Part shown: one piece after another, positions 1-64,000 of the stretch | Layout of the letters: each line of letters starts with the position of its first letter | Numbering within the stretch: the stretch's first letter is position 1 | Origin: Vulcanimicrobiota bacterium | Lineage (GTDB): Bacteria; Vulcanimicrobiota; Vulcanimicrobiia; Vulcanimicrobiales; Vulcanimicrobiaceae | NCBI GenBank assembly: GCA_963777315.1 | Contig: CAVZQC010000004.1 | Location: 864,001 to 928,000, forward strand | Direction: 5' to 3' | DNA length: 64,000 nt | Notes under the pieces: model-generated | Database searches by the model: none | What the model was told of the DNA's origin: nothing | Seen by the model: only the letters and a program-made list of their open reading frames with translations | Program-made: the position numbers and the translations under genes

Positions 1-1
1 C

Positions 2-310
2 GTCGAGATGATGGAAGTGCACGAAATCGTGCTGGGCATCGACGCCGCCACCGAGTACGTGCAGCAAGAAACGCAGCTCGGCGTGGGGGATATTGCGCTG
101 CTCTATACCGACGGACTCACCGAAGCGACCAATTCGCGCGGCGAACTGTTTACCATGGAGCGCCTGGCGCAGACGCTGCTCGCGCAGCGTACGAAGAACG
201 CTCAGGAACTGGCGGACGCGGTGTTCGAATCGGTCAAAGATCACTCCGGGCAGGCGTTGCGAGACGATGCGACCGTACTCGTGCTGCGGCGCCGGGACGC
301 AGTGCGTTAG
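2..310 (+). CDS. SpoIIE/PP2C-type Ser/Thr phosphatase, C-terminal part (truncated by window edge)
   Basis: LLYTDGLTEA and DDATVLV PP2C metal-binding motifs; frame open to the left edge. Confidence 0.85.
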   Translation, partial: VEMMEVHEIVLGIDAATEYVQQETQLGVGDIALLYTDGLTEATNSRGELFTMERLAQTLLAQRTKNAQELADAVFESVKDHSGQALRDDATVLVLRRRDAVR

Positions 311-606
311 CGCAGGCCTTCTTCAGCCAAGCGCAGTTTGACGGCAAATTCCAGCCACGACGTCGGCCGGCTGTCGGCCAGCGTGCGCAGCGCATCGCGC
401 GCGCGCGGACTCAGCGGTACGCCGGGATCGGCGCAGCGCAACACCTGCAGCGCGTCCTCGATACGCGCGGCCGCTTTTTTTTCCGCATTTTCTTTTACCA
501 GGCGGGTTGCGAACCGAACGACGTCGTTCGGCTTTAGGTTGTCCAAGTTGAATGGATACACGAATCCCTCGCGCGTGGTTGGTACGATCTGCATAACGAG
601 AGCCAT
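307..606 (-). CDS. hypothetical protein (99 aa)
   Basis: Plausible composition; fills the gap between the phosphatase and thrS; no recognised motif. Confidence 0.6.
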   Translation of the reverse strand: MALVMQIVPTTREGFVYPFNLDNLKPNDVVRFATRLVKENAEKKAAARIEDALQVLRCADPGVPLSPRARDALRTLADSRPTSWLEFAVKLRLAEEGLR

Positions 607-684
607 GCCCCTAAGGTTCTTAAGATTTTCCGAGAATGCGCGAACCGCCAGGCTTGCTGCTTGCTATCGGCCAAAAAGCACAGC

Positions 685-2436
685 GTGAGTTCCACCGCCC
701 AAGAGCGCCCCACGTCGCTGGCCGACCTGCGCCACACCGCCGCCCACGTGCTGGCCTATGCGGTCGCGGATCTTTTTCCGGACGCGAAGCCTACGATCGG
801 TCCGGCCATTGAAAGCGGCTTCTATTACGATTTCGACCGGAAAGAGCCGTTCACGCCCGACGATCTCGCGCGCTTGGAAGAGCGCATGCGTGAAATCGTT
901 CGTGCGGATTACCCGATGACCGGCCGCCAGGTTTCTCGCGAGCAAGCCGTCGACCGTTTCGCAAGCAATCCCTACAAAGCCGAGCTCGCGCGAGACATTC
1001 CGGAAGGCGAAGCCGTCACGTTATATACCATTGGAGAATTTACCGACCTTTGCCGCGGCGGCCACGCACCCTCGACCGGGCAAATCGGCGCGCTCAAACT
1101 CACCAGCGTTGCCGGCGCGTACTGGCGCGGCGACGAGCGCAACCCCATGCTGCAGCGCATTTACGGAACGGCGTGGCACACCCAGAGCGAACTCGACGAA
1201 TACCTGCATCAAATCGAAGAAGCGCAAAAGCGCGACCATCGCAAACTCGGACAAGAGCTCGATCTGTTTTCGGTGCAAGACGAAGCCGGCGGCGGACTGA
1301 TCTTCTGGCACCCCAAGGGCGCGTTGATGCGCGGCATCGTCGAAAGCTTCATTGGCGACGGCTTGCGCGAACGCGGTTATCTTCCGGTCGTCACGCCGCA
1401 CGTCGTTCACGAACAGCTCTACGAAATATCCGGGCATTTGGAGAACTACGCCGAGAACATGTTCGGCGCCATAGAGGTCGAAGAGCAGCGCTTCCGCCTT
1501 AAGCCGATGAACTGCCCGGGCCACATTCTCATCTACAAGAGCCGGCCGCGCAGCTACCGCGAGCTGCCGTTGCGGTTCTCCGAATTCGGTACGGTGTATC
1601 GCTTCGAGCGCAGCGGCGTACTGCACGGTCTCACGCGCGTTCGCGGCTTCACGCAGGACGACGCGCATCTGTTCTGCGCGCCCGAACAGCTGCAAGGCGA
1701 GTTCGAACAAACGCTCGACGAAGCGCTGCGCTTGATGGACGCGTTCGGCTTTAGCGAATTTCAGTATTTCCTGTCCACGCGGGATGCGCAGCTGCGAGCG
1801 AACACCGACGCGGTCGGCGAGGACGCCATCCGCAAAGCGCTCGAGAGCCGGCGCTTGCCGTACGGCATCGACGAAGGCGGCGGCGCGTTCTACGGGCCCA
1901 AGCTCGACATCTATCTACGCGACGCCATCGGACGCAAATGGCAGCTCGGCACGGTGCAGGTCGACTTCGTTCTTCCCCAACGCTTCGAGCTGAAATATCG
2001 CGGGGCCGACGGCGTCGATCATACCCCGGTCATGATCCACCGCGCGCTGGCCGGATCGATGGAGCGCTTCTTCGGCATCCTCATCGAACACTACGGCGGT
2101 AATTTCCCCACCTGGCTCGCGCCGGTTCAAGCGGTCGTCGCCCCCATTTCCGAGCATCAGATCGAGTACGCGCAGTCGGTGCGCGCGCAGCTGGCGCAAC
2201 GCGGATTCCGCGTCGAGGTCGACGAATCCAACGAAAAATTGGGATACAAGATTCGCCGCTGGAAGACGCAGAAAGTGCCCTATATTTTGGTCGTCGGCAA
2301 GCAAGAAGCCGCCGACGGAACGGTCAACGTCAACGAACGCGCGCCGCTGTCCGCCGGCGAAGCGCCGCCTAAACGCACCGTTACGGTCGACGCGTTCGCA
2401 TCCGAGCTGGAGGCAAAGGTCGAATCAAAATCATGA
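685..2436 (+). CDS. thrS: threonine--tRNA ligase (short form without TGS domain)
   Basis: HTAAH and DLCRGGH editing domain, RDHRKLG, KPMNCPGH, RVRGFTQDD, GAFYGPK; start GTG 685 or TTG 661. Confidence 0.97.
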   Translation: MSSTAQERPTSLADLRHTAAHVLAYAVADLFPDAKPTIGPAIESGFYYDFDRKEPFTPDDLARLEERMREIVRADYPMTGRQVSREQAVDRFASNPYKAELARDIPEGEAVTLYTIGEFTDLCRGGHAPSTGQIGALKLTSVAGAYWRGDERNPMLQRIYGTAWHTQSELDEYLHQIEEAQKRDHRKLGQELDLFSVQDEAGGGLIFWHPKGALMRGIVESFIGDGLRERGYLPVVTPHVVHEQLYEISGHLENYAENMFGAIEVEEQRFRLKPMNCPGHILIYKSRPRSYRELPLRFSEFGTVYRFERSGVLHGLTRVRGFTQDDAHLFCAPEQLQGEFEQTLDEALRLMDAFGFSEFQYFLSTRDAQLRANTDAVGEDAIRKALESRRLPYGIDEGGGAFYGPKLDIYLRDAIGRKWQLGTVQVDFVLPQRFELKYRGADGVDHTPVMIHRALAGSMERFFGILIEHYGGNFPTWLAPVQAVVAPISEHQIEYAQSVRAQLAQRGFRVEVDESNEKLGYKIRRWKTQKVPYILVVGKQEAADGTVNVNERAPLSAGEAPPKRTVTVDAFASELEAKVESKS

Positions 2437-3305
2437 AACCAGTCGGTCTCCTTTTTGCAACAGCGCTCCTGGCGTCGGCGTGCTCCGGGAACTTCGACAC
2501 CGGAACGAACCTGCCCAATTCGATTCCGCCGATAGGCAGCCCGACGCCGTTCGGCGCTCCGCAAAACGCCGTGTCGCCGCTGCCTGAGGCGTCCGGAGCA
2601 AACGTCGAGTCCGGCGTCTACGCGATCGGCGAAGCATCCACCGGGTTTGCATGTCCGCAGACCGTCGACGGGTACGCGTGCTTGCTGCGCTTCAACGTTC
2701 CAGCACCCACGCCCACGCCGGCGGCGCGCGCCAAAGGCAAAAAAGCAACGCCCACGCCCAGCCCGACGCCCACACCGACCCCTACACCCACGCCGTCGCC
2801 GTCGCCGCTTGCAAGCGGTCCGACTGCACAGCCTTCACCTTCTCCCACGCCGTCGGGACCGACCGTCGCGCTCAAAGCGGAAGCATTGCCGAAAGACGCG
2901 CCGGCGATGTACCGCACTCCCAAGAATTCGCTCGACGTCGTGCCGTTGATGATGGTGAGCATCACACCGACGCAAGATTTCGCGCTGGACGGTTCGGCGG
3001 CAATCGCGCAGTTTACGCTGCCGCAGGAACAAACCGCCCAACGCGGATTCGCCGTGCAGCTCTTCGCGCTGACCATGCATAAAAAACACAAGGATTACCG
3101 GCCGATCTGGACATTCGACAAATCGAATCTCAAAGACGGCACGCTTACCTTCGTATTCACCCCGCCCAAGATGACGATCGCAAAGGCAAGCACGTACGTG
3201 CTGGTGCTTTACGGCGACGACAAAGCCAAAGAATCGCCCGGCCCCAGTGCGTCGCCCGGCGCTGCGCCCAGCGAATCACCCAGCCCGAACGCATCACCGA
3301 CGTAG
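2433..3305 (+). CDS. hypothetical lipoprotein with Pro/Thr/Ser-rich linkers
   Basis: Signal peptide with lipobox LASAC; TPTPSP repeats; ATGA overlap with thrS. Confidence 0.75.
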   Translation: MKPVGLLFATALLASACSGNFDTGTNLPNSIPPIGSPTPFGAPQNAVSPLPEASGANVESGVYAIGEASTGFACPQTVDGYACLLRFNVPAPTPTPAARAKGKKATPTPSPTPTPTPTPTPSPSPLASGPTAQPSPSPTPSGPTVALKAEALPKDAPAMYRTPKNSLDVVPLMMVSITPTQDFALDGSAAIAQFTLPQEQTAQRGFAVQLFALTMHKKHKDYRPIWTFDKSNLKDGTLTFVFTPPKMTIAKASTYVLVLYGDDKAKESPGPSASPGAAPSESPSPNASPT

Positions 3306-4547
3306 TTGCTCTCGGGTCTCACGCGCGACCAGCGCAACACCTTCGTCGCGAGCTTTCTTGGCTGGACGCTCGATGCGTTCGACTATTTTTTGGTCGTCGT
3401 GGTTTTGCGGCACGTCGCTGCGGATCTGCACTCCACGTTCGTAGCTGCATCCATTGCCGTAACGCTCACGCTTGCGCTGCGACCGGCCGGTGCGCTGATC
3501 TTCGGCTGGTTTGCCGACCGCTACGGGCGCAGAACGCCGCTCATGTGGGACGTTGCGGCGTATTCCGTGCTGGAGCTGGCCACCGCGTTTTCGCCGAATC
3601 TCACGGTCTTTATCGTGCTGCGGGCGTTGTACGGCATCGCGATGGGCGGTGAGTGGGGCATCGGCGCCGCACTGGCGATGGAAGCGCTTCCGGCGCGCAA
3701 GCGCGGCCTGTTTTCCGGCATCCTGCAAGAAGGTTACGCCGTCGGCAATCTGCTTGCGGGCGCCGCGTTCGGCGTACTGTTCACGCACATCGGGTGGCGC
3801 TGGATGTTCGTCATCGGAACGCTGCCCGCGCTGCTGATCTTCTATATCCGGGCGAGTGTTCCCGAATCGCCCGTCTGGCTGGCCGGAAAAACGGCAGCGG
3901 CGCCCGGGCCGCATCCGCTGCTGGTCGCCTTGAAAGCGAAATGGCCGCTGTTTCTTTATGCAGTGCTGTTCATGGCGGCGTTCAATTTCATGTCTCACGG
4001 CACGCAGGACGCGTACGTGAGCGCTTTCCTGAACGGTCAGCACCGTTTTAGCCCGGGCCTCTCGGGCGCAATCAATTCGATTGCCGCAGTCGGCGCTATC
4101 GCCGGCGGCATCTTCTTCGGCGCGATGTCGCAGCGCTTCGGACGACGCAGCATCATCCTCGTTTGCGCGGTTCTCGGCGGGGCGCTCATTCCGCTATGGG
4201 CGTTGAGTTCGACTGTCGCGCTCCTGGCGTTGGGCGGCTTTCTCATGCAGGTCATGGTGCAGGGTGCGTGGGGAATCATTCCCGCGCATTTGAACGAAAT
4301 CTCTCCGCCGCAAATTCGCGGAACGTTTCCGGGCTTTACCTATCAGTTCGGCAATTTGATCGCATCCGCAACGCTCACCATCGAAGCGCTGCTTGCGTCC
4401 AAGACGTTCGTGCTGCCCGGCGGCCATCCCGATTACGCGATGGCGATGGCAGTTTTTACGGGCGCGGTTTTTGTGTTGGTCATCGCGCTCACGGCGATTG
4501 GCTATTTCGTAGTGCCGGAACACCGCGAGCGCAATCTTTCATCGTGA
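3306..4547 (+). CDS. MFS transporter (sialate/carboxylate:H+ symporter-like)
   Basis: GWTLDAFD, ADRYGRR, GGEWG, SHGTQD motifs; about 12 hydrophobic segments. Confidence 0.9.
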   Translation: MLSGLTRDQRNTFVASFLGWTLDAFDYFLVVVVLRHVAADLHSTFVAASIAVTLTLALRPAGALIFGWFADRYGRRTPLMWDVAAYSVLELATAFSPNLTVFIVLRALYGIAMGGEWGIGAALAMEALPARKRGLFSGILQEGYAVGNLLAGAAFGVLFTHIGWRWMFVIGTLPALLIFYIRASVPESPVWLAGKTAAAPGPHPLLVALKAKWPLFLYAVLFMAAFNFMSHGTQDAYVSAFLNGQHRFSPGLSGAINSIAAVGAIAGGIFFGAMSQRFGRRSIILVCAVLGGALIPLWALSSTVALLALGGFLMQVMVQGAWGIIPAHLNEISPPQIRGTFPGFTYQFGNLIASATLTIEALLASKTFVLPGGHPDYAMAMAVFTGAVFVLVIALTAIGYFVVPEHRERNLSS

Positions 4548-4557
4548 CTCATTTCCG

Positions 4558-5556
4558 CTACTGCCGCTCGCTGTCGAGGAATTCGAGCTGAGCCGGCGGA
4601 TACCGGCCTCCGGCAATGCCGCCGGCCGGAATGGCAGCATCGATTCGCAGCTCGTCGTTCGCGGACAGCTGCACGTCGAGCGCGCCCAATGCTTCGTTCA
4701 ATCGTTCGCGCGTACGCGCTCCGACCAGCGGTATGATATCCTTGCCGCGCGTCAATACCCACGCGATCGCCATCTGCGCGACCGAAACGCCCTTCTCTTG
4801 GGCAACCGTCCGTAGGCTCTCGACGATCCGCAAGTTGCGATCCAGATTGTCGCCGCTGAACCGCGGATAACGCGCGCGAAACTGCCGTTCGGCGTTGGAA
4901 CGCTCCTTGCTCCAATGGCCGCTGATGAGACCGCGCGACAACACGCCGTATGCCGTGATCCCGATGCCCAGCTCGCGGCATGCCGGCAGAATGCTGCGCT
5001 CTATTCCGCGCGTAACCATCGCGTACTCGATCTGCAGGTCGCCGATCGGATGTACCGCCGCTGCGCGCCGAATCGTGTCGGCACCCACCTCGCTCAATCC
5101 GACGTACCTGACGTAGCCCGCTTGAATCATCTCACCTATCGCACCGATGGTTTCTTCAATCGGCGTCGCTGGATCCAGCCGCGATGGCCGGTAGATATCG
5201 ATGTAGTCGACGCTCAGCCGCCGCAGCGTATACGAGAGCGCCGTCTTTACCGCTGCCGGCCGCGAATCGTAGCCGATCCATACGCCCGCAGGGTCGCGTT
5301 GCGCACCGAATTTCACGCTGAGCACGGCGCCGTCGCGTTTGCCGCCGCGCAACGCTTGCCCGATCAGCATCTCGTTGTGGCCCATGCCGTAGAAATCGCC
5401 CGTGTCGATCAGCGTGATTCCCGCATCGAGCGCGGAGTGCAGGGTCGCGATGCTTTCGTTTCGGTCCGCAGCACCGTAAAAATCCGACATGCCCATCGCT
5501 CCAAGGCCAATCTCGGAGACTACGGGCCCTGCAGCACCCAGTTTACGCGTCCTCAT
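4558..5556 (-). CDS. aldo/keto reductase
   Basis: IGLGAMGMS, IDTGDFYG, SVKFG, GLSEV, QIEY motifs. Confidence 0.93.
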   Translation of the reverse strand: MRTRKLGAAGPVVSEIGLGAMGMSDFYGAADRNESIATLHSALDAGITLIDTGDFYGMGHNEMLIGQALRGGKRDGAVLSVKFGAQRDPAGVWIGYDSRPAAVKTALSYTLRRLSVDYIDIYRPSRLDPATPIEETIGAIGEMIQAGYVRYVGLSEVGADTIRRAAAVHPIGDLQIEYAMVTRGIERSILPACRELGIGITAYGVLSRGLISGHWSKERSNAERQFRARYPRFSGDNLDRNLRIVESLRTVAQEKGVSVAQMAIAWVLTRGKDIIPLVGARTRERLNEALGALDVQLSANDELRIDAAIPAGGIAGGRYPPAQLEFLDSERQ

Positions 5557-6552
5557 CTACTGCGGCGGCGATGCAGTCGGCGTGGGATTCACGCGCTTTA
5601 CCACCGGCTTCTTGCCGAACAGCGAAGTCAACTGCTGCATGAGCGCGTGCACGTTCGTTCCGGCGTTATTCAGCTGCGCACGGGTTTGCGGATTTCCCGT
5701 TACGTTGTGAAGATCGCTCTTTAGCGCCGCGGCATTGTCCGTGGCGGTGCCGACGTTGCGGCTCGTTGCCTTGGCGTTCGCTCGCAGCGCAGGATTCGCC
5801 GTAATCGCCCGCGCGGCCAAAGCGGTCTGGGATAACCTGCTGCGCGCCTGCTGCATAGATCCGGCTAACCTCGTGAGCCTGCGGCGGTTCGCGGCGGTCA
5901 GTCCCTCGCCGGGACGGTGCAAGCGGCTTGAGATTTCATCTTGTCGCGCTTTCAGCGACGCATCGAGATCGACCACACTCTGCTCGAGCTGCGCTCGCGA
6001 AGCCACCGCATTGCGGTATTTTTGCTGCATGCCGGCCTTGGTGGCGCGCATTATCGTGAGCAACGACATCGCGCGCCTTTCCACGCCGAAGCCCTCGCGC
6101 ATGACCTGTTCTATGCTCAGCGGCGTAACGCCGACGACTTGCTGGGATAGCGGAAGCACGCGTTTGGGCAGCGCATCGCCGCGCGGCCAGGGCGTCGGCG
6201 AAGTATCCTGCGCAATCCGAATGCTCGGCGGAACGATTACGACGCTCGGCGCTCCGGTCAGCGACGGCCGAATCGTGAACGTCGATTGTTTGGGGATGTC
6301 GATGTTTCGATGAATCGAGAGGATGACTTCGACGCTGGCGTCCGGCAGAATGCGCACTTTGTTGACCGTGCCTACGTCGACGCCACTGAAGAACACCTGC
6401 GAGCCTGCCGGCATTCCCGAAGCGCTCGCAAAATGCACCGCCATCCGATAGCCGCTGCCGATCCCGGCGAAACTTCCGACGATGTAGAGAAATCCCAACA
6501 ATAGGGCTATGGTCGCCAGAGCGAATAAACCCAGCCGCGCCGATTTGGACAC
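5557..6552 (-). CDS. MCE/MlaD family protein
   Basis: N-terminal TM helix, F..ASG...GS.V..SGVDVG.V MCE motif, helical C-terminus; GGAGG RBS. Confidence 0.85.
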   Translation of the reverse strand: MSKSARLGLFALATIALLLGFLYIVGSFAGIGSGYRMAVHFASASGMPAGSQVFFSGVDVGTVNKVRILPDASVEVILSIHRNIDIPKQSTFTIRPSLTGAPSVVIVPPSIRIAQDTSPTPWPRGDALPKRVLPLSQQVVGVTPLSIEQVMREGFGVERRAMSLLTIMRATKAGMQQKYRNAVASRAQLEQSVVDLDASLKARQDEISSRLHRPGEGLTAANRRRLTRLAGSMQQARSRLSQTALAARAITANPALRANAKATSRNVGTATDNAAALKSDLHNVTGNPQTRAQLNNAGTNVHALMQQLTSLFGKKPVVKRVNPTPTASPPQ

Positions 6553-6623
6553 TCCGCTCGGCTACCTCCGGGCGGCGCGAATGTCCTCCAAATAGTGCGC
6601 ATCGCTCGTACCGCGCACCGAGA

Positions 6624-8417
6624 TTACCACCCGACGGCCTCTCCGTCCTTACCGAAATCCGAGCCGGCAGCATATGCGCCGTTCGGTAACACCATGATTG
6701 CCTGATAGCCGCCCATCGGCGCGCGATTCGTCGGTTGCACGCGATGGCCCATCGCGCGCAGACGTTCGCCCACCAGCGCGTACAGCGGCGACTCCAACCA
6801 CAGCGTATTCGCAATCTCCGACTGCCGAAAACGGGCCATATCGCCGGCCTGCTGCACGTTCGCACCCAGATCGATGATGTCGACTGCTATCTGCTCGTGC
6901 CCCTGCGCCTGCATATCGCCGCCCATCAAACCCAGCGTCATCAGCGGGCGGCCGTCGCGCGCGAGGAACCCGGCCGCGAGCGTATTGTAAGGGCGCTTGT
7001 GTGGTGCGATCGCATTAGGACTGTTCGGATTCAGCGAAAACAGGCCGCCGCGATCGTGCAAAATAAATCCGTAATGCGGCACGGTAATGCCCGAGCCGAA
7101 TTCGTCGTAGTTGCTGTTGACCCACGACACCATGTTGCCCCAGCGGTCCGCGGTCGACAGGACGATCGTATCGCTCGAGCCGGACTGCGGGCCCGGCGGC
7201 GCGGGCGTGGATGCCCGATGCGGATCGAACTTGGCGCACAGCGACGCCGCGTGCTGCGTTGAAAGCAGCCGCGCTACCGGTACGCGAACGACGTCGGGAT
7301 CCGCGTTGAAGCGATAGAGATCCGCGTACGCGAGTTTTTTGGCTTCAACGAGCAGATGCCAGTACTCGGGGTTCCCAGGTCCCAGCGATGCCAGCGACTG
7401 ACCCGGCACAGCCTTGCGCATGCATTGCGCCAAAATATTGAGCGCCTCGTTTGCCGCAAAACCCTGCGAGGGCGGCGGCAGCTCCAATAGGTGCGCGCCA
7501 TGATACGCCGTGTCGATCGGCTGCTCCCACTCGCCGCGGTAGCTCGCGAGATCGCTCAGCGTCATCGTGCCGCCGAACGCGCGGGATTTCGCGACGATCG
7601 CCCGCGCGATCTCGCCGCGGTAAAATACGTTGCGCCCATATTTCTGCAGCAGGCGCAGCGAACGTGCCAAGTCGGGATTGCGGAAGATTTGTCCGGTTCG
7701 CGGCGGCGCGCCCTCGATGTACCACGTTCGTACCGAATCCGGGTCCAGCCGCGTACAGCACCCTCGCAGCGGGAGCGCGTCGGGCAGGCGCCATTCGCCG
7801 GCGATGCGTTCCGACACCGGAAAACCGTTTTGCGCGTAATCGATTGCCGGGCCCAGCACGCGATCGAACTTCATCGTACCGAACCGGCGCAGCACTTCAT
7901 CCCACCCCCAAACCGAACCCGGCACCGTGACGTCCAAAATTCCGCCGGACGGCATGCCCGAGCCCGGCCCCCAATTTGCCGGATCGAACCTGTATCCGAG
8001 CGCGTTGAAATGCGCGATCGTCGCTCCGGTGGGCGCTTTGCCGCTGGCGTTGAGCGCGTAATACTTGTGCTGCTTTGCAATATAGATGATTGCAAACACG
8101 TCGCCGCCCATGCCCACCATCATCGGTTCAGTCACGTTCAGCGTGGCGACCGCCGCGACCGCGGCGTCAACGGCGTTGCCACCCCGCATCAAAATGCGCA
8201 GCCCGGCTTGCGCAGCCAGCGGCTGGCTCGTGACGACGACGCCGTTGCGCGCCAGCACCGGAGACCGGCTTTGCGGCAGCCATCCCTCCGCGCGATCGCC
8301 GCGCACGGCGCTATCCGCCGGAACTTTCGGCGGTGCGGGCGCCGCGCACACCAGCGTGTACGCAGCAAAAGCGCCGGCAATGATACAACTCATAACTACA
8401 CGTCGCATGAGCCGCAC
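6624..8417 (-). CDS. ggt: gamma-glutamyltransferase (secreted)
   Basis: GGNAVDAAVA, autocleavage SDT, KRPYNT, MGGDMQAQG; signal peptide. Confidence 0.92.
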   Translation of the reverse strand: MRLMRRVVMSCIIAGAFAAYTLVCAAPAPPKVPADSAVRGDRAEGWLPQSRSPVLARNGVVVTSQPLAAQAGLRILMRGGNAVDAAVAAVATLNVTEPMMVGMGGDVFAIIYIAKQHKYYALNASGKAPTGATIAHFNALGYRFDPANWGPGSGMPSGGILDVTVPGSVWGWDEVLRRFGTMKFDRVLGPAIDYAQNGFPVSERIAGEWRLPDALPLRGCCTRLDPDSVRTWYIEGAPPRTGQIFRNPDLARSLRLLQKYGRNVFYRGEIARAIVAKSRAFGGTMTLSDLASYRGEWEQPIDTAYHGAHLLELPPPSQGFAANEALNILAQCMRKAVPGQSLASLGPGNPEYWHLLVEAKKLAYADLYRFNADPDVVRVPVARLLSTQHAASLCAKFDPHRASTPAPPGPQSGSSDTIVLSTADRWGNMVSWVNSNYDEFGSGITVPHYGFILHDRGGLFSLNPNSPNAIAPHKRPYNTLAAGFLARDGRPLMTLGLMGGDMQAQGHEQIAVDIIDLGANVQQAGDMARFRQSEIANTLWLESPLYALVGERLRAMGHRVQPTNRAPMGGYQAIMVLPNGAYAAGSDFGKDGEAVGW

Positions 8418-8463
8418 TTCGCTGCGCGCAGCCGTTACTCTTTACCGAAGCTGTGCCGTCGCC

Positions 8464-10479
8464 TCACTCTTGACCCAAGGCAAACCGCTTTGCCGCCACC
8501 CACCGGTACAGCCCCAGAGCAAGCGCAATGAACGCGACACCGCCGATAACTTCGGACGGAATCAAAAACCGATCGCCTACCAGCGATAACGGCGCGCCCT
8601 TTCCGCTAAATACGATGATTCCGGATAGCAAAACGCCGAACAAGCTCTCCCCCACTATCAGGCCCGACGCGAGCAACACGCCCAAGCGCTTTGCCACCTC
8701 GGAATGCGGCCCGCGCGATACGCCGCGATTGTACGCCCAGCCGAGAACCGCCCCCAGCACGGCGGCCGCCGTCGTCGACGTCGGCAGGTAAATGCCCAGG
8801 CCCACTGCAAGCGGAGGCAACTTCGCGCGTCCGTTCGTGCGCGCGCGCAGTATTTCGTCGACGACGATGACGCCGATGCCCACCAGCGCGCCGATCGAAA
8901 TCAGTCCCCAGTCGATCTGCCCGCTGATTACGCCCTTTGCCAGCGCCGAAATCAGCGTGGCCTGCGGCGCGGGCAGCGGCTGCGCTACGGCTGCTGCATG
9001 CGCGCGCGGCGCGCCCGCGAAACCGTATGCGGCATTGAGCAAATCGAGGATCGGCGGAATCACCAGCGACCCGAACACCACGCCCGCAACCAGCGCCACT
9101 TGCTGACGCCACGGCGTTGCGTCGACGAGTTGCCCGGTCTTGAGATCCTGCAGATTATCGTTGGCAATCGTCGCCGCCGCCAGAACGACTGCCGTTACGA
9201 ACAGCGCAAACGCAACCAGCGCGTCCTTTGCGCTCCCCGACGCGCCGTGCGCAACGAACAGCACGATGAGCGAAATGCCGATGATCGCCAGTATCGCAAG
9301 CCCTGAAACCGGACTATTCGAAGAGCCGATCAGGCCGGCCATGTATCCCGCAACCGCTGCCACGATAAAGCCGACGACGACCACGTAAATCACCGCGGCG
9401 ATCGTCAACGGAACGATGTACGCTCCCAGAGCGCCGCCGTGCAAAAACGCGACCAGCAAAAACGCCATCGGCACCAAACAGGCAAGGCTAATGATTCCCA
9501 CGATGCCGATCGGCATGTCGTGCTCGGTGCGCGCGAGCAAGTGCGCCTCCCCCGCGGATCTGCGGCGGGATGCTTCGATCGCTGCAAGCAAACCCGTCCA
9601 CACCGGAACCGCCAGGCGCGCGAGCGTCCAAATGGCCGAGATCCCGATAGCGCCCGCGCCGATGAAGCGCACCTGGTGCGACCACACGGCCGTCGCAACG
9701 TCCGCCGCGGGACCGATTGCAGGATGAAGCGCAGTAAGTGCCGGCACGGCGACGCCCCAAGCAATCACGAATCCCGTTAGAATCGCAAGTCCGACCGCCA
9801 AACCGATCAAATGTCCGGCACCCAGCAATGCGAGCGACAGGGAAAAACCGATGCCGCTGGCCGAAGCACCCGCGCGAAAATAGTAATCGATCTCCCCGGC
9901 GAACACGCGCGTTGCCGTTATCGCCGCAAAGATCGCCGACGATATCGCGCCCCACACCACTGCCGACAGTCCGGCTTTGCCTTCGGCGGCCCCTTCGCGC
10001 GTGCCGGTGCCGACGCGCAGGATCTCGGCGGCCGCGACGCCTTCGGGATACGGAAGGTCCGATGTCGTCACCAGCGCGCGGCGAAGCGGAATGGTGAACA
10101 TCACGCCCAGCACGCCGCCCACCACGCAAACGCCGAACGAGGGCCAAAACGGAAATCCGCTCCACCAGCCGACCATGACCAATCCCGGAAGCACGAAGAT
10201 GATCGATGAAATCGTCCCCGCCGCGGACGCGACGGTTTGAACGATGTTGTTTTCGTAGATCGTGCCGGTCTTGAACGCGCGCAGCACGGCCATCGAGATG
10301 ACGGCCGCGGGAATCGACGAGGCGAACGTGAGGCCCACCTTGAGGCCCAGATACACGTTTGCGGCGGTGAAGACGAGCGTAATGGCCGCGCCCAGCACCA
10401 AACCGCGAACGGTTAATTCAAGCCGTGCCCGTGCAGCGTCCGGCGCAGCCGCCGAAGCCGCGGCAGAGGATCCAAGCAT
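8464..10479 (-). CDS. OPT family oligopeptide transporter
   Basis: ANVYLGLKVG, ENNIVQT, LPYPEG, NDNLQDLKTG, APQA motifs. Confidence 0.93.
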   Translation of the reverse strand: MLGSSAAASAAAPDAARARLELTVRGLVLGAAITLVFTAANVYLGLKVGLTFASSIPAAVISMAVLRAFKTGTIYENNIVQTVASAAGTISSIIFVLPGLVMVGWWSGFPFWPSFGVCVVGGVLGVMFTIPLRRALVTTSDLPYPEGVAAAEILRVGTGTREGAAEGKAGLSAVVWGAISSAIFAAITATRVFAGEIDYYFRAGASASGIGFSLSLALLGAGHLIGLAVGLAILTGFVIAWGVAVPALTALHPAIGPAADVATAVWSHQVRFIGAGAIGISAIWTLARLAVPVWTGLLAAIEASRRRSAGEAHLLARTEHDMPIGIVGIISLACLVPMAFLLVAFLHGGALGAYIVPLTIAAVIYVVVVGFIVAAVAGYMAGLIGSSNSPVSGLAILAIIGISLIVLFVAHGASGSAKDALVAFALFVTAVVLAAATIANDNLQDLKTGQLVDATPWRQQVALVAGVVFGSLVIPPILDLLNAAYGFAGAPRAHAAAVAQPLPAPQATLISALAKGVISGQIDWGLISIGALVGIGVIVVDEILRARTNGRAKLPPLAVGLGIYLPTSTTAAAVLGAVLGWAYNRGVSRGPHSEVAKRLGVLLASGLIVGESLFGVLLSGIIVFSGKGAPLSLVGDRFLIPSEVIGGVAFIALALGLYRWVAAKRFALGQE

Positions 10480-10509
10480 GGCGCACCGTTAGATGACCGG
10501 GCGCCGGTT

Positions 10510-10797
10510 TCATGCGCGGCGCGTCACCACGATTTCGCTGCCGGTGGGCGTCACGTTCTTTTCCAGCGCTCGCCCGGCGAGCCAAACGAAAGCCGTACAC
10601 AGCAGCGCGAGCAGTGCTGCATCGTCGAACAGTCCCAGGATCGGGATGTCGGCGAAAATATCCAGCGGTGAAATGATCAGCAGCCCGAGCGCGACGGTAA
10701 GTACTTTGAGCAGCGCGGGAACGCGGGTGTCTCGCATGAGCGGAACGGTCGCCTTGAAGCTGCGGACCGCCCAGAATATCGCGCGCGGAAGAGCCAT
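10510..10797 (-). CDS. YkvA/DUF1232-like membrane protein
   Basis: SPLDIFADIPILGLFDD motif. Confidence 0.75.
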   Translation of the reverse strand: MALPRAIFWAVRSFKATVPLMRDTRVPALLKVLTVALGLLIISPLDIFADIPILGLFDDAALLALLCTAFVWLAGRALEKNVTPTGSEIVVTRRA

Positions 10798-10899
10798 ACG
10801 TTATGAATATCGGTCGCCTACCGGAAAAGTTGCAGAACCTGCGCTCCGCAGGCAGCCGTACGGCGGGAACACCCGGCCCTTTGGACCAAAATTGCGGCT

Positions 10900-11562
10900 A
10901 TGGAGACGATAGAAAGCGTTACGGAAGTCCGGCGCATGCTCTCGCCGGCGCCGCGCCCGCAAAGCGTGGCCTTCGACGGTGAAACGCTCTGGATGGGCTC
11001 GCTCGAGACTTCGCGCCTGTATGCTCTCGACCCGCTGCACTGGACGGTGCGCGAGGAAACCGAAGCGCCCGGTAAGCCGTACGGCATCACCGTCATGGGT
11101 GAGGAACTTCGGGTGCTGCTCTCGGAAGGGCCTGACGACAAACGCATCATTCGGCGGTACATTCCGGGCCACGGATTTAAAAACAACGGCGCGATTGCAT
11201 GCCCCGACGACACCGGCTCGCAACTGGGTTACGACGGGGATCGGCTCTACGTCAGCCAGTGGTACAATAGGCGCATCATTTCGCTCGATGCGGACGGACG
11301 AATCGGAACGGTGATCGAAGCGCCGCACGGCATTTGCGGGCAAGTGATTTTCGGCGGCGCCTTTTATCTGCTGGGCACCGACGATGAAGAATCCGACGAG
11401 TATTTCCTCTCACGGATCGACGCGCGCGACGGAACGGCGAAAGCCGACGACATCGCCCGCGTCAACTTTCAGGGCCGCGGTTTAGCGTTCGACGGAACTC
11501 GCTTCTGGAGCAATCATCGCGAGAAGCACGAGATCGTCGCTTTTACGATTCCGTCCTGGTGA
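10900..11562 (+). CDS. beta-propeller-like hypothetical protein (YncE/glutaminyl-cyclase-like repeats)
   Basis: Repeated AFDG..LW, YDGDRLY and GLAFDGTRFW blades. Confidence 0.65.
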   Translation: METIESVTEVRRMLSPAPRPQSVAFDGETLWMGSLETSRLYALDPLHWTVREETEAPGKPYGITVMGEELRVLLSEGPDDKRIIRRYIPGHGFKNNGAIACPDDTGSQLGYDGDRLYVSQWYNRRIISLDADGRIGTVIEAPHGICGQVIFGGAFYLLGTDDEESDEYFLSRIDARDGTAKADDIARVNFQGRGLAFDGTRFWSNHREKHEIVAFTIPSW

Positions 11563-11582
11563 CGGGTCCGTTCGTCACGCCT

Positions 11583-11903
11583 TTACTGATGAGTCTTGGG
11601 CACCTTCGGGTGCGCAGGCGCAGAAACCGCCCGCATCTCGATCTTCATTAAATTCAACTGTTGCTGCAACTCTAAATATTGGGTTTGCAGCAGCTGCTGC
11701 TGCATCTGGGCCTGCAGATTTGCGCGTGAAAGATTCTGCTGGCTCTCAAGCCGCACGGCCTGCGTATTGAGCTGGTTCTGCATTTGCTGCTGGAGCGCTT
11801 GCGTTACGATGACGCGGTTGACCCGTGGACTCACGTCCGCCCGTACGGCAACCGGCAAAAGGAACGCGGCGGCAATCAGCGCGGCCGCAAACGATCTTCT
11901 CAT
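11583..11903 (-). CDS. secreted Gln-rich hypothetical protein
   Basis: Signal peptide ending VRA; Gln-rich helical body. Confidence 0.65.
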   Translation of the reverse strand: MRRSFAAALIAAAFLLPVAVRADVSPRVNRVIVTQALQQQMQNQLNTQAVRLESQQNLSRANLQAQMQQQLLQTQYLELQQQLNLMKIEMRAVSAPAHPKVPKTHQ

Positions 11904-11918
11904 AGCGGGATCATGACC

Positions 11919-13283
11919 CTACGCCACGGGGTTTGGTTGCTGCTCGCGAGGCAAGCACAGCGTCACGCGCGTGCCCTTGCCCGGAGCGGTTTCCAGCCGA
12001 GCCGTCCCGTGTGCCCGCTCGACAGCGCGCCTGGCTATCGCAAGCCCCAAGCCCGAACCGTCGATTTCGCCGTGCGCGCCGCGATAAAAGCGGTCGAATG
12101 CATGCTCGGCATCCTCGGGCTCCATCCCCGGCCCCGAATCGGAAACGCTGATGCAGGCAGCATCGGAATCGCTGGTTACGTCGATTCGCACATCGGACTT
12201 CGGTGCATACTTGAGCGCGTTGTCGACCAAATTTTTCACTGCTTCGTATAGTTCGGATTCATCCGCCGTAACGATGGCGGACCCGGCGGCGGCATCGGTC
12301 CGGATGCGCCCGTTTGCCAGCGGATGCAACGCGTCGGCCGCGCGTTGCGCCACCGCGTTCAAGTCTACCGGTACGGGGCGCGTTGCCGCCGGCGCGCGGT
12401 CCAAGCGCGCGAGCAGAATGAGCTTTTCGATGATCGACCGCATCTTGCGGCTCTCGTCGAGCATGGTTTCATACGTGCGTTGAGTCCCTTCGCTGCCTTG
12501 AACGATCCCTTGGCGCAGCACATCGAGATAGCCCATGATAATCGTCAGCGGCGTGCGCAGTTCGTGCCCCGCGTCGGCGATGAACTGGCGCATCTGCGCT
12601 TCGGTTTGCCGGCGTTCCGCGGTCGCCGTCGCCAAGCTGTATGCCACGTCGTTGTACGCGTTGGTCAACTCCCACAAGTTGTTGCCTTCGCTCAAAAGCC
12701 GGCGCGGTGAAAAATCACCCGCTGCGACCACGCGAAGTGCCTGCGTCACTTCGGCCAGCGGAACCACGGCACGCGCGGTAATGCGCCGGCCGATCAGCCA
12801 TGCTGCCAGCACGCCCAGCGCGCCGATGGGCAGCATGATCGACCAGTACCACAGCAAGATTTGGCCGAAGCGATCGAAATCCGCGCTGATCGCGATCGTG
12901 CCGCCGGCGATCGGCACCTGCACTCGCGGCAGTCCCACGAGCCGCCCGATCGCAATGACCACGGCGCGGCCGGCACCGGCCGATTGCCGGCGCTCGTTTT
13001 GCGCAAGCGGGCGTCCGCGATCGTCGAGCACCAGTACGCGAAAGCGTGAACGGCCCACGGATGCCGCAAGCCGGGGCGCAACCTGCGCGAGCGGATGCGC
13101 GGGAGTTATCAGTCGCCCGGCGATTTCGGACGCGCGCTGCGCCGCCGACGCAACGGCGTCGTTCATGCCGCGCGCGTACAGCAAAAATGCCAGCGCGGTA
13201 GACGCCGCAACGATCGCCAGAATCAAAACGACGGCCAGCGCCACGTACGCGCGCGTGATGCTCCGGCTCAGCGATGCAAACAT
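11919..13283 (-). CDS. HAMP-domain sensor histidine kinase
   Basis: DAGHELRTPL H-box, NLVDNALKY N-box, DSGPG and GSGLGL G-boxes; two TM segments. Confidence 0.95.
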   Translation of the reverse strand: MFASLSRSITRAYVALAVVLILAIVAASTALAFLLYARGMNDAVASAAQRASEIAGRLITPAHPLAQVAPRLAASVGRSRFRVLVLDDRGRPLAQNERRQSAGAGRAVVIAIGRLVGLPRVQVPIAGGTIAISADFDRFGQILLWYWSIMLPIGALGVLAAWLIGRRITARAVVPLAEVTQALRVVAAGDFSPRRLLSEGNNLWELTNAYNDVAYSLATATAERRQTEAQMRQFIADAGHELRTPLTIIMGYLDVLRQGIVQGSEGTQRTYETMLDESRKMRSIIEKLILLARLDRAPAATRPVPVDLNAVAQRAADALHPLANGRIRTDAAAGSAIVTADESELYEAVKNLVDNALKYAPKSDVRIDVTSDSDAACISVSDSGPGMEPEDAEHAFDRFYRGAHGEIDGSGLGLAIARRAVERAHGTARLETAPGKGTRVTLCLPREQQPNPVA

Positions 13284-13955
13284 CTATTCGATACGCAGGG
13301 TGTAGCCGACGCCGCGCACGGTATGAATCAGCCTTTGCTCGAAACCGTCGTCGACCTTGGCGCGCAAGTACGAAATGTAGCGCTCGACCGCCGCGGGCGT
13401 CACGTCCCGTTCGTCGCCCCATACCATTTCGAGCAGCTCGTCGCGGGTGAACACGCGTTTGGGGCGGCGCAGCAGCGTGACGAGCAGATTGAATTCCAGC
13501 GGCGAAAGGTCCAAGCGCGTGTCCGCGCGCTGCGCGACGTGCGTCTGCAGATCGACGATCAGGTCCGCGTACCGCAGCACGTCGCCGTGTTCGATGTGCG
13601 GGCGTCGCAGTTTGGCCTCGATGTGCGCGATCAGTTCGGATATCTCGAAGGGCTTGCTTAAGTAATCGTCCGCGCCGTGAGACAGGCCGGAAACCTTGTC
13701 TTCCACCTCGCCCTTTGCGCTGAGCATGATGACCGGCGCGTCGGTGATGCGCCGCAGCATCGGCAGCAGCGAGATCCCGTCGATCTTTGGCAGCATCACG
13801 TCCAGCACGATCGCGTCGGGCTCCCACTGCGTTGCCGCCGTCAGCGCGGTCTGTCCGTCGGGCGCGCTCTGCACGTCGTAGCCGTGGTGGCGCAAGCTGA
13901 GTTCGAGCAACTCTCGGATGCGCCGCTCGTCGTCCACCACAAGCACGCGAGTCAT
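13284..13955 (-). CDS. OmpR/MprA-family response regulator
   Basis: RVLVVDD, LDVMLP, GADDYLSKPF, IHTVRGVGY; ATG at 13955 overlaps the permease stop. Confidence 0.95.
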   Translation of the reverse strand: MTRVLVVDDERRIRELLELSLRHHGYDVQSAPDGQTALTAATQWEPDAIVLDVMLPKIDGISLLPMLRRITDAPVIMLSAKGEVEDKVSGLSHGADDYLSKPFEISELIAHIEAKLRRPHIEHGDVLRYADLIVDLQTHVAQRADTRLDLSPLEFNLLVTLLRRPKRVFTRDELLEMVWGDERDVTPAAVERYISYLRAKVDDGFEQRLIHTVRGVGYTLRIE

Positions 13956-15163
13956 TCGAAGCGCAGCGCCTCGATCGGCCGCAAGTTGGCGGCTTTGCGC
14001 GCCGGATAGTATCCGAAGAACACGCCGACCATCGCCGAGAACAGCACGGAAAACGCGATCCATGCGGGTGGGATCATCATCGGCCACTTCGCGAGAAGAG
14101 CGACCACACCCGTACCGCCCAGGCCGAACACGACTCCGATCAGGCCGCCGACCGTGGATAGCACGATCGATTCGGTCAGGAACTGGCGCAGAATCACCCG
14201 TCCGCGCGCGCCCACCGCCATCCGCAATCCGATTTCGCGCGTACGTTCGGTAACGGACACCATCATGATGTTCATGATGCCGATGCCTCCGACGATGAGC
14301 GAAACGGCCGCAACGCCCGCGAGCAGAAATTCCATCACCGCTCCGGTCGACGATGCGGCCGCTGCGATGTCCTGAAGATTGCGAACCGAGAAATCGTCCT
14401 GCTGCGCAGGCGCAATCCGATGGCGCTGCTCGAGCAGTGCGGTAACCTCGTTCTGCACGTCCGTTACGCTTTGAGAATCCTGCGCCGAAACCATCAGGGT
14501 GTTCACCGTCGTTTGTCCGGTCAGCCGCTGCATGGCGGACGTGTAGGGAATCATGATCGTATCGTCTTGATCTTGCCCCATGCCGCTTTGCCCGAGCGCG
14601 GACAGTGTCCCTACCACCGTAAACGGCACGCCTTTGACGAACACCGTTTTGCCCAGTGGCGACGATCCGTCCGGAAACAGATTCGCAATGACCGTTTGGC
14701 CCAATACCGCGACCTTTGCGGCCGAAGCAACGTCGTTTTGCGTGAAGAACGTGCCGCTCGCCATCGGCCAGCTGCGCACGAACGTATACGTGGGCGCCAC
14801 GCCGGAGATCGACGTCTGCCAGTTGTTGCCGCCCGAAACGACTTGCGATCGGACGCTCACGACGGGCGACACCGCCGCAACGCCGGACAGCTTGGCAATG
14901 GCCATGCCGTCGTCGGGCGTGAGGGTCGAAGCGCCGCCGAAACCGCTGCGCGCGCCGCTTTGCGTGACGCTTCCCGGCATGACGACGATCATGTTGCTGC
15001 CCAGGCTGTTGATTTGATTTTGCACCGATATGCGCGCACCCGCGCCGATCGCGACCGTGACGATCACCGCCGCGACGCCGATGATGACGCCCAGCATCGT
15101 GAGCAGCGAGCGCCCGCGATTGCGCAGCAGCGCATCCAACGCGAGTCGAAGCGTCGACATCAT
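13952..15163 (-). CDS. MacB-like ABC transporter permease
   Basis: RSLLTMLGVIIG, GGIGIMNIM.VSVTERTREIG, PIEALRFE. Confidence 0.95.
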   Translation of the reverse strand: MMSTLRLALDALLRNRGRSLLTMLGVIIGVAAVIVTVAIGAGARISVQNQINSLGSNMIVVMPGSVTQSGARSGFGGASTLTPDDGMAIAKLSGVAAVSPVVSVRSQVVSGGNNWQTSISGVAPTYTFVRSWPMASGTFFTQNDVASAAKVAVLGQTVIANLFPDGSSPLGKTVFVKGVPFTVVGTLSALGQSGMGQDQDDTIMIPYTSAMQRLTGQTTVNTLMVSAQDSQSVTDVQNEVTALLEQRHRIAPAQQDDFSVRNLQDIAAAASSTGAVMEFLLAGVAAVSLIVGGIGIMNIMMVSVTERTREIGLRMAVGARGRVILRQFLTESIVLSTVGGLIGVVFGLGGTGVVALLAKWPMMIPPAWIAFSVLFSAMVGVFFGYYPARKAANLRPIEALRFE

Positions 15164-15861
15164 GCCGCCTCCTGCATACGGCACGTGTCGGAAACCACAC
15201 GGCCGTCGCGGAATGCGATCACGCGCTTCGCGTAAGCGGCCACGTCCGGCTCGTGGGTGACGAGCAGAATCGTTATCCCGCATTCTCGATTCAGACGCGC
15301 GAACAGGTCCATGACGTCCTGCGACGTCTTCGTATCCAACGCGCCGGTGGGCTCGTCGGCCAGAATCAAACCCGGATTGTTCACCAGCGAACGCGCTATG
15401 GCGACGCGCTGCTGCTGACCGCCGGACATCTGGTTGGGCGCATGCTCGGCCAAATGTGCGACGCCGACGATCTCCATTTTCTCCAGCGCGATGCGCCGGC
15501 GTTCTTCGTCGGGCACTCCCGCATAGACCATCGGCAATTCGACGTTCTGCAGCGCGCTGGTGCGCGGGAGCAGATTGTACGACTGAAACACGAAGCCCAA
15601 GCGCCGGCTGCGAATGTCCGCGCGCTCGTCGGGGCACAGGTTCGAAACGTCGCTGCCTTCGAACGTGTACTTACCGGCGGTAGGCTCGTCGAGCAGTCCG
15701 ACGATGTGCATGAAGGTCGATTTGCCCGAACCCGAGGGCCCCATCACCGCGACGAACTCGCCCGGTTCGATCTGCACGCCTACATCGTCCAGCGCGCGCA
15801 CGCGCTGGGTGCCTAAGTCGTACACTTTCTCGAGTGCTTCAACCTTTACTACGGGTACCAT
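15160..15861 (-). CDS. ABC transporter ATP-binding protein (MacB/LolD type)
   Basis: GPSGSGKS, MSGGQQQR, ADEPTG. Confidence 0.95.
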   Translation of the reverse strand: MVPVVKVEALEKVYDLGTQRVRALDDVGVQIEPGEFVAVMGPSGSGKSTFMHIVGLLDEPTAGKYTFEGSDVSNLCPDERADIRSRRLGFVFQSYNLLPRTSALQNVELPMVYAGVPDEERRRIALEKMEIVGVAHLAEHAPNQMSGGQQQRVAIARSLVNNPGLILADEPTGALDTKTSQDVMDLFARLNRECGITILLVTHEPDVAAYAKRVIAFRDGRVVSDTCRMQEAA

Positions 15862-17513
15862 TAGCGTATCGCCCTTCCGATGCCGCCCATGCCGGCGGGA
15901 CCGCCGCCGTGCGTACTTGCAGACGGCTTACGAGCGCCCGCGCCGGACGAACCGCTCGCGACGATCACGTTGTCACCGGCGCTCAGCGAGCCGTGCACGG
16001 GCGTTACCGCGGCTTGCGTTCCGCTGATGAGATCAACGCGCACTCGAACGGGCTGCGGCTTTCCATTTGCGCTCACGAACACGACACCCGTACCGCCCGC
16101 GCTCACCGCACTGCCTGCGCCCGAGGCGGTTTGCCCCCACGGCGCGGCTGCAGATGCGGTCCCGGACGATGCAGAGCCTTGCACGTTTTGCACGTTTTGC
16201 ACGTTCTGCACGTGTTTGTGCGTCGTCTTCGCATCGCTGGGACGAAAGCCGAGCGCCTGCGTCGGCACCACCAGCGCGTTATGGCGCGTTTGCACGGCTA
16301 TCGTAGCGTTTGCCGTCATGCCCGGAAGCAGCTTGTTCTGCGGATTGCCGACCAGCGTGATCACGGTATAGGTCACGACGTTCGAAACCGTGGTCGGATT
16401 CTCGCGCACTTGCGTAACCACGCCGTCGAAAGTTTGATTAGGATAGGCCAGTACGCTGAAACTCACGGGGTTGCCCGGGCGCACGTTGCCGATGTCCGGC
16501 TCGCCAACCGCGATGTCGACTTCCATCTTTTTCAGATCTTGGGCTATCGTGAACAGCGTGGGCGTTTGAAAGCTGGCCGCAACGGTCTGCCCTACCGAAA
16601 CGTTGCGCGCGATCACGGTGCCGTCGACCGGCGAGGTAATTACGGCGCGCTGAATGTTCAGCTGGTCCTGCGCCACCTGCGCGCCGGCCGCAGCGACGGC
16701 CGCTTGCGCGGCCTGGGCCGTATCTTGCGATGCGCTCGCCTGAGCGGCGTTCACGGCGCTTTGCGCGGAACTCGCCTGGGCCTGACTTACGCTCGACGCC
16801 GCTTGCGCGCGTGCCTGCACGGCTGCAGCCTGCGCTGACTTGAGCGCGCTTTGCGCGGCCACGAAATTTGATTGATCGGCATCGTATTGGCTTTGCGCGA
16901 TGTAGCCCTGGGAAAGCAAGGAACGGTCGCGGCCGACGGTTTGCTGCGCGACGTCGAGCGCGCTTTGCGCCTTGGCTACGTTTGCGTCCGCCGTGGCGAT
17001 GCCGGCCTGCGCGGCCTGCGCGTTCGCGTTCTGCGCAGCACTGTTTGCCTGCGCGACGACTATGCTGGACTGCGCTCCGCCGGCGGTTTGCTGCTGCGCT
17101 GCGGCTTGTGCCTGCGCTTGCGCGAGCGACGCCTGCGCCTGCTGCAGCTGCGCCTGCAGTTGGCTCGTGTCCAGTTTGGCCAGCACCTGGCCTTTGCGGA
17201 CCTTACTGTTGTAATCGACGTAGATTGCGTCGATCGTGCCCGACACCTGCGTGCCGACGGTGATCGTGTCTTGCGGATTGACCGTTCCGGACGCAGTCAC
17301 GCTCTGCGTGAGATCCTGCGTGACGACCGGCTGCGTTTGGTACGCTGCAGACGCGCCCGAGCGGGTCGCCAGCATCATGCCGGCGGCCAACGCCGCAATG
17401 AGCAGCAGAGCGGTCAGAATCGCCGGCATTTTGCGCCGTTTGAGGCTCGCGAACACGCCGTCCAGCCGCGGAAGCGACGGAAGGCTGATGGTGGCTTGAT
17501 ATTTTCCTAGCAT
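15861..17513 (-). CDS. MacA-like periplasmic adaptor (membrane fusion) protein
   Basis: ASGTVNP, GTQVSG, long Ala/Gln coiled coil, SPVDG, GQTVAASFQTPTLF, LLPGMTA. Confidence 0.92.
   Translation of the reverse strand: MLGKYQATISLPSLPRLDGVFASLKRRKMPAILTALLLIAALAAGMMLATRSGASAAYQTQPVVTQDLTQSVTASGTVNPQDTITVGTQVSGTIDAIYVDYNSKVRKGQVLAKLDTSQLQAQLQQAQASLAQAQAQAAAQQQTAGGAQSSIVVAQANSAAQNANAQAAQAGIATADANVAKAQSALDVAQQTVGRDRSLLSQGYIAQSQYDADQSNFVAAQSALKSAQAAAVQARAQAASSVSQAQASSAQSAVNAAQASASQDTAQAAQAAVAAAGAQVAQDQLNIQRAVITSPVDGTVIARNVSVGQTVAASFQTPTLFTIAQDLKKMEVDIAVGEPDIGNVRPGNPVSFSVLAYPNQTFDGVVTQVRENPTTVSNVVTYTVITLVGNPQNKLLPGMTANATIAVQTRHNALVVPTQALGFRPSDAKTTHKHVQNVQNVQNVQGSASSGTASAAAPWGQTASGAGSAVSAGGTGVVFVSANGKPQPVRVRVDLISGTQAAVTPVHGSLSAGDNVIVASGSSGAGARKPSASTHGGGPAGMGGIGRAIR
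16179..16214. repeat. 9-bp tandem repeat (TTGCACGTT x3 plus one variant) encoding VQN repeats
   Basis: Read directly from the sequence; protein reads HVQNVQNVQNVQ. Confidence 0.85.
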
Positions 17514-17958
17514 GGCAACAGCGAGCGTATCGCATGTTGCTGACAACACCCGGAGACCGGATGAGAACCGGATTAAAGGCAGCTGAGGACTTAAAGCCGT
17601 ACAGTCCGTGGCCTTGCGGGTTCGCGACGTAGACTTTGTACGCATGGCGCACACCGAGCGACTGCGTGAAGATCACGTGTACCGGAGTGCCGGGCTTGAG
17701 GTCCTTGGACTGCAGCGTCTTTCCGCCGGGCAGCGAAACGAACTTGGGCCAGGACAGGAACGACATGTCCGACGGAACGCCGTCGATGCAGTGAACCCGG
17801 ACGTTTTCGATTGAAACGTGCCGCACGTAGCCGTGGCAATCGTGGTATTTACCGCCGGGCGGAAGACTGCCGCCGGCCGCGGAAACCGGAATCGTTGCAC
17901 CCATGCACAGCGTGAGCGCGAGCAGCAGGCGCGCAAGTGAGCCGAATCTATACATCAC
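17203..17958 (-). CDS. secreted hypothetical protein; coding-like part appears to end near 17585, annotated 3' extension doubtful
   Basis: TATAAT and AAGGAG upstream; signal peptide; after GLYGFKS the frame runs through the next gene's promoter and 5' end. Confidence 0.6.
   Translation of the reverse strand: MMYRFGSLARLLLALTLCMGATIPVSAAGGSLPPGGKYHDCHGYVRHVSIENVRVHCIDGVPSDMSFLSWPKFVSLPGGKTLQSKDLKPGTPVHVIFTQSLGVRHAYKVYVANPQGHGLYGFKSSAAFNPVLIRSPGVVSNMRYARCCHARKISSHHQPSVASAAGRRVREPQTAQNAGDSDRSAAHCGVGRRHDAGDPLGRVCSVPNAAGRHAGSHAERDCVRNGQSARHDHRRHAGVGHDRRNLRRLQQ
17524..17588 (-). promoter_or_regulatory. putative OmpR/MprA-type tandem boxes and -10 element of the macAB/two-component operon
   Basis: Minus strand CCTCAG-N5-TTTAAT-N5-TCTCAT (11-bp period); TACGCT 10 nt before ATG 17513. 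Confidence 0.55.
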
Positions 17959-18002
17959 GTGTCACTCTCCTTATTATAAGGGCTTTTACCCGCCGCCGGC
18001 AG

Positions 18003-18275
18003 TCAAACCAGCCGCGCATCGGCTCCGATTGGAGCGTCGTCCGGCGTGACGAGCGCTTCCTCGGCAGCGACATCGTCGGGCACGCTCAAACCGGTGGCGT
18101 GGCCGTTACGGCACGTAAGCATCACCGCGAGCTGCGAACGGCCTTCGTCCTGCGCAACGTTGAGCGGATTGCCCTGCGCATCGACTACAAATGAACGCGC
18201 GCCGGCCTGCGCGAGCACCTGCCCGCAGCGCGCGCACGCGAGCTCGCGCAGGTGGACCAGATTCACATAAGGCAT
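18003..18275 (-). CDS. small Zn-ribbon-like hypothetical protein (90 aa)
   Basis: CARC and CRNGH motifs; ATG 11 nt after the MFS stop. Confidence 0.65.
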   Translation of the reverse strand: MPYVNLVHLRELACARCGQVLAQAGARSFVVDAQGNPLNVAQDEGRSQLAVMLTCRNGHATGLSVPDDVAAEEALVTPDDAPIGADARLV

Positions 18276-18286
18276 GCAGCGTAGAC

Positions 18287-19510
18287 CTACGCCTGCTCGC
18301 CGGCCAGAGTATCGAAGCGGCGCAACTGCGGAAACAGCACCGACCACACCGCAATTACCAGCAGCGTAGCGACTCCGCCGGCCACAACGCAAGCTTGCGC
18401 GCCGATGAGTGAGGCCAAGCCGCCGGACTCGAACGCGCCCAGTTCGTTGGAAGCGCCGATAAAAACGTTCTCGACTGCGCCGATGCGCCCGCGCATGACG
18501 TCCGGCGTACGCAACTGCACCAGCGCGCTGCGGATGACGACGCTCACCATGTCGAAACCCCCCGTCAGCACGAGCGCCAAAATCGAAAGGGCGAAATTGC
18601 GCGACAATCCGAACGCAATCGTCGCCAATCCGAAACCTGCGACGCACACCAGCAGCAAGCGCCCCGCGCTTTTATTGATCGAGCGCCGAGCGACATAGCC
18701 GGCCACAAGCACCGCGCCCATCGCCGGCGCCGCGCGCAAGACGCCGAAACCGGTGGGGCCGACGTGCAGAATCGTCGTTGCGAAAACCGGCAGCAGCGCG
18801 GTTGCACCGCCGAATAGGACCGCAAACAGATCCAATGATATCGCCGCCAGGATGATCCGCCGCGAAAAAATGAAGCGCAGCCCTTCCAGCGCTGCGCGCA
18901 CGACCGGCTCAGCTTCGTAAGGGACGTCATGCCTGCTCAGAAGGCTAAAGGCAAGTGTTGCGAACACGTACGCCGCTGCGCCCAGTATGAACGCCGCCGA
19001 GGGACCCAGCGCGATAAGCGCGCCGCCCAGCGCGGGTCCCGCGATCGTGATGAGCTGCGTTGCCGACGACGTCGTGGCCTGCGCGCGCACATAGCCGTGC
19101 GCCGGCACGATGTTGGCCAGAAGCGAGCGTTGAGCGGGAGTGCCCAGCGAATGGGCAATGCCGATAAACGCCACGGCGGCCAAAGCGATCGGCAGCGAAC
19201 GCACGTGCAGAACGACGAGCGCCACGAATCCGCCCAGCCCAACGCCTTCGGCCAACGACGCTGCGGCGCATATGCTGCGACGATCGACGCGATCGGCCAG
19301 TACGCCGGCAGGCAGCGCCAGCACCAGCTGCGGTACGAACAGCACCAAGCCTACCAGTCCCAGATCGAACGGATTGTGGCGCAACCCGAAGATCTGCCAG
19401 CTCACTGCGACGTCTTCCACCGTAAACGCCAGCATCGAGCTCTGGCGCGCGACGAAGTACCAATAAAATTCGCGCGGAAATGGCCCCCTTAAGATTCGCT
19501 CTCGGTCCAC
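18287..19510 (-). CDS. MFS transporter (EntS/macrolide-efflux-like)
   Basis: GVLADRVDRR, GPALGG, LDLFAVLFGGATALLP, ASNELGAFESG; start uncertain. Confidence 0.88.
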   Translation of the reverse strand: MDRERILRGPFPREFYWYFVARQSSMLAFTVEDVAVSWQIFGLRHNPFDLGLVGLVLFVPQLVLALPAGVLADRVDRRSICAAASLAEGVGLGGFVALVVLHVRSLPIALAAVAFIGIAHSLGTPAQRSLLANIVPAHGYVRAQATTSSATQLITIAGPALGGALIALGPSAAFILGAAAYVFATLAFSLLSRHDVPYEAEPVVRAALEGLRFIFSRRIILAAISLDLFAVLFGGATALLPVFATTILHVGPTGFGVLRAAPAMGAVLVAGYVARRSINKSAGRLLLVCVAGFGLATIAFGLSRNFALSILALVLTGGFDMVSVVIRSALVQLRTPDVMRGRIGAVENVFIGASNELGAFESGGLASLIGAQACVVAGGVATLLVIAVWSVLFPQLRRFDTLAGEQA

Positions 19511-20349
19511 AAGCGCGCGAAGGCTTCGCGGTTTTTCGCCAGCACTCGATCCATGTCGGCCTTCCAGAGCGATCCTTCCAAATGCAGAGACGACAAAATC
19601 TCGACGACCCACGGACCGTTGTAGCCGGTGGCTCGTATCGAACGGATCATGTCGGCCAGCGGTATCACTCCGTCGCCCAAGCTGTAGCGGTCGGCCGTCG
19701 AACGCGGCGTCTTCCAGTCGCTCAATTGCACGAGCAGAATCTTTTTACCGCACTGACGGATTCTTTCGTCCAGCCCAGCGGTTTGCCACACGTTCCAACT
19801 GTCGATGCAGATTCCCACGTGCGGGTGATTGACGTTGTCGACCAGTTCGAGCCCCTGATCCAAATACCATACGGCCGTATCGGTGTGGATGTTGACCGGA
19901 CTGAGCGGCTCGAACGCGATGTTCATGCCGCGTTCGCCCGCAAAGTCGCCCAGTTCTTTGAGCGCTTGCGTCGTGCGCCCCACGGCCGTGCGAAAGTCGC
20001 GGTTGGGCGGTATTCCGGTGATGACGACGAAGGGCGTGTTCTTGGGCAAGTGCGGCGCGCTCATTGCGATGGCGCGTTTCATGGCATCGATGCGATCACT
20101 CGGATCCTCCGGCGTGCTCGCCATCGAGTCGACGAAGACGGAATGAATCTTCATTTGAATCGAGGAAGGCCTGAGCTCGTTCTCGGCCAGCATGTCGAGC
20201 TGCGCGCCGTAGTCTTCGTGCGCGAGTTTGAACTCGCAAATTTCGATGACGCTCGCGCCGTGCTCCCGGTACTTGCGTAAATCGGTCTGGAATGACCACG
20301 GCCAAGTCGTAAACTCGCTAAAACCAAATGTGTATGGCGTTGCCATCAT
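19489..20349 (-). CDS. sugar phosphate isomerase/epimerase (xylose-isomerase-like TIM barrel)
   Basis: IAFEPL, ICIDSWN, VQLSD, R...GDGVIPL, VVEI. Confidence 0.85.
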   Translation of the reverse strand: MMATPYTFGFSEFTTWPWSFQTDLRKYREHGASVIEICEFKLAHEDYGAQLDMLAENELRPSSIQMKIHSVFVDSMASTPEDPSDRIDAMKRAIAMSAPHLPKNTPFVVITGIPPNRDFRTAVGRTTQALKELGDFAGERGMNIAFEPLSPVNIHTDTAVWYLDQGLELVDNVNHPHVGICIDSWNVWQTAGLDERIRQCGKKILLVQLSDWKTPRSTADRYSLGDGVIPLADMIRSIRATGYNGPWVVEILSSLHLEGSLWKADMDRVLAKNREAFARLWTESES

Positions 20350-22788
20350 GCCTCCGTATGCAGTTCCAATAGACAAAAGCCGCGTCGGCTGACTTGAACC
20401 GGAATCCCCTCGCGCAGCCGCGGTCCCTCGAAGCCGGGCTGTTCCACCCATTCTCCTCGCAGCGTATTGTACACGCGCAGCAGATAGCGATCGCGCAGAG
20501 CGTCGGCGCGGAAGCTCAGCGACGTCGTCACCGTGCGATCGCGCGTGTTGCCGATAAAAATTACCGTGCGGTCCGCGCGCTGGAGCGCCACGCGGATGAC
20601 GCTGTCTCCGCTCACGTGCACCAGCTCGCTCACGTCCTGCTCGAATTCCCGCTCCTGGTCCACCGACGGAAACGGGTGGTTGGCGTAGATGCGCAGCGCG
20701 TCCAACCGCACGACGAACCACGAAACTTCCCGCCCGCGCAAATGCAGATTGCGCACGCCCATCCAGCTCCACCCGTTGGCCGGACGCGGATTGAGCGTGG
20801 GCGGGTTCACGCTGATGTCCAAGCCTGCGGCGCCCTCGATGGCGGCCCACAAATACTTGGGCGCGAACCACGGCGAGAGCATCATGCCTTGATTGGTGAG
20901 CGTTTCACCGTGCAGCCACTCCGAAAACTGTCCCGGCACCGTGTTGTTGCGCCGCGGGTCCTGCGAGTAGTGCTCGAAACTCACCGACAGTGCGTACGCC
21001 ATGAATTCCGGATTGAACGCGGCGGCTGCGAATGCGAACCAGAACGTCGGTCCGGCCCAAACGCCGCCCAGCAGCCCGTATCCGTGCGTCGGGCCGTAAT
21101 TGATGTCGTTGCGCGGCACGGTGTGCAGCCCCGCCTCGCTCCAAAACTCCGGTATGCTCAAACGCGCGATGATATTGGCGGCCACGTCGTGCTCGGCCAC
21201 CCCGAACATCACCGGAAAGACCAAATCGCACGTCACGTCGGTACGCGGCGTGCCGTCTAAGTCGATGTTGAGATAGTACAGGTTGCGGTTCTTGTCGAGC
21301 AGATGCTCGTTGATTGCAGCCCGCAGCGCATCCGCCTGGTCGTCAAAATAGCGCGACTTCTCGTGGTCGGCCATCTCGCGCGACATCGTGGCCATCGTGC
21401 GCAGCGCAGCGTAGCATTCCGAGTTTACCTCGGTGGTTGCGCCGGAAAGCCGGTAGCCTTTGATGACGTTGCGCCACCCGACGATTCCCCAGTCCGCGGT
21501 TCCGTCGGCGGTGCACCATACGAGACCCTTGTCGTTGCGTTGAGACAGGATGTAGCGTGCGGCGCGTTCGGCTTTGGGATACACGTACTGCAAAAAGTCG
21601 CGATCGCCGGTAATGCCGTAATGATGCCACAGCGCCAGAATGAGCAGGGGAGTGTCGTCGTTGATGTTCAAGCCGTAGTCTTCGGACTTGCCGTTGCGTA
21701 TGTCGAAGTACTCGACCACCATGCCGTTTGGTTCGAGATGATCCGCGTACCACAGCAGCGACTCCCGCGCAAAATGCGGCGTAATGTAGTCGGCGCCGAA
21801 AGCAAACCAGGCCGTATCGCGCGAAACGCTGTTGTTCGAGCGGGTCGGGTCGTTGACGAAACACCAGCCCTGCGAGGTAAGCGACTGCGCGCGAAGCATG
21901 TTGGCCTTGGCCCACAGCGCGCCGCGGTTGACTTGCGCGTCCGGGGTGACGACCACTGCGCGGCGCAGAACGGCATCGTAGTGCTCTCGCGTGCGCGTCA
22001 GGGCCTCCTGCGCGGTGGGCAAACTCCTCAACGACTCGCGAGCGCCTTCTAGGCCGTGCATGGAAAACGTCAGCACGAGGTAAAACGCGGCGTGCTGTCC
22101 GGGCTTGAGCCGGTGCTGCAAGTGAAAAATTCCGATCGGATCGTCCGATGAGTCCAGCGTCGTGTTTGAAAGCTCGCCCGGAAACTGCGCCGCACTGGTC
22201 TTCGCGCTGTCCAGCGTAGCCTCGTAGTCTGTTGGGCCGCACCGAACACGCTGCCATGCGCACGAGCTCGGGCTGCTCTTGATTGCGCACGACGAACGCA
22301 TGCTTTGAGGCATCGTACGCAGTCTGCGTTCCGCTGCCGAAATCGCCTCGAAGCCGCAGCGATGCGTAGGTCGCGACGTCGACCGGTTCGGTGCCGTCGT
22401 TGCGCAGCTGCACGGTGTAATAGGCGCCCGGGGGATCGACGGCGTGCCCGTTCGGGCCTTGCGGCTGCCCGCTGAGAATGAAGATATCCTCGCACACCGT
22501 GATGCCGTTGACGAGTTGAAAGATGCGCTCCTGATGATCCGGATGGATGATGAACTGCCCGGGCCCGGGCAGCAGCGGAATGCCGCTGCCGGCATCCCAG
22601 TGATGCAGCACCAGCGTTCCGAACACGGCCAGTCCGGCTTCGCTCGAATACAACTTTTCCAGCGCTCCGGTCGCCTTGATCAGCACGGTGCCTTTGGGAG
22701 CGCCCAGCGTGCTGCCCACGGCCATTTCGCGATCGGAAATCTCGTATTTGGAGATTGCGTGGCCGGGACCGGAAATCGCGGCGATCAT
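20346..22788 (-). pseudogene. amylo-alpha-1,6-glucosidase/glycogen-debranching-like (alpha/alpha)6 glycoside hydrolase, +1 frameshift near 22234
   Basis: N-part MIAAISG...CSVRP and C-part TDYEATLD...SRDTAW...EVNSECY...QFSEW lie in different frames; ATGA overlaps at both ends. Confidence 0.75.
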
Positions 22789-23618
22789 AAGCTGCCCGAC
22801 TGCTTGCTCATGCCTCCGTCGATGACCAGCGAAGCACCGGTAACGTACCCGGCATCGTCGGAGGCGAGGTAAACGCACAGCGCGGCGATTTCCTGCGGTT
22901 TGCCCATGCGCCGCATCGGAATCTCGCTGAGCAGTTCGTCGTATTTTCCTTGCTGTTTCTTCAAGTTCGCGTCCATCGGCGTATCGATCGCTCCGGGGCA
23001 CACATTGTTGACCGTTATCCCGTACTGCGCCAGTTCCACGGCAATCGTTCGGGTGAGCATGCGTAAACCGCCTTTGGTCGCGCAATAAGCAGCGTTCGTC
23101 GGCATCGCGAGATCTTCGTGGACCGAAGAAATGTTGATGATGCGCCCGCCGCTCTTTTGCTGCGCCATCTGCCGGCCGGCAATCTGCGATCCCAGCCATG
23201 CCCCGGTCAAATTTACGGAAACGATCTCGGTATACACGTCCAGCGGCATTTCTAAAAACGGATACTTCTTTTCGATGCCGGCGTTGTTGACCATCACGTC
23301 GATTTTGCCGAAGCGCTGCACGGCAAAATCGATCATCTGCTGTACGTCGGCAGGCTTGCTCACGTCCGCGCCGATCGCGCAGGCACTCCCGCCGAAAGCT
23401 CGCAGCTCGCCAACCAAAGCGTTGGCAGGAGTTTGGTCGCCGTGATAGTCGATGACGATTTTGGCGCCTTCGCGCGCCATCGCGATGCAAATCGCTTTGC
23501 CGATTCCCGTATCGCCTCCGGTGACGATGGCGACTTTGTCGCGCAGGCGCATTCCGGTCTCCTGCGTCGTCTCGGCCTTTTCGACGCGCACGCCGAACAT
23601 CGACAGCAGGTTTTTCAC
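22785..23618 (-). CDS. SDR family glucose 1-dehydrogenase-like oxidoreductase
   Basis: TGGDTGIG, NNAG, SSVHE, YCATK, PGAIDTP; GTG 23618 (alternative ATG 23552). Confidence 0.92.
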   Translation of the reverse strand: MKNLLSMFGVRVEKAETTQETGMRLRDKVAIVTGGDTGIGKAICIAMAREGAKIVIDYHGDQTPANALVGELRAFGGSACAIGADVSKPADVQQMIDFAVQRFGKIDVMVNNAGIEKKYPFLEMPLDVYTEIVSVNLTGAWLGSQIAGRQMAQQKSGGRIINISSVHEDLAMPTNAAYCATKGGLRMLTRTIAVELAQYGITVNNVCPGAIDTPMDANLKKQQGKYDELLSEIPMRRMGKPQEIAALCVYLASDDAGYVTGASLVIDGGMSKQSGSL

Positions 23619-26600
23619 AGGAGGCCTCGGCGCAGAAGTACGACGCCGTATGTTGCCGTCACGGCCGCAGCGGCCGCAACCGCGAGAACTGCGTAGCCCT
23701 GCGCTATGACTTTGCGGCGTTTGGCGCGGTGATCGGGCATGAACCGCAGTTCGGGGTATGCGTCGTCGCGATCGAAGCCGCGGTCGTCCAAGGCTATCTT
23801 CATCACTTCGGCCGGATGCAGCGCTTGCCGCTTCGTGGTTTGCATAATTTGCTCGCGGCAGCTGAACCCGTCGGCCACGACGATCGTCTGCGGCTTGGCC
23901 TCGCGCACTTTGGGCAGCAGCACGCGCTCCCCGCACTTGACCGACATGTCGTAGTGGCTCTCCTCGAAACCGAACGCCCCGGCCATGCCGCAGCAACCGC
24001 TGTTGAGCTGCTCGTACTGCAGGTCCATTTGCTCGAAGACGTGCGTCTCCGCCATCGGATCCAGCAGCGATTTTTTATGGCAGTGCTCGTGCACCACGGC
24101 GCGGCGGCGAAGTTTGGGGGGCTTGTACTGCAGCTGCTGCTCGGCCTTTTTGTTCAAAAACGTTTCGAACATGTAGCATTGCTGGGACAGCCGGTGCGCG
24201 TCCTGATCGTTGCCCAGCATGTTCTGCATCTCGTCTTTGAACACCGATAAACAGCTGGGCTCCAATCCAACCACCGGAACGCCTTGGCGAATGAGCGGCC
24301 GCAGATCGGCCAGAATAGCCTGCAGCTGACGTTTGGCCTGATCGAGCAAACCGTAATCGTACAGCGGTCGCCCGCAGCAGATTTGATTGGGCGGGACGAG
24401 CACCTCGTAGCCGGCGTCTTCGAGCACCTCCACCGCCGCCTGCGCCGTCTGCGGATGAAAATGCTCGTTCCACGTGTCGGTCCACAAAAGAACGCGATTG
24501 TCGAAACCCCGCGACGGCTGCGCGGGCCGGCGCGGACGGTTCTTGAACCATTGCCGGAACGTACGGCCCGCGAACATCGGTATCTCGCGCTCGGGCGCGA
24601 TGGAGCCGAGCTTCTTCGCGATCGTGCTGAACGGCGGGGCCTGCGTGAAGAAATTGGCAACCCCGGGCGCGAGCGCGGCGAGCTTTGCCCACCAGAACAT
24701 GTAGCCGAACAGCCACATGTGCAGCGGGCGCACTTTGCCTTTGAAATAGTGAAAGAGAAACTCCGCCTTATACGTGGCCATGTCGACGTTGACGGGACAT
24801 TCGTGCTTGCAGCCCTTGCATGCAAGGCAGTATTCCAGCGACTCTTTGACCGTTTCGTCCTTCCAGCCGTGTTTCATCGGATTGCCTTGCAGCATCTCGA
24901 ACAGCAGCCGCGCGCGCCCGCGCGTCGAATATTTTTCCTCTTTCGTCACCATGTAGCTGGGACACATGGTGCCTTTATCGTGTTTCCGGCACACGCCCGC
25001 GCCGACGCACCGGTTGGCCGCATAGGCGAAGCTGTGATGATCCTCACCCAGGGCAAATTTCGTGGGCGGATCCCAAGGCTGATAGTTGACGCCCCAGCGC
25101 AAGTGCGCGTCGATGGGATACGGCCGAACGACTTTTCCGGGGTTCATTTTGTTTTCGGGATCGAACGCGGTCTTGAACTCCCAGAACGCCTGTACCAAAT
25201 CATCGCCGAACATAATCGGCAGGAGCTCTGCGCGAATCTGCCCGTCGCCGTGCTCGCCGGAAATCGAGCCTTCGTACTTGACGACGATGTGCGCCATTTC
25301 CGTGACGAATTTGCGGTACTTGGCAATGCCGTCTTTGGTGAACAGGTCGAAGTTGATGCGGCAATGCACGCAACCCTGACCGAAGTGCCCGTAAATGGAC
25401 GCGAAGTAACCGTACTCCTGCATCTTGTGCTGAAAGTCGCGCAGGTAATCGCCCAGGTGTTCGGGCGCAACGGCGGCATCTTCCCATCCCGGGTAAAACT
25501 CCGGTTCGTTGGGGATTTTCGCGTTCACGCCCAGTCCGGCTTCACGCGTCTGGAAGATCTCCTCCATCGTGTGCGGATCGCTGGTAACGTCTGCGCCTTT
25601 GACCTTGTCGCTATGTTTTTTGATATCGTCGATCAGCTTGCGCCCTTTGGCTTCGACCTCGTCTTTGGTGTCGCCGCCGAATTGAATGACCAGCCACGCC
25701 CGCCCGTCGGGAAAAAGCTCCTCCTGCTGGTGCGGGTTCTTGCCTTTTTCATGCATGTGCTGAAACAGCGTTTCATCCATGCCCTCTATCGCATGCGGCA
25801 TGTAGGCGTTGCAAAACGCCACGTGATCGCCCGCAGCGGCGATGTCTTCAAAACCCAGCAAGGTTACGGCGGTGGTCTTGGGATTGGGCACGAGCACTAG
25901 GGTCAGCTCGAGAACGTGTACGCACGTGCCTTCCGTTCCCACGAGCGCACGGGCCACGTTGAAGCCGCTTTGCGGCGACAGCTGTTCCAAATTGTAGCCC
26001 GATACGCGGCGGGGAATCTGCGGAAATTTCTCGCGAACCAGCGCCTGATATTTCTCATGAATTTGCGCGAGCTTGGCGTAAATGTCAGCCTTGCGGCCGC
26101 CTTCGCGAACGATGGCTTCGCGCTCCCGTTCGCTGGTCGATCCCACGCACAGCCGCGTGCCGTCGTGCAGCAGAACTTCGGCTTGCTCGACGTTTTCTTC
26201 CATGCGGCCAGCGAACTGCGCGGGTATGCCGCAGGCGTTGTTGCCGAACATTCCGCCGATATTGCAGCGGTTGTGCGTCGACGGCGCGGGGCCAAACGTC
26301 AAACCGTGTTTTTGAGCGGCGTGCCGCAAGTCGTCCAGCACGACGCCCGGTTCCACTCTAGCGCGGCGGTTCTCGAGGTCGATCTCCAGGATGTGGTTCA
26401 TGTACTTGCTGTAGTCGAAGATCATCGCGACGTTGCAGCTCGCTCCCGTCAAGCTCGTGCCGCCGCCCCGCGGCGTTGCAGGCACGCCGTAGCGATGGGC
26501 GACCGCCATCGCGCGCTGCGCGTCGTCGGCGTCTTTGGGCAGCACCACGCAAATCGGGACCTGCCGGTAGTTGGCCGCGTCGGTAGAGTACATGGCGCGA

Positions 26601-26695
26601 TACGCGTCGCTGAAATGCACGTCCCCACGCACTGCGGCGCGGAGGTCGCGTTCGAGCGAACGAACGTCGATCTCGGGTTCGATGACCTCGATCAC
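23615..26695 (-). CDS. FAD-binding and (Fe-S)-binding oxidoreductase (D-lactate/glycolate dehydrogenase-like)
   Basis: RGGGTS, SGEHGDG, CVGAGVC and CLACKGCKHECP clusters, CCG motifs. Confidence 0.92.
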   Translation of the reverse strand: MIEVIEPEIDVRSLERDLRAAVRGDVHFSDAYRAMYSTDAANYRQVPICVVLPKDADDAQRAMAVAHRYGVPATPRGGGTSLTGASCNVAMIFDYSKYMNHILEIDLENRRARVEPGVVLDDLRHAAQKHGLTFGPAPSTHNRCNIGGMFGNNACGIPAQFAGRMEENVEQAEVLLHDGTRLCVGSTSEREREAIVREGGRKADIYAKLAQIHEKYQALVREKFPQIPRRVSGYNLEQLSPQSGFNVARALVGTEGTCVHVLELTLVLVPNPKTTAVTLLGFEDIAAAGDHVAFCNAYMPHAIEGMDETLFQHMHEKGKNPHQQEELFPDGRAWLVIQFGGDTKDEVEAKGRKLIDDIKKHSDKVKGADVTSDPHTMEEIFQTREAGLGVNAKIPNEPEFYPGWEDAAVAPEHLGDYLRDFQHKMQEYGYFASIYGHFGQGCVHCRINFDLFTKDGIAKYRKFVTEMAHIVVKYEGSISGEHGDGQIRAELLPIMFGDDLVQAFWEFKTAFDPENKMNPGKVVRPYPIDAHLRWGVNYQPWDPPTKFALGEDHHSFAYAANRCVGAGVCRKHDKGTMCPSYMVTKEEKYSTRGRARLLFEMLQGNPMKHGWKDETVKESLEYCLACKGCKHECPVNVDMATYKAEFLFHYFKGKVRPLHMWLFGYMFWWAKLAALAPGVANFFTQAPPFSTIAKKLGSIAPEREIPMFAGRTFRQWFKNRPRRPAQPSRGFDNRVLLWTDTWNEHFHPQTAQAAVEVLEDAGYEVLVPPNQICCGRPLYDYGLLDQAKRQLQAILADLRPLIRQGVPVVGLEPSCLSVFKDEMQNMLGNDQDAHRLSQQCYMFETFLNKKAEQQLQYKPPKLRRRAVVHEHCHKKSLLDPMAETHVFEQMDLQYEQLNSGCCGMAGAFGFEESHYDMSVKCGERVLLPKVREAKPQTIVVADGFSCREQIMQTTKRQALHPAEVMKIALDDRGFDRDDAYPELRFMPDHRAKRRKVIAQGYAVLAVAAAAAVTATYGVVLLRRGLL

Positions 26696-27810
26696 AGCGC
26701 GTACCTCTGCGCGTCTTGGCGCTTGAAGTCCAGGCCGATGCCGGGCCGCTCGAGATCCGGCGCTAGGCAGCCGTCCTTGGGATCCGGCGTTCCGTCGAAA
26801 AACATCCGTTCGATGCGCACGTGGTCGTAAAAGTACTCGACGTGGCGAAGCATCTTTGCCGCGCTCGCCGCGGGCAGCGTCACGTACGGGGCGCAGTGAC
26901 TCGAGAGCGGCATCATGTGCGCTTCGCACAGTCCGTCGACGGCAATGAACCCGCTGTAACCCCCGCATCGCGTGACGTCGGCCTGCAACACGTCCGCAGC
27001 CTGCGCGGCGATGATTTGCGCGAAATTGTACGGCGCAAAACCGTATTCGCCGTTGCTGATCTCCATGACCGCAGGCGCGTGTTCGCGCACCATGCAATTG
27101 CCTTCCAAATCGTTATGGTAGACCGGTTCCTCGTACCAGCAGACATTTTGCTCGGCGAAGAGGGCGGCCATCTCCAGCGCCTGTTTGCGCGCGTAGGCGC
27201 CGTTTGCGTCGACGAAGAGCTGCGCGCCGCTTCCGATCGCTTTGCGAGCGGCCGCTACGCGCTTGCCATCCTGCTCGGGTTCGCGTCCGATTTTCATCTT
27301 GACCCGCGGAATCTTCATCGCGTGCACCCAATGGCCGAGCTGTTCGCCAAGCTGCGCGATGCCGTACGATGTGAATCCGCCGCTGCCGTACACCGGCGTG
27401 CGGCTGCGCGCTGCCCCCAGCAGCACGCTCACGGGCGCTTCGAGTATGCGTCCCTTGAGGTCCCACAGCGCGATGTCGACCGCGGATATCGCCATCGACG
27501 TGATGCCTTCGCGCCCGTTGTTGCGTATTTTCGCGTACATGTCGGCATAGCGGGCGGCGGTTTGCAGCGCGTCGCGATGCAGGATCGCATCGCGCAGCAC
27601 ATCGGCGATAACTGCGGCGGCGGCGGCGTCCGCGTACGTGTAGCCGATGCCTTTCTTTCCGGCCGCCGCGACCTCGACGAGCACCATCGTCGTCGAGGTC
27701 CACTCGAGCGTGCCGTCCGATTCCTCCGGTTCTTGGGTCGGTATCTTGTACGCTTGCACGTCGATCGCTTCGATCGGACACTCCGCTCGAACCGCACCGG
27801 CGACGGGCAT
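26692..27810 (-). CDS. mandelate racemase/enolase superfamily protein
   Basis: VDIALWDL, KMKIG, VDANG, YEEP, GE, PGIGL. Confidence 0.9.
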   Translation of the reverse strand: MPVAGAVRAECPIEAIDVQAYKIPTQEPEESDGTLEWTSTTMVLVEVAAAGKKGIGYTYADAAAAAVIADVLRDAILHRDALQTAARYADMYAKIRNNGREGITSMAISAVDIALWDLKGRILEAPVSVLLGAARSRTPVYGSGGFTSYGIAQLGEQLGHWVHAMKIPRVKMKIGREPEQDGKRVAAARKAIGSGAQLFVDANGAYARKQALEMAALFAEQNVCWYEEPVYHNDLEGNCMVREHAPAVMEISNGEYGFAPYNFAQIIAAQAADVLQADVTRCGGYSGFIAVDGLCEAHMMPLSSHCAPYVTLPAASAAKMLRHVEYFYDHVRIERMFFDGTPDPKDGCLAPDLERPGIGLDFKRQDAQRYAL

Positions 27811-27811
27811 G

Positions 27812-29615
27812 CTATTCGCCCCTCTTTACGTGCTCTTCCGTCTTGTGCGGAATGACGCCGGCGAAGATTTGCTTGATCGACTCTTTGAGCATGCCGCCTT
27901 CTTGCGGGTCGCCTTGACGCGCGGCATTGAGGAAGTTTTCCGCCTGCTTCATCGAGATGTGCGGAGGCAGAGTGGCGACGTTGCCCGACGTGACGGCTTC
28001 GAACACCACCGGACGATCCGCGCTCAGCGCGTCGCGCCAGCCCCGTTCGACGTCCTCGGGCGATTTGACGCGAATGCCTTTGAAGCCCAAGGATTCCCCG
28101 AACGCGGCGTACGGAAAGTCCGGCAGCTGCTGGGTGCTCACGTTTTCGGGATTACCCGAAAGGATGCGCATCTCCCAAGTCACCTGGTTCAGATCCTGAT
28201 TGTTGAGCACCAAGAAAATGATCCGCGGATCGCTCCAGGTCTTCCAATACTTCTTGACCGTGAGCATCTCGTTCATCCCGTTCATTTGGAACGCGCCGTC
28301 GCCGGGCAACGCGATCACCACGCGATCCGGAAAGGCGAACTTCGCGCCGATCGCATAGGGGACCGCCGAACCCATCGTGGCCAGCGTGCCCGACAGCGAG
28401 ATCTTCATGCCGCGGCGCACCATGATGTGCCGGCCCAGCCAATTCGTCGGCGTTCCGGCATCGCCGGTGAGGATTGCGTTGGCGGGAACTTGATCGTTCA
28501 GCTCGGCGAACAGCAGACTGCGGATTGAGCGGGTCGGCGCTCTGATGCGCGCGCTCGCGCTCGACTTCGTACCACTCGTCCTTATTCTTTTTGATGCTCT
28601 GCCGCCACGAACCATCGTCCTTTTGGTTCAAATGCGGCAGCAGCGCGGACAGCGTGTCGGCCGCGTCGCCGATCAGGTTGACGTTGGTGGGATAGCGCAG
28701 CCCGATAAAACGCGGATCGATGTCGATCTGAACCGCCGGCACGGAGCCGTCTTTGGGCAGAAACTCCGCGTACGGGAAATTGGTTCCGACCATCAGCAGC
28801 GCGTCGCACTCGTTCATGATGTCCGAGCTGGGCCGCGTGCCCAACAGGCCGATCGTTCCGGTCACCCAGGGCAGGTCGTCGGGGAGCACGTCTTTGCCCA
28901 GCAGCGCCTTGGCGCAGCATGCCTGCAATTTGTCCGCAACGGCGACGATCTCGTCGGCTGCATTCTTCGACCCGGCGCCGACGATCATCGCGATCTTCGT
29001 TTGACCGTTGAGAATCTCGGCGGCGCGCTGCAAATCGTGCAGGCGCGGGATGATCATCGGCGCAGAATACCCAACGCCGCTGTGAATCGTGTTGTGCTTG
29101 CGGGCCGGCTCGGAGAAATCTTCTTCCTGCAGGTCTTTGGGAAAGATGACGGTCGCTACGCCGCGCATTCCCATTGCGACGCGGCACGCGCGATCGACGA
29201 TGTGCCTGGTGGAGCTCGGATTCATGATCGTGGCGTTGTAGTCGCTCACGTCCTTGAAGAGCGTCTGCAGATCGACTTCCTGCTGATACGAGCCGCCCAT
29301 CGCAGTCGTTGCCGCTTGGCCGACGATCGCCAGCACCGGGGCGTGATCGCCTTTGGCATCGTACAGACCGTTGAGCAGATGAATTGCGCCCGGCCCGGAA
29401 GTGGCCATGCAAACGCCCAGTTCGCCGGTGAACTTGGCATGCGCGCACGCCATGAACGCGGCCATTTCTTCGTGTCTGGCTTGGATGAACTGAATCTTGT
29501 CCGTAAAATCTTCCAGCGCTCCCAACATTCCGTTGATGCCGTCGCCGGGGTACCCATAGATGCGCTTTACGCCCCAGTCCACGAGCCGCTGCAGCAAAAA
29601 ATTGCTTGCTTTCAC
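27812..29615 (-). pseudogene. thiamine-pyrophosphate enzyme (pyruvate oxidase family), +1 frameshift near 28517
   Basis: GYPGDG, RHEE, TSGPG in one frame; LFAEL...GDGAFQMNG...NN in another frame. Confidence 0.85.
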
Positions 29616-29719
29616 AGGTTGTTTGTCCGCCTTTTACTGAGAGATATCTTCAGTCTTACCACGGGCGGTTGTACAGCAAACGACGCCCGGCGAGCGAGCG
29701 CGCGCTTCAGGTGAGGCGG

Positions 29720-30508
29720 CTACTGCGTCGAACCGATGCGGCGAATCAGCAGCACGAGCAGTCCGATGCCGAAGGCCCACGTGACGAAGCCTTCGGAAAC
29801 GGGCCCCCAGTTTGCCAGCTGCATGCCGCCCGGATTATATTTGGCGCGCTGCAGGTAGCGGATGTACGCGATCAGATCGTTCAGATGTGAATCGTCGATG
29901 ATCGCCGGCCCGAAGCGCGGCATCACGTCGGGTCCGGTGCGAACTGCTTCGGCGATTTGCAGCGGATCCGAGTCCATCAAGTCCGGAGCCACGTCGAGAT
30001 AGCCCACGGAATCCCCGCGTCCCGTGGCGGCGTGGCATTGCTGACAGTTTTCTTCATAGACTTCGCGTCCGCTGCGCAGCATGTCGTTCGAGGCGTGCGC
30101 AAGCGTGGGAATCTGCACCGACGGCAGCTTTCTGTTCCCGGAGGAGCGCGACATCACGAACTCGACCAGCGAATCGATCTGTGCCCGGTTGAATGTCGGC
30201 GCTTTCTGGTATTCCTGCTCGAACGGAACCGACGCCGGCATGCGGCCCGTGCGAAGCTGAAAATCCACCGACGCGGCATCCACGTCGATCAGCGGGGGTC
30301 CTTGCGCGGTGCCCTGCTCGTTCAAGCCGTGACAGGATGCGCAGTGCACGTTGAAGATCTGCTCGCCTTGCCGTAGATCCGCAATCGAGGGATGCTCGGC
30401 AAACGTCGGACTGCGCGTCGCGGCGGGCGTAGGGGTAACCAGCACGTTGCCCGAGGAGGGAACGGTCGCGCTCTGCATGAGGACGATCAACGCGTATGCC
30501 GCGATCAC
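29720..30508 (-). CDS. qcrC: di-heme cytochrome c subunit of the bcc complex
   Basis: CASCH and CQQCH, VDFQLRTGRMP, GP..MP, GPVSEG, C-terminal TM. Confidence 0.88.
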   Translation of the reverse strand: MIAAYALIVLMQSATVPSSGNVLVTPTPAATRSPTFAEHPSIADLRQGEQIFNVHCASCHGLNEQGTAQGPPLIDVDAASVDFQLRTGRMPASVPFEQEYQKAPTFNRAQIDSLVEFVMSRSSGNRKLPSVQIPTLAHASNDMLRSGREVYEENCQQCHAATGRGDSVGYLDVAPDLMDSDPLQIAEAVRTGPDVMPRFGPAIIDDSHLNDLIAYIRYLQRAKYNPGGMQLANWGPVSEGFVTWAFGIGLLVLLIRRIGSTQ

Positions 30509-31281
30509 GATTCGGCAGCCGCTCCGCCGCGTTCGGCGATTGCCCACGCCGCAGCCGTAAGCATGAAGGCCGTGAACAGCAAAAAACCGCCCGCGATCCA
30601 CATCACCGCGCCGCCGTTTTGCTGATCGGCCAATGCCAAACCGGGCGTTTGCTCCAGCAGATAATGCGGATAGAGCACTCCGCGCGCGGCGTAGATCGCA
30701 AGGCCCAAGAACGCGCCCTGCGGGATCGCCAAAAAGACGTATAACATCCGCGCCGGGAACGGCACCGGGCGCGGGACGTATCCCACCTGCACGACCACGC
30801 CCCAAAACAAAAACGCAGCCCCCAAAAACAGCACGTGCTCGACCACGTGCACGCCCGGATAGTCGAGTGCCGATTCGTACAGCGGTGAGAAATGCGATCC
30901 CCACAGCACCGCCACCATCGCCAGCCATCCGGTCAGCGGCGCAAAGATCACTTGCCCGAGGCCGCTGTGCGCGAAACCCGTAATGCGCCGGGCGACCCGC
31001 GCGGGCGGCACGGCAACGAGCAGCAGCAGGGGCGCGCCCAAAAGAATCAAGGGCGGCGCGATGAGCAGCAAAGTCACGTGCTGCACCATGTGCGAGGCAA
31101 ACGAACGCTCTGCCAGCGCATCGATCGGCGGCAACAGCGCCAGCGTGAGCAGTGTGACGCCCGCGACATATGCGGCGACGCGCGCAAAAGTAAACGCGCG
31201 ATCCGGAAAGCGTGCGTTATACGTTTTGACGGCCCACAGGTACGCGGCGATCGCGCCCGTGCCCAGCGCGATTGCAATCAC
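30505..31281 (-). CDS. ctaG: cytochrome c oxidase assembly factor (CtaG type)
   Basis: HMVQH..L..IAPP, H..EH, DQQ.GG..MW. Confidence 0.85.
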   Translation of the reverse strand: MIAIALGTGAIAAYLWAVKTYNARFPDRAFTFARVAAYVAGVTLLTLALLPPIDALAERSFASHMVQHVTLLLIAPPLILLGAPLLLLVAVPPARVARRITGFAHSGLGQVIFAPLTGWLAMVAVLWGSHFSPLYESALDYPGVHVVEHVLFLGAAFLFWGVVVQVGYVPRPVPFPARMLYVFLAIPQGAFLGLAIYAARGVLYPHYLLEQTPGLALADQQNGGAVMWIAGGFLLFTAFMLTAAAWAIAERGGAAAES

Positions 31282-32642
31282 AACACCGGCTCCTCTTCGT
31301 AGCCGCCTTCGGGCGTGCGCCGCAGCCGAACCCGCTCGGCTTGGTGCGAGCCGCCGCGGTTTTTCAACTCGGCCGCCATAGCGTAGGCGATCCAGAATCC
31401 GACGACCGGAGCGACTACGCAAAAGAACCGGTAGCCCCACACCATGTCGTTGATCGGAAGGTGCAGATACCGCGCCTGCACGTCGTCGCCTCCGGCCAAA
31501 AACAATCCGAGCATGAACAGGAAAAACGCTACGCCCAGGCCGGTTCGAACCGGCGCGTCGCGCGGCCGGTCCAGCAGATGGTGCTGCTTATGATCTCTGC
31601 GCAGCAGCGCTTCGGCGAACGGATACGCGAACAGCCCAAGCATAATGACGAACGGAAGAACTATGCCGGGCCAGAAGGGCGACGGTATCATGTGTCCGGG
31701 GAAGTGGATCGCCCAGCGTGGACCGATGCGCAGCGCACCCTCCAGCCAGCCGATGTACCAGTCCGGCTGTGCGGGTGAAATCGCTTTCCAGGTTTGATAC
31801 GGTCCCCACAGCCAGATGGGATTGATCTGTACGAATGCCCCCAGCGTGCAGCACACGGCAATAACGCCCATTTGCAGAGCGATCGATTTTGCCGTGTAGT
31901 GCGGGAACAGCGGCGATCCGACGACGTTTTCTTGCGTGCGCCGGGGCCCGGGGAATTGCGTATGCTTTTGGCGCCACAGGATCATCAAGTGCACGGTAAT
32001 GCCCAGCGTAATGAGCATCGGCACGACGAACACGTGCATGACGAACAGCCGCTGAATCAGAATCTCCGTCGGCCAAACGCCGCCGATCAGGAAGAAGGTC
32101 GCCCAGGTCCCGATCAACGGCAGCGACTGCAGGATCGACACCGCGATCCGCAGACCGATCCCGCTGAGCAGATCGTCGGGCATCGAATATCCGGTGAAGC
32201 CCTCGAACATGGCAGCGAACAGCAGCAGCACGCCGATGACCCAATTCAGCTCGCGCGGACTGCGGAAAGCCCCGGTGAAAAAAATGCGGCCCATGTGCAC
32301 GACGATGCCGGCTACGAAGATATTCGCAGCCCAGTGATGGATCTGGCGAATCAGCAGCCCGGCGTTGACGGCAAAGCAAATGTGCAGCACCGAATCGTAC
32401 GCTTCGCTCATGCGCGTGCCGCGCAAAAACGCGTACGGTCCCTCGTACACCACGTTGGCGTGCCCGGGGACGAACCACAACGCGAGGAACGTGCCCGTCG
32501 CCAGGAGCACGATGAACGCGTACATGTTGATCTCGCCCAGCATGAACGACCAGTGGTCGGGAAACGCCTTCTTGAGCGCGTGATGCAAAAACGTACCGGT
32601 TCCGAACCGGTCGTCTGCCCATAGCAAAAGCCGTTGTATCAC
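31278..32642 (-). CDS. qcrB: cytochrome b subunit of the bcc complex
   Basis: FPDHWSFMLGE, RQIHHWAA, PRELNW, QPDWY (actinobacterial-type Qo motif). Confidence 0.95.
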   Translation of the reverse strand: MIQRLLLWADDRFGTGTFLHHALKKAFPDHWSFMLGEINMYAFIVLLATGTFLALWFVPGHANVVYEGPYAFLRGTRMSEAYDSVLHICFAVNAGLLIRQIHHWAANIFVAGIVVHMGRIFFTGAFRSPRELNWVIGVLLLFAAMFEGFTGYSMPDDLLSGIGLRIAVSILQSLPLIGTWATFFLIGGVWPTEILIQRLFVMHVFVVPMLITLGITVHLMILWRQKHTQFPGPRRTQENVVGSPLFPHYTAKSIALQMGVIAVCCTLGAFVQINPIWLWGPYQTWKAISPAQPDWYIGWLEGALRIGPRWAIHFPGHMIPSPFWPGIVLPFVIMLGLFAYPFAEALLRRDHKQHHLLDRPRDAPVRTGLGVAFFLFMLGLFLAGGDDVQARYLHLPINDMVWGYRFFCVVAPVVGFWIAYAMAAELKNRGGSHQAERVRLRRTPEGGYEEEPVL

Positions 32643-33460
32643 GAGTGCTCCCAGAATCCCGGGCCGACGGGCTGGGGAAAATCGCCGCCGGCGCGCAGGT
32701 AGCCGTCGGCCGAAAGCTCGAGCGGCAATCGCGGCAGCGGATGGTCCGCGGGTCCCGTGACTACGCTGGCATTGTCCGCGACGTCAAAGACCGATTGGTG
32801 GCACGGGCAGATCAGACGATGATCGGCCGAGCGGTACAGCGCCACCGGGCAGCCGGCGTGCGTGCACATCTTAGAGTATGCGATCAGACCGTCGAGCGTG
32901 TTCTCGCCGACGCCGTCGGGCAGACGAATCAACACGGTCATCGATTGTGAATCGCCGATGCTGCCCTCCGGAAACACGGTAACCACGCCGTCGACGTTGA
33001 CGTCGCCCGCTTTGACGATGGAACCGTCCGGGCGCTGCAGTCGCATGCCCCGCTTCCAGCGCGTGTGGAACAGCGCATCGTCGGGCTCGGGCCCGAGCGA
33101 CCCAACCGGGAACAGCGCCGCCAGCCCAAATAGGCCGGCTGCGCCGTACAACATGCGCGTGAGCCAGGTGCGGCGCGTGAGCTGCGCGATGCCGTGCTCG
33201 TAGGCCTCGACCATTTGGGCGCGTTCTTCCACGGGCTGCGGATACGTGTCGCGCAAATCCACGACTTGCTCGTGCGTGAGGATCCAGCGTGCCCAGCCCA
33301 GCGCGGCAATCATGAAACCGGCAAAAACGACGGCCAGCGCAAACCCCTCCCACTGGATGCTCATCTGCTTGGCGAACGCAATCATGAAGCCGACGCTGCC
33401 CGCCATGGAGAGCAACAGGGCGGCCGCTATTGCGCGCTCGCGAACGTTGGGCTCGTTCAT
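32639..33460 (-). CDS. qcrA: Rieske Fe-S subunit of the bcc complex
   Basis: CTHAGC and CPCHQS; N-terminal TM helices with internal TRR. Confidence 0.93.
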   Translation of the reverse strand: MNEPNVRERAIAAALLLSMAGSVGFMIAFAKQMSIQWEGFALAVVFAGFMIAALGWARWILTHEQVVDLRDTYPQPVEERAQMVEAYEHGIAQLTRRTWLTRMLYGAAGLFGLAALFPVGSLGPEPDDALFHTRWKRGMRLQRPDGSIVKAGDVNVDGVVTVFPEGSIGDSQSMTVLIRLPDGVGENTLDGLIAYSKMCTHAGCPVALYRSADHRLICPCHQSVFDVADNASVVTGPADHPLPRLPLELSADGYLRAGGDFPQPVGPGFWEHS

Positions 33461-34026
33461 CGGATCCAGTACACCGTGGAGTAAATACCGAACCACATTA
33501 CCGTCACGAAGTGCCAGTAGTAACTAACGGCTTCGGCCCCGCCGTGCTGGTCGGCGCGGAACGTGGGCGAACGCAGGCCCAAATACAAGCCGAGCAGCAT
33601 GATCACGCCGACGACGACGTGCAGCAGGTGAAAGCCGGTGATCGTCAGATAGGTTGCGGCGTAGGCGCCGGTATGGAAGTTGAAGTTTTGGCTGGAGTAT
33701 CCGTGCATCGCCACGCCGATGTAGCCCAATCCCCCGACGATAGCGCCGTACAGCCACCCGTAGGCGGCTTTGAAATTGCGCCGGCGCAACGCGCGCAGCA
33801 TCGGAAACATCATCAAACTGCTGGAGATCAGAAATGCCGTGCCGAACGCCGGCCCCAGTTCATCCAGATGAACGTACGGCGGAGGCCAGACCGCACTGGT
33901 GGATTTGAGATCGTAGTACGTAGCGAAGAGCGCCGAAAAGAACATCGTTTCCGACGCGATGAAAATGACGGTTCCCAGCACCACCGGGTGAGCGCGGTAC
34001 GACAGCGGCAATTCGTGACGCGCCAA
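33457..34026 (-). CDS. ctaE: cytochrome c oxidase subunit III
   Basis: FIASE.MFF, TGFH..HV, YYWHFV; TTG start with AAGGAG RBS. Confidence 0.92.
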   Translation of the reverse strand: MARHELPLSYRAHPVVLGTVIFIASETMFFSALFATYYDLKSTSAVWPPPYVHLDELGPAFGTAFLISSSLMMFPMLRALRRRNFKAAYGWLYGAIVGGLGYIGVAMHGYSSQNFNFHTGAYAATYLTITGFHLLHVVVGVIMLLGLYLGLRSPTFRADQHGGAEAVSYYWHFVTVMWFGIYSTVYWIR

Positions 34027-34078
34027 TGCGAGCACTCCTTTCGTGCAAGCCGATTGCGGCTTTTGTACCCGAGCGAAC

Positions 34079-34106
34079 GGTTTCCTATCGGATATTGCGT
34101 GGGTAA
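34079..34106 (+). promoter_or_regulatory. putative SigF/SigB-type promoter upstream of ctaC
   Basis: GGTTT-N17-GGGTAA, 12 nt before ATG. Confidence 0.5.
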
Positions 34107-34118
34107 GTAGCGCACGAC

Positions 34119-34778
34119 ATGCCGATTCTGAATCCGGCCTCGGTTCAGGGATGGGACCTTCGCGGCGTTTGGTACATCTTCTTCGGCGCCGCAATGTTCA
34201 TCGCCGTCATCGTTTACGGGCTGATCTTCCTCGTTCTGGTGCTGTGGCGAAAACGCCGCAACGACGACGGTTCCCTGCCGCCCCAGTTCCACAGCAATCC
34301 GGGTATCGAGATCACGGGCGTGGTCGTGCCGCTCATCATGGTGATCGGTTTGTTTTACGTCACGTACATCCGCGAAGGCGTCGTCGACTTTCTGCGGCCC
34401 AACCCGTACGCGGTCGTCGACGTGACCGGGTACCGCTGGGCCTGGCAGTTTCGCTATCCCGGACATCACATTACGATCAACGGCACCTCGCACAATCCGC
34501 CGGTGCTGGTCATGCCGCTGGGCAAGATGACGCAGATTAACTTGTACTCATCGGACGTCGTCCACTCGTTCTGGGTTCCGTCGTTTCTGTTCAAGCGCGA
34601 TGCAACGCCGGGATACACGCAGCACTTTGACGTTACGCCCAGCCAAACCGGAGAATTCCACGGCTTGTGCGCGGAGTATTGCGGGTTGAATCACGCGCTG
34701 ATGACCTTCACCGTGAAGGTCGTTCCGGCGGCGGACTACAACCGATGGCTGGCTTCCGGGGGAGCCGCGACGGTATGA
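34119..34778 (+). CDS. ctaC: cytochrome c oxidase subunit II
   Basis: DVVHSFW and CuA motif CAEYCGLNHALM; two TM segments. Confidence 0.95.
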   Translation: MPILNPASVQGWDLRGVWYIFFGAAMFIAVIVYGLIFLVLVLWRKRRNDDGSLPPQFHSNPGIEITGVVVPLIMVIGLFYVTYIREGVVDFLRPNPYAVVDVTGYRWAWQFRYPGHHITINGTSHNPPVLVMPLGKMTQINLYSSDVVHSFWVPSFLFKRDATPGYTQHFDVTPSQTGEFHGLCAEYCGLNHALMTFTVKVVPAADYNRWLASGGAATV

Positions 34779-36361
34779 TCTATCGCCTGACCTCGACCAA
34801 TCACAAATCGATCGGCATCCTCTATATTTCCACGACGTTCTTCTTTTTCGTGGTCGCCGGCATTCTGTCGCTGCTCATCCGGCTTCAGCTGGCGCACCCC
34901 GACAACGCCGTTCTCACGCCGCACTCGTACAACGAAATATTCACTCTTCACGGAACGGCAATGATCTTCTTGGTCATCGCGCCGTTTGCGTTCGGTCTGG
35001 GCAACTATCTGGTGCCGCTGCAGATCGGCGCGCCCGACATGGCGTTCCCGCGCCTGAACCTGCTGGGCGTGATGCTCTTCATCATCAGCGGCTTCACCAT
35101 CTTCGCCGGCGTGTTCGCCCAGGGCGGAGGCGCCTCGGCCGGTTGGACGGCCTATGCGCCGCTTTCAGAGATACAGAACGGCACGGGCGCGGGACAAGAT
35201 CTCTGGATTATCGGCCTGCTCATCAACAGCGTCGCGACGATTATGGTGGCGATCAACTTCGTGGCGACCATTCTGCTCTATCGCGCGCCCGGTATGACGA
35301 TGTGGCGCATGCCGATCTTCACTTGGGAGATGCTGGCGACCTCGCTGCTGATTCTCATGGCGTTTCCGCCGCTGGCCGCGGTGCTGAGCGAACTGCTGCT
35401 CGCGCGCCATTACGGCGCCCACTTTTTCGATCCGCAGTTCGGAGGTAACGCGATCCTGTATCAGCACCTCTTTTGGTTTTTCGGACATCCTGAAGTCTAC
35501 GTCATGATCCTGCCGTATTTCGGCGTGGTGACCGAAGTCGTTTCGGTGTTTTCCGGCAAGCCCGTCTTCGGTTACGTCGGCCTAGTGCTCTCGGCTTTTG
35601 CGATTGCCGGACTGTCGATGGGAGTTTGGGCGCACCATATGTTCGCAACCGGAGCGGTCGCGAACGGATTTTTCTCGGGCATGTCGTTTTTGATCGCCGT
35701 TCCGACCGGGGTGAAGTTTTGGAACTGGATCGGCACGATGTGGCGCGGCAAGATTCGGCTGACGACGCCGATGCTCTTTACGATCGGATTTTTGTTGAAC
35801 TTCCTGATCGGCGGCGTGACCGGCGTTATGGTTGCATCGCCGCCCATCGACTACCACGCCGAGGACAGCTACTTTTTGGTTTCGCACTTCCACTACGTGC
35901 TCGGGGGCGGATCGATGTTCGCCGTCTTCGCAGCGCTCTTTTTTTGGTGTCCGAAAATCTTTGGGTTCAAACTCAACGAAACGCTGGGGAAGATCACGTT
36001 CTGGACGATGTTCGCGGGGTTCAACCTGACCTTCATGCCGATGTATTTCATGGGGATCGAAGGCATGCCGCGGCGGGTGTTCACCTATCCGGCTACCGGC
36101 GATCTGCCCTGGCTCAACGCGCTTGCATCCGTAGGCGCGGGGATCATGACGCTCGCGGTCATCGTATTCGTTCTGAACGTGATCGTTTCAAAATTGGCGC
36201 ACGAGAAGGTTGCCGACGATCCGTGGGGCGGCGCGTTTACGCTGGAATGGGCGACGTCTTCGCCCCCGCCGGAGTTCAATTTTCACGCCCTGCCGCCCAT
36301 TCGCTCCGAGCGGCCGGTGTGGGACTTGCACAACCCCGAGTACGCGCAGCAGAAGGCATGA
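34775..36361 (+). CDS. ctaD: cytochrome c oxidase subunit I (A-type)
   Basis: GHPEVY, WAHH, HFHY, GMPRR; ATGA overlap. Confidence 0.97.
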   Translation: MIYRLTSTNHKSIGILYISTTFFFFVVAGILSLLIRLQLAHPDNAVLTPHSYNEIFTLHGTAMIFLVIAPFAFGLGNYLVPLQIGAPDMAFPRLNLLGVMLFIISGFTIFAGVFAQGGGASAGWTAYAPLSEIQNGTGAGQDLWIIGLLINSVATIMVAINFVATILLYRAPGMTMWRMPIFTWEMLATSLLILMAFPPLAAVLSELLLARHYGAHFFDPQFGGNAILYQHLFWFFGHPEVYVMILPYFGVVTEVVSVFSGKPVFGYVGLVLSAFAIAGLSMGVWAHHMFATGAVANGFFSGMSFLIAVPTGVKFWNWIGTMWRGKIRLTTPMLFTIGFLLNFLIGGVTGVMVASPPIDYHAEDSYFLVSHFHYVLGGGSMFAVFAALFFWCPKIFGFKLNETLGKITFWTMFAGFNLTFMPMYFMGIEGMPRRVFTYPATGDLPWLNALASVGAGIMTLAVIVFVLNVIVSKLAHEKVADDPWGGAFTLEWATSSPPPEFNFHALPPIRSERPVWDLHNPEYAQQKA

Positions 36362-36789
36362 AAACGTTCGTCGGGCTGTTCTTCAGTTCGGCCGTTTTCG
36401 GCGCGACGATTTCCATCGTCTACTGGTTTGCCTCGCGCGACTACGCCGGAACGCTTATGCTGGGTTTCATGTTTTGCGGTTTGGGCTTTGCGGCGGGCTA
36501 CGCTATGCTGGCCGAAAAACACTCCAATCTCGAGGGCGACGATCCCAAACTGCAGCACAAGGCCGCCGCATCGCAAGACGTGGGTATCGTAACGAAGGAA
36601 ACGCCCTGGCCTGCCGCGCTTGCGTTTAGCATTCTCTGGTTCTTCATCGGCCTCGTGTGGTCGGATTTCATGCTCTTTACCGGCATTGCGGCCATACTGC
36701 TGTGCCTATGGCGTCTGGGAGCCGAAAGCGCTCGCGTCGGCGAGCAAGAATCCGGGATGATCGACGAGCATTCCCGCCGGACCCGGTAG
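36358..36789 (+). CDS. ctaF: cytochrome c oxidase subunit IV (actinobacterial CtaF type)
   Basis: YW...D.AGT..L, WP motif, hydrophobic; follows ctaD with ATGA overlap. Confidence 0.75.
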   Translation: MKTFVGLFFSSAVFGATISIVYWFASRDYAGTLMLGFMFCGLGFAAGYAMLAEKHSNLEGDDPKLQHKAAASQDVGIVTKETPWPAALAFSILWFFIGLVWSDFMLFTGIAAILLCLWRLGAESARVGEQESGMIDEHSRRTR

Positions 36790-38955
36790 CGCCCGCTCGG
36801 GACGCTCACTGCTGCTCGTAATGCGCTCTATCGAACCGATGAAGCCGGCAGCGGCAAACGCATCCCCCTGCAGCGTCTGCGCGACCTGCGCGCGCGCGCT
36901 CGCTGCAGGCGGCGCGGGATATCCGTCGCAGCGCGAAGCCGAGATAAACCCGAACGACTGTGCCTTGCGCAAACTCCACCACCGGCGAACGTTGTCGGAG
37001 GTGCCGTAAACGACTTCGTACTGCAGATCCGGTTTTTCGACGCCCAGTTTGACGAGCTGCACGAAATCGGCGGGGCTGAGCCAAATCCCTTCGTCGACCG
37101 GATGCTCGGGTTTCGCGCACACGTGGCCGATGCGAATGCAGAAGATCTCCAATCCGTATTTGTCGGCGTACAGCCGCGCGAGCGCCTCACCGAACACTTT
37201 GCTGACGGCATACAGTCCGTCCGGACGCAGGGGTGCCGTTTCGTCGATCTTCTGCTCGCGCGGATAGAAGCCCGTAACGTGGCCCGTGCTGGCAAAAATC
37301 ACTCGGCGCACGCCTTCCAAACGCGCTGCTTCCAGCACGGTGTACGTGCCCCGAACGTTATGATCCAGCAGTTTGTCGAAGGGCGCCTCTTTCGAGATTG
37401 CGCCCAAGTGCAGCACCGCGTCCATGCCGCGCACCGCTTTGCGCATTTGACGCAGGCGCCGGATGTCGGCGCGTACGAACTCTTCGCCGGGAAGCGGATT
37501 CGCAACCGGCCCGACGTCGCTCGATCGCAGCGCGTACAGTTGGCTGAGCGGCTTGCGGATGAGCGTGCCCACTGCGCCGCCGGCGCCGGTGATCAGCAAG
37601 CGCGGCCGGCCATTGGCCGGCATCGGCGCAGGCTTGGGCGCGCGCTTGCGCCTGCGCGCGAGCAGATCCTTGAGCACGTTGCGGAAGGCTCGCAGATCTT
37701 GCCGGCGCACGACCCAAACCGCCGACGGCCGGTATCCGCTCAGCCGGCAGAACCACCACGTGTTGAACGATGCCCCCACCAGATACGTCGCACTCGATGC
37801 CAATGCTGCGCCGGCCATTCCCATGCGCGGAACGAGCACCACGCAGCCGGCGACTTGCACCGCAATCATCGCCACATTCACGACCGTCACGATGAGCGGC
37901 CGTCCAATCTGGAAGAGAAAGAACGCTGCGAACGTTCCGGCCGAGGTAAAGGCGACGATGCCGGGCAGCAGCCAGCGCAGCGGCGCCGCAGCTTCGGAAA
38001 AGCGCGTGCCGTAGATGTGGTCGATCAGCCACGGTCCGGCGATGAACGATACGATCGACGCGCACGCGGCAACCGCGACGGATATGCGAATCGTTCGCGC
38101 GGAAATCTCCGCCGAAGTTCCGCGATCGCTTCTGCCGATCTCTCGAGTCACGGCCGCGGTGACGGGCCGCGTGAGCATGAACAGCATCTCGCCGAACGAT
38201 ACGGCAATCGAATAGATGCCGAACGATGCGAAACCCAGCATTCCGACGAGCACGAGCGAATCGACGCGATAATTCAGCACTCCCAGCGCGGAGTTGAGCG
38301 CGGACTGTCCCCCCATCCTCACGACGTCGTGAAGTTGCCTGCGCAAGTCCGTGCGGTGCAGGCGCCCGCCTTGACGCACGGCATCGACCACGACGATCGC
38401 CGCGAAAGCGTACGTAACGGCGATCCACGCGCCCAGCACGCCCGCAATTCCGGCATGCGCAACGAACAGCGCTGCCGCAACCGCCGCAAGCGTTGCGGCC
38501 GAGACCGCCACGGTCTGATAGTTCATGCGCTGCATGCGTCCGGTTGCGATGTAATATGCCGGCTGCCACGCAAAGAGGATTGCGCCCGGAGCGACGGCGA
38601 CTATCGCGATCGTGACGACCGTCCAGCCGCGCAGCGCGCTCCAAACGATCATGCCGGCCCATAAAGCTGCCGTCAGCGCGAGAAACGCAACGGTGAGCGC
38701 GGGAAACAGCTGTCGCATGTTTCGGCGCTCCTTGGTCATCAAGAAGACGATGGCCGCGCCCGCGCCGCTGCTGACCGCCAGCGGAACGGCCAGCATGGTT
38801 TGCACGCCGCTGTACACGCCTTTTCCGGCCGGGCCGAGCATCTTGGCGATGATGATGCCGACCACGACGCTGAGCGCGACGCCGGCCGTGCGCGCAACGA
38901 ACGTGCCTATCGCATTTGCGCCGATCGTGCGCGCGTCCGCCGGTGCGTCGCTCAT
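36706..38955 (-). CDS. Wzx/MOP-type flippase fused to an NAD-dependent epimerase/uronate-dehydrogenase-like SDR domain
   Basis: LGPAGKG.Y, NYRVD, GIYSIA, MAGAALAS in the multi-TM N-part; then LLITGAGGAVG, RPDGLYAVSK, WLSP.D, YGTSDN. Confidence 0.8.
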   Translation of the reverse strand: MSDAPADARTIGANAIGTFVARTAGVALSVVVGIIIAKMLGPAGKGVYSGVQTMLAVPLAVSSGAGAAIVFLMTKERRNMRQLFPALTVAFLALTAALWAGMIVWSALRGWTVVTIAIVAVAPGAILFAWQPAYYIATGRMQRMNYQTVAVSAATLAAVAAALFVAHAGIAGVLGAWIAVTYAFAAIVVVDAVRQGGRLHRTDLRRQLHDVVRMGGQSALNSALGVLNYRVDSLVLVGMLGFASFGIYSIAVSFGEMLFMLTRPVTAAVTREIGRSDRGTSAEISARTIRISVAVAACASIVSFIAGPWLIDHIYGTRFSEAAAPLRWLLPGIVAFTSAGTFAAFFLFQIGRPLIVTVVNVAMIAVQVAGCVVLVPRMGMAGAALASSATYLVGASFNTWWFCRLSGYRPSAVWVVRRQDLRAFRNVLKDLLARRRKRAPKPAPMPANGRPRLLITGAGGAVGTLIRKPLSQLYALRSSDVGPVANPLPGEEFVRADIRRLRQMRKAVRGMDAVLHLGAISKEAPFDKLLDHNVRGTYTVLEAARLEGVRRVIFASTGHVTGFYPREQKIDETAPLRPDGLYAVSKVFGEALARLYADKYGLEIFCIRIGHVCAKPEHPVDEGIWLSPADFVQLVKLGVEKPDLQYEVVYGTSDNVRRWWSLRKAQSFGFISASRCDGYPAPPAASARAQVAQTLQGDAFAAAGFIGSIERITSSSERPERALPGPAGMLVDHPGFLLADASAFGSQTP

Positions 38956-40070
38956 CGGCGATACCACGACGGACAACCGGCCGCCGCGAGTCCTGTGACG
39001 AGGCGCCCGGCCGTTTTCATTCCCGTAAGCACCCGGCCTTTTGCGCTCCGATCGGCCAGCACCGCATTGGGAACGGCCAGCCGAGTCGACGGCCCGAGCA
39101 CGCGGCCGCCGTTGCCGAACCAGGCGTCCGTAAATTGGGCGCGCGCCCGCAGGTACGCCGGAAGCGCCTCTCGGCGCATCGTCCACGATACGAATCGCTC
39201 GACGGCGGCGTCCGTCGTAATCTCCACTCCCGCCATGCGCGCGGCCAGCGCTAAAACCCCTTGCGTGCCGATCGGCTGAATCCGTTCGTTCGCAAGCTGC
39301 GACTGCAGCGCCCCGACGAGCTGCGGATCGGCGCGAAGATCCATGGCGAGCAGCACGGCATCGTAAATGCGGTACAAGCCCGCTCCGTGCAGCACCATGT
39401 GCAGTGCGCGCGCAAATGCGTCCAGCCGAAGCGTCGGCCCCGCCGCACCGTCGACTTGCTCGAAATGGCCGCACAGCGCCGGCCAATCCGTCTGCAGAGA
39501 AAACCATCCGGGCGGAGTGAGCGCGACGTGCAGCTCGACGCTTTTGCCTGCGCCCGGAGCGACCAGCGGAACCAGATGGTGATGGCGGCGCGCATACGAG
39601 TCGAATGCGAATGCCGTGTCCCTTTCGGGGCGATAGCCGCAAGCGGTCAGCGCTTCGAAGGCCGCCATCGCTCGTTCGCGCGGAACGAGCACGTCGAGGT
39701 CCAAGATCGTGGTCCACTGCGCCATCGGATCGCCCGCGTACAGCCGCGCGCCGGTTTTGAGCAGTGCGTGCTGGATGCCCGCGCGGTTGAATTCGCGCAC
39801 GACGTCCGCCAGCTGCGCGCCGATCGAAAAGCTTTGGACGATCGCGCTCTGCGCGTGCGGCTTGAGCATCGTCAGCAGCGGCGCCAGCGATCGGTCGCGA
39901 AGCTTGGCGGCGACGATCCCGTGGGAAAGCATTCCGGCGCATTTGTGACGGACCGCTTGCGAGAACAGCCGTTCGTGGGAAACGTTCCTGAGCGCGGCGT
40001 CAAGCCGATTGGGCTGCTCCTGAACGATGGCCGTCATCGCTTCGACGAGCGTTTCGAAGGCGCTCTTCAT
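38952..40070 (-). CDS. nucleotidyltransferase family protein (NTP_transf_5-like)
   Basis: ALLKTG...LY...DLDVLV, VELH, MVLH, YD. Confidence 0.8.
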   Translation of the reverse strand: MKSAFETLVEAMTAIVQEQPNRLDAALRNVSHERLFSQAVRHKCAGMLSHGIVAAKLRDRSLAPLLTMLKPHAQSAIVQSFSIGAQLADVVREFNRAGIQHALLKTGARLYAGDPMAQWTTILDLDVLVPRERAMAAFEALTACGYRPERDTAFAFDSYARRHHHLVPLVAPGAGKSVELHVALTPPGWFSLQTDWPALCGHFEQVDGAAGPTLRLDAFARALHMVLHGAGLYRIYDAVLLAMDLRADPQLVGALQSQLANERIQPIGTQGVLALAARMAGVEITTDAAVERFVSWTMRREALPAYLRARAQFTDAWFGNGGRVLGPSTRLAVPNAVLADRSAKGRVLTGMKTAGRLVTGLAAAGCPSWYRR

Positions 40071-40549
40071 CGTGAAACCCGCTCTGCAGCGATCGGAATT
40101 TCGCGGATACGTCCCTGCACAACGGCTTGCGGCCCTTCGAGCACCTTTCCGTGTAGCGTTACCCAAGCATGGCCGCGCAGGCGCTCTTCGAGCCGGTCGC
40201 GATGCTCGATTCCGAAGTGCACGCCCAACGCGGCATCGTCGGCATCCAGGAAACGGTACAACGTGAGCGCGCGCACGTAACACGTGTTGTGCCGTGCGAA
40301 GATCGGAACGCGCAGACAGAGCGCGCGCAGGCGCGCGATGCGTTCGTAGGAAAGCCGCGGCGACTTTACGATACGCCCTCGCGCCGCACGCAAATTTGCC
40401 AGCGTGATGCGAAGATCGCCGCTGCGCAGCAGCGCCGGAACGGCCGCGATGAAGGCTCCCACGTGCAGCGCGAGCAGCAAGTCGGAAGGTTCGTGCACGA
40501 ACACGCGCAGGCGCTGGTAGAATCCGAGCGGCGTCCATTTGTTCGCCAT
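40067..40549 (-). CDS. lasso-peptide B2-type leader peptidase (transglutaminase-like)
   Basis: CYVRAL, LGVHFGI, GHAWV catalytic Cys/His pattern. Confidence 0.82.
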   Translation of the reverse strand: MANKWTPLGFYQRLRVFVHEPSDLLLALHVGAFIAAVPALLRSGDLRITLANLRAARGRIVKSPRLSYERIARLRALCLRVPIFARHNTCYVRALTLYRFLDADDAALGVHFGIEHRDRLEERLRGHAWVTLHGKVLEGPQAVVQGRIREIPIAAERVSR

Positions 40550-40554
40550 ACGCG

Positions 40555-41427
40555 CTACCATCGCCGCCGCTCGCGAAGGTTATAGTATGCGCGCAAAAAG
40601 CCCGCATGCTGCGCCGCTCCTCGAACGAACCGGCCGCGCCGCGCGAGCGCCGCATCTCCTTTGCCCGGAAGCGCGGCGGCGGCGGCTTGCCATGCGAGCT
40701 CGCCCAGCGCGCGCAGCTCCTTGTGAACCGTCCAGCTCGTTTCATTGTGATACGCGAGCATGAACTGCGCGTACCCTATGCCGTAAAAGTATTGCTGGCG
40801 CCAGTATTGCCCCCACTGCGCGCGGTGCCGGTGCAGTACCAGCGCGCGGGGCTCGTACGCAAATGCGTTGCCGTAGCGTCTTCGCAGCCGCGTATGCAAA
40901 TCGCAGGCGTCGTACGTGGTGTAGCGCTCGTCGAAACCGCCGGCCTCCAGCAAGCAATCGCGGCGGTAAACGATATTGGCCGAGGGAGCAAACGGATACG
41001 TCGGATGCGCGAGATGGCGGCCGGCGTCCAAACCGCCCATGAGGTCGACGAACCGCGCCGCCGGGGTGTGCGAGTCGATGCCGACGGTTTTGCCGGCAGC
41101 CCCCAAGGATGCCCGGTCGGCGCACGCCGCCAGCAGTCGCTGCAGCCACGCGCGTGAGGGCACGCAGTCCGCGTCGGTGAACGCGACCCATTCGCCGCGC
41201 GCCTCTCGCATGCCGCGGTTGCGGGCCGCGGGCGCGCCGCCGTTGCGCTGCGAGATCAGACGCACGTCGAAATGCCGCGCGACGTCGGCGGTCCGGTCGG
41301 TGGACCCGTCGTCGACGACGACGATCTCGAACTCGCTGCATGTCAGCGTTTGGGTTTTCAAGGCGCGCACGCACGCCGCCAGCGTGCCGGCGCCGTTGTA
41401 AACCGGAATCACGACCGAGGCCTTCAC
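40555..41427 (-). CDS. glycosyltransferase family 2
   Basis: SVVIPVYN, VVDDGSTD, AARN, FTDAD, GGFDE. Confidence 0.92.
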   Translation of the reverse strand: MKASVVIPVYNGAGTLAACVRALKTQTLTCSEFEIVVVDDGSTDRTADVARHFDVRLISQRNGGAPAARNRGMREARGEWVAFTDADCVPSRAWLQRLLAACADRASLGAAGKTVGIDSHTPAARFVDLMGGLDAGRHLAHPTYPFAPSANIVYRRDCLLEAGGFDERYTTYDACDLHTRLRRRYGNAFAYEPRALVLHRHRAQWGQYWRQQYFYGIGYAQFMLAYHNETSWTVHKELRALGELAWQAAAAALPGKGDAALARRGRFVRGAAQHAGFLRAYYNLRERRRW

Positions 41428-42326
41428 GTCCACACCCTGCGGCGGCGCGTGCGATACGCCGCCCAAAAGCCCAGCCAAAAGTTGCGCGTCCACAAGCTTT
41501 GGTAGTGAAAGAACTCCAGACGATCGCCGGCACCGCTGCCTGCCGCAGCTGCAATGCGCGCGAAGACCGGGAGCGTAACGCGGCTTGCGAGCATCCAGGC
41601 CAAATGCGCGCTCTTGGCGAGATCCCAACGCAATTCGTCGGGATAGCGCCGATACAGGTCGGCGGCTCCTTCGCCGTACGTCCAAGCCTGACGCGCGAGC
41701 GCGTCGTCCGTCGCACGAGTGCGGTGGTACAGCACGGCACGCTCGGCGTACGCGATCGGCGTGCCGTATGCGCGCAGAATACGATGCGAAAAATCCACGT
41801 CTTCGCCCGTGGACAGATCTTCAGGCCATGCACCCACCGCAAGCGCCGCTTCACGGCGCACCGCCAAATTCAGCGACGGCGCGAACGGAAACGGCGTACG
41901 GCGTATCGCGCGCAGCGTGTCGTACAACCCCGACGCCTGAACGTAACGTTCGGCGGGAGTACTGGGCGGATAGCACAGGGTGTTGCCTGCTACCAACGCC
42001 ACGCTCGGATCGGAAAACGGCACCAGCATTTCGCGCAGCCACCGGCGGCTTGGAACGGTGTCGGCGTCGAGATGCGCGACGATCGAACCGCGTGCGGCGC
42101 GCAGACCGCGGTTTCGCGCCGCCGACGGCCCACGGGTGGTTTCGACCAGCACGGCGGCACCCAGACTGCGCGACACGGCGCCCGTGGCGTCGGTCGACCC
42201 ATTGTCGACGACGATCAGCTCGAACTGCGGAGCACCGGCTTGTGCACGCAGCGCCTTGAGGGCTTCGCCGATTGTGGCCGCGGCGTTGTATGCGGGAATG
42301 ACCACGCTGACGATCGGTTCGGTCAT
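41424..42326 (-). CDS. glycosyltransferase family 2
   Basis: SVVIPAYN, VDNGSTD, SAARN, LDAD, GEDVD. Confidence 0.92.
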   Translation of the reverse strand: MTEPIVSVVIPAYNAAATIGEALKALRAQAGAPQFELIVVDNGSTDATGAVSRSLGAAVLVETTRGPSAARNRGLRAARGSIVAHLDADTVPSRRWLREMLVPFSDPSVALVAGNTLCYPPSTPAERYVQASGLYDTLRAIRRTPFPFAPSLNLAVRREAALAVGAWPEDLSTGEDVDFSHRILRAYGTPIAYAERAVLYHRTRATDDALARQAWTYGEGAADLYRRYPDELRWDLAKSAHLAWMLASRVTLPVFARIAAAAGSGAGDRLEFFHYQSLWTRNFWLGFWAAYRTRRRRVWT

Positions 42327-43315
42327 AGCACTGCATGCTCGAAGATCGGCAGCCAGGCGCGATCGCGGTAAGCATCGTCGCCGACTTCAAAGATCACCCC
42401 GCGCAGAGTCGCCGCACAGCGCGCGGCGCCTTGCAGAATTTCGCGCGCCGCGTCGCGGTCGTTCGGCATGACGATCTGCTTGAGCAGAGTGGGCAGCACT
42501 TCGCCCGATTCCATGGCCGTTGCGCGCGCCGGCTGCGCGGCGCCCTCACGCACGATGCGTACGATGTGCGTGGCCACGGCGTCGGCGATCGCGCCTCCCG
42601 GCACGATGCTCTCCACGCCGACGCGCCGCTTTTCAGTCCATGCCGAGTAGCGCGGCAGGTCTTCGAGATCGTCGATTGCGGAAAACCAGGAAGCGGTGCG
42701 CGGGTGAAGGTTGAACGTTTGCAGTAATCCGATGAGGTGCGATGACTGCAGCCCTCGTCCCAGCAGCAGCTTGTCGTCGCCCAGCGTTTGCCAGCCGTTG
42801 CACAGCAGCGCCGTCGTCAGCGTGCTTTTGCCCCCGCCCGATGGAGCGCACAGGATCGCGCACCGCCCATCTTTGGCAACCGCCGCACCGTGCACCGGCA
42901 CGAATCCTTCGCGGCGCCAGCCCACGGTGCACGCCAGGCCGAGCAGATCTTCCATGTCGCCGATCTCCGGCTCTCCAAAGCGCAGATCCGGTGGAACGGC
43001 AATTTTCCAGCAATCCGATTCAGCTGTGCTGCACGCGGCCGTTATGCCCGATGCCGTCGATGCGACGTACGCATCGCCGTCGCGGTCCACGTTCATACGG
43101 GCGCATCGCAGAAACGAACCGGCTGCGCGCGCACCCTTCGAACCGCGCGCGATCCACACGTCCACTCGACGGCGAGCGCGCATGCGCGCGCTTCCGAACA
43201 AGTCCAAATTCTGCAGCGCGACGGCGGCAAGCCGGTCGTCGCCGGTGTGCACGATCACTTCCAATGGACCGCAATAGCGCGGCTGCATCGGCGTGACGCG
43301 CTCGCGGGCGATCAT
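42323..43315 (-). CDS. HPr-kinase-related P-loop kinase
   Basis: VHGAAV, SGGGKST, LGDD. Confidence 0.8.
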   Translation of the reverse strand: MIARERVTPMQPRYCGPLEVIVHTGDDRLAAVALQNLDLFGSARMRARRRVDVWIARGSKGARAAGSFLRCARMNVDRDGDAYVASTASGITAACSTAESDCWKIAVPPDLRFGEPEIGDMEDLLGLACTVGWRREGFVPVHGAAVAKDGRCAILCAPSGGGKSTLTTALLCNGWQTLGDDKLLLGRGLQSSHLIGLLQTFNLHPRTASWFSAIDDLEDLPRYSAWTEKRRVGVESIVPGGAIADAVATHIVRIVREGAAQPARATAMESGEVLPTLLKQIVMPNDRDAAREILQGAARCAATLRGVIFEVGDDAYRDRAWLPIFEHAVL

Positions 43316-43321
43316 GTTGCG

Positions 43322-43732
43322 CTACTCGGCTAGGGGAATGCTGGGATCGAAGGCGCTGGTGACGAGCGTTTGCAGCGGCTGCGCTTGGCGCTTCATCTCC
43401 GGCGCGACCCACGGCTGCGCTTTGTGCCCCGCTGATGCTTGCGCCGTGGGCGCTGCCTCCACCAAATTCTCGCGCTCGAGCTCGGCCAAGAATTGACGCA
43501 CGGAACCGTCGTTTGCGGGCGCTCCCCACAGGCAGCACTGCTGCTCGATTTGCTCTGCGGTCGCACCGTCGGTTTCGAACAATTGCGTGATGGCCCACGC
43601 GCCGGCGTTGAGATGATAGAAATACTTGGTTTCGAGATCGAGGAGAACGGCGCCGTCTTCAACCACCGTCGCCACGACGGTCGGCCGCAATACGAATCCC
43701 CCTGTTTCCACAAGCGCACAAGAAACCGCCAC
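43322..43732 (-). CDS. PqqD/RRE family protein with C-terminal leader/core-like extension
   Basis: VLLDL....Y.LN..AW.I and V..FL.EL..ENLV RRE pattern; tail WVAPEMKRQAQPLQTLVTSAFDPSIPLAE; GAGG RBS. Confidence 0.82.
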   Translation of the reverse strand: MAVSCALVETGGFVLRPTVVATVVEDGAVLLDLETKYFYHLNAGAWAITQLFETDGATAEQIEQQCCLWGAPANDGSVRQFLAELERENLVEAAPTAQASAGHKAQPWVAPEMKRQAQPLQTLVTSAFDPSIPLAE

Positions 43733-43778
43733 GTTGTCTTACCTCGCCTCTTCGTCCGAATGGTTTTGAATTGCACTT

Positions 43779-43784
43779 ATTATA
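43779..43784 (-). promoter_or_regulatory. putative sigma70 -10 element of the RRE operon
   Basis: Perfect TATAAT 46 nt upstream of the GTG in an AT-rich stretch. Confidence 0.5.
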
Positions 43785-43922
43785 GACCGGGCGGCGAACC
43801 CGCATCAGTAGCGCGCGGCACCGTCCCGCTAGGACGGGCGACCCAGCAATAAGCACGAGGTTCCTGCGGAACGGACCATCGCTTCGACCGGAGAAGCGGG
43901 TCGAGGGTAGAAACGGTCGTTC

Positions 43923-44936
43923 GTGCTGCTGTTGGGAATCGAGACGTCCTGCGACGACACCGCCACGGCCGTCGTGCAGAACGGGCGCCGAGTTGCCGCC
44001 GGCGTTTCCACCAATCAGGACGTTTTTCACCGCAAGTACGGCGGAATCGTTCCGGAGATCGCCGGCCGTGCGCACGTCGCCTTACTGTCCGCCGCGATGG
44101 AAGATGCAGTCCAGCGCGCCGGAACCAGCCTGCAGGACATCGACGGAATCGCCGTCACCAAAGGTCCCGGCCTCGTGGGCAGTTTGGTCGTCGGCGTTGC
44201 GGCCGCCAAAGCGCTGGCTTTTGCGCTCGACAAGCCGCTGTACGGCGTCAATCATCTGCACGGTCATATCTTTGCCGCCTTTCTGGACACTGACGTCGTC
44301 CCGAGCTATCCCTTTCTCGCACTGCTCGTGTCCGGCGGCCATTCACAGCTGGTCGAAGTGGAAAGCGCGACGGTCATGAGCGTCATAGGCCGTACCAAAG
44401 ACGACGCTGCCGGTGAAGCGTACGATAAGACCGCGCGGCTTCTCGGTCTGGGATTTCCGGGTGGCCCTGCGCTCGACGAGCTGGCCGGCCGCGGCAACCC
44501 CGGGGCGATACCGTTTCCGCGCCACCGTGCAAGTCCGGGTTCATTGGACATGTCCTTTTCCGGACTGAAGACCTCGGTGCGCTATTACTTGGAATCCGCG
44601 CAGAAGCCCCGGGTTTCGAAAGCCGACGTCGCCGCGTCGTTTCAGTCGGCCGTGGTGGACGTGCTGATCAGCCGCGTGCGCGCCGCCTTCGAGCGCCGCG
44701 CATACACCTCGATCGTGCTGTCCGGGGGAGTCGCTGCGAATTCCGCACTCAGCCGCGCGCTTCGCGACTGGAGCGCCGCCACCGGAATCCCCGCCTTCAT
44801 TCCGCCGCCGAAGTACTGTACCGACAACGCGGCGATGATCGCCGCCGCCGCGTATGCGCAAGGGCAGGCCGTTCGAGCCGATGCGATGACGCTCACGGCG
44901 GATCCGAATCTTCCGTTCGAACTGGAAACTCCGTAA
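43923..44936 (+). CDS. tsaD: tRNA N6-threonylcarbamoyladenosine transferase TsaD
   Basis: LGIETSCDDT, GGIVPE, HLHGH, VSGGHS, SFSGLKT, TDNAAMIA. Confidence 0.97.
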   Translation: MLLLGIETSCDDTATAVVQNGRRVAAGVSTNQDVFHRKYGGIVPEIAGRAHVALLSAAMEDAVQRAGTSLQDIDGIAVTKGPGLVGSLVVGVAAAKALAFALDKPLYGVNHLHGHIFAAFLDTDVVPSYPFLALLVSGGHSQLVEVESATVMSVIGRTKDDAAGEAYDKTARLLGLGFPGGPALDELAGRGNPGAIPFPRHRASPGSLDMSFSGLKTSVRYYLESAQKPRVSKADVAASFQSAVVDVLISRVRAAFERRAYTSIVLSGGVAANSALSRALRDWSAATGIPAFIPPPKYCTDNAAMIAAAAYAQGQAVRADAMTLTADPNLPFELETP

Positions 44937-46498
44937 TGCGCGCGGTCCGCGTCGCCATGCTCGCGCTGCTGTTCGCTCCGGTCGCGTGCGCGAAGCAACA
45001 GTCCACGCCGCCGGCAATCTCCACGCTTTCGATCGCGCAGCAGCGCGAACCCATGTCGCTCAATCCTGCGCTCGAAAACGGGCAATCCTCGACCGAGTGG
45101 GGGTTTTTACTGTTCTCCTACTTAGTCAAATACGACGATCGCGGGAAGTTGATCGGCGACGTTGCAACGCAAGCGCCCTCGGTGCAAAACGGCGGCATCA
45201 GCAAAGACGGGCTGACCGTAACCTATCATCTGCGTAAGGGCGTGCGTTTCGCCGACGGAACGCCGCTGACGGCGCGCGACTGCGTCTGGTCGATAAACGC
45301 GGTCAACGATCCGGCAAACAACGTGCAGTCGCGCTACGGTTACGATCGCGTCGCTTCCGCGCGCGCCCCTAACGACACCACCCTCGTCCTTCATCTCAAG
45401 GAGCCGTTTGCGCCGCTGCTCACGCTGGTGCTGGCGCCGCAAGGGTTCCCGATTCTGCCCCGGCACCTGCTCGCCAAATATCACGACTTCAATCACATTC
45501 CGTTCGACGGCCAGCCCGTGGGCTCCGGACCGTACGTCGTCGAGCGCTGGATTCGCGGCGACCGCGTGATCATGCATGCCGACCCGTACTATTTCAAAGG
45601 CAAGCCGCGCATCCCCCGGCTGACGATCCGGTTCGTTCCGGACGCTCAAACGGCCACGAATCTCCTGCAGACGCGCGAGGTGCAAGGCTACTTCAACGAG
45701 CAGGATTACTCTCAGTATCCGTTGCTGGAACGCATACCGGGATACCGGATTTACAAGATACCGGTTTCGGGCGTCGGCGCAATCATCTTCAACACCCAGC
45801 GCGTCTCGGATCCGCAGGTGCGGCACGCTTTGGCCGAAGCGATGGACGTCCCCACTCTCGTGCGCAAAGCCTATCGCGGCGCAGTCGAAAGCGCGCACCC
45901 GGGCGGCGGCCTGTTTTTCTGGGCGTACGATCCAGCCGTATATCCCGATATTCCGTACGATCCGGCCTTCGCGCGGCGCGTTCTTTCCGGGCGAAAGCTC
46001 GATTTACAGCTGATCATCCAGGCGGCCACGCCAGGCGACGCAATACTGGCCAACAGCATCGTTCAGTACGAGCGCGAGGCAGGCGTCCACGTTACGATCA
46101 AGCAGTTCAACATCACGCAGTTCGTTGCGCCGGCGAGTGAAGGCGGCCCCGTCTACGGCGGCAAATTCGACATGGCTCTGTACGATTTCGTCAATGGCGA
46201 CGATCCCGACACGACCGATCAGTTTGCCTGCGCCAACGTTCCCCCGCACGGTTACAACAAATCGCGCATCTGCGATCGGCGAATCGACGCGTTGCTCATG
46301 GCCGGACATTCGACGTTCGACGTGCAAAAGCGCATCGCGATATACAAACGGCTTCAGCGGCTGCTGTACCGGGAGCTGCCGATCATGCTGACGGATCAGC
46401 GCCGCGAAATCAGCGCGTTCACCGCGCAGTTGCACGGCGTGACCGGATCGACCGACAGCATTTTTTGGAACGTCGGCGATTGGACGCTGGGCGGTTAG
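44936..46498 (+). CDS. peptide ABC transporter substrate-binding lipoprotein (family 5)
   Basis: Lipobox PVAC, LRKGVRFADG.PLTA.D, GSGPY, VRHAL. Confidence 0.9.
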   Translation: MRAVRVAMLALLFAPVACAKQQSTPPAISTLSIAQQREPMSLNPALENGQSSTEWGFLLFSYLVKYDDRGKLIGDVATQAPSVQNGGISKDGLTVTYHLRKGVRFADGTPLTARDCVWSINAVNDPANNVQSRYGYDRVASARAPNDTTLVLHLKEPFAPLLTLVLAPQGFPILPRHLLAKYHDFNHIPFDGQPVGSGPYVVERWIRGDRVIMHADPYYFKGKPRIPRLTIRFVPDAQTATNLLQTREVQGYFNEQDYSQYPLLERIPGYRIYKIPVSGVGAIIFNTQRVSDPQVRHALAEAMDVPTLVRKAYRGAVESAHPGGGLFFWAYDPAVYPDIPYDPAFARRVLSGRKLDLQLIIQAATPGDAILANSIVQYEREAGVHVTIKQFNITQFVAPASEGGPVYGGKFDMALYDFVNGDDPDTTDQFACANVPPHGYNKSRICDRRIDALLMAGHSTFDVQKRIAIYKRLQRLLYRELPIMLTDQRREISAFTAQLHGVTGSTDSIFWNVGDWTLGG

Positions 46499-46635
46499 CC
46501 GCCCGGACTTTCGACTCCGCCCTCGAGCGCGGGACACTGAACCCCGGACTCGCCGCAGATTTTGCAGTGACGTCCTTCATGTGCTTGCATCGGATGGCCG
46601 CAGCCCGGGCAAGTGGTCGTTTCCACGTCGTGCAT
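46495..46635 (-). CDS. small Cys/His metal-binding protein (46 aa)
   Basis: MHDVETTTCPGCGHPMQAHEGRHCKICGESGVQCP...; SigF-like promoter 9 nt upstream. Confidence 0.55.
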   Translation of the reverse strand: MHDVETTTCPGCGHPMQAHEGRHCKICGESGVQCPALEGGVESPGG

Positions 46636-46676
46636 GCGGTGCTCGTACCCACATCGCCGGCTTGACGACACCGGCG

Positions 46677-47819
46677 TCATGCTGATGCCTCGTATGCCCA
46701 GCGCATGATGCCGCCGGCCAGCACGCGGTGCTCGAGCGGGTGCAGGCGTTCGACGATCGCTTCCTGCGTTTCGCCGTCGGCCAGCGCCAGCGGTTTGCGC
46801 ACCAAAATCGGACCGCGATCGGCCTGCGGCATCACGCGATGGCACGACGCGCCCACCCAGCGGCTTCCCCACGCGAGCGCGTCCGCAACTGCACGCGCGC
46901 CGCGAAATGCCGGCGTCGTCGAGCCGTCGGGATAAGTAACCTCGTCGGCAAGCGGATCGAGCGGCAAGAATGCCGGATGAATGTTGATCGTTTCGGGCAG
47001 CGAGCTGATGAACCGGTGTTCGAGCAGATGCATCCATCCGAGCAGCAGCACGAGGTCCGGTTCCTCGCGCCGGACGAGGTCGAAAAGCGCCGCATCATAC
47101 TGCCCCCGAGACTGCGCGGTCCGATCCCAGGGCAAGGCGACGGCGTGGATGCCGGCGTCTCGCGCTCGCTGCAGCGCGTAAGCCGCGGCGTTGTTGCTAA
47201 TCAGCGCGGCAATGCGCAGCGGAAGACGGTTCGCGCGAGCACCGTCGACGACCGCTTGAAAATTGCTGCCGTTTCCCGAAGCAAGGACGACCGCGCGATG
47301 CAATGGTCGCCGCCATAACGCTTTATCGAATGTTTCCGCGATAACGGCGGCGCAATGCCGCTCGTAATACGCGATGAGCTTTTCGTGTCCAACTGCCGGT
47401 ATCAGTGCGCGAGCGTAACCCAAGTGGGCCAGCGACGCAAGGGCAGCGATCAAGAGATGCGGGCCTATTCCCGATCCGCGAAATTCACTCGCGACGCCGA
47501 AGGGCCCGAAAATGCCTACCTGCGGCGCGCGCCCCAACCCGTTCAGCCAGGCAAAGCGCAATCCACGCGGATCGTAGCTCGCAAATCCGGCAAAACGGCG
47601 CCCGCGCATGGCCACAACGCTGCTTGCGGCATAGGCTTCCGAGCTCCACGTTCCCCCGAATTCATCGTCGAGCCACGCCAAAAATTCACCGCTTCCGGGC
47701 GTAACTCGCTCGAGCGAAAACCCCGCATCTTCGATCGCGCCGGCCGCTTTCGCATACCGATCCTCACCGAACTGCCCGTTCTGCAGTTCGACCACCAGAT
47801 TGACCATCGCATCGGTCAT
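46677..47819 (-). CDS. purN: GNAT acetyltransferase fused to phosphoribosylglycinamide formyltransferase
   Basis: GPFGV..FRGSGIG GNAT motif A; then LASGNGSNFQA, INIHP, G.SCH, D.GPI. Confidence 0.88.
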   Translation of the reverse strand: MTDAMVNLVVELQNGQFGEDRYAKAAGAIEDAGFSLERVTPGSGEFLAWLDDEFGGTWSSEAYAASSVVAMRGRRFAGFASYDPRGLRFAWLNGLGRAPQVGIFGPFGVASEFRGSGIGPHLLIAALASLAHLGYARALIPAVGHEKLIAYYERHCAAVIAETFDKALWRRPLHRAVVLASGNGSNFQAVVDGARANRLPLRIAALISNNAAAYALQRARDAGIHAVALPWDRTAQSRGQYDAALFDLVRREEPDLVLLLGWMHLLEHRFISSLPETINIHPAFLPLDPLADEVTYPDGSTTPAFRGARAVADALAWGSRWVGASCHRVMPQADRGPILVRKPLALADGETQEAIVERLHPLEHRVLAGGIMRWAYEASA

Positions 47820-48853
47820 TCGCCCGAGCGGGCAGGATGGACGACGACTTGCGGCTCGTCGCCGCGCCGTTTTTCGATCCAGCCGACGACTTTGGCCCCC
47901 TGTGCGGCGGCAACGGCATCCGGCGCGTCCGCCATCGAGACGATGAGCGTGTACCCGATGCCCATATTGAAGGTGCGGTAGCGCTCCTGCCGATCCAATT
48001 CACCGCGACGGCACAGTTCGGCAATCAGCGGCGGAACGCGCCAGCGCGACTGCTCGAAGATCGCTTTGACGCTCGAGGGCAGCGTGCGGGGAACGTTTTC
48101 AAGCAATCCTCCGCCGGTGATGTGCGACATCGCTTTGACTTTTGCAACGCGTTGAACGGCGCGCACGTCGCGGTAATATGACGGATGTTCGGCCAGCAGC
48201 GCATCGCCGAACGTCGCGCCGCCAAAGGCAGCATGGTATTCGGCAGGCTCGATGAGCTCTCGCGCGAGCGTGTAACCGTTGGTGTGCAATCCGCGCGCCG
48301 GCAGGCCGACGACTGCATCGCCCGGCTGCACGTCGCGCGGATCCGGCACGTCGGCCCTATCGACGATGCCCACCATCGTACCGGCCAAATCGAAATGTCC
48401 GGGTTGGTAAAGCCCGGGCATCTCGGCAGTTTCGCCCCCCAGCAGCGCGCAGTGATTCTCGCGGCAAGCCGCAAAGCATCCTTGCACCACTTGCGCGGCA
48501 ACGTGCGGGTCCAACGCACCTACGGCAAAGTAATCCAAGAAAAAAAGCGGCGTTGCATTGACTACCAAGATATCGTTGACGCAGTGGTTGACCAGGTCGG
48601 CGCCTACCGTATCGTAGCGCTGCAGGGCCGCGGCGATCAGGATTTTGGTGCCCACGCCGTCGGTCGAGGCAGCCAGCGCGCGAGCGCCGTCGCCCGGGAT
48701 GCGGAACAGGCCGCCGAAGCCGCCGATGGCGTCGAGCTGGTCGGGGTGACGCCAGCCCCGCGTTACTTCCTTATAAAGCGCGACGGCCCGGTTCCCCGCC
48801 GCGATGTCGACGCCGGCGCGCGCGTACGCATCCTTACGAGGGTTGAAGGTCAC
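47816..48853 (-). CDS. purM: phosphoribosylformylglycinamidine cyclo-ligase
   Basis: YARAGVDI, TDGVGTK, GGETAEMP, GLHTNG, HITGGG, TFNMG. Confidence 0.96.
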   Translation of the reverse strand: MTFNPRKDAYARAGVDIAAGNRAVALYKEVTRGWRHPDQLDAIGGFGGLFRIPGDGARALAASTDGVGTKILIAAALQRYDTVGADLVNHCVNDILVVNATPLFFLDYFAVGALDPHVAAQVVQGCFAACRENHCALLGGETAEMPGLYQPGHFDLAGTMVGIVDRADVPDPRDVQPGDAVVGLPARGLHTNGYTLARELIEPAEYHAAFGGATFGDALLAEHPSYYRDVRAVQRVAKVKAMSHITGGGLLENVPRTLPSSVKAIFEQSRWRVPPLIAELCRRGELDRQERYRTFNMGIGYTLIVSMADAPDAVAAAQGAKVVGWIEKRRGDEPQVVVHPARSGE

Positions 48854-48914
48854 GGGGCAGAATCCAATGCAGTCGCCATTGCGGCCGTAGATTTCTCCCT
48901 CGGAAAGGTTGACC

Positions 48915-50468
48915 ATGCAAGTTCGGATCGTTACCGATGCGCCGGATTGGAACGGCATCGGAGCGCTGGTGGTTCCCGTCTTTTCAAATGCGCCGCTCGA
49001 GGGCCTGGCCAAATCGATCGACGGCGAGTTGGACGGTGCGCTCGGCGAGGTGCTCTCCTGCGGGGAAATCAAAGGCAAATTGTGCGAAATCAGTTCGGTC
49101 GGCGCACACGGCAAACCGTATAAGCGCGTCCTCGTCGTTGGTCTGGGCGAAAGCGAAAAGTTCGAACCCTGGATGCTCGCGCGGTATGCAGGCGCCGCAG
49201 TTCGGTATCTCGGCCGGCGCAACGTTCGCGAGCTGGGTTTTGCGCTTCCGGCGCAAGCTCGCGGCGACGAAACCGCGTGCGCGTCGTTCTTGGTGGAAGG
49301 CGCAATAGCCGGCGCGCTCGACACGACGATTTATCAGAAGGAGCCCGATAAACGCAGCGGTGCCGACACGCTGACGATTTTGGCGCAAGGACTGGATCGG
49401 ACTGCGCTGCAGACGGGCATCGAGCGCGGACAGATTTTAGGCGACGCAGTCAATTTTGCTCGCCGGCTCGCGCTTACGCCTGCCAACGACATGTCGCCCT
49501 CGCATATGGCCAAAGAGGCCGGTGCGGCAGCCGAAGAAGCCGGTATCGAGATAGAAATTTTGGATGAAGCCAAGTGTCGCGAACTGGGCATGGGATCGTT
49601 CCTGTCGGTTGCGCAGGGAAGCGCGCAGCCTCCCAAGTTCATCGTCATGACGTACAAAGGCGATCCGCAAAACAACGATCTGCTCGCGCTGGTCGGCAAA
49701 GGCATTACGTTCGACAGCGGCGGCATCTCGATCAAACCCGCCGATCGCATGGAAGAAATGAAGTACGACATGTCCGGCGGCGCCGGCGTCATCGCGACGA
49801 TGCGCGCGCTGGGCAAATTGCGCCCCAAGCTCAACGTCGTCGGCATCGTTCCCGCAACGGAAAACATGCCGGGAGGCAGGGCGACAAAACCCGGCGACAT
49901 CTTTACGGCGATGAACGGCAAAACCATCGAAGTGATCAATACCGACGCGGAAGGGCGCCTCATCCTGGCGGACGCCCTCTGCTATGCGGGCACGCTCGGC
50001 GCAAACAAGATCGTCGATTGCGCGACGCTCACGGGAGCATGCGTTATTGCTCTCGGGCACGCTGCCAGCGCAGCGGTCAGCAACAACGACGAGTTCGTGC
50101 AGCAGTTTCTGGCGGCGACCAAAGCTTCGGGAGAGCGCTACTGGCAGATGCCGCTGTACGAAGACTATGCCACCGCAATGAAGAGCGACATTGCCGATCT
50201 CAAAAACAGCGGCGGCCGCCCGGCGGGAACGCTGACGGCTGCGGCATTTCTCAAATCGTTCGTCGGCGACACGCCGTGGATTCATCTGGACATCGCCGGA
50301 ACGGCATATTTGGACGGCGAGTCGGCATGGCAAGCAAAGGGTCCGACCGGCACACCGGTGCGCGCGTTCGTCGCGCTGGTGGAACAGCTCGCCGGCGCGC
50401 CCGTCGTGCGCGTCAACGGAGCCGCTGCTTATCGACCGAGCGCGGAGCTGACTACCTCCTCGTCATAG
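48915..50468 (+). CDS. pepA: leucyl aminopeptidase (M17)
   Basis: GKGITFDSGG, MKYDM, NTDAEGRL, HLDIAG. Confidence 0.95.
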   Translation: MQVRIVTDAPDWNGIGALVVPVFSNAPLEGLAKSIDGELDGALGEVLSCGEIKGKLCEISSVGAHGKPYKRVLVVGLGESEKFEPWMLARYAGAAVRYLGRRNVRELGFALPAQARGDETACASFLVEGAIAGALDTTIYQKEPDKRSGADTLTILAQGLDRTALQTGIERGQILGDAVNFARRLALTPANDMSPSHMAKEAGAAAEEAGIEIEILDEAKCRELGMGSFLSVAQGSAQPPKFIVMTYKGDPQNNDLLALVGKGITFDSGGISIKPADRMEEMKYDMSGGAGVIATMRALGKLRPKLNVVGIVPATENMPGGRATKPGDIFTAMNGKTIEVINTDAEGRLILADALCYAGTLGANKIVDCATLTGACVIALGHAASAAVSNNDEFVQQFLAATKASGERYWQMPLYEDYATAMKSDIADLKNSGGRPAGTLTAAAFLKSFVGDTPWIHLDIAGTAYLDGESAWQAKGPTGTPVRAFVALVEQLAGAPVVRVNGAAAYRPSAELTTSSS

Positions 50469-50469
50469 C

Positions 50470-51273
50470 TCAAGAACCGGAGTCCTGCTGATAGGGGCCG
50501 CTTCCCACGTTGAGCAGCAGACCGCCGTCGACAAAGACGGTGGTTCCCGTCATGTACGCCGACTGGGTGCCCGCCAAAAACAGCGCCACCTTTCCGATGT
50601 CGTCCGGAACGCCTATGCGCCCGAGCGGAATGGTCTTCTCTTCTTTTTTGCGCTTTTCAGGGTCTTCTTTGAGCTCCTCGTTCATCGGCGTCAGAATGGC
50701 GCCGGGCCCGATGTTGTTTACCGTAACCTTGTATTTTGCTGCCTCCATCGCAAGGCATCGCATGAACATCATCAGGCCGCCTTTGGTCGCGCAATACTCG
50801 GCAAAACCCATCATCGGCATGGTTTCGTGAACCGAGCTGATGTTGATGATGCGCCCCCCGCTGCGCCCGGATTCTTTATATGCGCGCATGAATCGCCGCG
50901 AGCAAAGAAACGGACCGGTCAGATTCGTGCCCAGCGTCTCTTGCCAGAGATGCAAATCCAGGTCGACGACTTCCTTGCCATGGCCGTTGATGCCCGCGTC
51001 GTTGACCAATATCGTGACGGGTCCGAACCGTTTTTCCGCAGCGGCAAAAAGCTTTTCGACGTCGTCTTCTTTGCGAACGTCCGCGTGAACGGCTGCGGCT
51101 TTGCCCCCCGAACGCTCGATGTCTTGGACGGTTTGCTCGGCGCGTTCGGAGTACGCGAATTCGTTCACGAGTATTGCTGCGCCGGCGCCCCCCAAGACCT
51201 TGGCTATGGATTGACCTATTCCGGATTCCGAACCGGTAACGACTGCGACTTGTCCCTCTAAAGAATTTGGCAT
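50470..51273 (-). CDS. SDR family glucose 1-dehydrogenase-like oxidoreductase
   Basis: TGSESGIG, NDAG, SSVHE, YCATK. Confidence 0.9.
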   Translation of the reverse strand: MPNSLEGQVAVVTGSESGIGQSIAKVLGGAGAAILVNEFAYSERAEQTVQDIERSGGKAAAVHADVRKEDDVEKLFAAAEKRFGPVTILVNDAGINGHGKEVVDLDLHLWQETLGTNLTGPFLCSRRFMRAYKESGRSGGRIINISSVHETMPMMGFAEYCATKGGLMMFMRCLAMEAAKYKVTVNNIGPGAILTPMNEELKEDPEKRKKEEKTIPLGRIGVPDDIGKVALFLAGTQSAYMTGTTVFVDGGLLLNVGSGPYQQDSGS

Positions 51274-51465
51274 GCACGTATCGTTCCCGCTGCGGTCACG
51301 GCTGCTAACAGCGGCGCATAGCAGCCGAGCACTTGGTGTAGATCCAAAAATGTAAAAGTTTGAGCTACGGCGTGGCGGGACCGGGAAATCGAATCCAACA
51401 GTGGGCACAATTCGGCAGCCTGCATACGTTTGCGGGATGTTTCGTGAGCACCGGTCCACATAAGA

Positions 51466-53403
51466 ATGGGAAAATTGTCGTTTCCTAAAATCGGAACGCA
51501 GACGTTGTTGCTCAGCGCCGTACCGCTGACGTTTTTGGTGCTGCTGCTGGCGCTCGCCCTCGTTCTGCAGAGCAAAAATGCCTTAATTGCGGCCGATTCC
51601 CAGCGGTCCGCACAAGTGCTCTCACAGTCCGATCACGCTATGCAGCTGCTCGACGAAGCGGGCGGCAGCATCGGCGCTTACGCGCGAACCCGAAATGAAG
51701 CAGCCTTGGCGCAGTATCGGGCGGCCGTCCGCGAGCTGCCCGGCGCAATGGCTGCTCTCGCTTACCTGGTAGGCGACGATCCTACCGAACGCCTTAGGGC
51801 CGCGCGTCTGACGGCGGACGTGTCTGAGGGCGTGGCGGTCCTCAAAGAATACTTGTACTACGTGCGAACGCGCAACGCGGGCGGACAAAAACGGCTCGAG
51901 GAATCTCACCGCGTGCGCCAACTCAGCTCCAATATCGCCTCTCTTGCAGCGGCAGTCAACAACGGCCAACGTGCGGCGACGGTTCGCCGGTTAAAGCAGA
52001 TTCATGCGCAGATTCGCGATTTTACCATCGGACTGGTCGGCTTGTGTATTGTGGGCATAGCCGTGACGCTTGCCGTTTCCGTCAGGTTCGGACTGGGGAT
52101 CACGCGGCGCGTCGCGCGCCTGACGGACAACGCGCAGCGGCTCGCACGAGGCGAAAAAACCGAGCCTATCGGCGGCAACGACGAGATCTCCAACCTGGAC
52201 TTGGTCTACCAGCAAATGACCCAGCGCATTGCGCGCGAGCACGATGCGGCTTCCACGCTGCAGCGCGCGCTGCTTCCGCAGGAGCTGCCGCTGCTTCCGG
52301 GCGTGCGTCTTGACGCCGCATACGCTCCGGCATCGGGCGGGACGGCAATCGGCGGCGATTGGTACGATGTCTTTCCCATTTCCGACCGGCGTCTGGGGAT
52401 CAGCGTCGGAGACGTCGCCGGGCACGGTTTGCGCGCGGCAGCGATCATGGGCAACGTTCGCCAAGCGATTCGCACCGTGGCGTACATCAACGACGATCCG
52501 GCATTTGTGCTCGAGCACATCAATCGCGCACTTTGCCGCAGCGAAGGCGCTACGCTGATCACGGCGTTCTTCGCAACGCTGGACCTGCTCGACGGATCGC
52601 TGCGTTACTGCTTGGCCGGGCATCCGCCGCCCATGGTGATCAAGAGCTCGGGCTCGGTCGGACTGCTTGCCGGAAAAGGATTCGTGCTGGCCGTCGATCC
52701 GCGCGCGCGATTTGAAACGCTCGAGACGACGATGGACGTGGGATCCGGCATCGTTTTATACACCGACGGGCTCGTCGAAGCCGAACGCAACTACTTCCAA
52801 GGAGTCGCGAAACTTCGAGAAGCGATCGAGCTGGAATATCGGAACGCGTCCTCAAACATCGCCGAGGCAATTCAGCAGCGCGTTTTCGCTCAACACCCGC
52901 CTCGCGACGATTCGGCACTGCTTTTCATGGGCATCACGGCGCTGGGCGCCTCGGCTTTGCAGACCGAACGTCTGGTGTGGAGCGTCGACGCCCGCAGCGA
53001 AAAATCCGCGCATCGGGCCAGGCGCGCGTTGATGTGGCACCTGGGCGAGATCGCAGGCGACGCGGACTTGTCCGCCTCGGAACTGATCGTGGGGGAGTTG
53101 CTCGGCAACGTCGCACGCCATACGCCGGGCCTGGCGGAAGTGATACTGGAAGTAAAAAGTACTGTCGCGACCCTGCGCGTCATCGACGGCGGTCCGTGTT
53201 TTGACGCATCGGTCAATTGCGACATCGGCGACGTGCTGTCCGAGAGCGGGCGCGGATTGTTTTTGATTCAAGCGCTCACGAACGACTTCACCGTAGAGTG
53301 GACCGGAGAAGGCAATTGCGTTTCAGCGGTTTTACCTCTGGAAATTCACGCCGACGACGAGCGCGCGCCGGCGGCCACCTCGGTGCAGAGCGGCGCAGTC
53401 TAG
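51466..53403 (+). CDS. membrane sensor with CHASE3-like, HAMP, SpoIIE phosphatase and RsbW-like HATPase domains
   Basis: Two TMs; LQRALLP, GGDWYD, GDVAGHG, YTDG, DDSA; then ELLGN..RH, V.D.G, ESGRGLFL. Confidence 0.88.
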   Translation: MGKLSFPKIGTQTLLLSAVPLTFLVLLLALALVLQSKNALIAADSQRSAQVLSQSDHAMQLLDEAGGSIGAYARTRNEAALAQYRAAVRELPGAMAALAYLVGDDPTERLRAARLTADVSEGVAVLKEYLYYVRTRNAGGQKRLEESHRVRQLSSNIASLAAAVNNGQRAATVRRLKQIHAQIRDFTIGLVGLCIVGIAVTLAVSVRFGLGITRRVARLTDNAQRLARGEKTEPIGGNDEISNLDLVYQQMTQRIAREHDAASTLQRALLPQELPLLPGVRLDAAYAPASGGTAIGGDWYDVFPISDRRLGISVGDVAGHGLRAAAIMGNVRQAIRTVAYINDDPAFVLEHINRALCRSEGATLITAFFATLDLLDGSLRYCLAGHPPPMVIKSSGSVGLLAGKGFVLAVDPRARFETLETTMDVGSGIVLYTDGLVEAERNYFQGVAKLREAIELEYRNASSNIAEAIQQRVFAQHPPRDDSALLFMGITALGASALQTERLVWSVDARSEKSAHRARRALMWHLGEIAGDADLSASELIVGELLGNVARHTPGLAEVILEVKSTVATLRVIDGGPCFDASVNCDIGDVLSESGRGLFLIQALTNDFTVEWTGEGNCVSAVLPLEIHADDERAPAATSVQSGAV

Positions 53404-53413
53404 CCGCCGACGC

Positions 53414-54359
53414 ATGCCCGCCACCCTCTATTCTGATCGCAACGTGGGGCGATGGGCTATTCATTCTCTCCGGGAAAACGGTCCGTCAAGAGTTCGCCGG
53501 TCAATCGGTTCGCAGTCTGGTGGACGATGGGCCCGGAAAAGTGCTCGCAATCGTCGGCGGCCATTCGCTCCGTCGGCGATCCGCTGACGGCCAGTGGACC
53601 GAGATAGCAGAAAGCGAATTCGAGCTTTCATGCTGCTTGCCGATGAAGAACGTCCTTTTTGTCGGAACCGACGACGCGCACGTTCTGCGCGTGCATCCTG
53701 ACGGCTCGCAACACCGCCTGACGGGTTTTGACGCCGTAGCGAGCCGCGAGAAGTGGTACGCCGGATCGGCGATCGTCGACGGCAAGCCGATGGGACCGCC
53801 GCTTGGAATTCGTTCGATGGCGTCGACATGCGATGGCGCCGTACTTTTGGCCAACGTCCACGTCGGCGGAATTCCGCGATCGACCGATTCCGGTGTAACC
53901 TGGCGCCCCACTATCGATATCGATAGCGACGTCCATCAGGTTTGTGCCCATCCAGCCCGGCCCGACATCGTGATAGCGGCGGCGGCGGTGGGACTTTGCA
54001 TCAGTCGTGATGCCGGAACGACGTGGACTATCGAACGGGAAGGACTTCACGCCCAGTATTGCTCTGCCGTAGCGTTTGGCAAAAGCCATATCTTCGTGGC
54101 GGCATCCAGCGGCCATTTTGCGACGCAAGGCGCAGTATATCGACGCCCGATTGACAGCGACGGTCCACTGCAGCCTTTGGCCGCAGGCATGCCCAAGTGG
54201 ATCGACGGCATCGCCGATACCGACTGCATCGCGACCCGCGATTCAATGGTCGCAGTAATCGATGGATCCGGACGCCTTTACGTCTCGCATGACGACGGCG
54301 ATTCTTGGGCGCATCCGTTCGATCGTCGAACCGTTCCAAGCGGGCTTCACATTTGCTGA
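53414..54359 (+). CDS. BNR/Asp-box repeat beta-propeller protein; probable +1 frameshift just after the ATG
   Basis: STDSG.TW, SRDAG.TW, S.DDG.SW; ATG 53414 is in frame only if one C of CCC is removed (MPPPSILIATW). Confidence 0.7.
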
Positions 54360-54415
54360 CCTCACCACGCCGGCCATGAGCGTACTCGACCGCTAGGAAA
54401 CCCTTTAGTTGCGCA

Positions 54416-54805
54416 TCAGCCCCGGTAGGTGGCGATCCACCATGTGTTGCCGAAGCTGTCTTTCACTCCGGCGCCGCGTTCCTGATAGGGCTTGTCCTCG
54501 GGCTCATTGATCGAAGTCGCGCCGGCTTGGATAGCGCGTTCATAAGCAGCGTCTACGTCCGTTACGAAGACATAAATGGCCGATGGCGTCCCCGTATGCA
54601 ACGCGTTGCCGCCAAGCTCCATCATGATGACAGAGTCCCCGATCTGGACCTCGACGTGGAAACCGCTACCTACGGGCAGTCGTTCAAGTTCCCTCGCCTG
54701 AAAAGTATGCTGAATGAAGCGGGCAAGATCTATATCTCCGAAGATGTACGGCCGCACCGTTCCCACGCCATGTCTTACAAATCCCATCTGCCGATCATCG
54801 GTCAT
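54416..54805 (-). CDS. VOC/glyoxalase family protein
   Basis: H.EVQIGDS, DVDAAYERA, ERGAGVKDSFGN.W; AAGGAG RBS. Confidence 0.88.
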   Translation of the reverse strand: MTDDRQMGFVRHGVGTVRPYIFGDIDLARFIQHTFQARELERLPVGSGFHVEVQIGDSVIMMELGGNALHTGTPSAIYVFVTDVDAAYERAIQAGATSINEPEDKPYQERGAGVKDSFGNTWWIATYRG

Positions 54806-54959
54806 ACGCGCTCCTTATAAGCGAAAGCGAAAGTCAACCGCAACTCGCGCTCCGGCGATCGGGAGCAAGGCCGGATTGGCTTTGCGTCCTCGTCGGCGCT
54901 TGAGTTCTGGTAAGGGAATTATTATGGCATAGTTCGTTTTATCTTGACTACAATAATAG

Positions 54960-56133
54960 GGCAGGTCTGATCATTCAGGCGTTTACTCGACGACTTGCCG
55001 CGGAATCTGGGATTTTTGAGATATTTTCTCCATTTTCTGCCTCTCGCGCCCGGTTTTCCTGGACGAGAGCATGTTTGTTCTGACTTCGAGAGACAATTAT
55101 CCGGTCGAAAAGTGTCGCAATTTCTTTTTCGACATGAACAAATTGGAGAGCGCGAAGAGCACGTTCAGGCAGTTTTCGTTTTTTGTTAACCCGCGATAAC
55201 GCACTTTCTTGAATCCGAAGTATCCTTTGACGGTTCCGAAAATATGCTCGGCTCGCGACCGGATCGAGGATTTGCGCCGATTCGTCTCGCGGTCCCGACC
55301 GGTCAGCGGGCGATTGCGGTAGGCGCGTTTGCTGATGAACGCCCGTGCCTGCGGCGACTTCTCGCGGATCGCCTTGGTTTTGCCGGTGTAGGCCGAGTCA
55401 CCGTAGACGCGCGTTCGCTACCGTGCAGCAACTCGGCGACGACCTTGCTATCGTGGACGTTGGCGGCGGTGGCCACGATCGAATGAACCAACTTGGTGCA
55501 GCTGTCCACCCCGATATGCGCCTTCATGCCAAAGAACCATTGGTTACCCTTCATCGTTTGATGCATCTCCGGATCCCGTTCGCCGCGTTGGTTCTTGGTC
55601 GAGCTGGGCGCGTGAATGATCGTCGCGTCGACAATCGTACCGCCGCTAATCGTGATGCCACAATCCGCCAGATACTGGTTCACTCCAGCAAAAAGCTTCT
55701 TGCCCAGGTCATGCCTTTCCAGCAAGTGGCGAAACTTGCAAATCGTGGTCTCATCCGGAACCGGAGCTTCGCCCAGGTCGATCCGCGCGAAGGCGCGCAT
55801 CGAGAGCATATCATAGAGCGACTCCTCTACGGCCGGGTCACTCAGGTTGAACCACTGTTGCAAAAAGTAGATGCGCAGCATTGTTTCAAGATCGATCGGC
55901 CTACGACCAACACCCTCTCCCTTGTAATAGAACGGCCTGACGATTTTGCGCAAGCGCTTCCAGGGAACAATGCGATCCATCTCTTGCAAGAACTTCGTGC
56001 GTCGCGTCGTCTTGGAATGACGCTCGAAATCCGTGGTAGCCAAGGTCATCTGCTCTTGCATGCTCATAGGATGATGATAGCTTGAACCGGGGCGTAAGTC
56101 GATCCCCTTGGCCGGAAATAAATCGGACCTGCC
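54960..56133 (-). mobile_element. IS5-family insertion sequence (1174 bp)
   Basis: Terminal inverted repeats GGCAGGTCTGAT / GGCAGGTCCGAT; ATAG direct repeat at 54956-54959 and 56134-56137. Confidence 0.9.
55097..56067 (-). pseudogene. IS5 DDE transposase, 1-bp deletion near 55414
   Basis: PDETTI, VDAT, FGMKAHIGVD; after the shift TRVYGDSAY...RSRAEHIFG...VRYRGL to TAA 55097. Confidence 0.88.
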
Positions 56134-56192
56134 ATAGTGTTATGGCTGTAATCCCGCAAGAGGAGAGGTTGCGAGCTCGTTTCAGAGGCCCC

Positions 56193-57041
56193 CTAGAACG
56201 TTCCGCGCCGAAGATCTTCGAAGGCTTGCCGCACCTGCGCTTGCGTGTTCATCACGATCGGTCCGTAGCGCGCCACCGGTTCGCCCAGCGGACGGCCCGC
56301 GACAAGCAGAAAACGTCCCCCGTTCGCGCCGGCGCGCAAGGCGATCGCGTCGCCGCGCGTAAGGGCGGCGAGTTCTCCTCGCGCGAGCGTGCGCGCTGCG
56401 ACATCGACGCTTCCTTCGTACGCGTAGACGAAGGCGTTGTGCTCGGACGGCAGCGCGGTTTCAAACGCCGCACCCGCATCCAGCCGGACGTCCAGATAGG
56501 TGGGCTGAGTTTGCGCCGCTTGCACCGGTCCATGCACGCCGTTGAAGCTTCCGGCGACGACGCGAACGTTCGTGCCGGGCAGCGTCACATCCGGTATGCG
56601 ATCCGGCGCGATATCTTGGTACCGCGGCGCGATCAGCTTGTCTTTGGCCGGCAGGTTTACCCACAGCTGAAATCCCCACATCAAGCCGTTTTCCTGTTGC
56701 GGCATTTCCGAGTGAACGATGCCGCTTCCGGCAGTCATCCATTGGACGCTCCCGGCGGTCAACAGACCGGAGTTTCCTTTGTTATCGGCGTGACGCATCC
56801 GTCCGGCCAACATATACGTCACCGTTTCGAATCCGCGATGAGGGTGTTCCGGGAATCCGGCGGCGTAGTCCGTTGCCTGGTCGGAGCGAAATTCGTCGAG
56901 CAACAAAAATGGGTCGAGATCGGGTAGTGCGGGTTGGCCGATGACGCGGTTCAGCCGCACGCCGGCGCCGTCGCTTGTCGGTTGGCCTTGCACGATTATA
57001 GCGACTTGGCGTGTGGTTGGCGCTGCGGTGTTGTTCGTCAT
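56193..57041 (-). CDS. pirin family protein
   Basis: DPFLLLD, HPHRGFET, AGSGIVHSE, FQLWVNLP. Confidence 0.95.
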   Translation of the reverse strand: MTNNTAAPTTRQVAIIVQGQPTSDGAGVRLNRVIGQPALPDLDPFLLLDEFRSDQATDYAAGFPEHPHRGFETVTYMLAGRMRHADNKGNSGLLTAGSVQWMTAGSGIVHSEMPQQENGLMWGFQLWVNLPAKDKLIAPRYQDIAPDRIPDVTLPGTNVRVVAGSFNGVHGPVQAAQTQPTYLDVRLDAGAAFETALPSEHNAFVYAYEGSVDVAARTLARGELAALTRGDAIALRAGANGGRFLLVAGRPLGEPVARYGPIVMNTQAQVRQAFEDLRRGTF

Positions 57042-57084
57042 ACTCCCTATAACCCACGGGCGGTTGCAGGGACGTGCGGTCGTC

Positions 57085-57117
57085 AAATGGGCTGCACGGC
57101 TATCGTGCAGCCCATTT
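57085..57117. terminator. perfect 14-bp hairpin, probable terminator downstream of the lipoprotein gene
   Basis: AAATGGGCTGCACG-gctat-CGTGCAGCCCATTT. Confidence 0.7.
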
Positions 57118-57128
57118 CACTGTGGTTC

Positions 57129-57629
57129 TCAGCAGTAGTTACGGCAGGGCGTTCCGCCGGGACCGGTGGCTGAGGATGCATTTGGTCTAGCCATGTGCCA
57201 GGGGCCGTACACGCCGTTGGCTTGATCGGGCCCCGAGTCGCCCGCAAAGTGATACAGGGCATGCCCCTGATATGACCATTGCCGCGCTCCATCGGTGCGG
57301 GTCACCATTACCATGTTGCCTTGGGCTTGCGCATTGGCACTTGGCGTGAGTAGCGGCCATTCGGAAGTGCATGCTCCCGAACACGCGGTTCCGGGCGGCG
57401 TATCACCATCGATGAAATAGAGCGTATGGTGATTTGCCGGATCGACGAACGCGGCTGCACCTGCCACGGTATCTTGAACCGGAATATTATTTTGCGGCTG
57501 GGGTGCCGTGCTCGGTGCGCTCGACGGCACGGTAGGCACAGTATAGCCCGCGCCGTTAACGCCTCCGCCGCCGCACGCAGCCAAGCCGGCGATGCTCGCG
57601 AATGCGAGCACTTTCAATCGGTCGTACAA
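57129..57629 (-). CDS. secreted repeat lipoprotein (COG4315-like)
   Basis: Lipobox LAAC; TLY.F..D, C...C...WP, R.DG..QW.Y.G..LY. Confidence 0.82.
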   Translation of the reverse strand: MYDRLKVLAFASIAGLAACGGGGVNGAGYTVPTVPSSAPSTAPQPQNNIPVQDTVAGAAAFVDPANHHTLYFIDGDTPPGTACSGACTSEWPLLTPSANAQAQGNMVMVTRTDGARQWSYQGHALYHFAGDSGPDQANGVYGPWHMARPNASSATGPGGTPCRNYC

Positions 57630-57704
57630 TTCTTTCTTCTCCTGTGGTGGATTGAGGTTCGTACAAACCGTAGCCGTAAAAAGTGAAAAAATATTGAATG
57701 CGGT

Positions 57705-60700
57705 TCACAATGATACAACGGGGGCGCTGAAAAGACGATCGATCTCGTCGATATCTAGACGCAGCGGGGCCGTCGAGGTTTCCTCGAACAGACTGCTCGC
57801 CAGTGCGCCTTTGCGCTCTTGCAATTCGAGAATGCGTTCCTCCACCGTTCCTTCGGCAATCAGCTTGTACACGAAGACGTGATTGCTCTGGCCGATGCGG
57901 TGGGCGCGATCGGTCGCCTGGCGCTGGACTGCGGGGTTCCACCACGGATCGTAGTGGATCACCGTATCCGCGGCCGTGAGATTGAGACCGGTGCCGCCCG
58001 CGCGTAGGCTGATCAAAAAAAGCGGAACTTCTTTGCTTTGGAAGCGTTGCACCGGCACCTGGCGATCGCGCGTGTCGCCGCGCAGTTCCACAAACCTCAT
58101 TTGCCGTTTGGACAATTCCGGCTTCATCAAGTCGAGCATCGAGGTGAACTGAGAAAACAGCAGCACGCGCCGGCCGTCCTCGAGCAGACTGTCCAGCATG
58201 TCCAACAGCGCGTCGAGCTTCTGCGATTCCTTCACGCCTTCCGCGGCGGGAAGACGCACGAGACGCGGATCGCAGCACACCTGCCGCAGTTTGAGCAAAG
58301 CATCGAGCACGACGATGCGACTGCGCGCGAGACCTCGCCTTGCGACCTCGTCGCGCACGCGCTTGTGCATCGCCAGCCGAATCGTCTCGTACAGGTCGCG
58401 CTGCGCACCGGCCAGTTCGATGCGTTGCACGATCTCGGTCTTTTCGGGCAGATCGGCGGCCACGCGCTCTTTCGTGCGGCGCAGCAGAAACGGGCGCAGA
58501 CGCGCGGCGAGCGACGCGCGGCGCAGCGTATCACCTCGCTTTTCGATCGGCGTGCGAAACAGCCGGGCGAAGGCCGTGCGTTCGCCCAGCAGTCCCGGCA
58601 CGGCGAACGCGTAGATCGACCATAGTTCTTCCAAGTGATTTTCGATCGGCGTTCCGGTCATGGCAATCCGTTGACCGGCACGCAGCGCTCGCGCGGCGGC
58701 CGCGGCCTTGGCGCGGGGGTTCTTCACCGCCTGCGCTTCGTCGAGCACCGCGATCGACCACTCGCGTTCGAGCAGGTGTTCCGCGTCGCGCGGCAGCAGT
58801 GCGTACGTGCTCAGCACGATATCGGCGCCTTCGATTTGATCCACGCGCTGCGCGCGATCGGGTCCGGTCAGCGCGACGACGCGCAGTTTCGGCACGAATC
58901 GCGCGATCTCGGCGCGCCAGTTCGGCACGACGCTTGTCGGCGCAACGATGAGCACCGGCCGGCGCAAGCGTTGCGCGCTTTTTTCGGCCGCAACGTGCGC
59001 GAGCAGCTGCACGGTCTTTCCCAGGCCCATGTCGTCGGCTAAAACGCCGCCGAAACCATGTTTGCGCAGCACGCCAAGCCATGCGACGCCGTCGCGCTGG
59101 TATGGACGAAGCTCCGATTTGAAGGTTGCGGGCGTTTGGAACGACGTGCCGTCGAGCGAGGATAGCTCGTCAAGCAGCCGGTGCAGCGAATCGGCGGCTG
59201 CACCGCCCAACTGGACGGCTCCGTCCAAGTTTGCCAACGTGCCGGCCTGCACGCGAGCGATCGGCAAGCGGCCTTCTTCCGTCAGCGCGTCGCGGCCGAA
59301 GAGATCGACGAGCGCGGCTAACACGCGGCTGACGCGAGCGGCCGGCAGCGCCAAATATTTTCCGTTCGGAAGCTTGCCGTACACCGGCTCCGCGCGCTGC
59401 GAAAGTTCGGCGAGATCGCTTCCCGGACCGATGCCCTCGGCGGCAATGGCTGCAATGATGATCGGCAGCAACGCCACCCGCTCACCGTGCAGATCGATCC
59501 CGAGATCGAACTCGAACCAGGATAATTCGGTCTCGTGCAGATCCGCCTGCCACTCCCGATCGGCCTGCTCGACTTCGAACGGAAAGCTGTCGTCGATTTC
59601 GATGCGCCAACCGCCTTGGCGCAGCTGCGGCATCGCCGCGTCGAGAAAGCGCAGCCACGCCAGATCGCCGTCGGCACGTGGCCGCAACAAGAAGCGCCCA
59701 CGGCCCTCGAATTGCTGTGGCCATCCGGCCGGCACGAAGTCCAACTCTTCCATGCGCGCCCGCACGCCGCTCTCGAACGCAATCCTGCGCGGCCAGATAG
59801 CGGCAGTTTCACCCTCGTACACGTGCAGCGCGCGATCGTCTTGGCCGGGATAAACCAGCCGATCGCCGTAGGCGAACTGTAACTCGGCCGTCGGGGACGA
59901 GCCGCTCAAACGCAGCACCGGAATGGGATCGCGATCGATCACATGCTCTTCGATGGCGGCTTTCGGCAGTTCGATTCCGGAACCCGAAAATGCGCCTCGC
60001 AAAAATATCTGCGTTCGTTTGGCCTGCTCCGCGGTGAGCGCCGGCACCGTGGCCACGTGCGCGGCAAGCTCCGGAGTTGCGCCGACGCGTGCCGGACCGG
60101 CCGATCTCGCCAGCGTGTCGACGTACCAAAGCGGCGATGACGGAATGAGCACGCTCGCGGGCAGGCCGTCCAGCTGCGGCCGTTGACGATCGTCTTCTCC
60201 CAGCCGCCATGCGATGCGAGCGTCCGCGAGGGCGCGACGTTCGAGCGGGGCCTGCGTCATCGACCGCCAGTGCAGCCTTCCGGTGTCGATCATCAGTTCC
60301 AGCAGCGTTCCGAGGATGACGGGCGAGACGTTGCCGAGGCCGCCGAGCAGGCCGCTTGCGTTGACTAAACGGCCGATCGTGCGATCGACCGGAGTGGTGC
60401 GCCTGGCATTGCCGGTTGCCAAGTTGTACAGGTCGAAACGGCGCGATGTTCCGGGGCTGCCGTTTTGCAGCATCGGCACGACGTAAGCGCTCAACTCAAA
60501 ATGCGGCACGTAATACCGCTCGGTCACGTCGATAACGTAGTGTACGTTTTCGCGTGACGCCCTGGGCGCGACGCAGGTCTGCAGCGCAGCGAAGGTTTGC
60601 GCCCAACTGTCCACGGCTCCGTCGGCGGCATCACGTTGCGGCTCGCTGCGCCCCCCGTATATGATCGCGAGCGCGACCGCGGCCGCGTGCTTGCAACGCA

Positions 60701-60926
60701 TGCCCACCGGGCACGAACATTCGCCGACGATGATCTTGCGGCTCAGCCGCTCCTGCATGCGCAGCTTTACATGGTAAGGCGCTCGCCGAGAGCCGACGAC
60801 CTCGGCTTGGACCACGCTACCGTCGTCGCGCACGCCGACGACGCGCCTGCGATTGAAATACTCCAGCCCGCGCTCAAGCGTGGTCGAATCGAAAGAAGCG
60901 CGAATATCTGCGTGATCGATCTGCAT
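57705..60926 (-). CDS. SWIM-domain SNF2/DEAD-box helicase
   Basis: CSCP...CKH SWIM; LRPYQ, LADDMGLGKT, DEAQ, TGTPIEN, DPWWNPA, DRAHRIGQ; start uncertain. Confidence 0.93.
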   Translation of the reverse strand: MQIDHADIRASFDSTTLERGLEYFNRRRVVGVRDDGSVVQAEVVGSRRAPYHVKLRMQERLSRKIIVGECSCPVGMRCKHAAAVALAIIYGGRSEPQRDAADGAVDSWAQTFAALQTCVAPRASRENVHYVIDVTERYYVPHFELSAYVVPMLQNGSPGTSRRFDLYNLATGNARRTTPVDRTIGRLVNASGLLGGLGNVSPVILGTLLELMIDTGRLHWRSMTQAPLERRALADARIAWRLGEDDRQRPQLDGLPASVLIPSSPLWYVDTLARSAGPARVGATPELAAHVATVPALTAEQAKRTQIFLRGAFSGSGIELPKAAIEEHVIDRDPIPVLRLSGSSPTAELQFAYGDRLVYPGQDDRALHVYEGETAAIWPRRIAFESGVRARMEELDFVPAGWPQQFEGRGRFLLRPRADGDLAWLRFLDAAMPQLRQGGWRIEIDDSFPFEVEQADREWQADLHETELSWFEFDLGIDLHGERVALLPIIIAAIAAEGIGPGSDLAELSQRAEPVYGKLPNGKYLALPAARVSRVLAALVDLFGRDALTEEGRLPIARVQAGTLANLDGAVQLGGAAADSLHRLLDELSSLDGTSFQTPATFKSELRPYQRDGVAWLGVLRKHGFGGVLADDMGLGKTVQLLAHVAAEKSAQRLRRPVLIVAPTSVVPNWRAEIARFVPKLRVVALTGPDRAQRVDQIEGADIVLSTYALLPRDAEHLLEREWSIAVLDEAQAVKNPRAKAAAAARALRAGQRIAMTGTPIENHLEELWSIYAFAVPGLLGERTAFARLFRTPIEKRGDTLRRASLAARLRPFLLRRTKERVAADLPEKTEIVQRIELAGAQRDLYETIRLAMHKRVRDEVARRGLARSRIVVLDALLKLRQVCCDPRLVRLPAAEGVKESQKLDALLDMLDSLLEDGRRVLLFSQFTSMLDLMKPELSKRQMRFVELRGDTRDRQVPVQRFQSKEVPLFLISLRAGGTGLNLTAADTVIHYDPWWNPAVQRQATDRAHRIGQSNHVFVYKLIAEGTVEERILELQERKGALASSLFEETSTAPLRLDIDEIDRLFSAPVVSL

Positions 60927-61116
60927 CGGCAAAACCGCCCCTTTTCCCCGAGCCGTCGCTGCGCACCCGCAGTCCACTGCTTGCAAATGCTGCGCACGCA
61001 TCAGGTGCGCGCTGCTCATCAACGCAAATGCAGCCCATCAAAGCAAGGGAGCCTTCCGTCGCGAAATTTCGGAGCGCAAGTTTTCGTTTCTAGGCTCGAG
61101 AGGAACATAGAACAGC

Positions 61117-62004
61117 ATGAACCGGCTCCTGGGCGTCCTAATCTCCGCACTCCTGGCGCTGACCTGCGTCGCACCTGCCTGCGCGTACACCGATGAAGAG
61201 CAGCAGGAGCTGCAGATCGGACAGCAAGTGTACCAGCAGCTTTCGCAAAAGGGCGAAATCATTCATAGCTCGCCCTACTATACGACGCTCGACTCTATAG
61301 CGGCCCGCGTTACGCCGGTAGCCGATAAAAAATACTTTACGCCCTTCCATTTCATTCTGGTCCATGAGAGCCAGCCCAACGCGTTCGCGGTTCCCGGAGG
61401 AAACGTTTACGTGACCGACTCGATGATGACGTTCGTGAAAAACAAGGAAGAACTCGCCGGTGTGCTCTGCCACGAAGTTTCGCACGACATTCATCACGAC
61501 GTCTACAATCTGTACGTAAAAGATCAGCGTTTATCGCTCTATGCAACGGGCTTGTCGCTGCTGCTGGGCGGCGGACGCAGCCAACTGGCAAACACGATCA
61601 TCGGTTTTGCGGCAAACGTTCAGGCGCTGCATTTTTCCCGCGACGTCGAGCACAACGCCGATGCAACGGGAGCCTACGTCTGTGCCCAATCCGGCATCAC
61701 GCCGTACGGCATGATTTGGCTCATGCAGCAGTTCGAGGCCAATCCGACTGCCAGTCCCCCTGAGTTCCTTTCCGATCACCCCAGCGACAGCCACCGCGTC
61801 GAAGCGCTCAAGAACGAGTTTGCTTCGGATCCGTCGACGTTTTCCAGATTCAACTCCAACATCGCATGCTCGACGCCTACGGGCATCGCGGGTTGGAACG
61901 ATCAATACAAGGGCGGCTGCGGCCGCCGGCAAGCTGCTCCGGTGCATAAAACCGCCGACCGAAGCCCGCGCTGCCCGGCGAACTGGAAGTTCTGCACTAA
62001 GTGA
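61117..62004 (+). CDS. M48 family metallopeptidase (secreted)
   Basis: PNAFAVPGG, HEVSH, SR..E..AD, LSDHP. Confidence 0.9.
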   Translation: MNRLLGVLISALLALTCVAPACAYTDEEQQELQIGQQVYQQLSQKGEIIHSSPYYTTLDSIAARVTPVADKKYFTPFHFILVHESQPNAFAVPGGNVYVTDSMMTFVKNKEELAGVLCHEVSHDIHHDVYNLYVKDQRLSLYATGLSLLLGGGRSQLANTIIGFAANVQALHFSRDVEHNADATGAYVCAQSGITPYGMIWLMQQFEANPTASPPEFLSDHPSDSHRVEALKNEFASDPSTFSRFNSNIACSTPTGIAGWNDQYKGGCGRRQAAPVHKTADRSPRCPANWKFCTK

Positions 62005-62980
62005 TGCGGTCGTTGAGCGTTTTGAGCAGCTTGACGATTGCCCAGGAGCCACGCTTAAAATCCGAGCACAGGGATCGAACGATCTCGCCTTTGCGTTTGC
62101 CTTGTTCTGCCAGTATGCGATACCGTTGAACGAGCGCGTCGATTTCGCCGTCGCTCCACGGCTTGCGCGCATTTTCAACGCGATGCTCGCGCAAGGGCGT
62201 GCGCAGCAACGGCAGAAGCTCGCCCGGCTGCACTGACGCGATGACCGGCACGCGGCTCGCAAACGTCGCGGTCGAGAGTTCGAAACCCACGAAGCGGCGA
62301 TTCATGCCGATGGCGACGATTGCCGTCGATCCGCCTCCCATGAAGAAATCGCAGACGAGGTCGCCCTGGTTGCTGGAGTACTGCAGCAGTTTCTTGAGCA
62401 ATTCTTTGGGAAGCTCGTTCTTGTTCTTTTCCCGTCCGGGCTTGTACTCGCGATTGACGACGAACACGTCTTCGCGGTCGCGGTAGTTCTCGCTTCCGCC
62501 GCCGCGGGGCGACTCATCGGTGGCGTACCGCGACTGCAGGTTGAACGTGCGCCGGCCTCCGGGCTTCTCGTAGTATAAAATGTGATAGTGCGACGACACG
62601 AATTTCCTGCTGGTAAAGACGCCGAAGTTGAACTTCCAGATCAGATGGTTCACTTCGTGAAGTGCAGCCGTGCGCAGCGCGCCGAGCACGTCGTACAAGT
62701 TGGTGTACCCCGACACGATGTAGATGCTGCCGCCGGGGCGAAGGACGCGCTGCGCCTGCCCAATCCACGCGCGCGTAAACTCGGCGTATGCCGTCGCCGG
62801 GACCTCGATGTACCCGTCGACGACGAAACGCTCGTCGCGGTTGTAATGGCGATGCAGCCGGTCGCCCTCGATACCGTACGGGGGATCCGTGACGATGAGA
62901 TCGACGGAGTCGTCCGCGAGGTGCTCTACTGCTCCGCCGATCGCATCGATGTTGTAAAAGCGGTTTCCACGAACGTTCAC
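61997..62980 (-). CDS. N4/N6 DNA methyltransferase, beta class (orphan)
   Basis: DPPY precedes DFFMGGGST; start uncertain. Confidence 0.88.
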   Translation of the reverse strand: MNVRGNRFYNIDAIGGAVEHLADDSVDLIVTDPPYGIEGDRLHRHYNRDERFVVDGYIEVPATAYAEFTRAWIGQAQRVLRPGGSIYIVSGYTNLYDVLGALRTAALHEVNHLIWKFNFGVFTSRKFVSSHYHILYYEKPGGRRTFNLQSRYATDESPRGGGSENYRDREDVFVVNREYKPGREKNKNELPKELLKKLLQYSSNQGDLVCDFFMGGGSTAIVAIGMNRRFVGFELSTATFASRVPVIASVQPGELLPLLRTPLREHRVENARKPWSDGEIDALVQRYRILAEQGKRKGEIVRSLCSDFKRGSWAIVKLLKTLNDRIT

Positions 62981-63042
62981 ACCACGTACTATAACACGGC
63001 TTCGCAAAAGGTCAGCCCGCCGTTTCGAGATAATGGTACGGC

Positions 63043-64000
63043 ATGAATGCATTGCTGTTCGCGGGGATGCTGGCGCTGAATACCGCACCCGGGGCGCAAC
63101 GACCGCCCGACGGAACGTACGCGTACTCGCTCGTTCAGAACGGGCGCGCAATGGGAACGAGCGAAGTGGTATTCAAGACGCAATGGCCGACGCTTACGGT
63201 GCAGGAACGTGCAACGATTGGGTCGCTGCAGGTGACCACGAACACGTCGCTGGATGCCGCAACTCTTCGCGAGCTCTCGTACGACGGCTTTTCTCCGCAG
63301 CAAGGCTCGTTCGCGGTCAGCTTTGCAGGAGACGTCGCCACCTTGCACTCCGGCAGCGTGATGCTGCCGCTCAAAGCCGTTGCGGGTTCACCGACGCTCG
63401 TCGTGGGCGATGGTTTGGTTTCGAGTTACGCGATCTTGCCGGCGCTGGTGCACGCGACCGGGGTCAAAAGCTTTACGCTCGCGGCGCTCAACGGAGCCAA
63501 GGCGTTGCCTGTAATGGTTGGAACGGCAACGGGCAAATATGCGGGCGATGCGGGCATGACTGTGACGTTCGGCGGTGCAACGGCCACGCTGTGGTACGAT
63601 CCGGCGACGTACGTGCTCGACCGCGTCGACAATCCGACGAGCGGCGTGCAGATTCGCTTAACGTCGCATAGCGCCGGCGCGCGGATCGCCCCGACACCGA
63701 GTCCTGCGCCGACGGCGACGCCGGTGCCGCTTGCGCCCGCGCGCTACACGAGCCGCGACGTGACGTTCCCCGCCGCCGGCGGAGCGCAAATCGCCGGCGT
63801 GCTGACTATACCGTCGCGCTCGGCAAGGCCGCTGCCCACGATCGTCATGGCGCCGGGAAGCGGCCCTCAGGACCGCGACGAAACGATCGGGCCGAACAAG
63901 ATTTTTCTGCAGCTTGCCAATGCATTGTCCAACCACGGGTACGCCGTGCTCCGCTACGACAAGCGCGGCATCGGCAAAAGCATCGGCACCGACGCGGATC
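63043..64000 (+). CDS. secreted alpha/beta hydrolase (truncated by window edge; absent from ORF track)
   Basis: My translation from ATG 63043: signal-like N-terminus, then GSGPQDRDETIGPNK and LRYDKRGIG in the same frame. Confidence 0.8.
   Translation, partial: MNALLFAGMLALNTAPGAQRPPDGTYAYSLVQNGRAMGTSEVVFKTQWPTLTVQERATIGSLQVTTNTSLDAATLRELSYDGFSPQQGSFAVSFAGDVATLHSGSVMLPLKAVAGSPTLVVGDGLVSSYAILPALVHATGVKSFTLAALNGAKALPVMVGTATGKYAGDAGMTVTFGGATATLWYDPATYVLDRVDNPTSGVQIRLTSHSAGARIAPTPSPAPTATPVPLAPARYTSRDVTFPAAGGAQIAGVLTIPSRSARPLPTIVMAPGSGPQDRDETIGPNKIFLQLANALSNHGYAVLRYDKRGIGKSIGTDAD

Follow-up and report, generated by a model that had tools for sequence, protein, structure and literature searches.

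A cyclase-less gene cassette of a Vulcanimicrobiota bacterium with a precursor-like tail built into its RRE protein

The window analyzed was a 64,000-nt stretch of contig CAVZQC010000004.1 from a Vulcanimicrobiota bacterium, and all coordinates refer to it. Seven co-oriented ORFs were located at 43732-36706 on the minus strand, flanked by ctaF and tsaD. The following features were assigned, all on the minus strand.

43779..43784, minus: TATAAT, a possible -10 element judged from sequence, 46 nt upstream of the first start
43322..43732, minus: gene 1, RRE-precursor fusion of 136 aa, with a lasso-B1-type RRE (about aa 12-92), a variable linker (93-107), a leader-like segment and a core
43364..43411, minus: leader-like segment of gene 1, W108-x-x-P111-x-M113 ... 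L123 (W in 99% and P in 94% of 120 homologues)
43325..43363, minus: predicted core of gene 1, V124/T125 to E136, with Ser126, Asp129, Ser131 and an invariant terminal Glu; the predicted cut site is uncertain by 1-2 residues
42323..43315, minus: gene 2, HprK-like peptide kinase, H142-K163-D180-D181 (motif in 83/85 homologue matches)
41424..42326, minus: gene 3, GT2 'a', D87-A-D and G-E-D-V-D at 174, with MftF as its closest NCBIfam family (163 bits)
40555..41427, minus: gene 4, GT2 'b', D85-A-D and Y-D-A-C-D at 172, with MftF as its closest NCBIfam family (179 bits)
40067..40549 (alternative start 40561), minus: gene 5, cysteine protease of the lasso B2 type with C90 and H127 (PF13471, NF033537)
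38952..40070, minus: gene 6, NTP_transf_5 nucleotidyltransferase, D124-L-D126 (PF14907)
37651..38955, minus: gene 7, aa 1-435, MOP-fold flippase domain (orthologue profiles, structure model)
36706..37620, minus: gene 7, uronate-dehydrogenase-like SDR domain in frame behind the flippase (E 2e-53)

With the B2 start at 40549, the spacings between successive genes were 6, -4, -4, +5, -4 and -4 nt, which bore out the tightly spaced, co-oriented arrangement behind a TATAAT described in the first-pass annotation. If the alternative B2 start at 40561 is used, the +5 spacing becomes -7. The hexamer occurred in 112 copies across the 2.83-Mb host genome, and a promoter scan at the cassette passed no site with a matching -35. 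The ctaF and tsaD bounds were confirmed by an empty site in a congener (G001, 93% complete), where the cassette was absent and the ctaF stop lay 18 nt ahead of the tsaD start. The ctaF bound required one correction, as the 3' end of gene 7 overlaps ctaF by 84 nt.

Family profile matches upheld the assignments of the RRE, kinase, two GT2s, B2 and nucleotidyltransferase. Gene 1 scored 23.2 bits on the PqqD profile, just under the cut-off of 23.4, and its RRE matched lasso-B1-type TbiB1 at E 1.5e-12. Gene 2 matched HprK_rel_A (E 2e-12, below cut-off), genes 3 and 4 both matched PF00535, gene 5 was above the cut-offs of both PF13471 and NF033537, and gene 6 matched PF14907. The B2 residues C90, E115, H127 and W129, with the Cys-His pair among them, were invariant in 21/21 aligned sequences. 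The nucleotidyltransferase motif pattern missed 15 of the 59 matches, and the D-L-D motif is stated for the host protein, not family-wide.

GT2 'b' formed an orthologue clade separate from GT2 'a'. Both stayed below the MftF equivalog cut-off (TIGR03965; 163 and 179 bits vs 280), and ten further cassette GT2s scored 133-179 bits on this profile. Among nine neighboring GT2s of other contexts, two scored 103-108 bits and seven missed E 1e-20. We regard the cassette GT2s as MftF-like, far below the MftF cut-off, with a putative acceptor and sugar. MftF is a GT2 that places an oligosaccharide on a RiPP-derived molecule, according to the accessible text of PMC7491314; it has about 470 aa, whereas the cassette GT2s have about 300 aa, and the cassette contained no radical-SAM or other mft genes.

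Gene 7 had been annotated as a flippase. The flippase domain was retained, but the protein has 749 aa and carries a fused C-terminal uronate-dehydrogenase-like SDR; the two were fused in 7/8 loci carrying both. Gene 7 itself matched no flippase Pfam family, Polysacc_synt was matched by 8/14 aligned orthologues, and the flippase alignment, run as a profile against PDB sequences, gave 0 matches. The best structural match of the model was WzxE (PDB 9g9n; E 1.7e-9, TM 0.71-0.75, 17% identity), and MATE drug exporters scored nearly as high. WzxE shares the fold of the N-terminal domain, whereas the SDR fusion sets gene 7 apart. The transporter of locus L123 was rejected as an orthologue of this flippase (probability 5% in comparison). 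Wzx/Wzy loci comprise an initiating phosphoglycosyl transferase, a polymerase, a chain-length regulator and a MOP-fold flippase. Only the flippase was present among the seven cassette genes, the others all being assigned otherwise.

The first-pass annotation had noted no stand-alone precursor. A separate gene is indeed absent because the precursor-like peptide is fused to the RRE C-terminus: it forms the last 29 residues of gene 1 and terminates in a near-invariant SAFDPSIPLAE-stop. The conservation score was highest in the core (0.88), followed by the RRE (0.60) and the linker (0.27). Synonymous codons of the tail varied freely and all three stop codons were used, which ruled out an RNA element behind its conservation. 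V/I/L occupied position +15 after the leader aromatic in 109/110 distinct tails. Ser126 lies at +18 from W108 and was conserved in 96% where kinase and B2 were present. In a 111-sequence alignment, invariance was confined to the D column, two P columns and the column of the terminal E; this invariance is inflated since homologue searches used tail residues as bait, except in 30 loci picked by kinase alone. Among those 30, an upstream RRE was found in 25, and 25/25 ended in SAFDPS(I/V)PL(A/V)E-stop. The gene 1 model showed a predicted strand at 113-115 (pLDDT 77-84 over 101-120) and a disordered core (pLDDT 54-63).

No further copy of the tail motif was present in the host genome, whose second PqqD (C2) is a 97-aa protein without tail or cassette neighbors. 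Nine shorter RRE-tail forms were all single sequences, eight of them on contigs <1.6 kb, and are probably cut pieces rather than a regular stand-alone precursor. An ESM Atlas search returned 'PqqD family' clusters only, and 73 pattern matches in viral contigs included 0 relatives. In a quick RRE tree, main-family RREs formed one clade (SH-aLRT 96) and an LDP-tail family another (95).

The cassette was found in uncultured bacteria from several phyla, and its gene set was strongly conserved. Across 43 main-family loci with enough flank, kinase, B2 and GT2 were each present in 43/43, and two GT2s and the nucleotidyltransferase each in 41/43. The flippase was not core, contrary to its initial listing as a component: the gene 7 type occurred in 16/43 loci, and the cassette of the closest relative had none. 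Unrelated Wzx-like flippases (L050, L051, L069, L052) or ABC transporters (L046, L061, L068, L110, L112) took its place, and some cassettes, such as L029 and L042, had no exporter. GT number ranged from 1 to 4 per locus while the core barely varied, and NAD-dependent oxidoreductases recurred. The parts are linked to one another by B2-nucleotidyltransferase (L110, L119) and B2-MOP transporter (L098, L123) fusions. Component-tree distance correlations over 36 loci were moderate (0.34-0.79); they are no demonstration of co-evolution, as related loci have a common history.

Several loci departed from this pattern. A sister clade with HDEPLH tails retained FDPxLPLAE and 3-4 GT2s; Ser/Thr was at +18 in 4/13 of its loci and at +23 in none, and B2 was found in 0/4 well-flanked loci. 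Three near-identical loci (L079-L081) had an intact H-K-D-D kinase beside a core without Ser or Thr. Asn stood at +18 in L131 with a kinase present, and L113 lacked an adjacent kinase. In the orphan RRE L024, with no kinase nearby, the tail was broken after the leader motif.

The reported absence of a lasso cyclase held for the host genome (89.9% complete), whose sole PF00733 match was a partial one in a protein that we take, from its motifs, to be the tRNA thiouridylase MnmA. The lasso-cyclase cut-off (NF033535) was reached in 0/41 carrier genomes. No full asparagine-synthetase-like gene was present in 21/41, host included, and such genes were present in 20/41. As these genomes are incomplete assemblies, single absences are weak, but the 41-genome tally is not. 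Lasso precursors have Thr/Ile/Val at -2 and a ring Asp/Glu at 7-9. Here, the precursor is fused and no single register gives both; of the lasso cluster features, B1-type RRE and B2 were found and the macrolactam synthetase was not.

The closest known system is the linear polyphosphorylated peptides (LPPs, 2026) of lpp clusters in Bacillota. As far as the accessible text of PMC13381572 describes, LPPs are already a cyclase-less lasso-type phosphopeptide system. Of the refuting outcomes named in the first-pass annotation, neither genomic one was observed, as no cognate cyclase was found and the gene set is conserved. The earlier interpretation is supported in part, with the flippase not being core and systems without a cyclase already described. 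Both systems share an RRE, a kinase of the HprK-like type, an NTP transferase, a [Y/W]xxP leader and a link to polysaccharide genes, LPP clusters being located in capsule loci. The LPP motif YxxPxVLxHQxIxFETxxS differs from the cassette leader, but its aromatic, Pro, +5, +8 and Ser positions are spaced as in the cassette: Tyr-16 to pSer3 is +18, equal to W108 to S126. The V/I/L at +15 can be likened to Thr-1 of LPP or Ile-2 of BsfA, and Bsf tolerates Ile/Val at -2 (accessible text of PMC10368454). In the LPP account, by contrast, the precursor is separate with a variable core, the peptidase is SpI-type serine, the exporter is MsbA-like and no glycosyltransferase is core, whereas the cassette, outside Bacillota, has a fused precursor with a near-invariant core, a B2 that is not SpI-like, a MOP flippase with ABC exporters in some relatives only, and two core GT2s.

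As presented in the accessible parts of PMC6993621, PMC10368454 and PMC9266682, the pseudomycoidin, bsf and paeninodin clusters share the B1-type RRE, B2, H-K-D-D kinase and PF14907-type transferase with DxD. Compared to these phospho-glycosylated lasso clusters, the cassette lacks a macrolactam synthetase, a separate A gene and an ABC exporter, and instead has a dedicated GT2 pair and a MOP flippase. A literature search, mostly of titles and abstracts, brought up neither this cassette nor a natural fusion of RRE and precursor. The cassette RRE proteins may be contained in the data sets of RRE-Finder (PMC7470986, PMC12710340).

Judged from sequence, we consider it somewhat probable that the product of the cassette is a linear RiPP of 12-14 residues, phosphorylated and glycosylated, which derives from the C-terminal tail of the cassette's RRE protein. 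The tail, the likely substrate, is conserved as protein, has a leader motif of the lasso type and co-occurs with the kinase, the GT2 pair, B2 and the nucleotidyltransferase in the absence of a cyclase. The WxxPxM leader would dock in cis on its own RRE, as predicted from pLDDT and one predicted strand. Ser126 would then be phosphorylated by the HprK-like kinase, possibly twice, with Ser131 as an alternative site. A PsmN-like nucleotidyltransferase would enable the first hexose on the phosphate; PsmN is required for hexose on phosphoserine (PMC6993621, as far as accessible). The MftF-like GT2 pair, in which the acceptor motif differs between the two enzymes, would extend the sugar chain, B2 cleavage about 15-16 residues past W108 would free the core, and export would proceed through the MOP flippase, with a sugar acid probably supplied or altered by the dehydrogenase fused to it. 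The calculated monoisotopic masses of the candidate cores are 1458.76 (from L123), 1345.68 (from V124) and 1246.61 (from T125). This phospho-glycopeptide reading is supported by the kinase-selected tails, core conservation, co-occurrence, kept catalytic residues, the +18 and +15 registers, the requirement for PsmN, the MftF scores of the cassette GT2s, the B2 fusions and the broken tail of L024. It is weakened by GT2 scores far under the MftF cut-off, the HDEPLH clade, without B2 and mostly without +18 Ser/Thr, by serine-less L079-L081, by L131 and L113, by the inconstant exporter and by the LppN deletion, which gave no change in the accessible LPP account (PMC13381572).

It is fairly unlikely that the tail is instead a carrier whose Ser-diphosphate mimics a lipid-diphosphate carrier, on which the nucleotidyltransferase and GT2s build an oligosaccharide for export to the cell surface by a Wzx-type flippase or ABC exporter. 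The best match of the flippase model to the lipid III flippase WzxE, the exchange of the gene 7 type for other flippases or ABC transporters, the varying GT number over a hardly varying core, and, for LPPs, the kinase's transfer of two phosphates to a single Ser and the capsule-locus setting (PMC13381572, accessible text) fit such a role. However, the cassette stands by itself as an insert flanked by housekeeping genes and has no polymerase, ligase or chain-length gene, some cassettes lack an exporter, the core is not lipid-like, and MATE drug exporters score almost as high as WzxE. Its fuller version, in which the tail diphosphorylated on Ser126 would replace the lipid carrier, the self-presenting RRE-peptide would scaffold the oligosaccharide, B2 would release it and a WzxE-type flippase would export it, seems slightly less likely again.

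LysW-type acidic carrier proteins provide an analogy for modification on invariant Asp129 or terminal Glu136 in place of serine. The invariant columns, the serine-less cores beside intact kinases, the recurring oxidoreductases and an Asp at +18 in a more distant RRE-tail family agree with this, but it is improbable given the bait-inflated invariance outside kinase-selected loci, the 96% conservation of Ser126, the action of characterized HprK-like kinases on Ser (PMC13381572, PMC10368454, as far as accessible) and the lack of a visible ATP-grasp ligase. RiPP products seldom have a core that is nearly invariant, and the distant relatives P0160 and P0230 have tandem RRE-tail repeats, as if the tail were a docking or auto-inhibitory motif filling the RRE and organizing the enzymes for another substrate. 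This is quite improbable against the intact leader protease in 43/43 loci, a disordered core with Ser at the LPP register, which suits a substrate, and a motif with no second copy in the host genome. Cyclization in trans to a lasso peptide, in the paeninodin-type register (W at -15; core from L123, Asp129 as residue 7), could draw on the lasso-type RRE and B2, the invariant Asp and the asparagine-synthetase-like genes of 20 carrier genomes, but is highly improbable with such genes absent from the other 21 and the NF033535 cut-off never reached.

In the accessible literature, three questions are stated as open: what the nucleotidyltransferase does in pseudomycoidin, Bsf and LPP clusters, what LPPs finally become, and why these clusters adjoin glycosyltransferases. 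Owing to the sharp boundaries, the built-in substrate and GT2s identified by co-occurrence, one 7-kb construct can address all three. A natural RRE-precursor fusion accounts for the failure of precursor hunts, and some of the oversized PqqD proteins with no other annotation, which make up 21% of PF05402 matches, may be such fusions (PMC12710340, as far as accessible). If the carrier reading were true, the cassette would represent a route by which glycans are exported on a peptide carrier, and the clustering of kinase/nucleotidyltransferase/RRE modules with polysaccharide genes across bacteria would have an explanation.

Neighbouring genes among the seven on the minus strand (43732-36706) either overlap by 4 nt or lie 5-6 nt apart, as confirmed from the ORF layout, and family scans bore out the families named in the first-pass annotation: PqqD, an HprK-like kinase, two GT2s, a lasso B2 peptidase and NTP_transf_5. 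GC and third-position GC of the cassette resemble those of the adjoining genes. In the congener G001, ctaF and tsaD are separated by 18 nt and the cassette is absent. The cassette therefore forms a separate unit of 7.1 kb, and this empty site confirms the two genes proposed as its bounds.

Gene 7 had been called a flippase; its MOP transporter part was retained, but the label was too small, because a second domain matches uronate dehydrogenases. Residues 1-435 showed a MOP transporter fold with WzxE nearest (E 1.7e-9; predicted model, pLDDT 85.7), and the remainder matched uronate dehydrogenases at E 2e-53:
Window 36706-37620, minus strand: uronate-dehydrogenase-like SDR part of gene 7 (sequence match)
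Both parts were in a single frame in 7 of the 8 loci holding both, which rules out an assembly error as the source of the fusion. The final 84 nt of gene 7 (window 36706-36789) also belong to the end of ctaF, which is encoded on the opposite strand, and no terminator-like site was found in this overlap.

No stand-alone precursor had been reported. None was found as a separate gene, but a precursor-like peptide is present as the C-terminal tail of the RRE gene, gene 1. Among proteins of solved structure, the RRE is most closely related to the lasso B1 proteins TbiB1, TfuB1 and PbaB1. Behind it come a variable linker and the tail W108-V-A-P-E-M ... S126-A-F-D-P-S-I-P-L-A-E-stop. Among the best 120 of 740 protein matches, the tail was conserved at W (99%), P (94%), S (96%), F (98%), D (99%) and terminal E (99%). 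These searches used the tail itself as bait; therefore, the test was redone on 30 loci picked by kinase, with RREs detected by a tail-free profile. An RRE was present in 25 of these loci, the window's own included, and all 25 RREs ended in SAFDPS(I/V)PL(A/V)E-stop. The other five comprised two at contig edges, one with 765 nt of flank, one distant kinase and L164, a real miss with no RRE within 1.5 kb. L164 is the only claim resting on unpublished genomes alone: G029 (L164) and G388 (L165) gave rows in this test and the phylum kinase count, and G077 (L045) gave one row each in the cyclase, gene-set and conservation tallies.

Mean column conservation was 0.60 for the RRE, 0.27 for the linker, 0.61 for the leader and 0.88 for the core. 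Synonymous codons varied among 110 distinct DNA tails and all three stop codons were used; thus, the constraint acts on the peptide. The AlphaFold2 model shows the RRE fold; its leader is ordered (pLDDT 77-84, with a strand at 113-115), whereas order in the core is poor (pLDDT 54-63). This is consistent with, though no proof of, leader docking in cis on its own RRE. A decayed copy was seen at L024:14515-14934, an orphan RRE with its tail ending just past the WxxP motif and the other cassette genes absent nearby. The window's own genome also encodes a second, tail-less PqqD protein, C2 (L027:7851-8144). It lies between genes that are presumably transketolase-like and ribosomal protein S15-like, and no RiPP neighbours were seen beside it.

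The synteny check suggested at first pass found the gene set conserved in other genomes. Loci were gathered from genomes (48) and metagenomes (72). Tail and RRE were scored in 111 loci including the window. The gene count covered the 50 with 6 kb or more downstream and excluded the other 61, which were shorter. In the 43 main-family loci, which are not independent because they include kin and two pairs each from one genome, kinase, B2 and at least one GT2 were each present in 43/43, at least two GT2s in 41, the nucleotidyltransferase in 41, the window-type flippase in 16 and the dehydrogenase in 9. The cassette is real and conserved. By record title, hosts were Eremiobacterota, Acidimicrobiia, Alpha- and Gammaproteobacteria, Deltaproteobacteria/Binatia, Chloroflexota, Terriglobia and Gemmatimonadales, with uncultured assemblies throughout the genome loci. 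Distribution within the phylum sample was patchy (28 of 401 genomes matched the kinase, a count that takes in the window's own genome and a distant match at 27%). Two genomes carried two divergent cassettes each (L044/L059 and L041/L058), one with rearranged gene order.

The absence of a lasso cyclase was upheld. The own genome gave a single, partial PF00733 match (20.7 bits), in a protein we take to be MnmA-like. Among 41 carrier genomes, 20 held asparagine-synthetase-like genes, 21 had no match above 35 bits, and none reached the cut-off for a lasso cyclase, the highest score being 249 bits against 525. Though the genomes are incomplete, a required cyclase would not be absent from half of them.

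Linear polyphosphorylated peptides (LPP) have a leader Tyr at -16 and a polyphosphorylated Ser at +3, 18 residues apart (PMC13381572), and the bsf lasso precursor BsfA carries Tyr(-17), Ile(-2) and pSer(+3) (PMC10368454). Gene 1 has the same aromatic-to-Ser spacing as LPP, 18 residues from W108 to S126, and 109 of 110 tails carry V, I or L at position +15 from W108. By these registers, B2 would cut after L123 or V124 and release a 13- or 12-mer. PsmN is needed for hexoses on the phosphoserine of pseudomycoidin (PMC6993621), and MftF oligoglycosylates a RiPP-derived cofactor (PMC7491314). MftF is the best family match of both cassette GT2s. From these registers, the PsmN role and the MftF match, we infer each chemical step and somewhat favour a linear phospho-glycopeptide line. 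The earlier proposal of a linear peptide that would be cleaved, phosphorylated and glycosylated is partly supported, by the lack of a cyclase and the conserved gene set.

The two GT2s fall into separate orthologue clades, which differ in their acceptor-side motifs. C90 and H127 of B2 were kept in 21/21 aligned sequences and H-K-D-D of the kinase in 83 of 85 matches. In L110 and L119, B2 and the nucleotidyltransferase form one fusion protein; in two other loci, B2 is joined to a transporter:
L098:2754-4919 and L123:11935-14082: B2 plus MOP-type transporter, no intervening stop (protease-flippase fusion)
Among 57 and 13 chosen ORFs scanned, the exporter was swapped for other Wzx-like proteins in L050, L051, L069 and L052 and for ABC transporters in L046, L061, L068, L110 and L112. 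Some cassettes do without an exporter. Sugar-oxidising enzymes recur beside cassettes (uronate-dehydrogenase-like SDR, Gfo/Idh/MocA, SMP-30 gluconolactonase), which may point to a sugar acid as building block:
L067:15788-18127, L149:10372-12810 and window 36706-37620: sugar-oxidising enzymes near cassettes

A sister clade with HDEPLH tails retains FDPQLPLAE, 3-4 GT2s, the nucleotidyltransferase and a Gfo/Idh/MocA oxidoreductase:
L078, L079, L083, L090, L092, L134, L143: RRE-tail with 3-4 GT2 paralogues, without B2
Trp is missing at position 0, Ser or Thr stands at +18 in only 4 of 13 loci, and among the well-flanked loci B2 occurs in 0/4 and the kinase in 1/4. This joint loss, a single event, supports a link among Trp, Ser, kinase and B2. 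A D-2-hydroxyacid dehydrogenase is often present in these loci, and their nucleotidyltransferases do not fit the DxD pattern used.

The clade also shows that GT2s can accompany a tail without a hydroxyl, and in L079-L081 such a tail lies beside an intact kinase. These tails therefore keep two other readings alive. The tail may be a carrier for an oligosaccharide and not the product, which we consider unlikely, or the chemistry may fall on the carboxylates of Asp129 or Glu136 instead of serine, which seems very improbable.

Compared with known systems, the phospho-glycopeptide line would work like LPP but without SpI peptidase and a separate precursor, and it resembles the tailoring half of pseudomycoidin but without the cyclase; it thus falls outside both LPP and the lasso group. 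Neither this cassette nor a natural fusion of RRE and precursor was found described in the open-access literature searched. A distant, separate RRE-tail family ends in YxxPxLxxYxDMxxLLxLDP(IH..V...GWP or PMP), with Asp at +18 and, in some members, 2-3 tandem RRE units:
P0160, P0173, P0182, P0192, P0208, P0224, P0230, P0239 and others; L149:5896-8559: distant LDP-tail RRE family
On a Crinalium plasmid (L149), the LDP-tail RRE is followed by a nucleotidyltransferase, HPr kinase, FkbM methyltransferase and glycosyltransferases, and B2 had no match in this 16-kb locus. In contrast, the cassette family has retained its leader protease together with a constant pair of GT2s, and therefore holds the whole predicted route in one unit.
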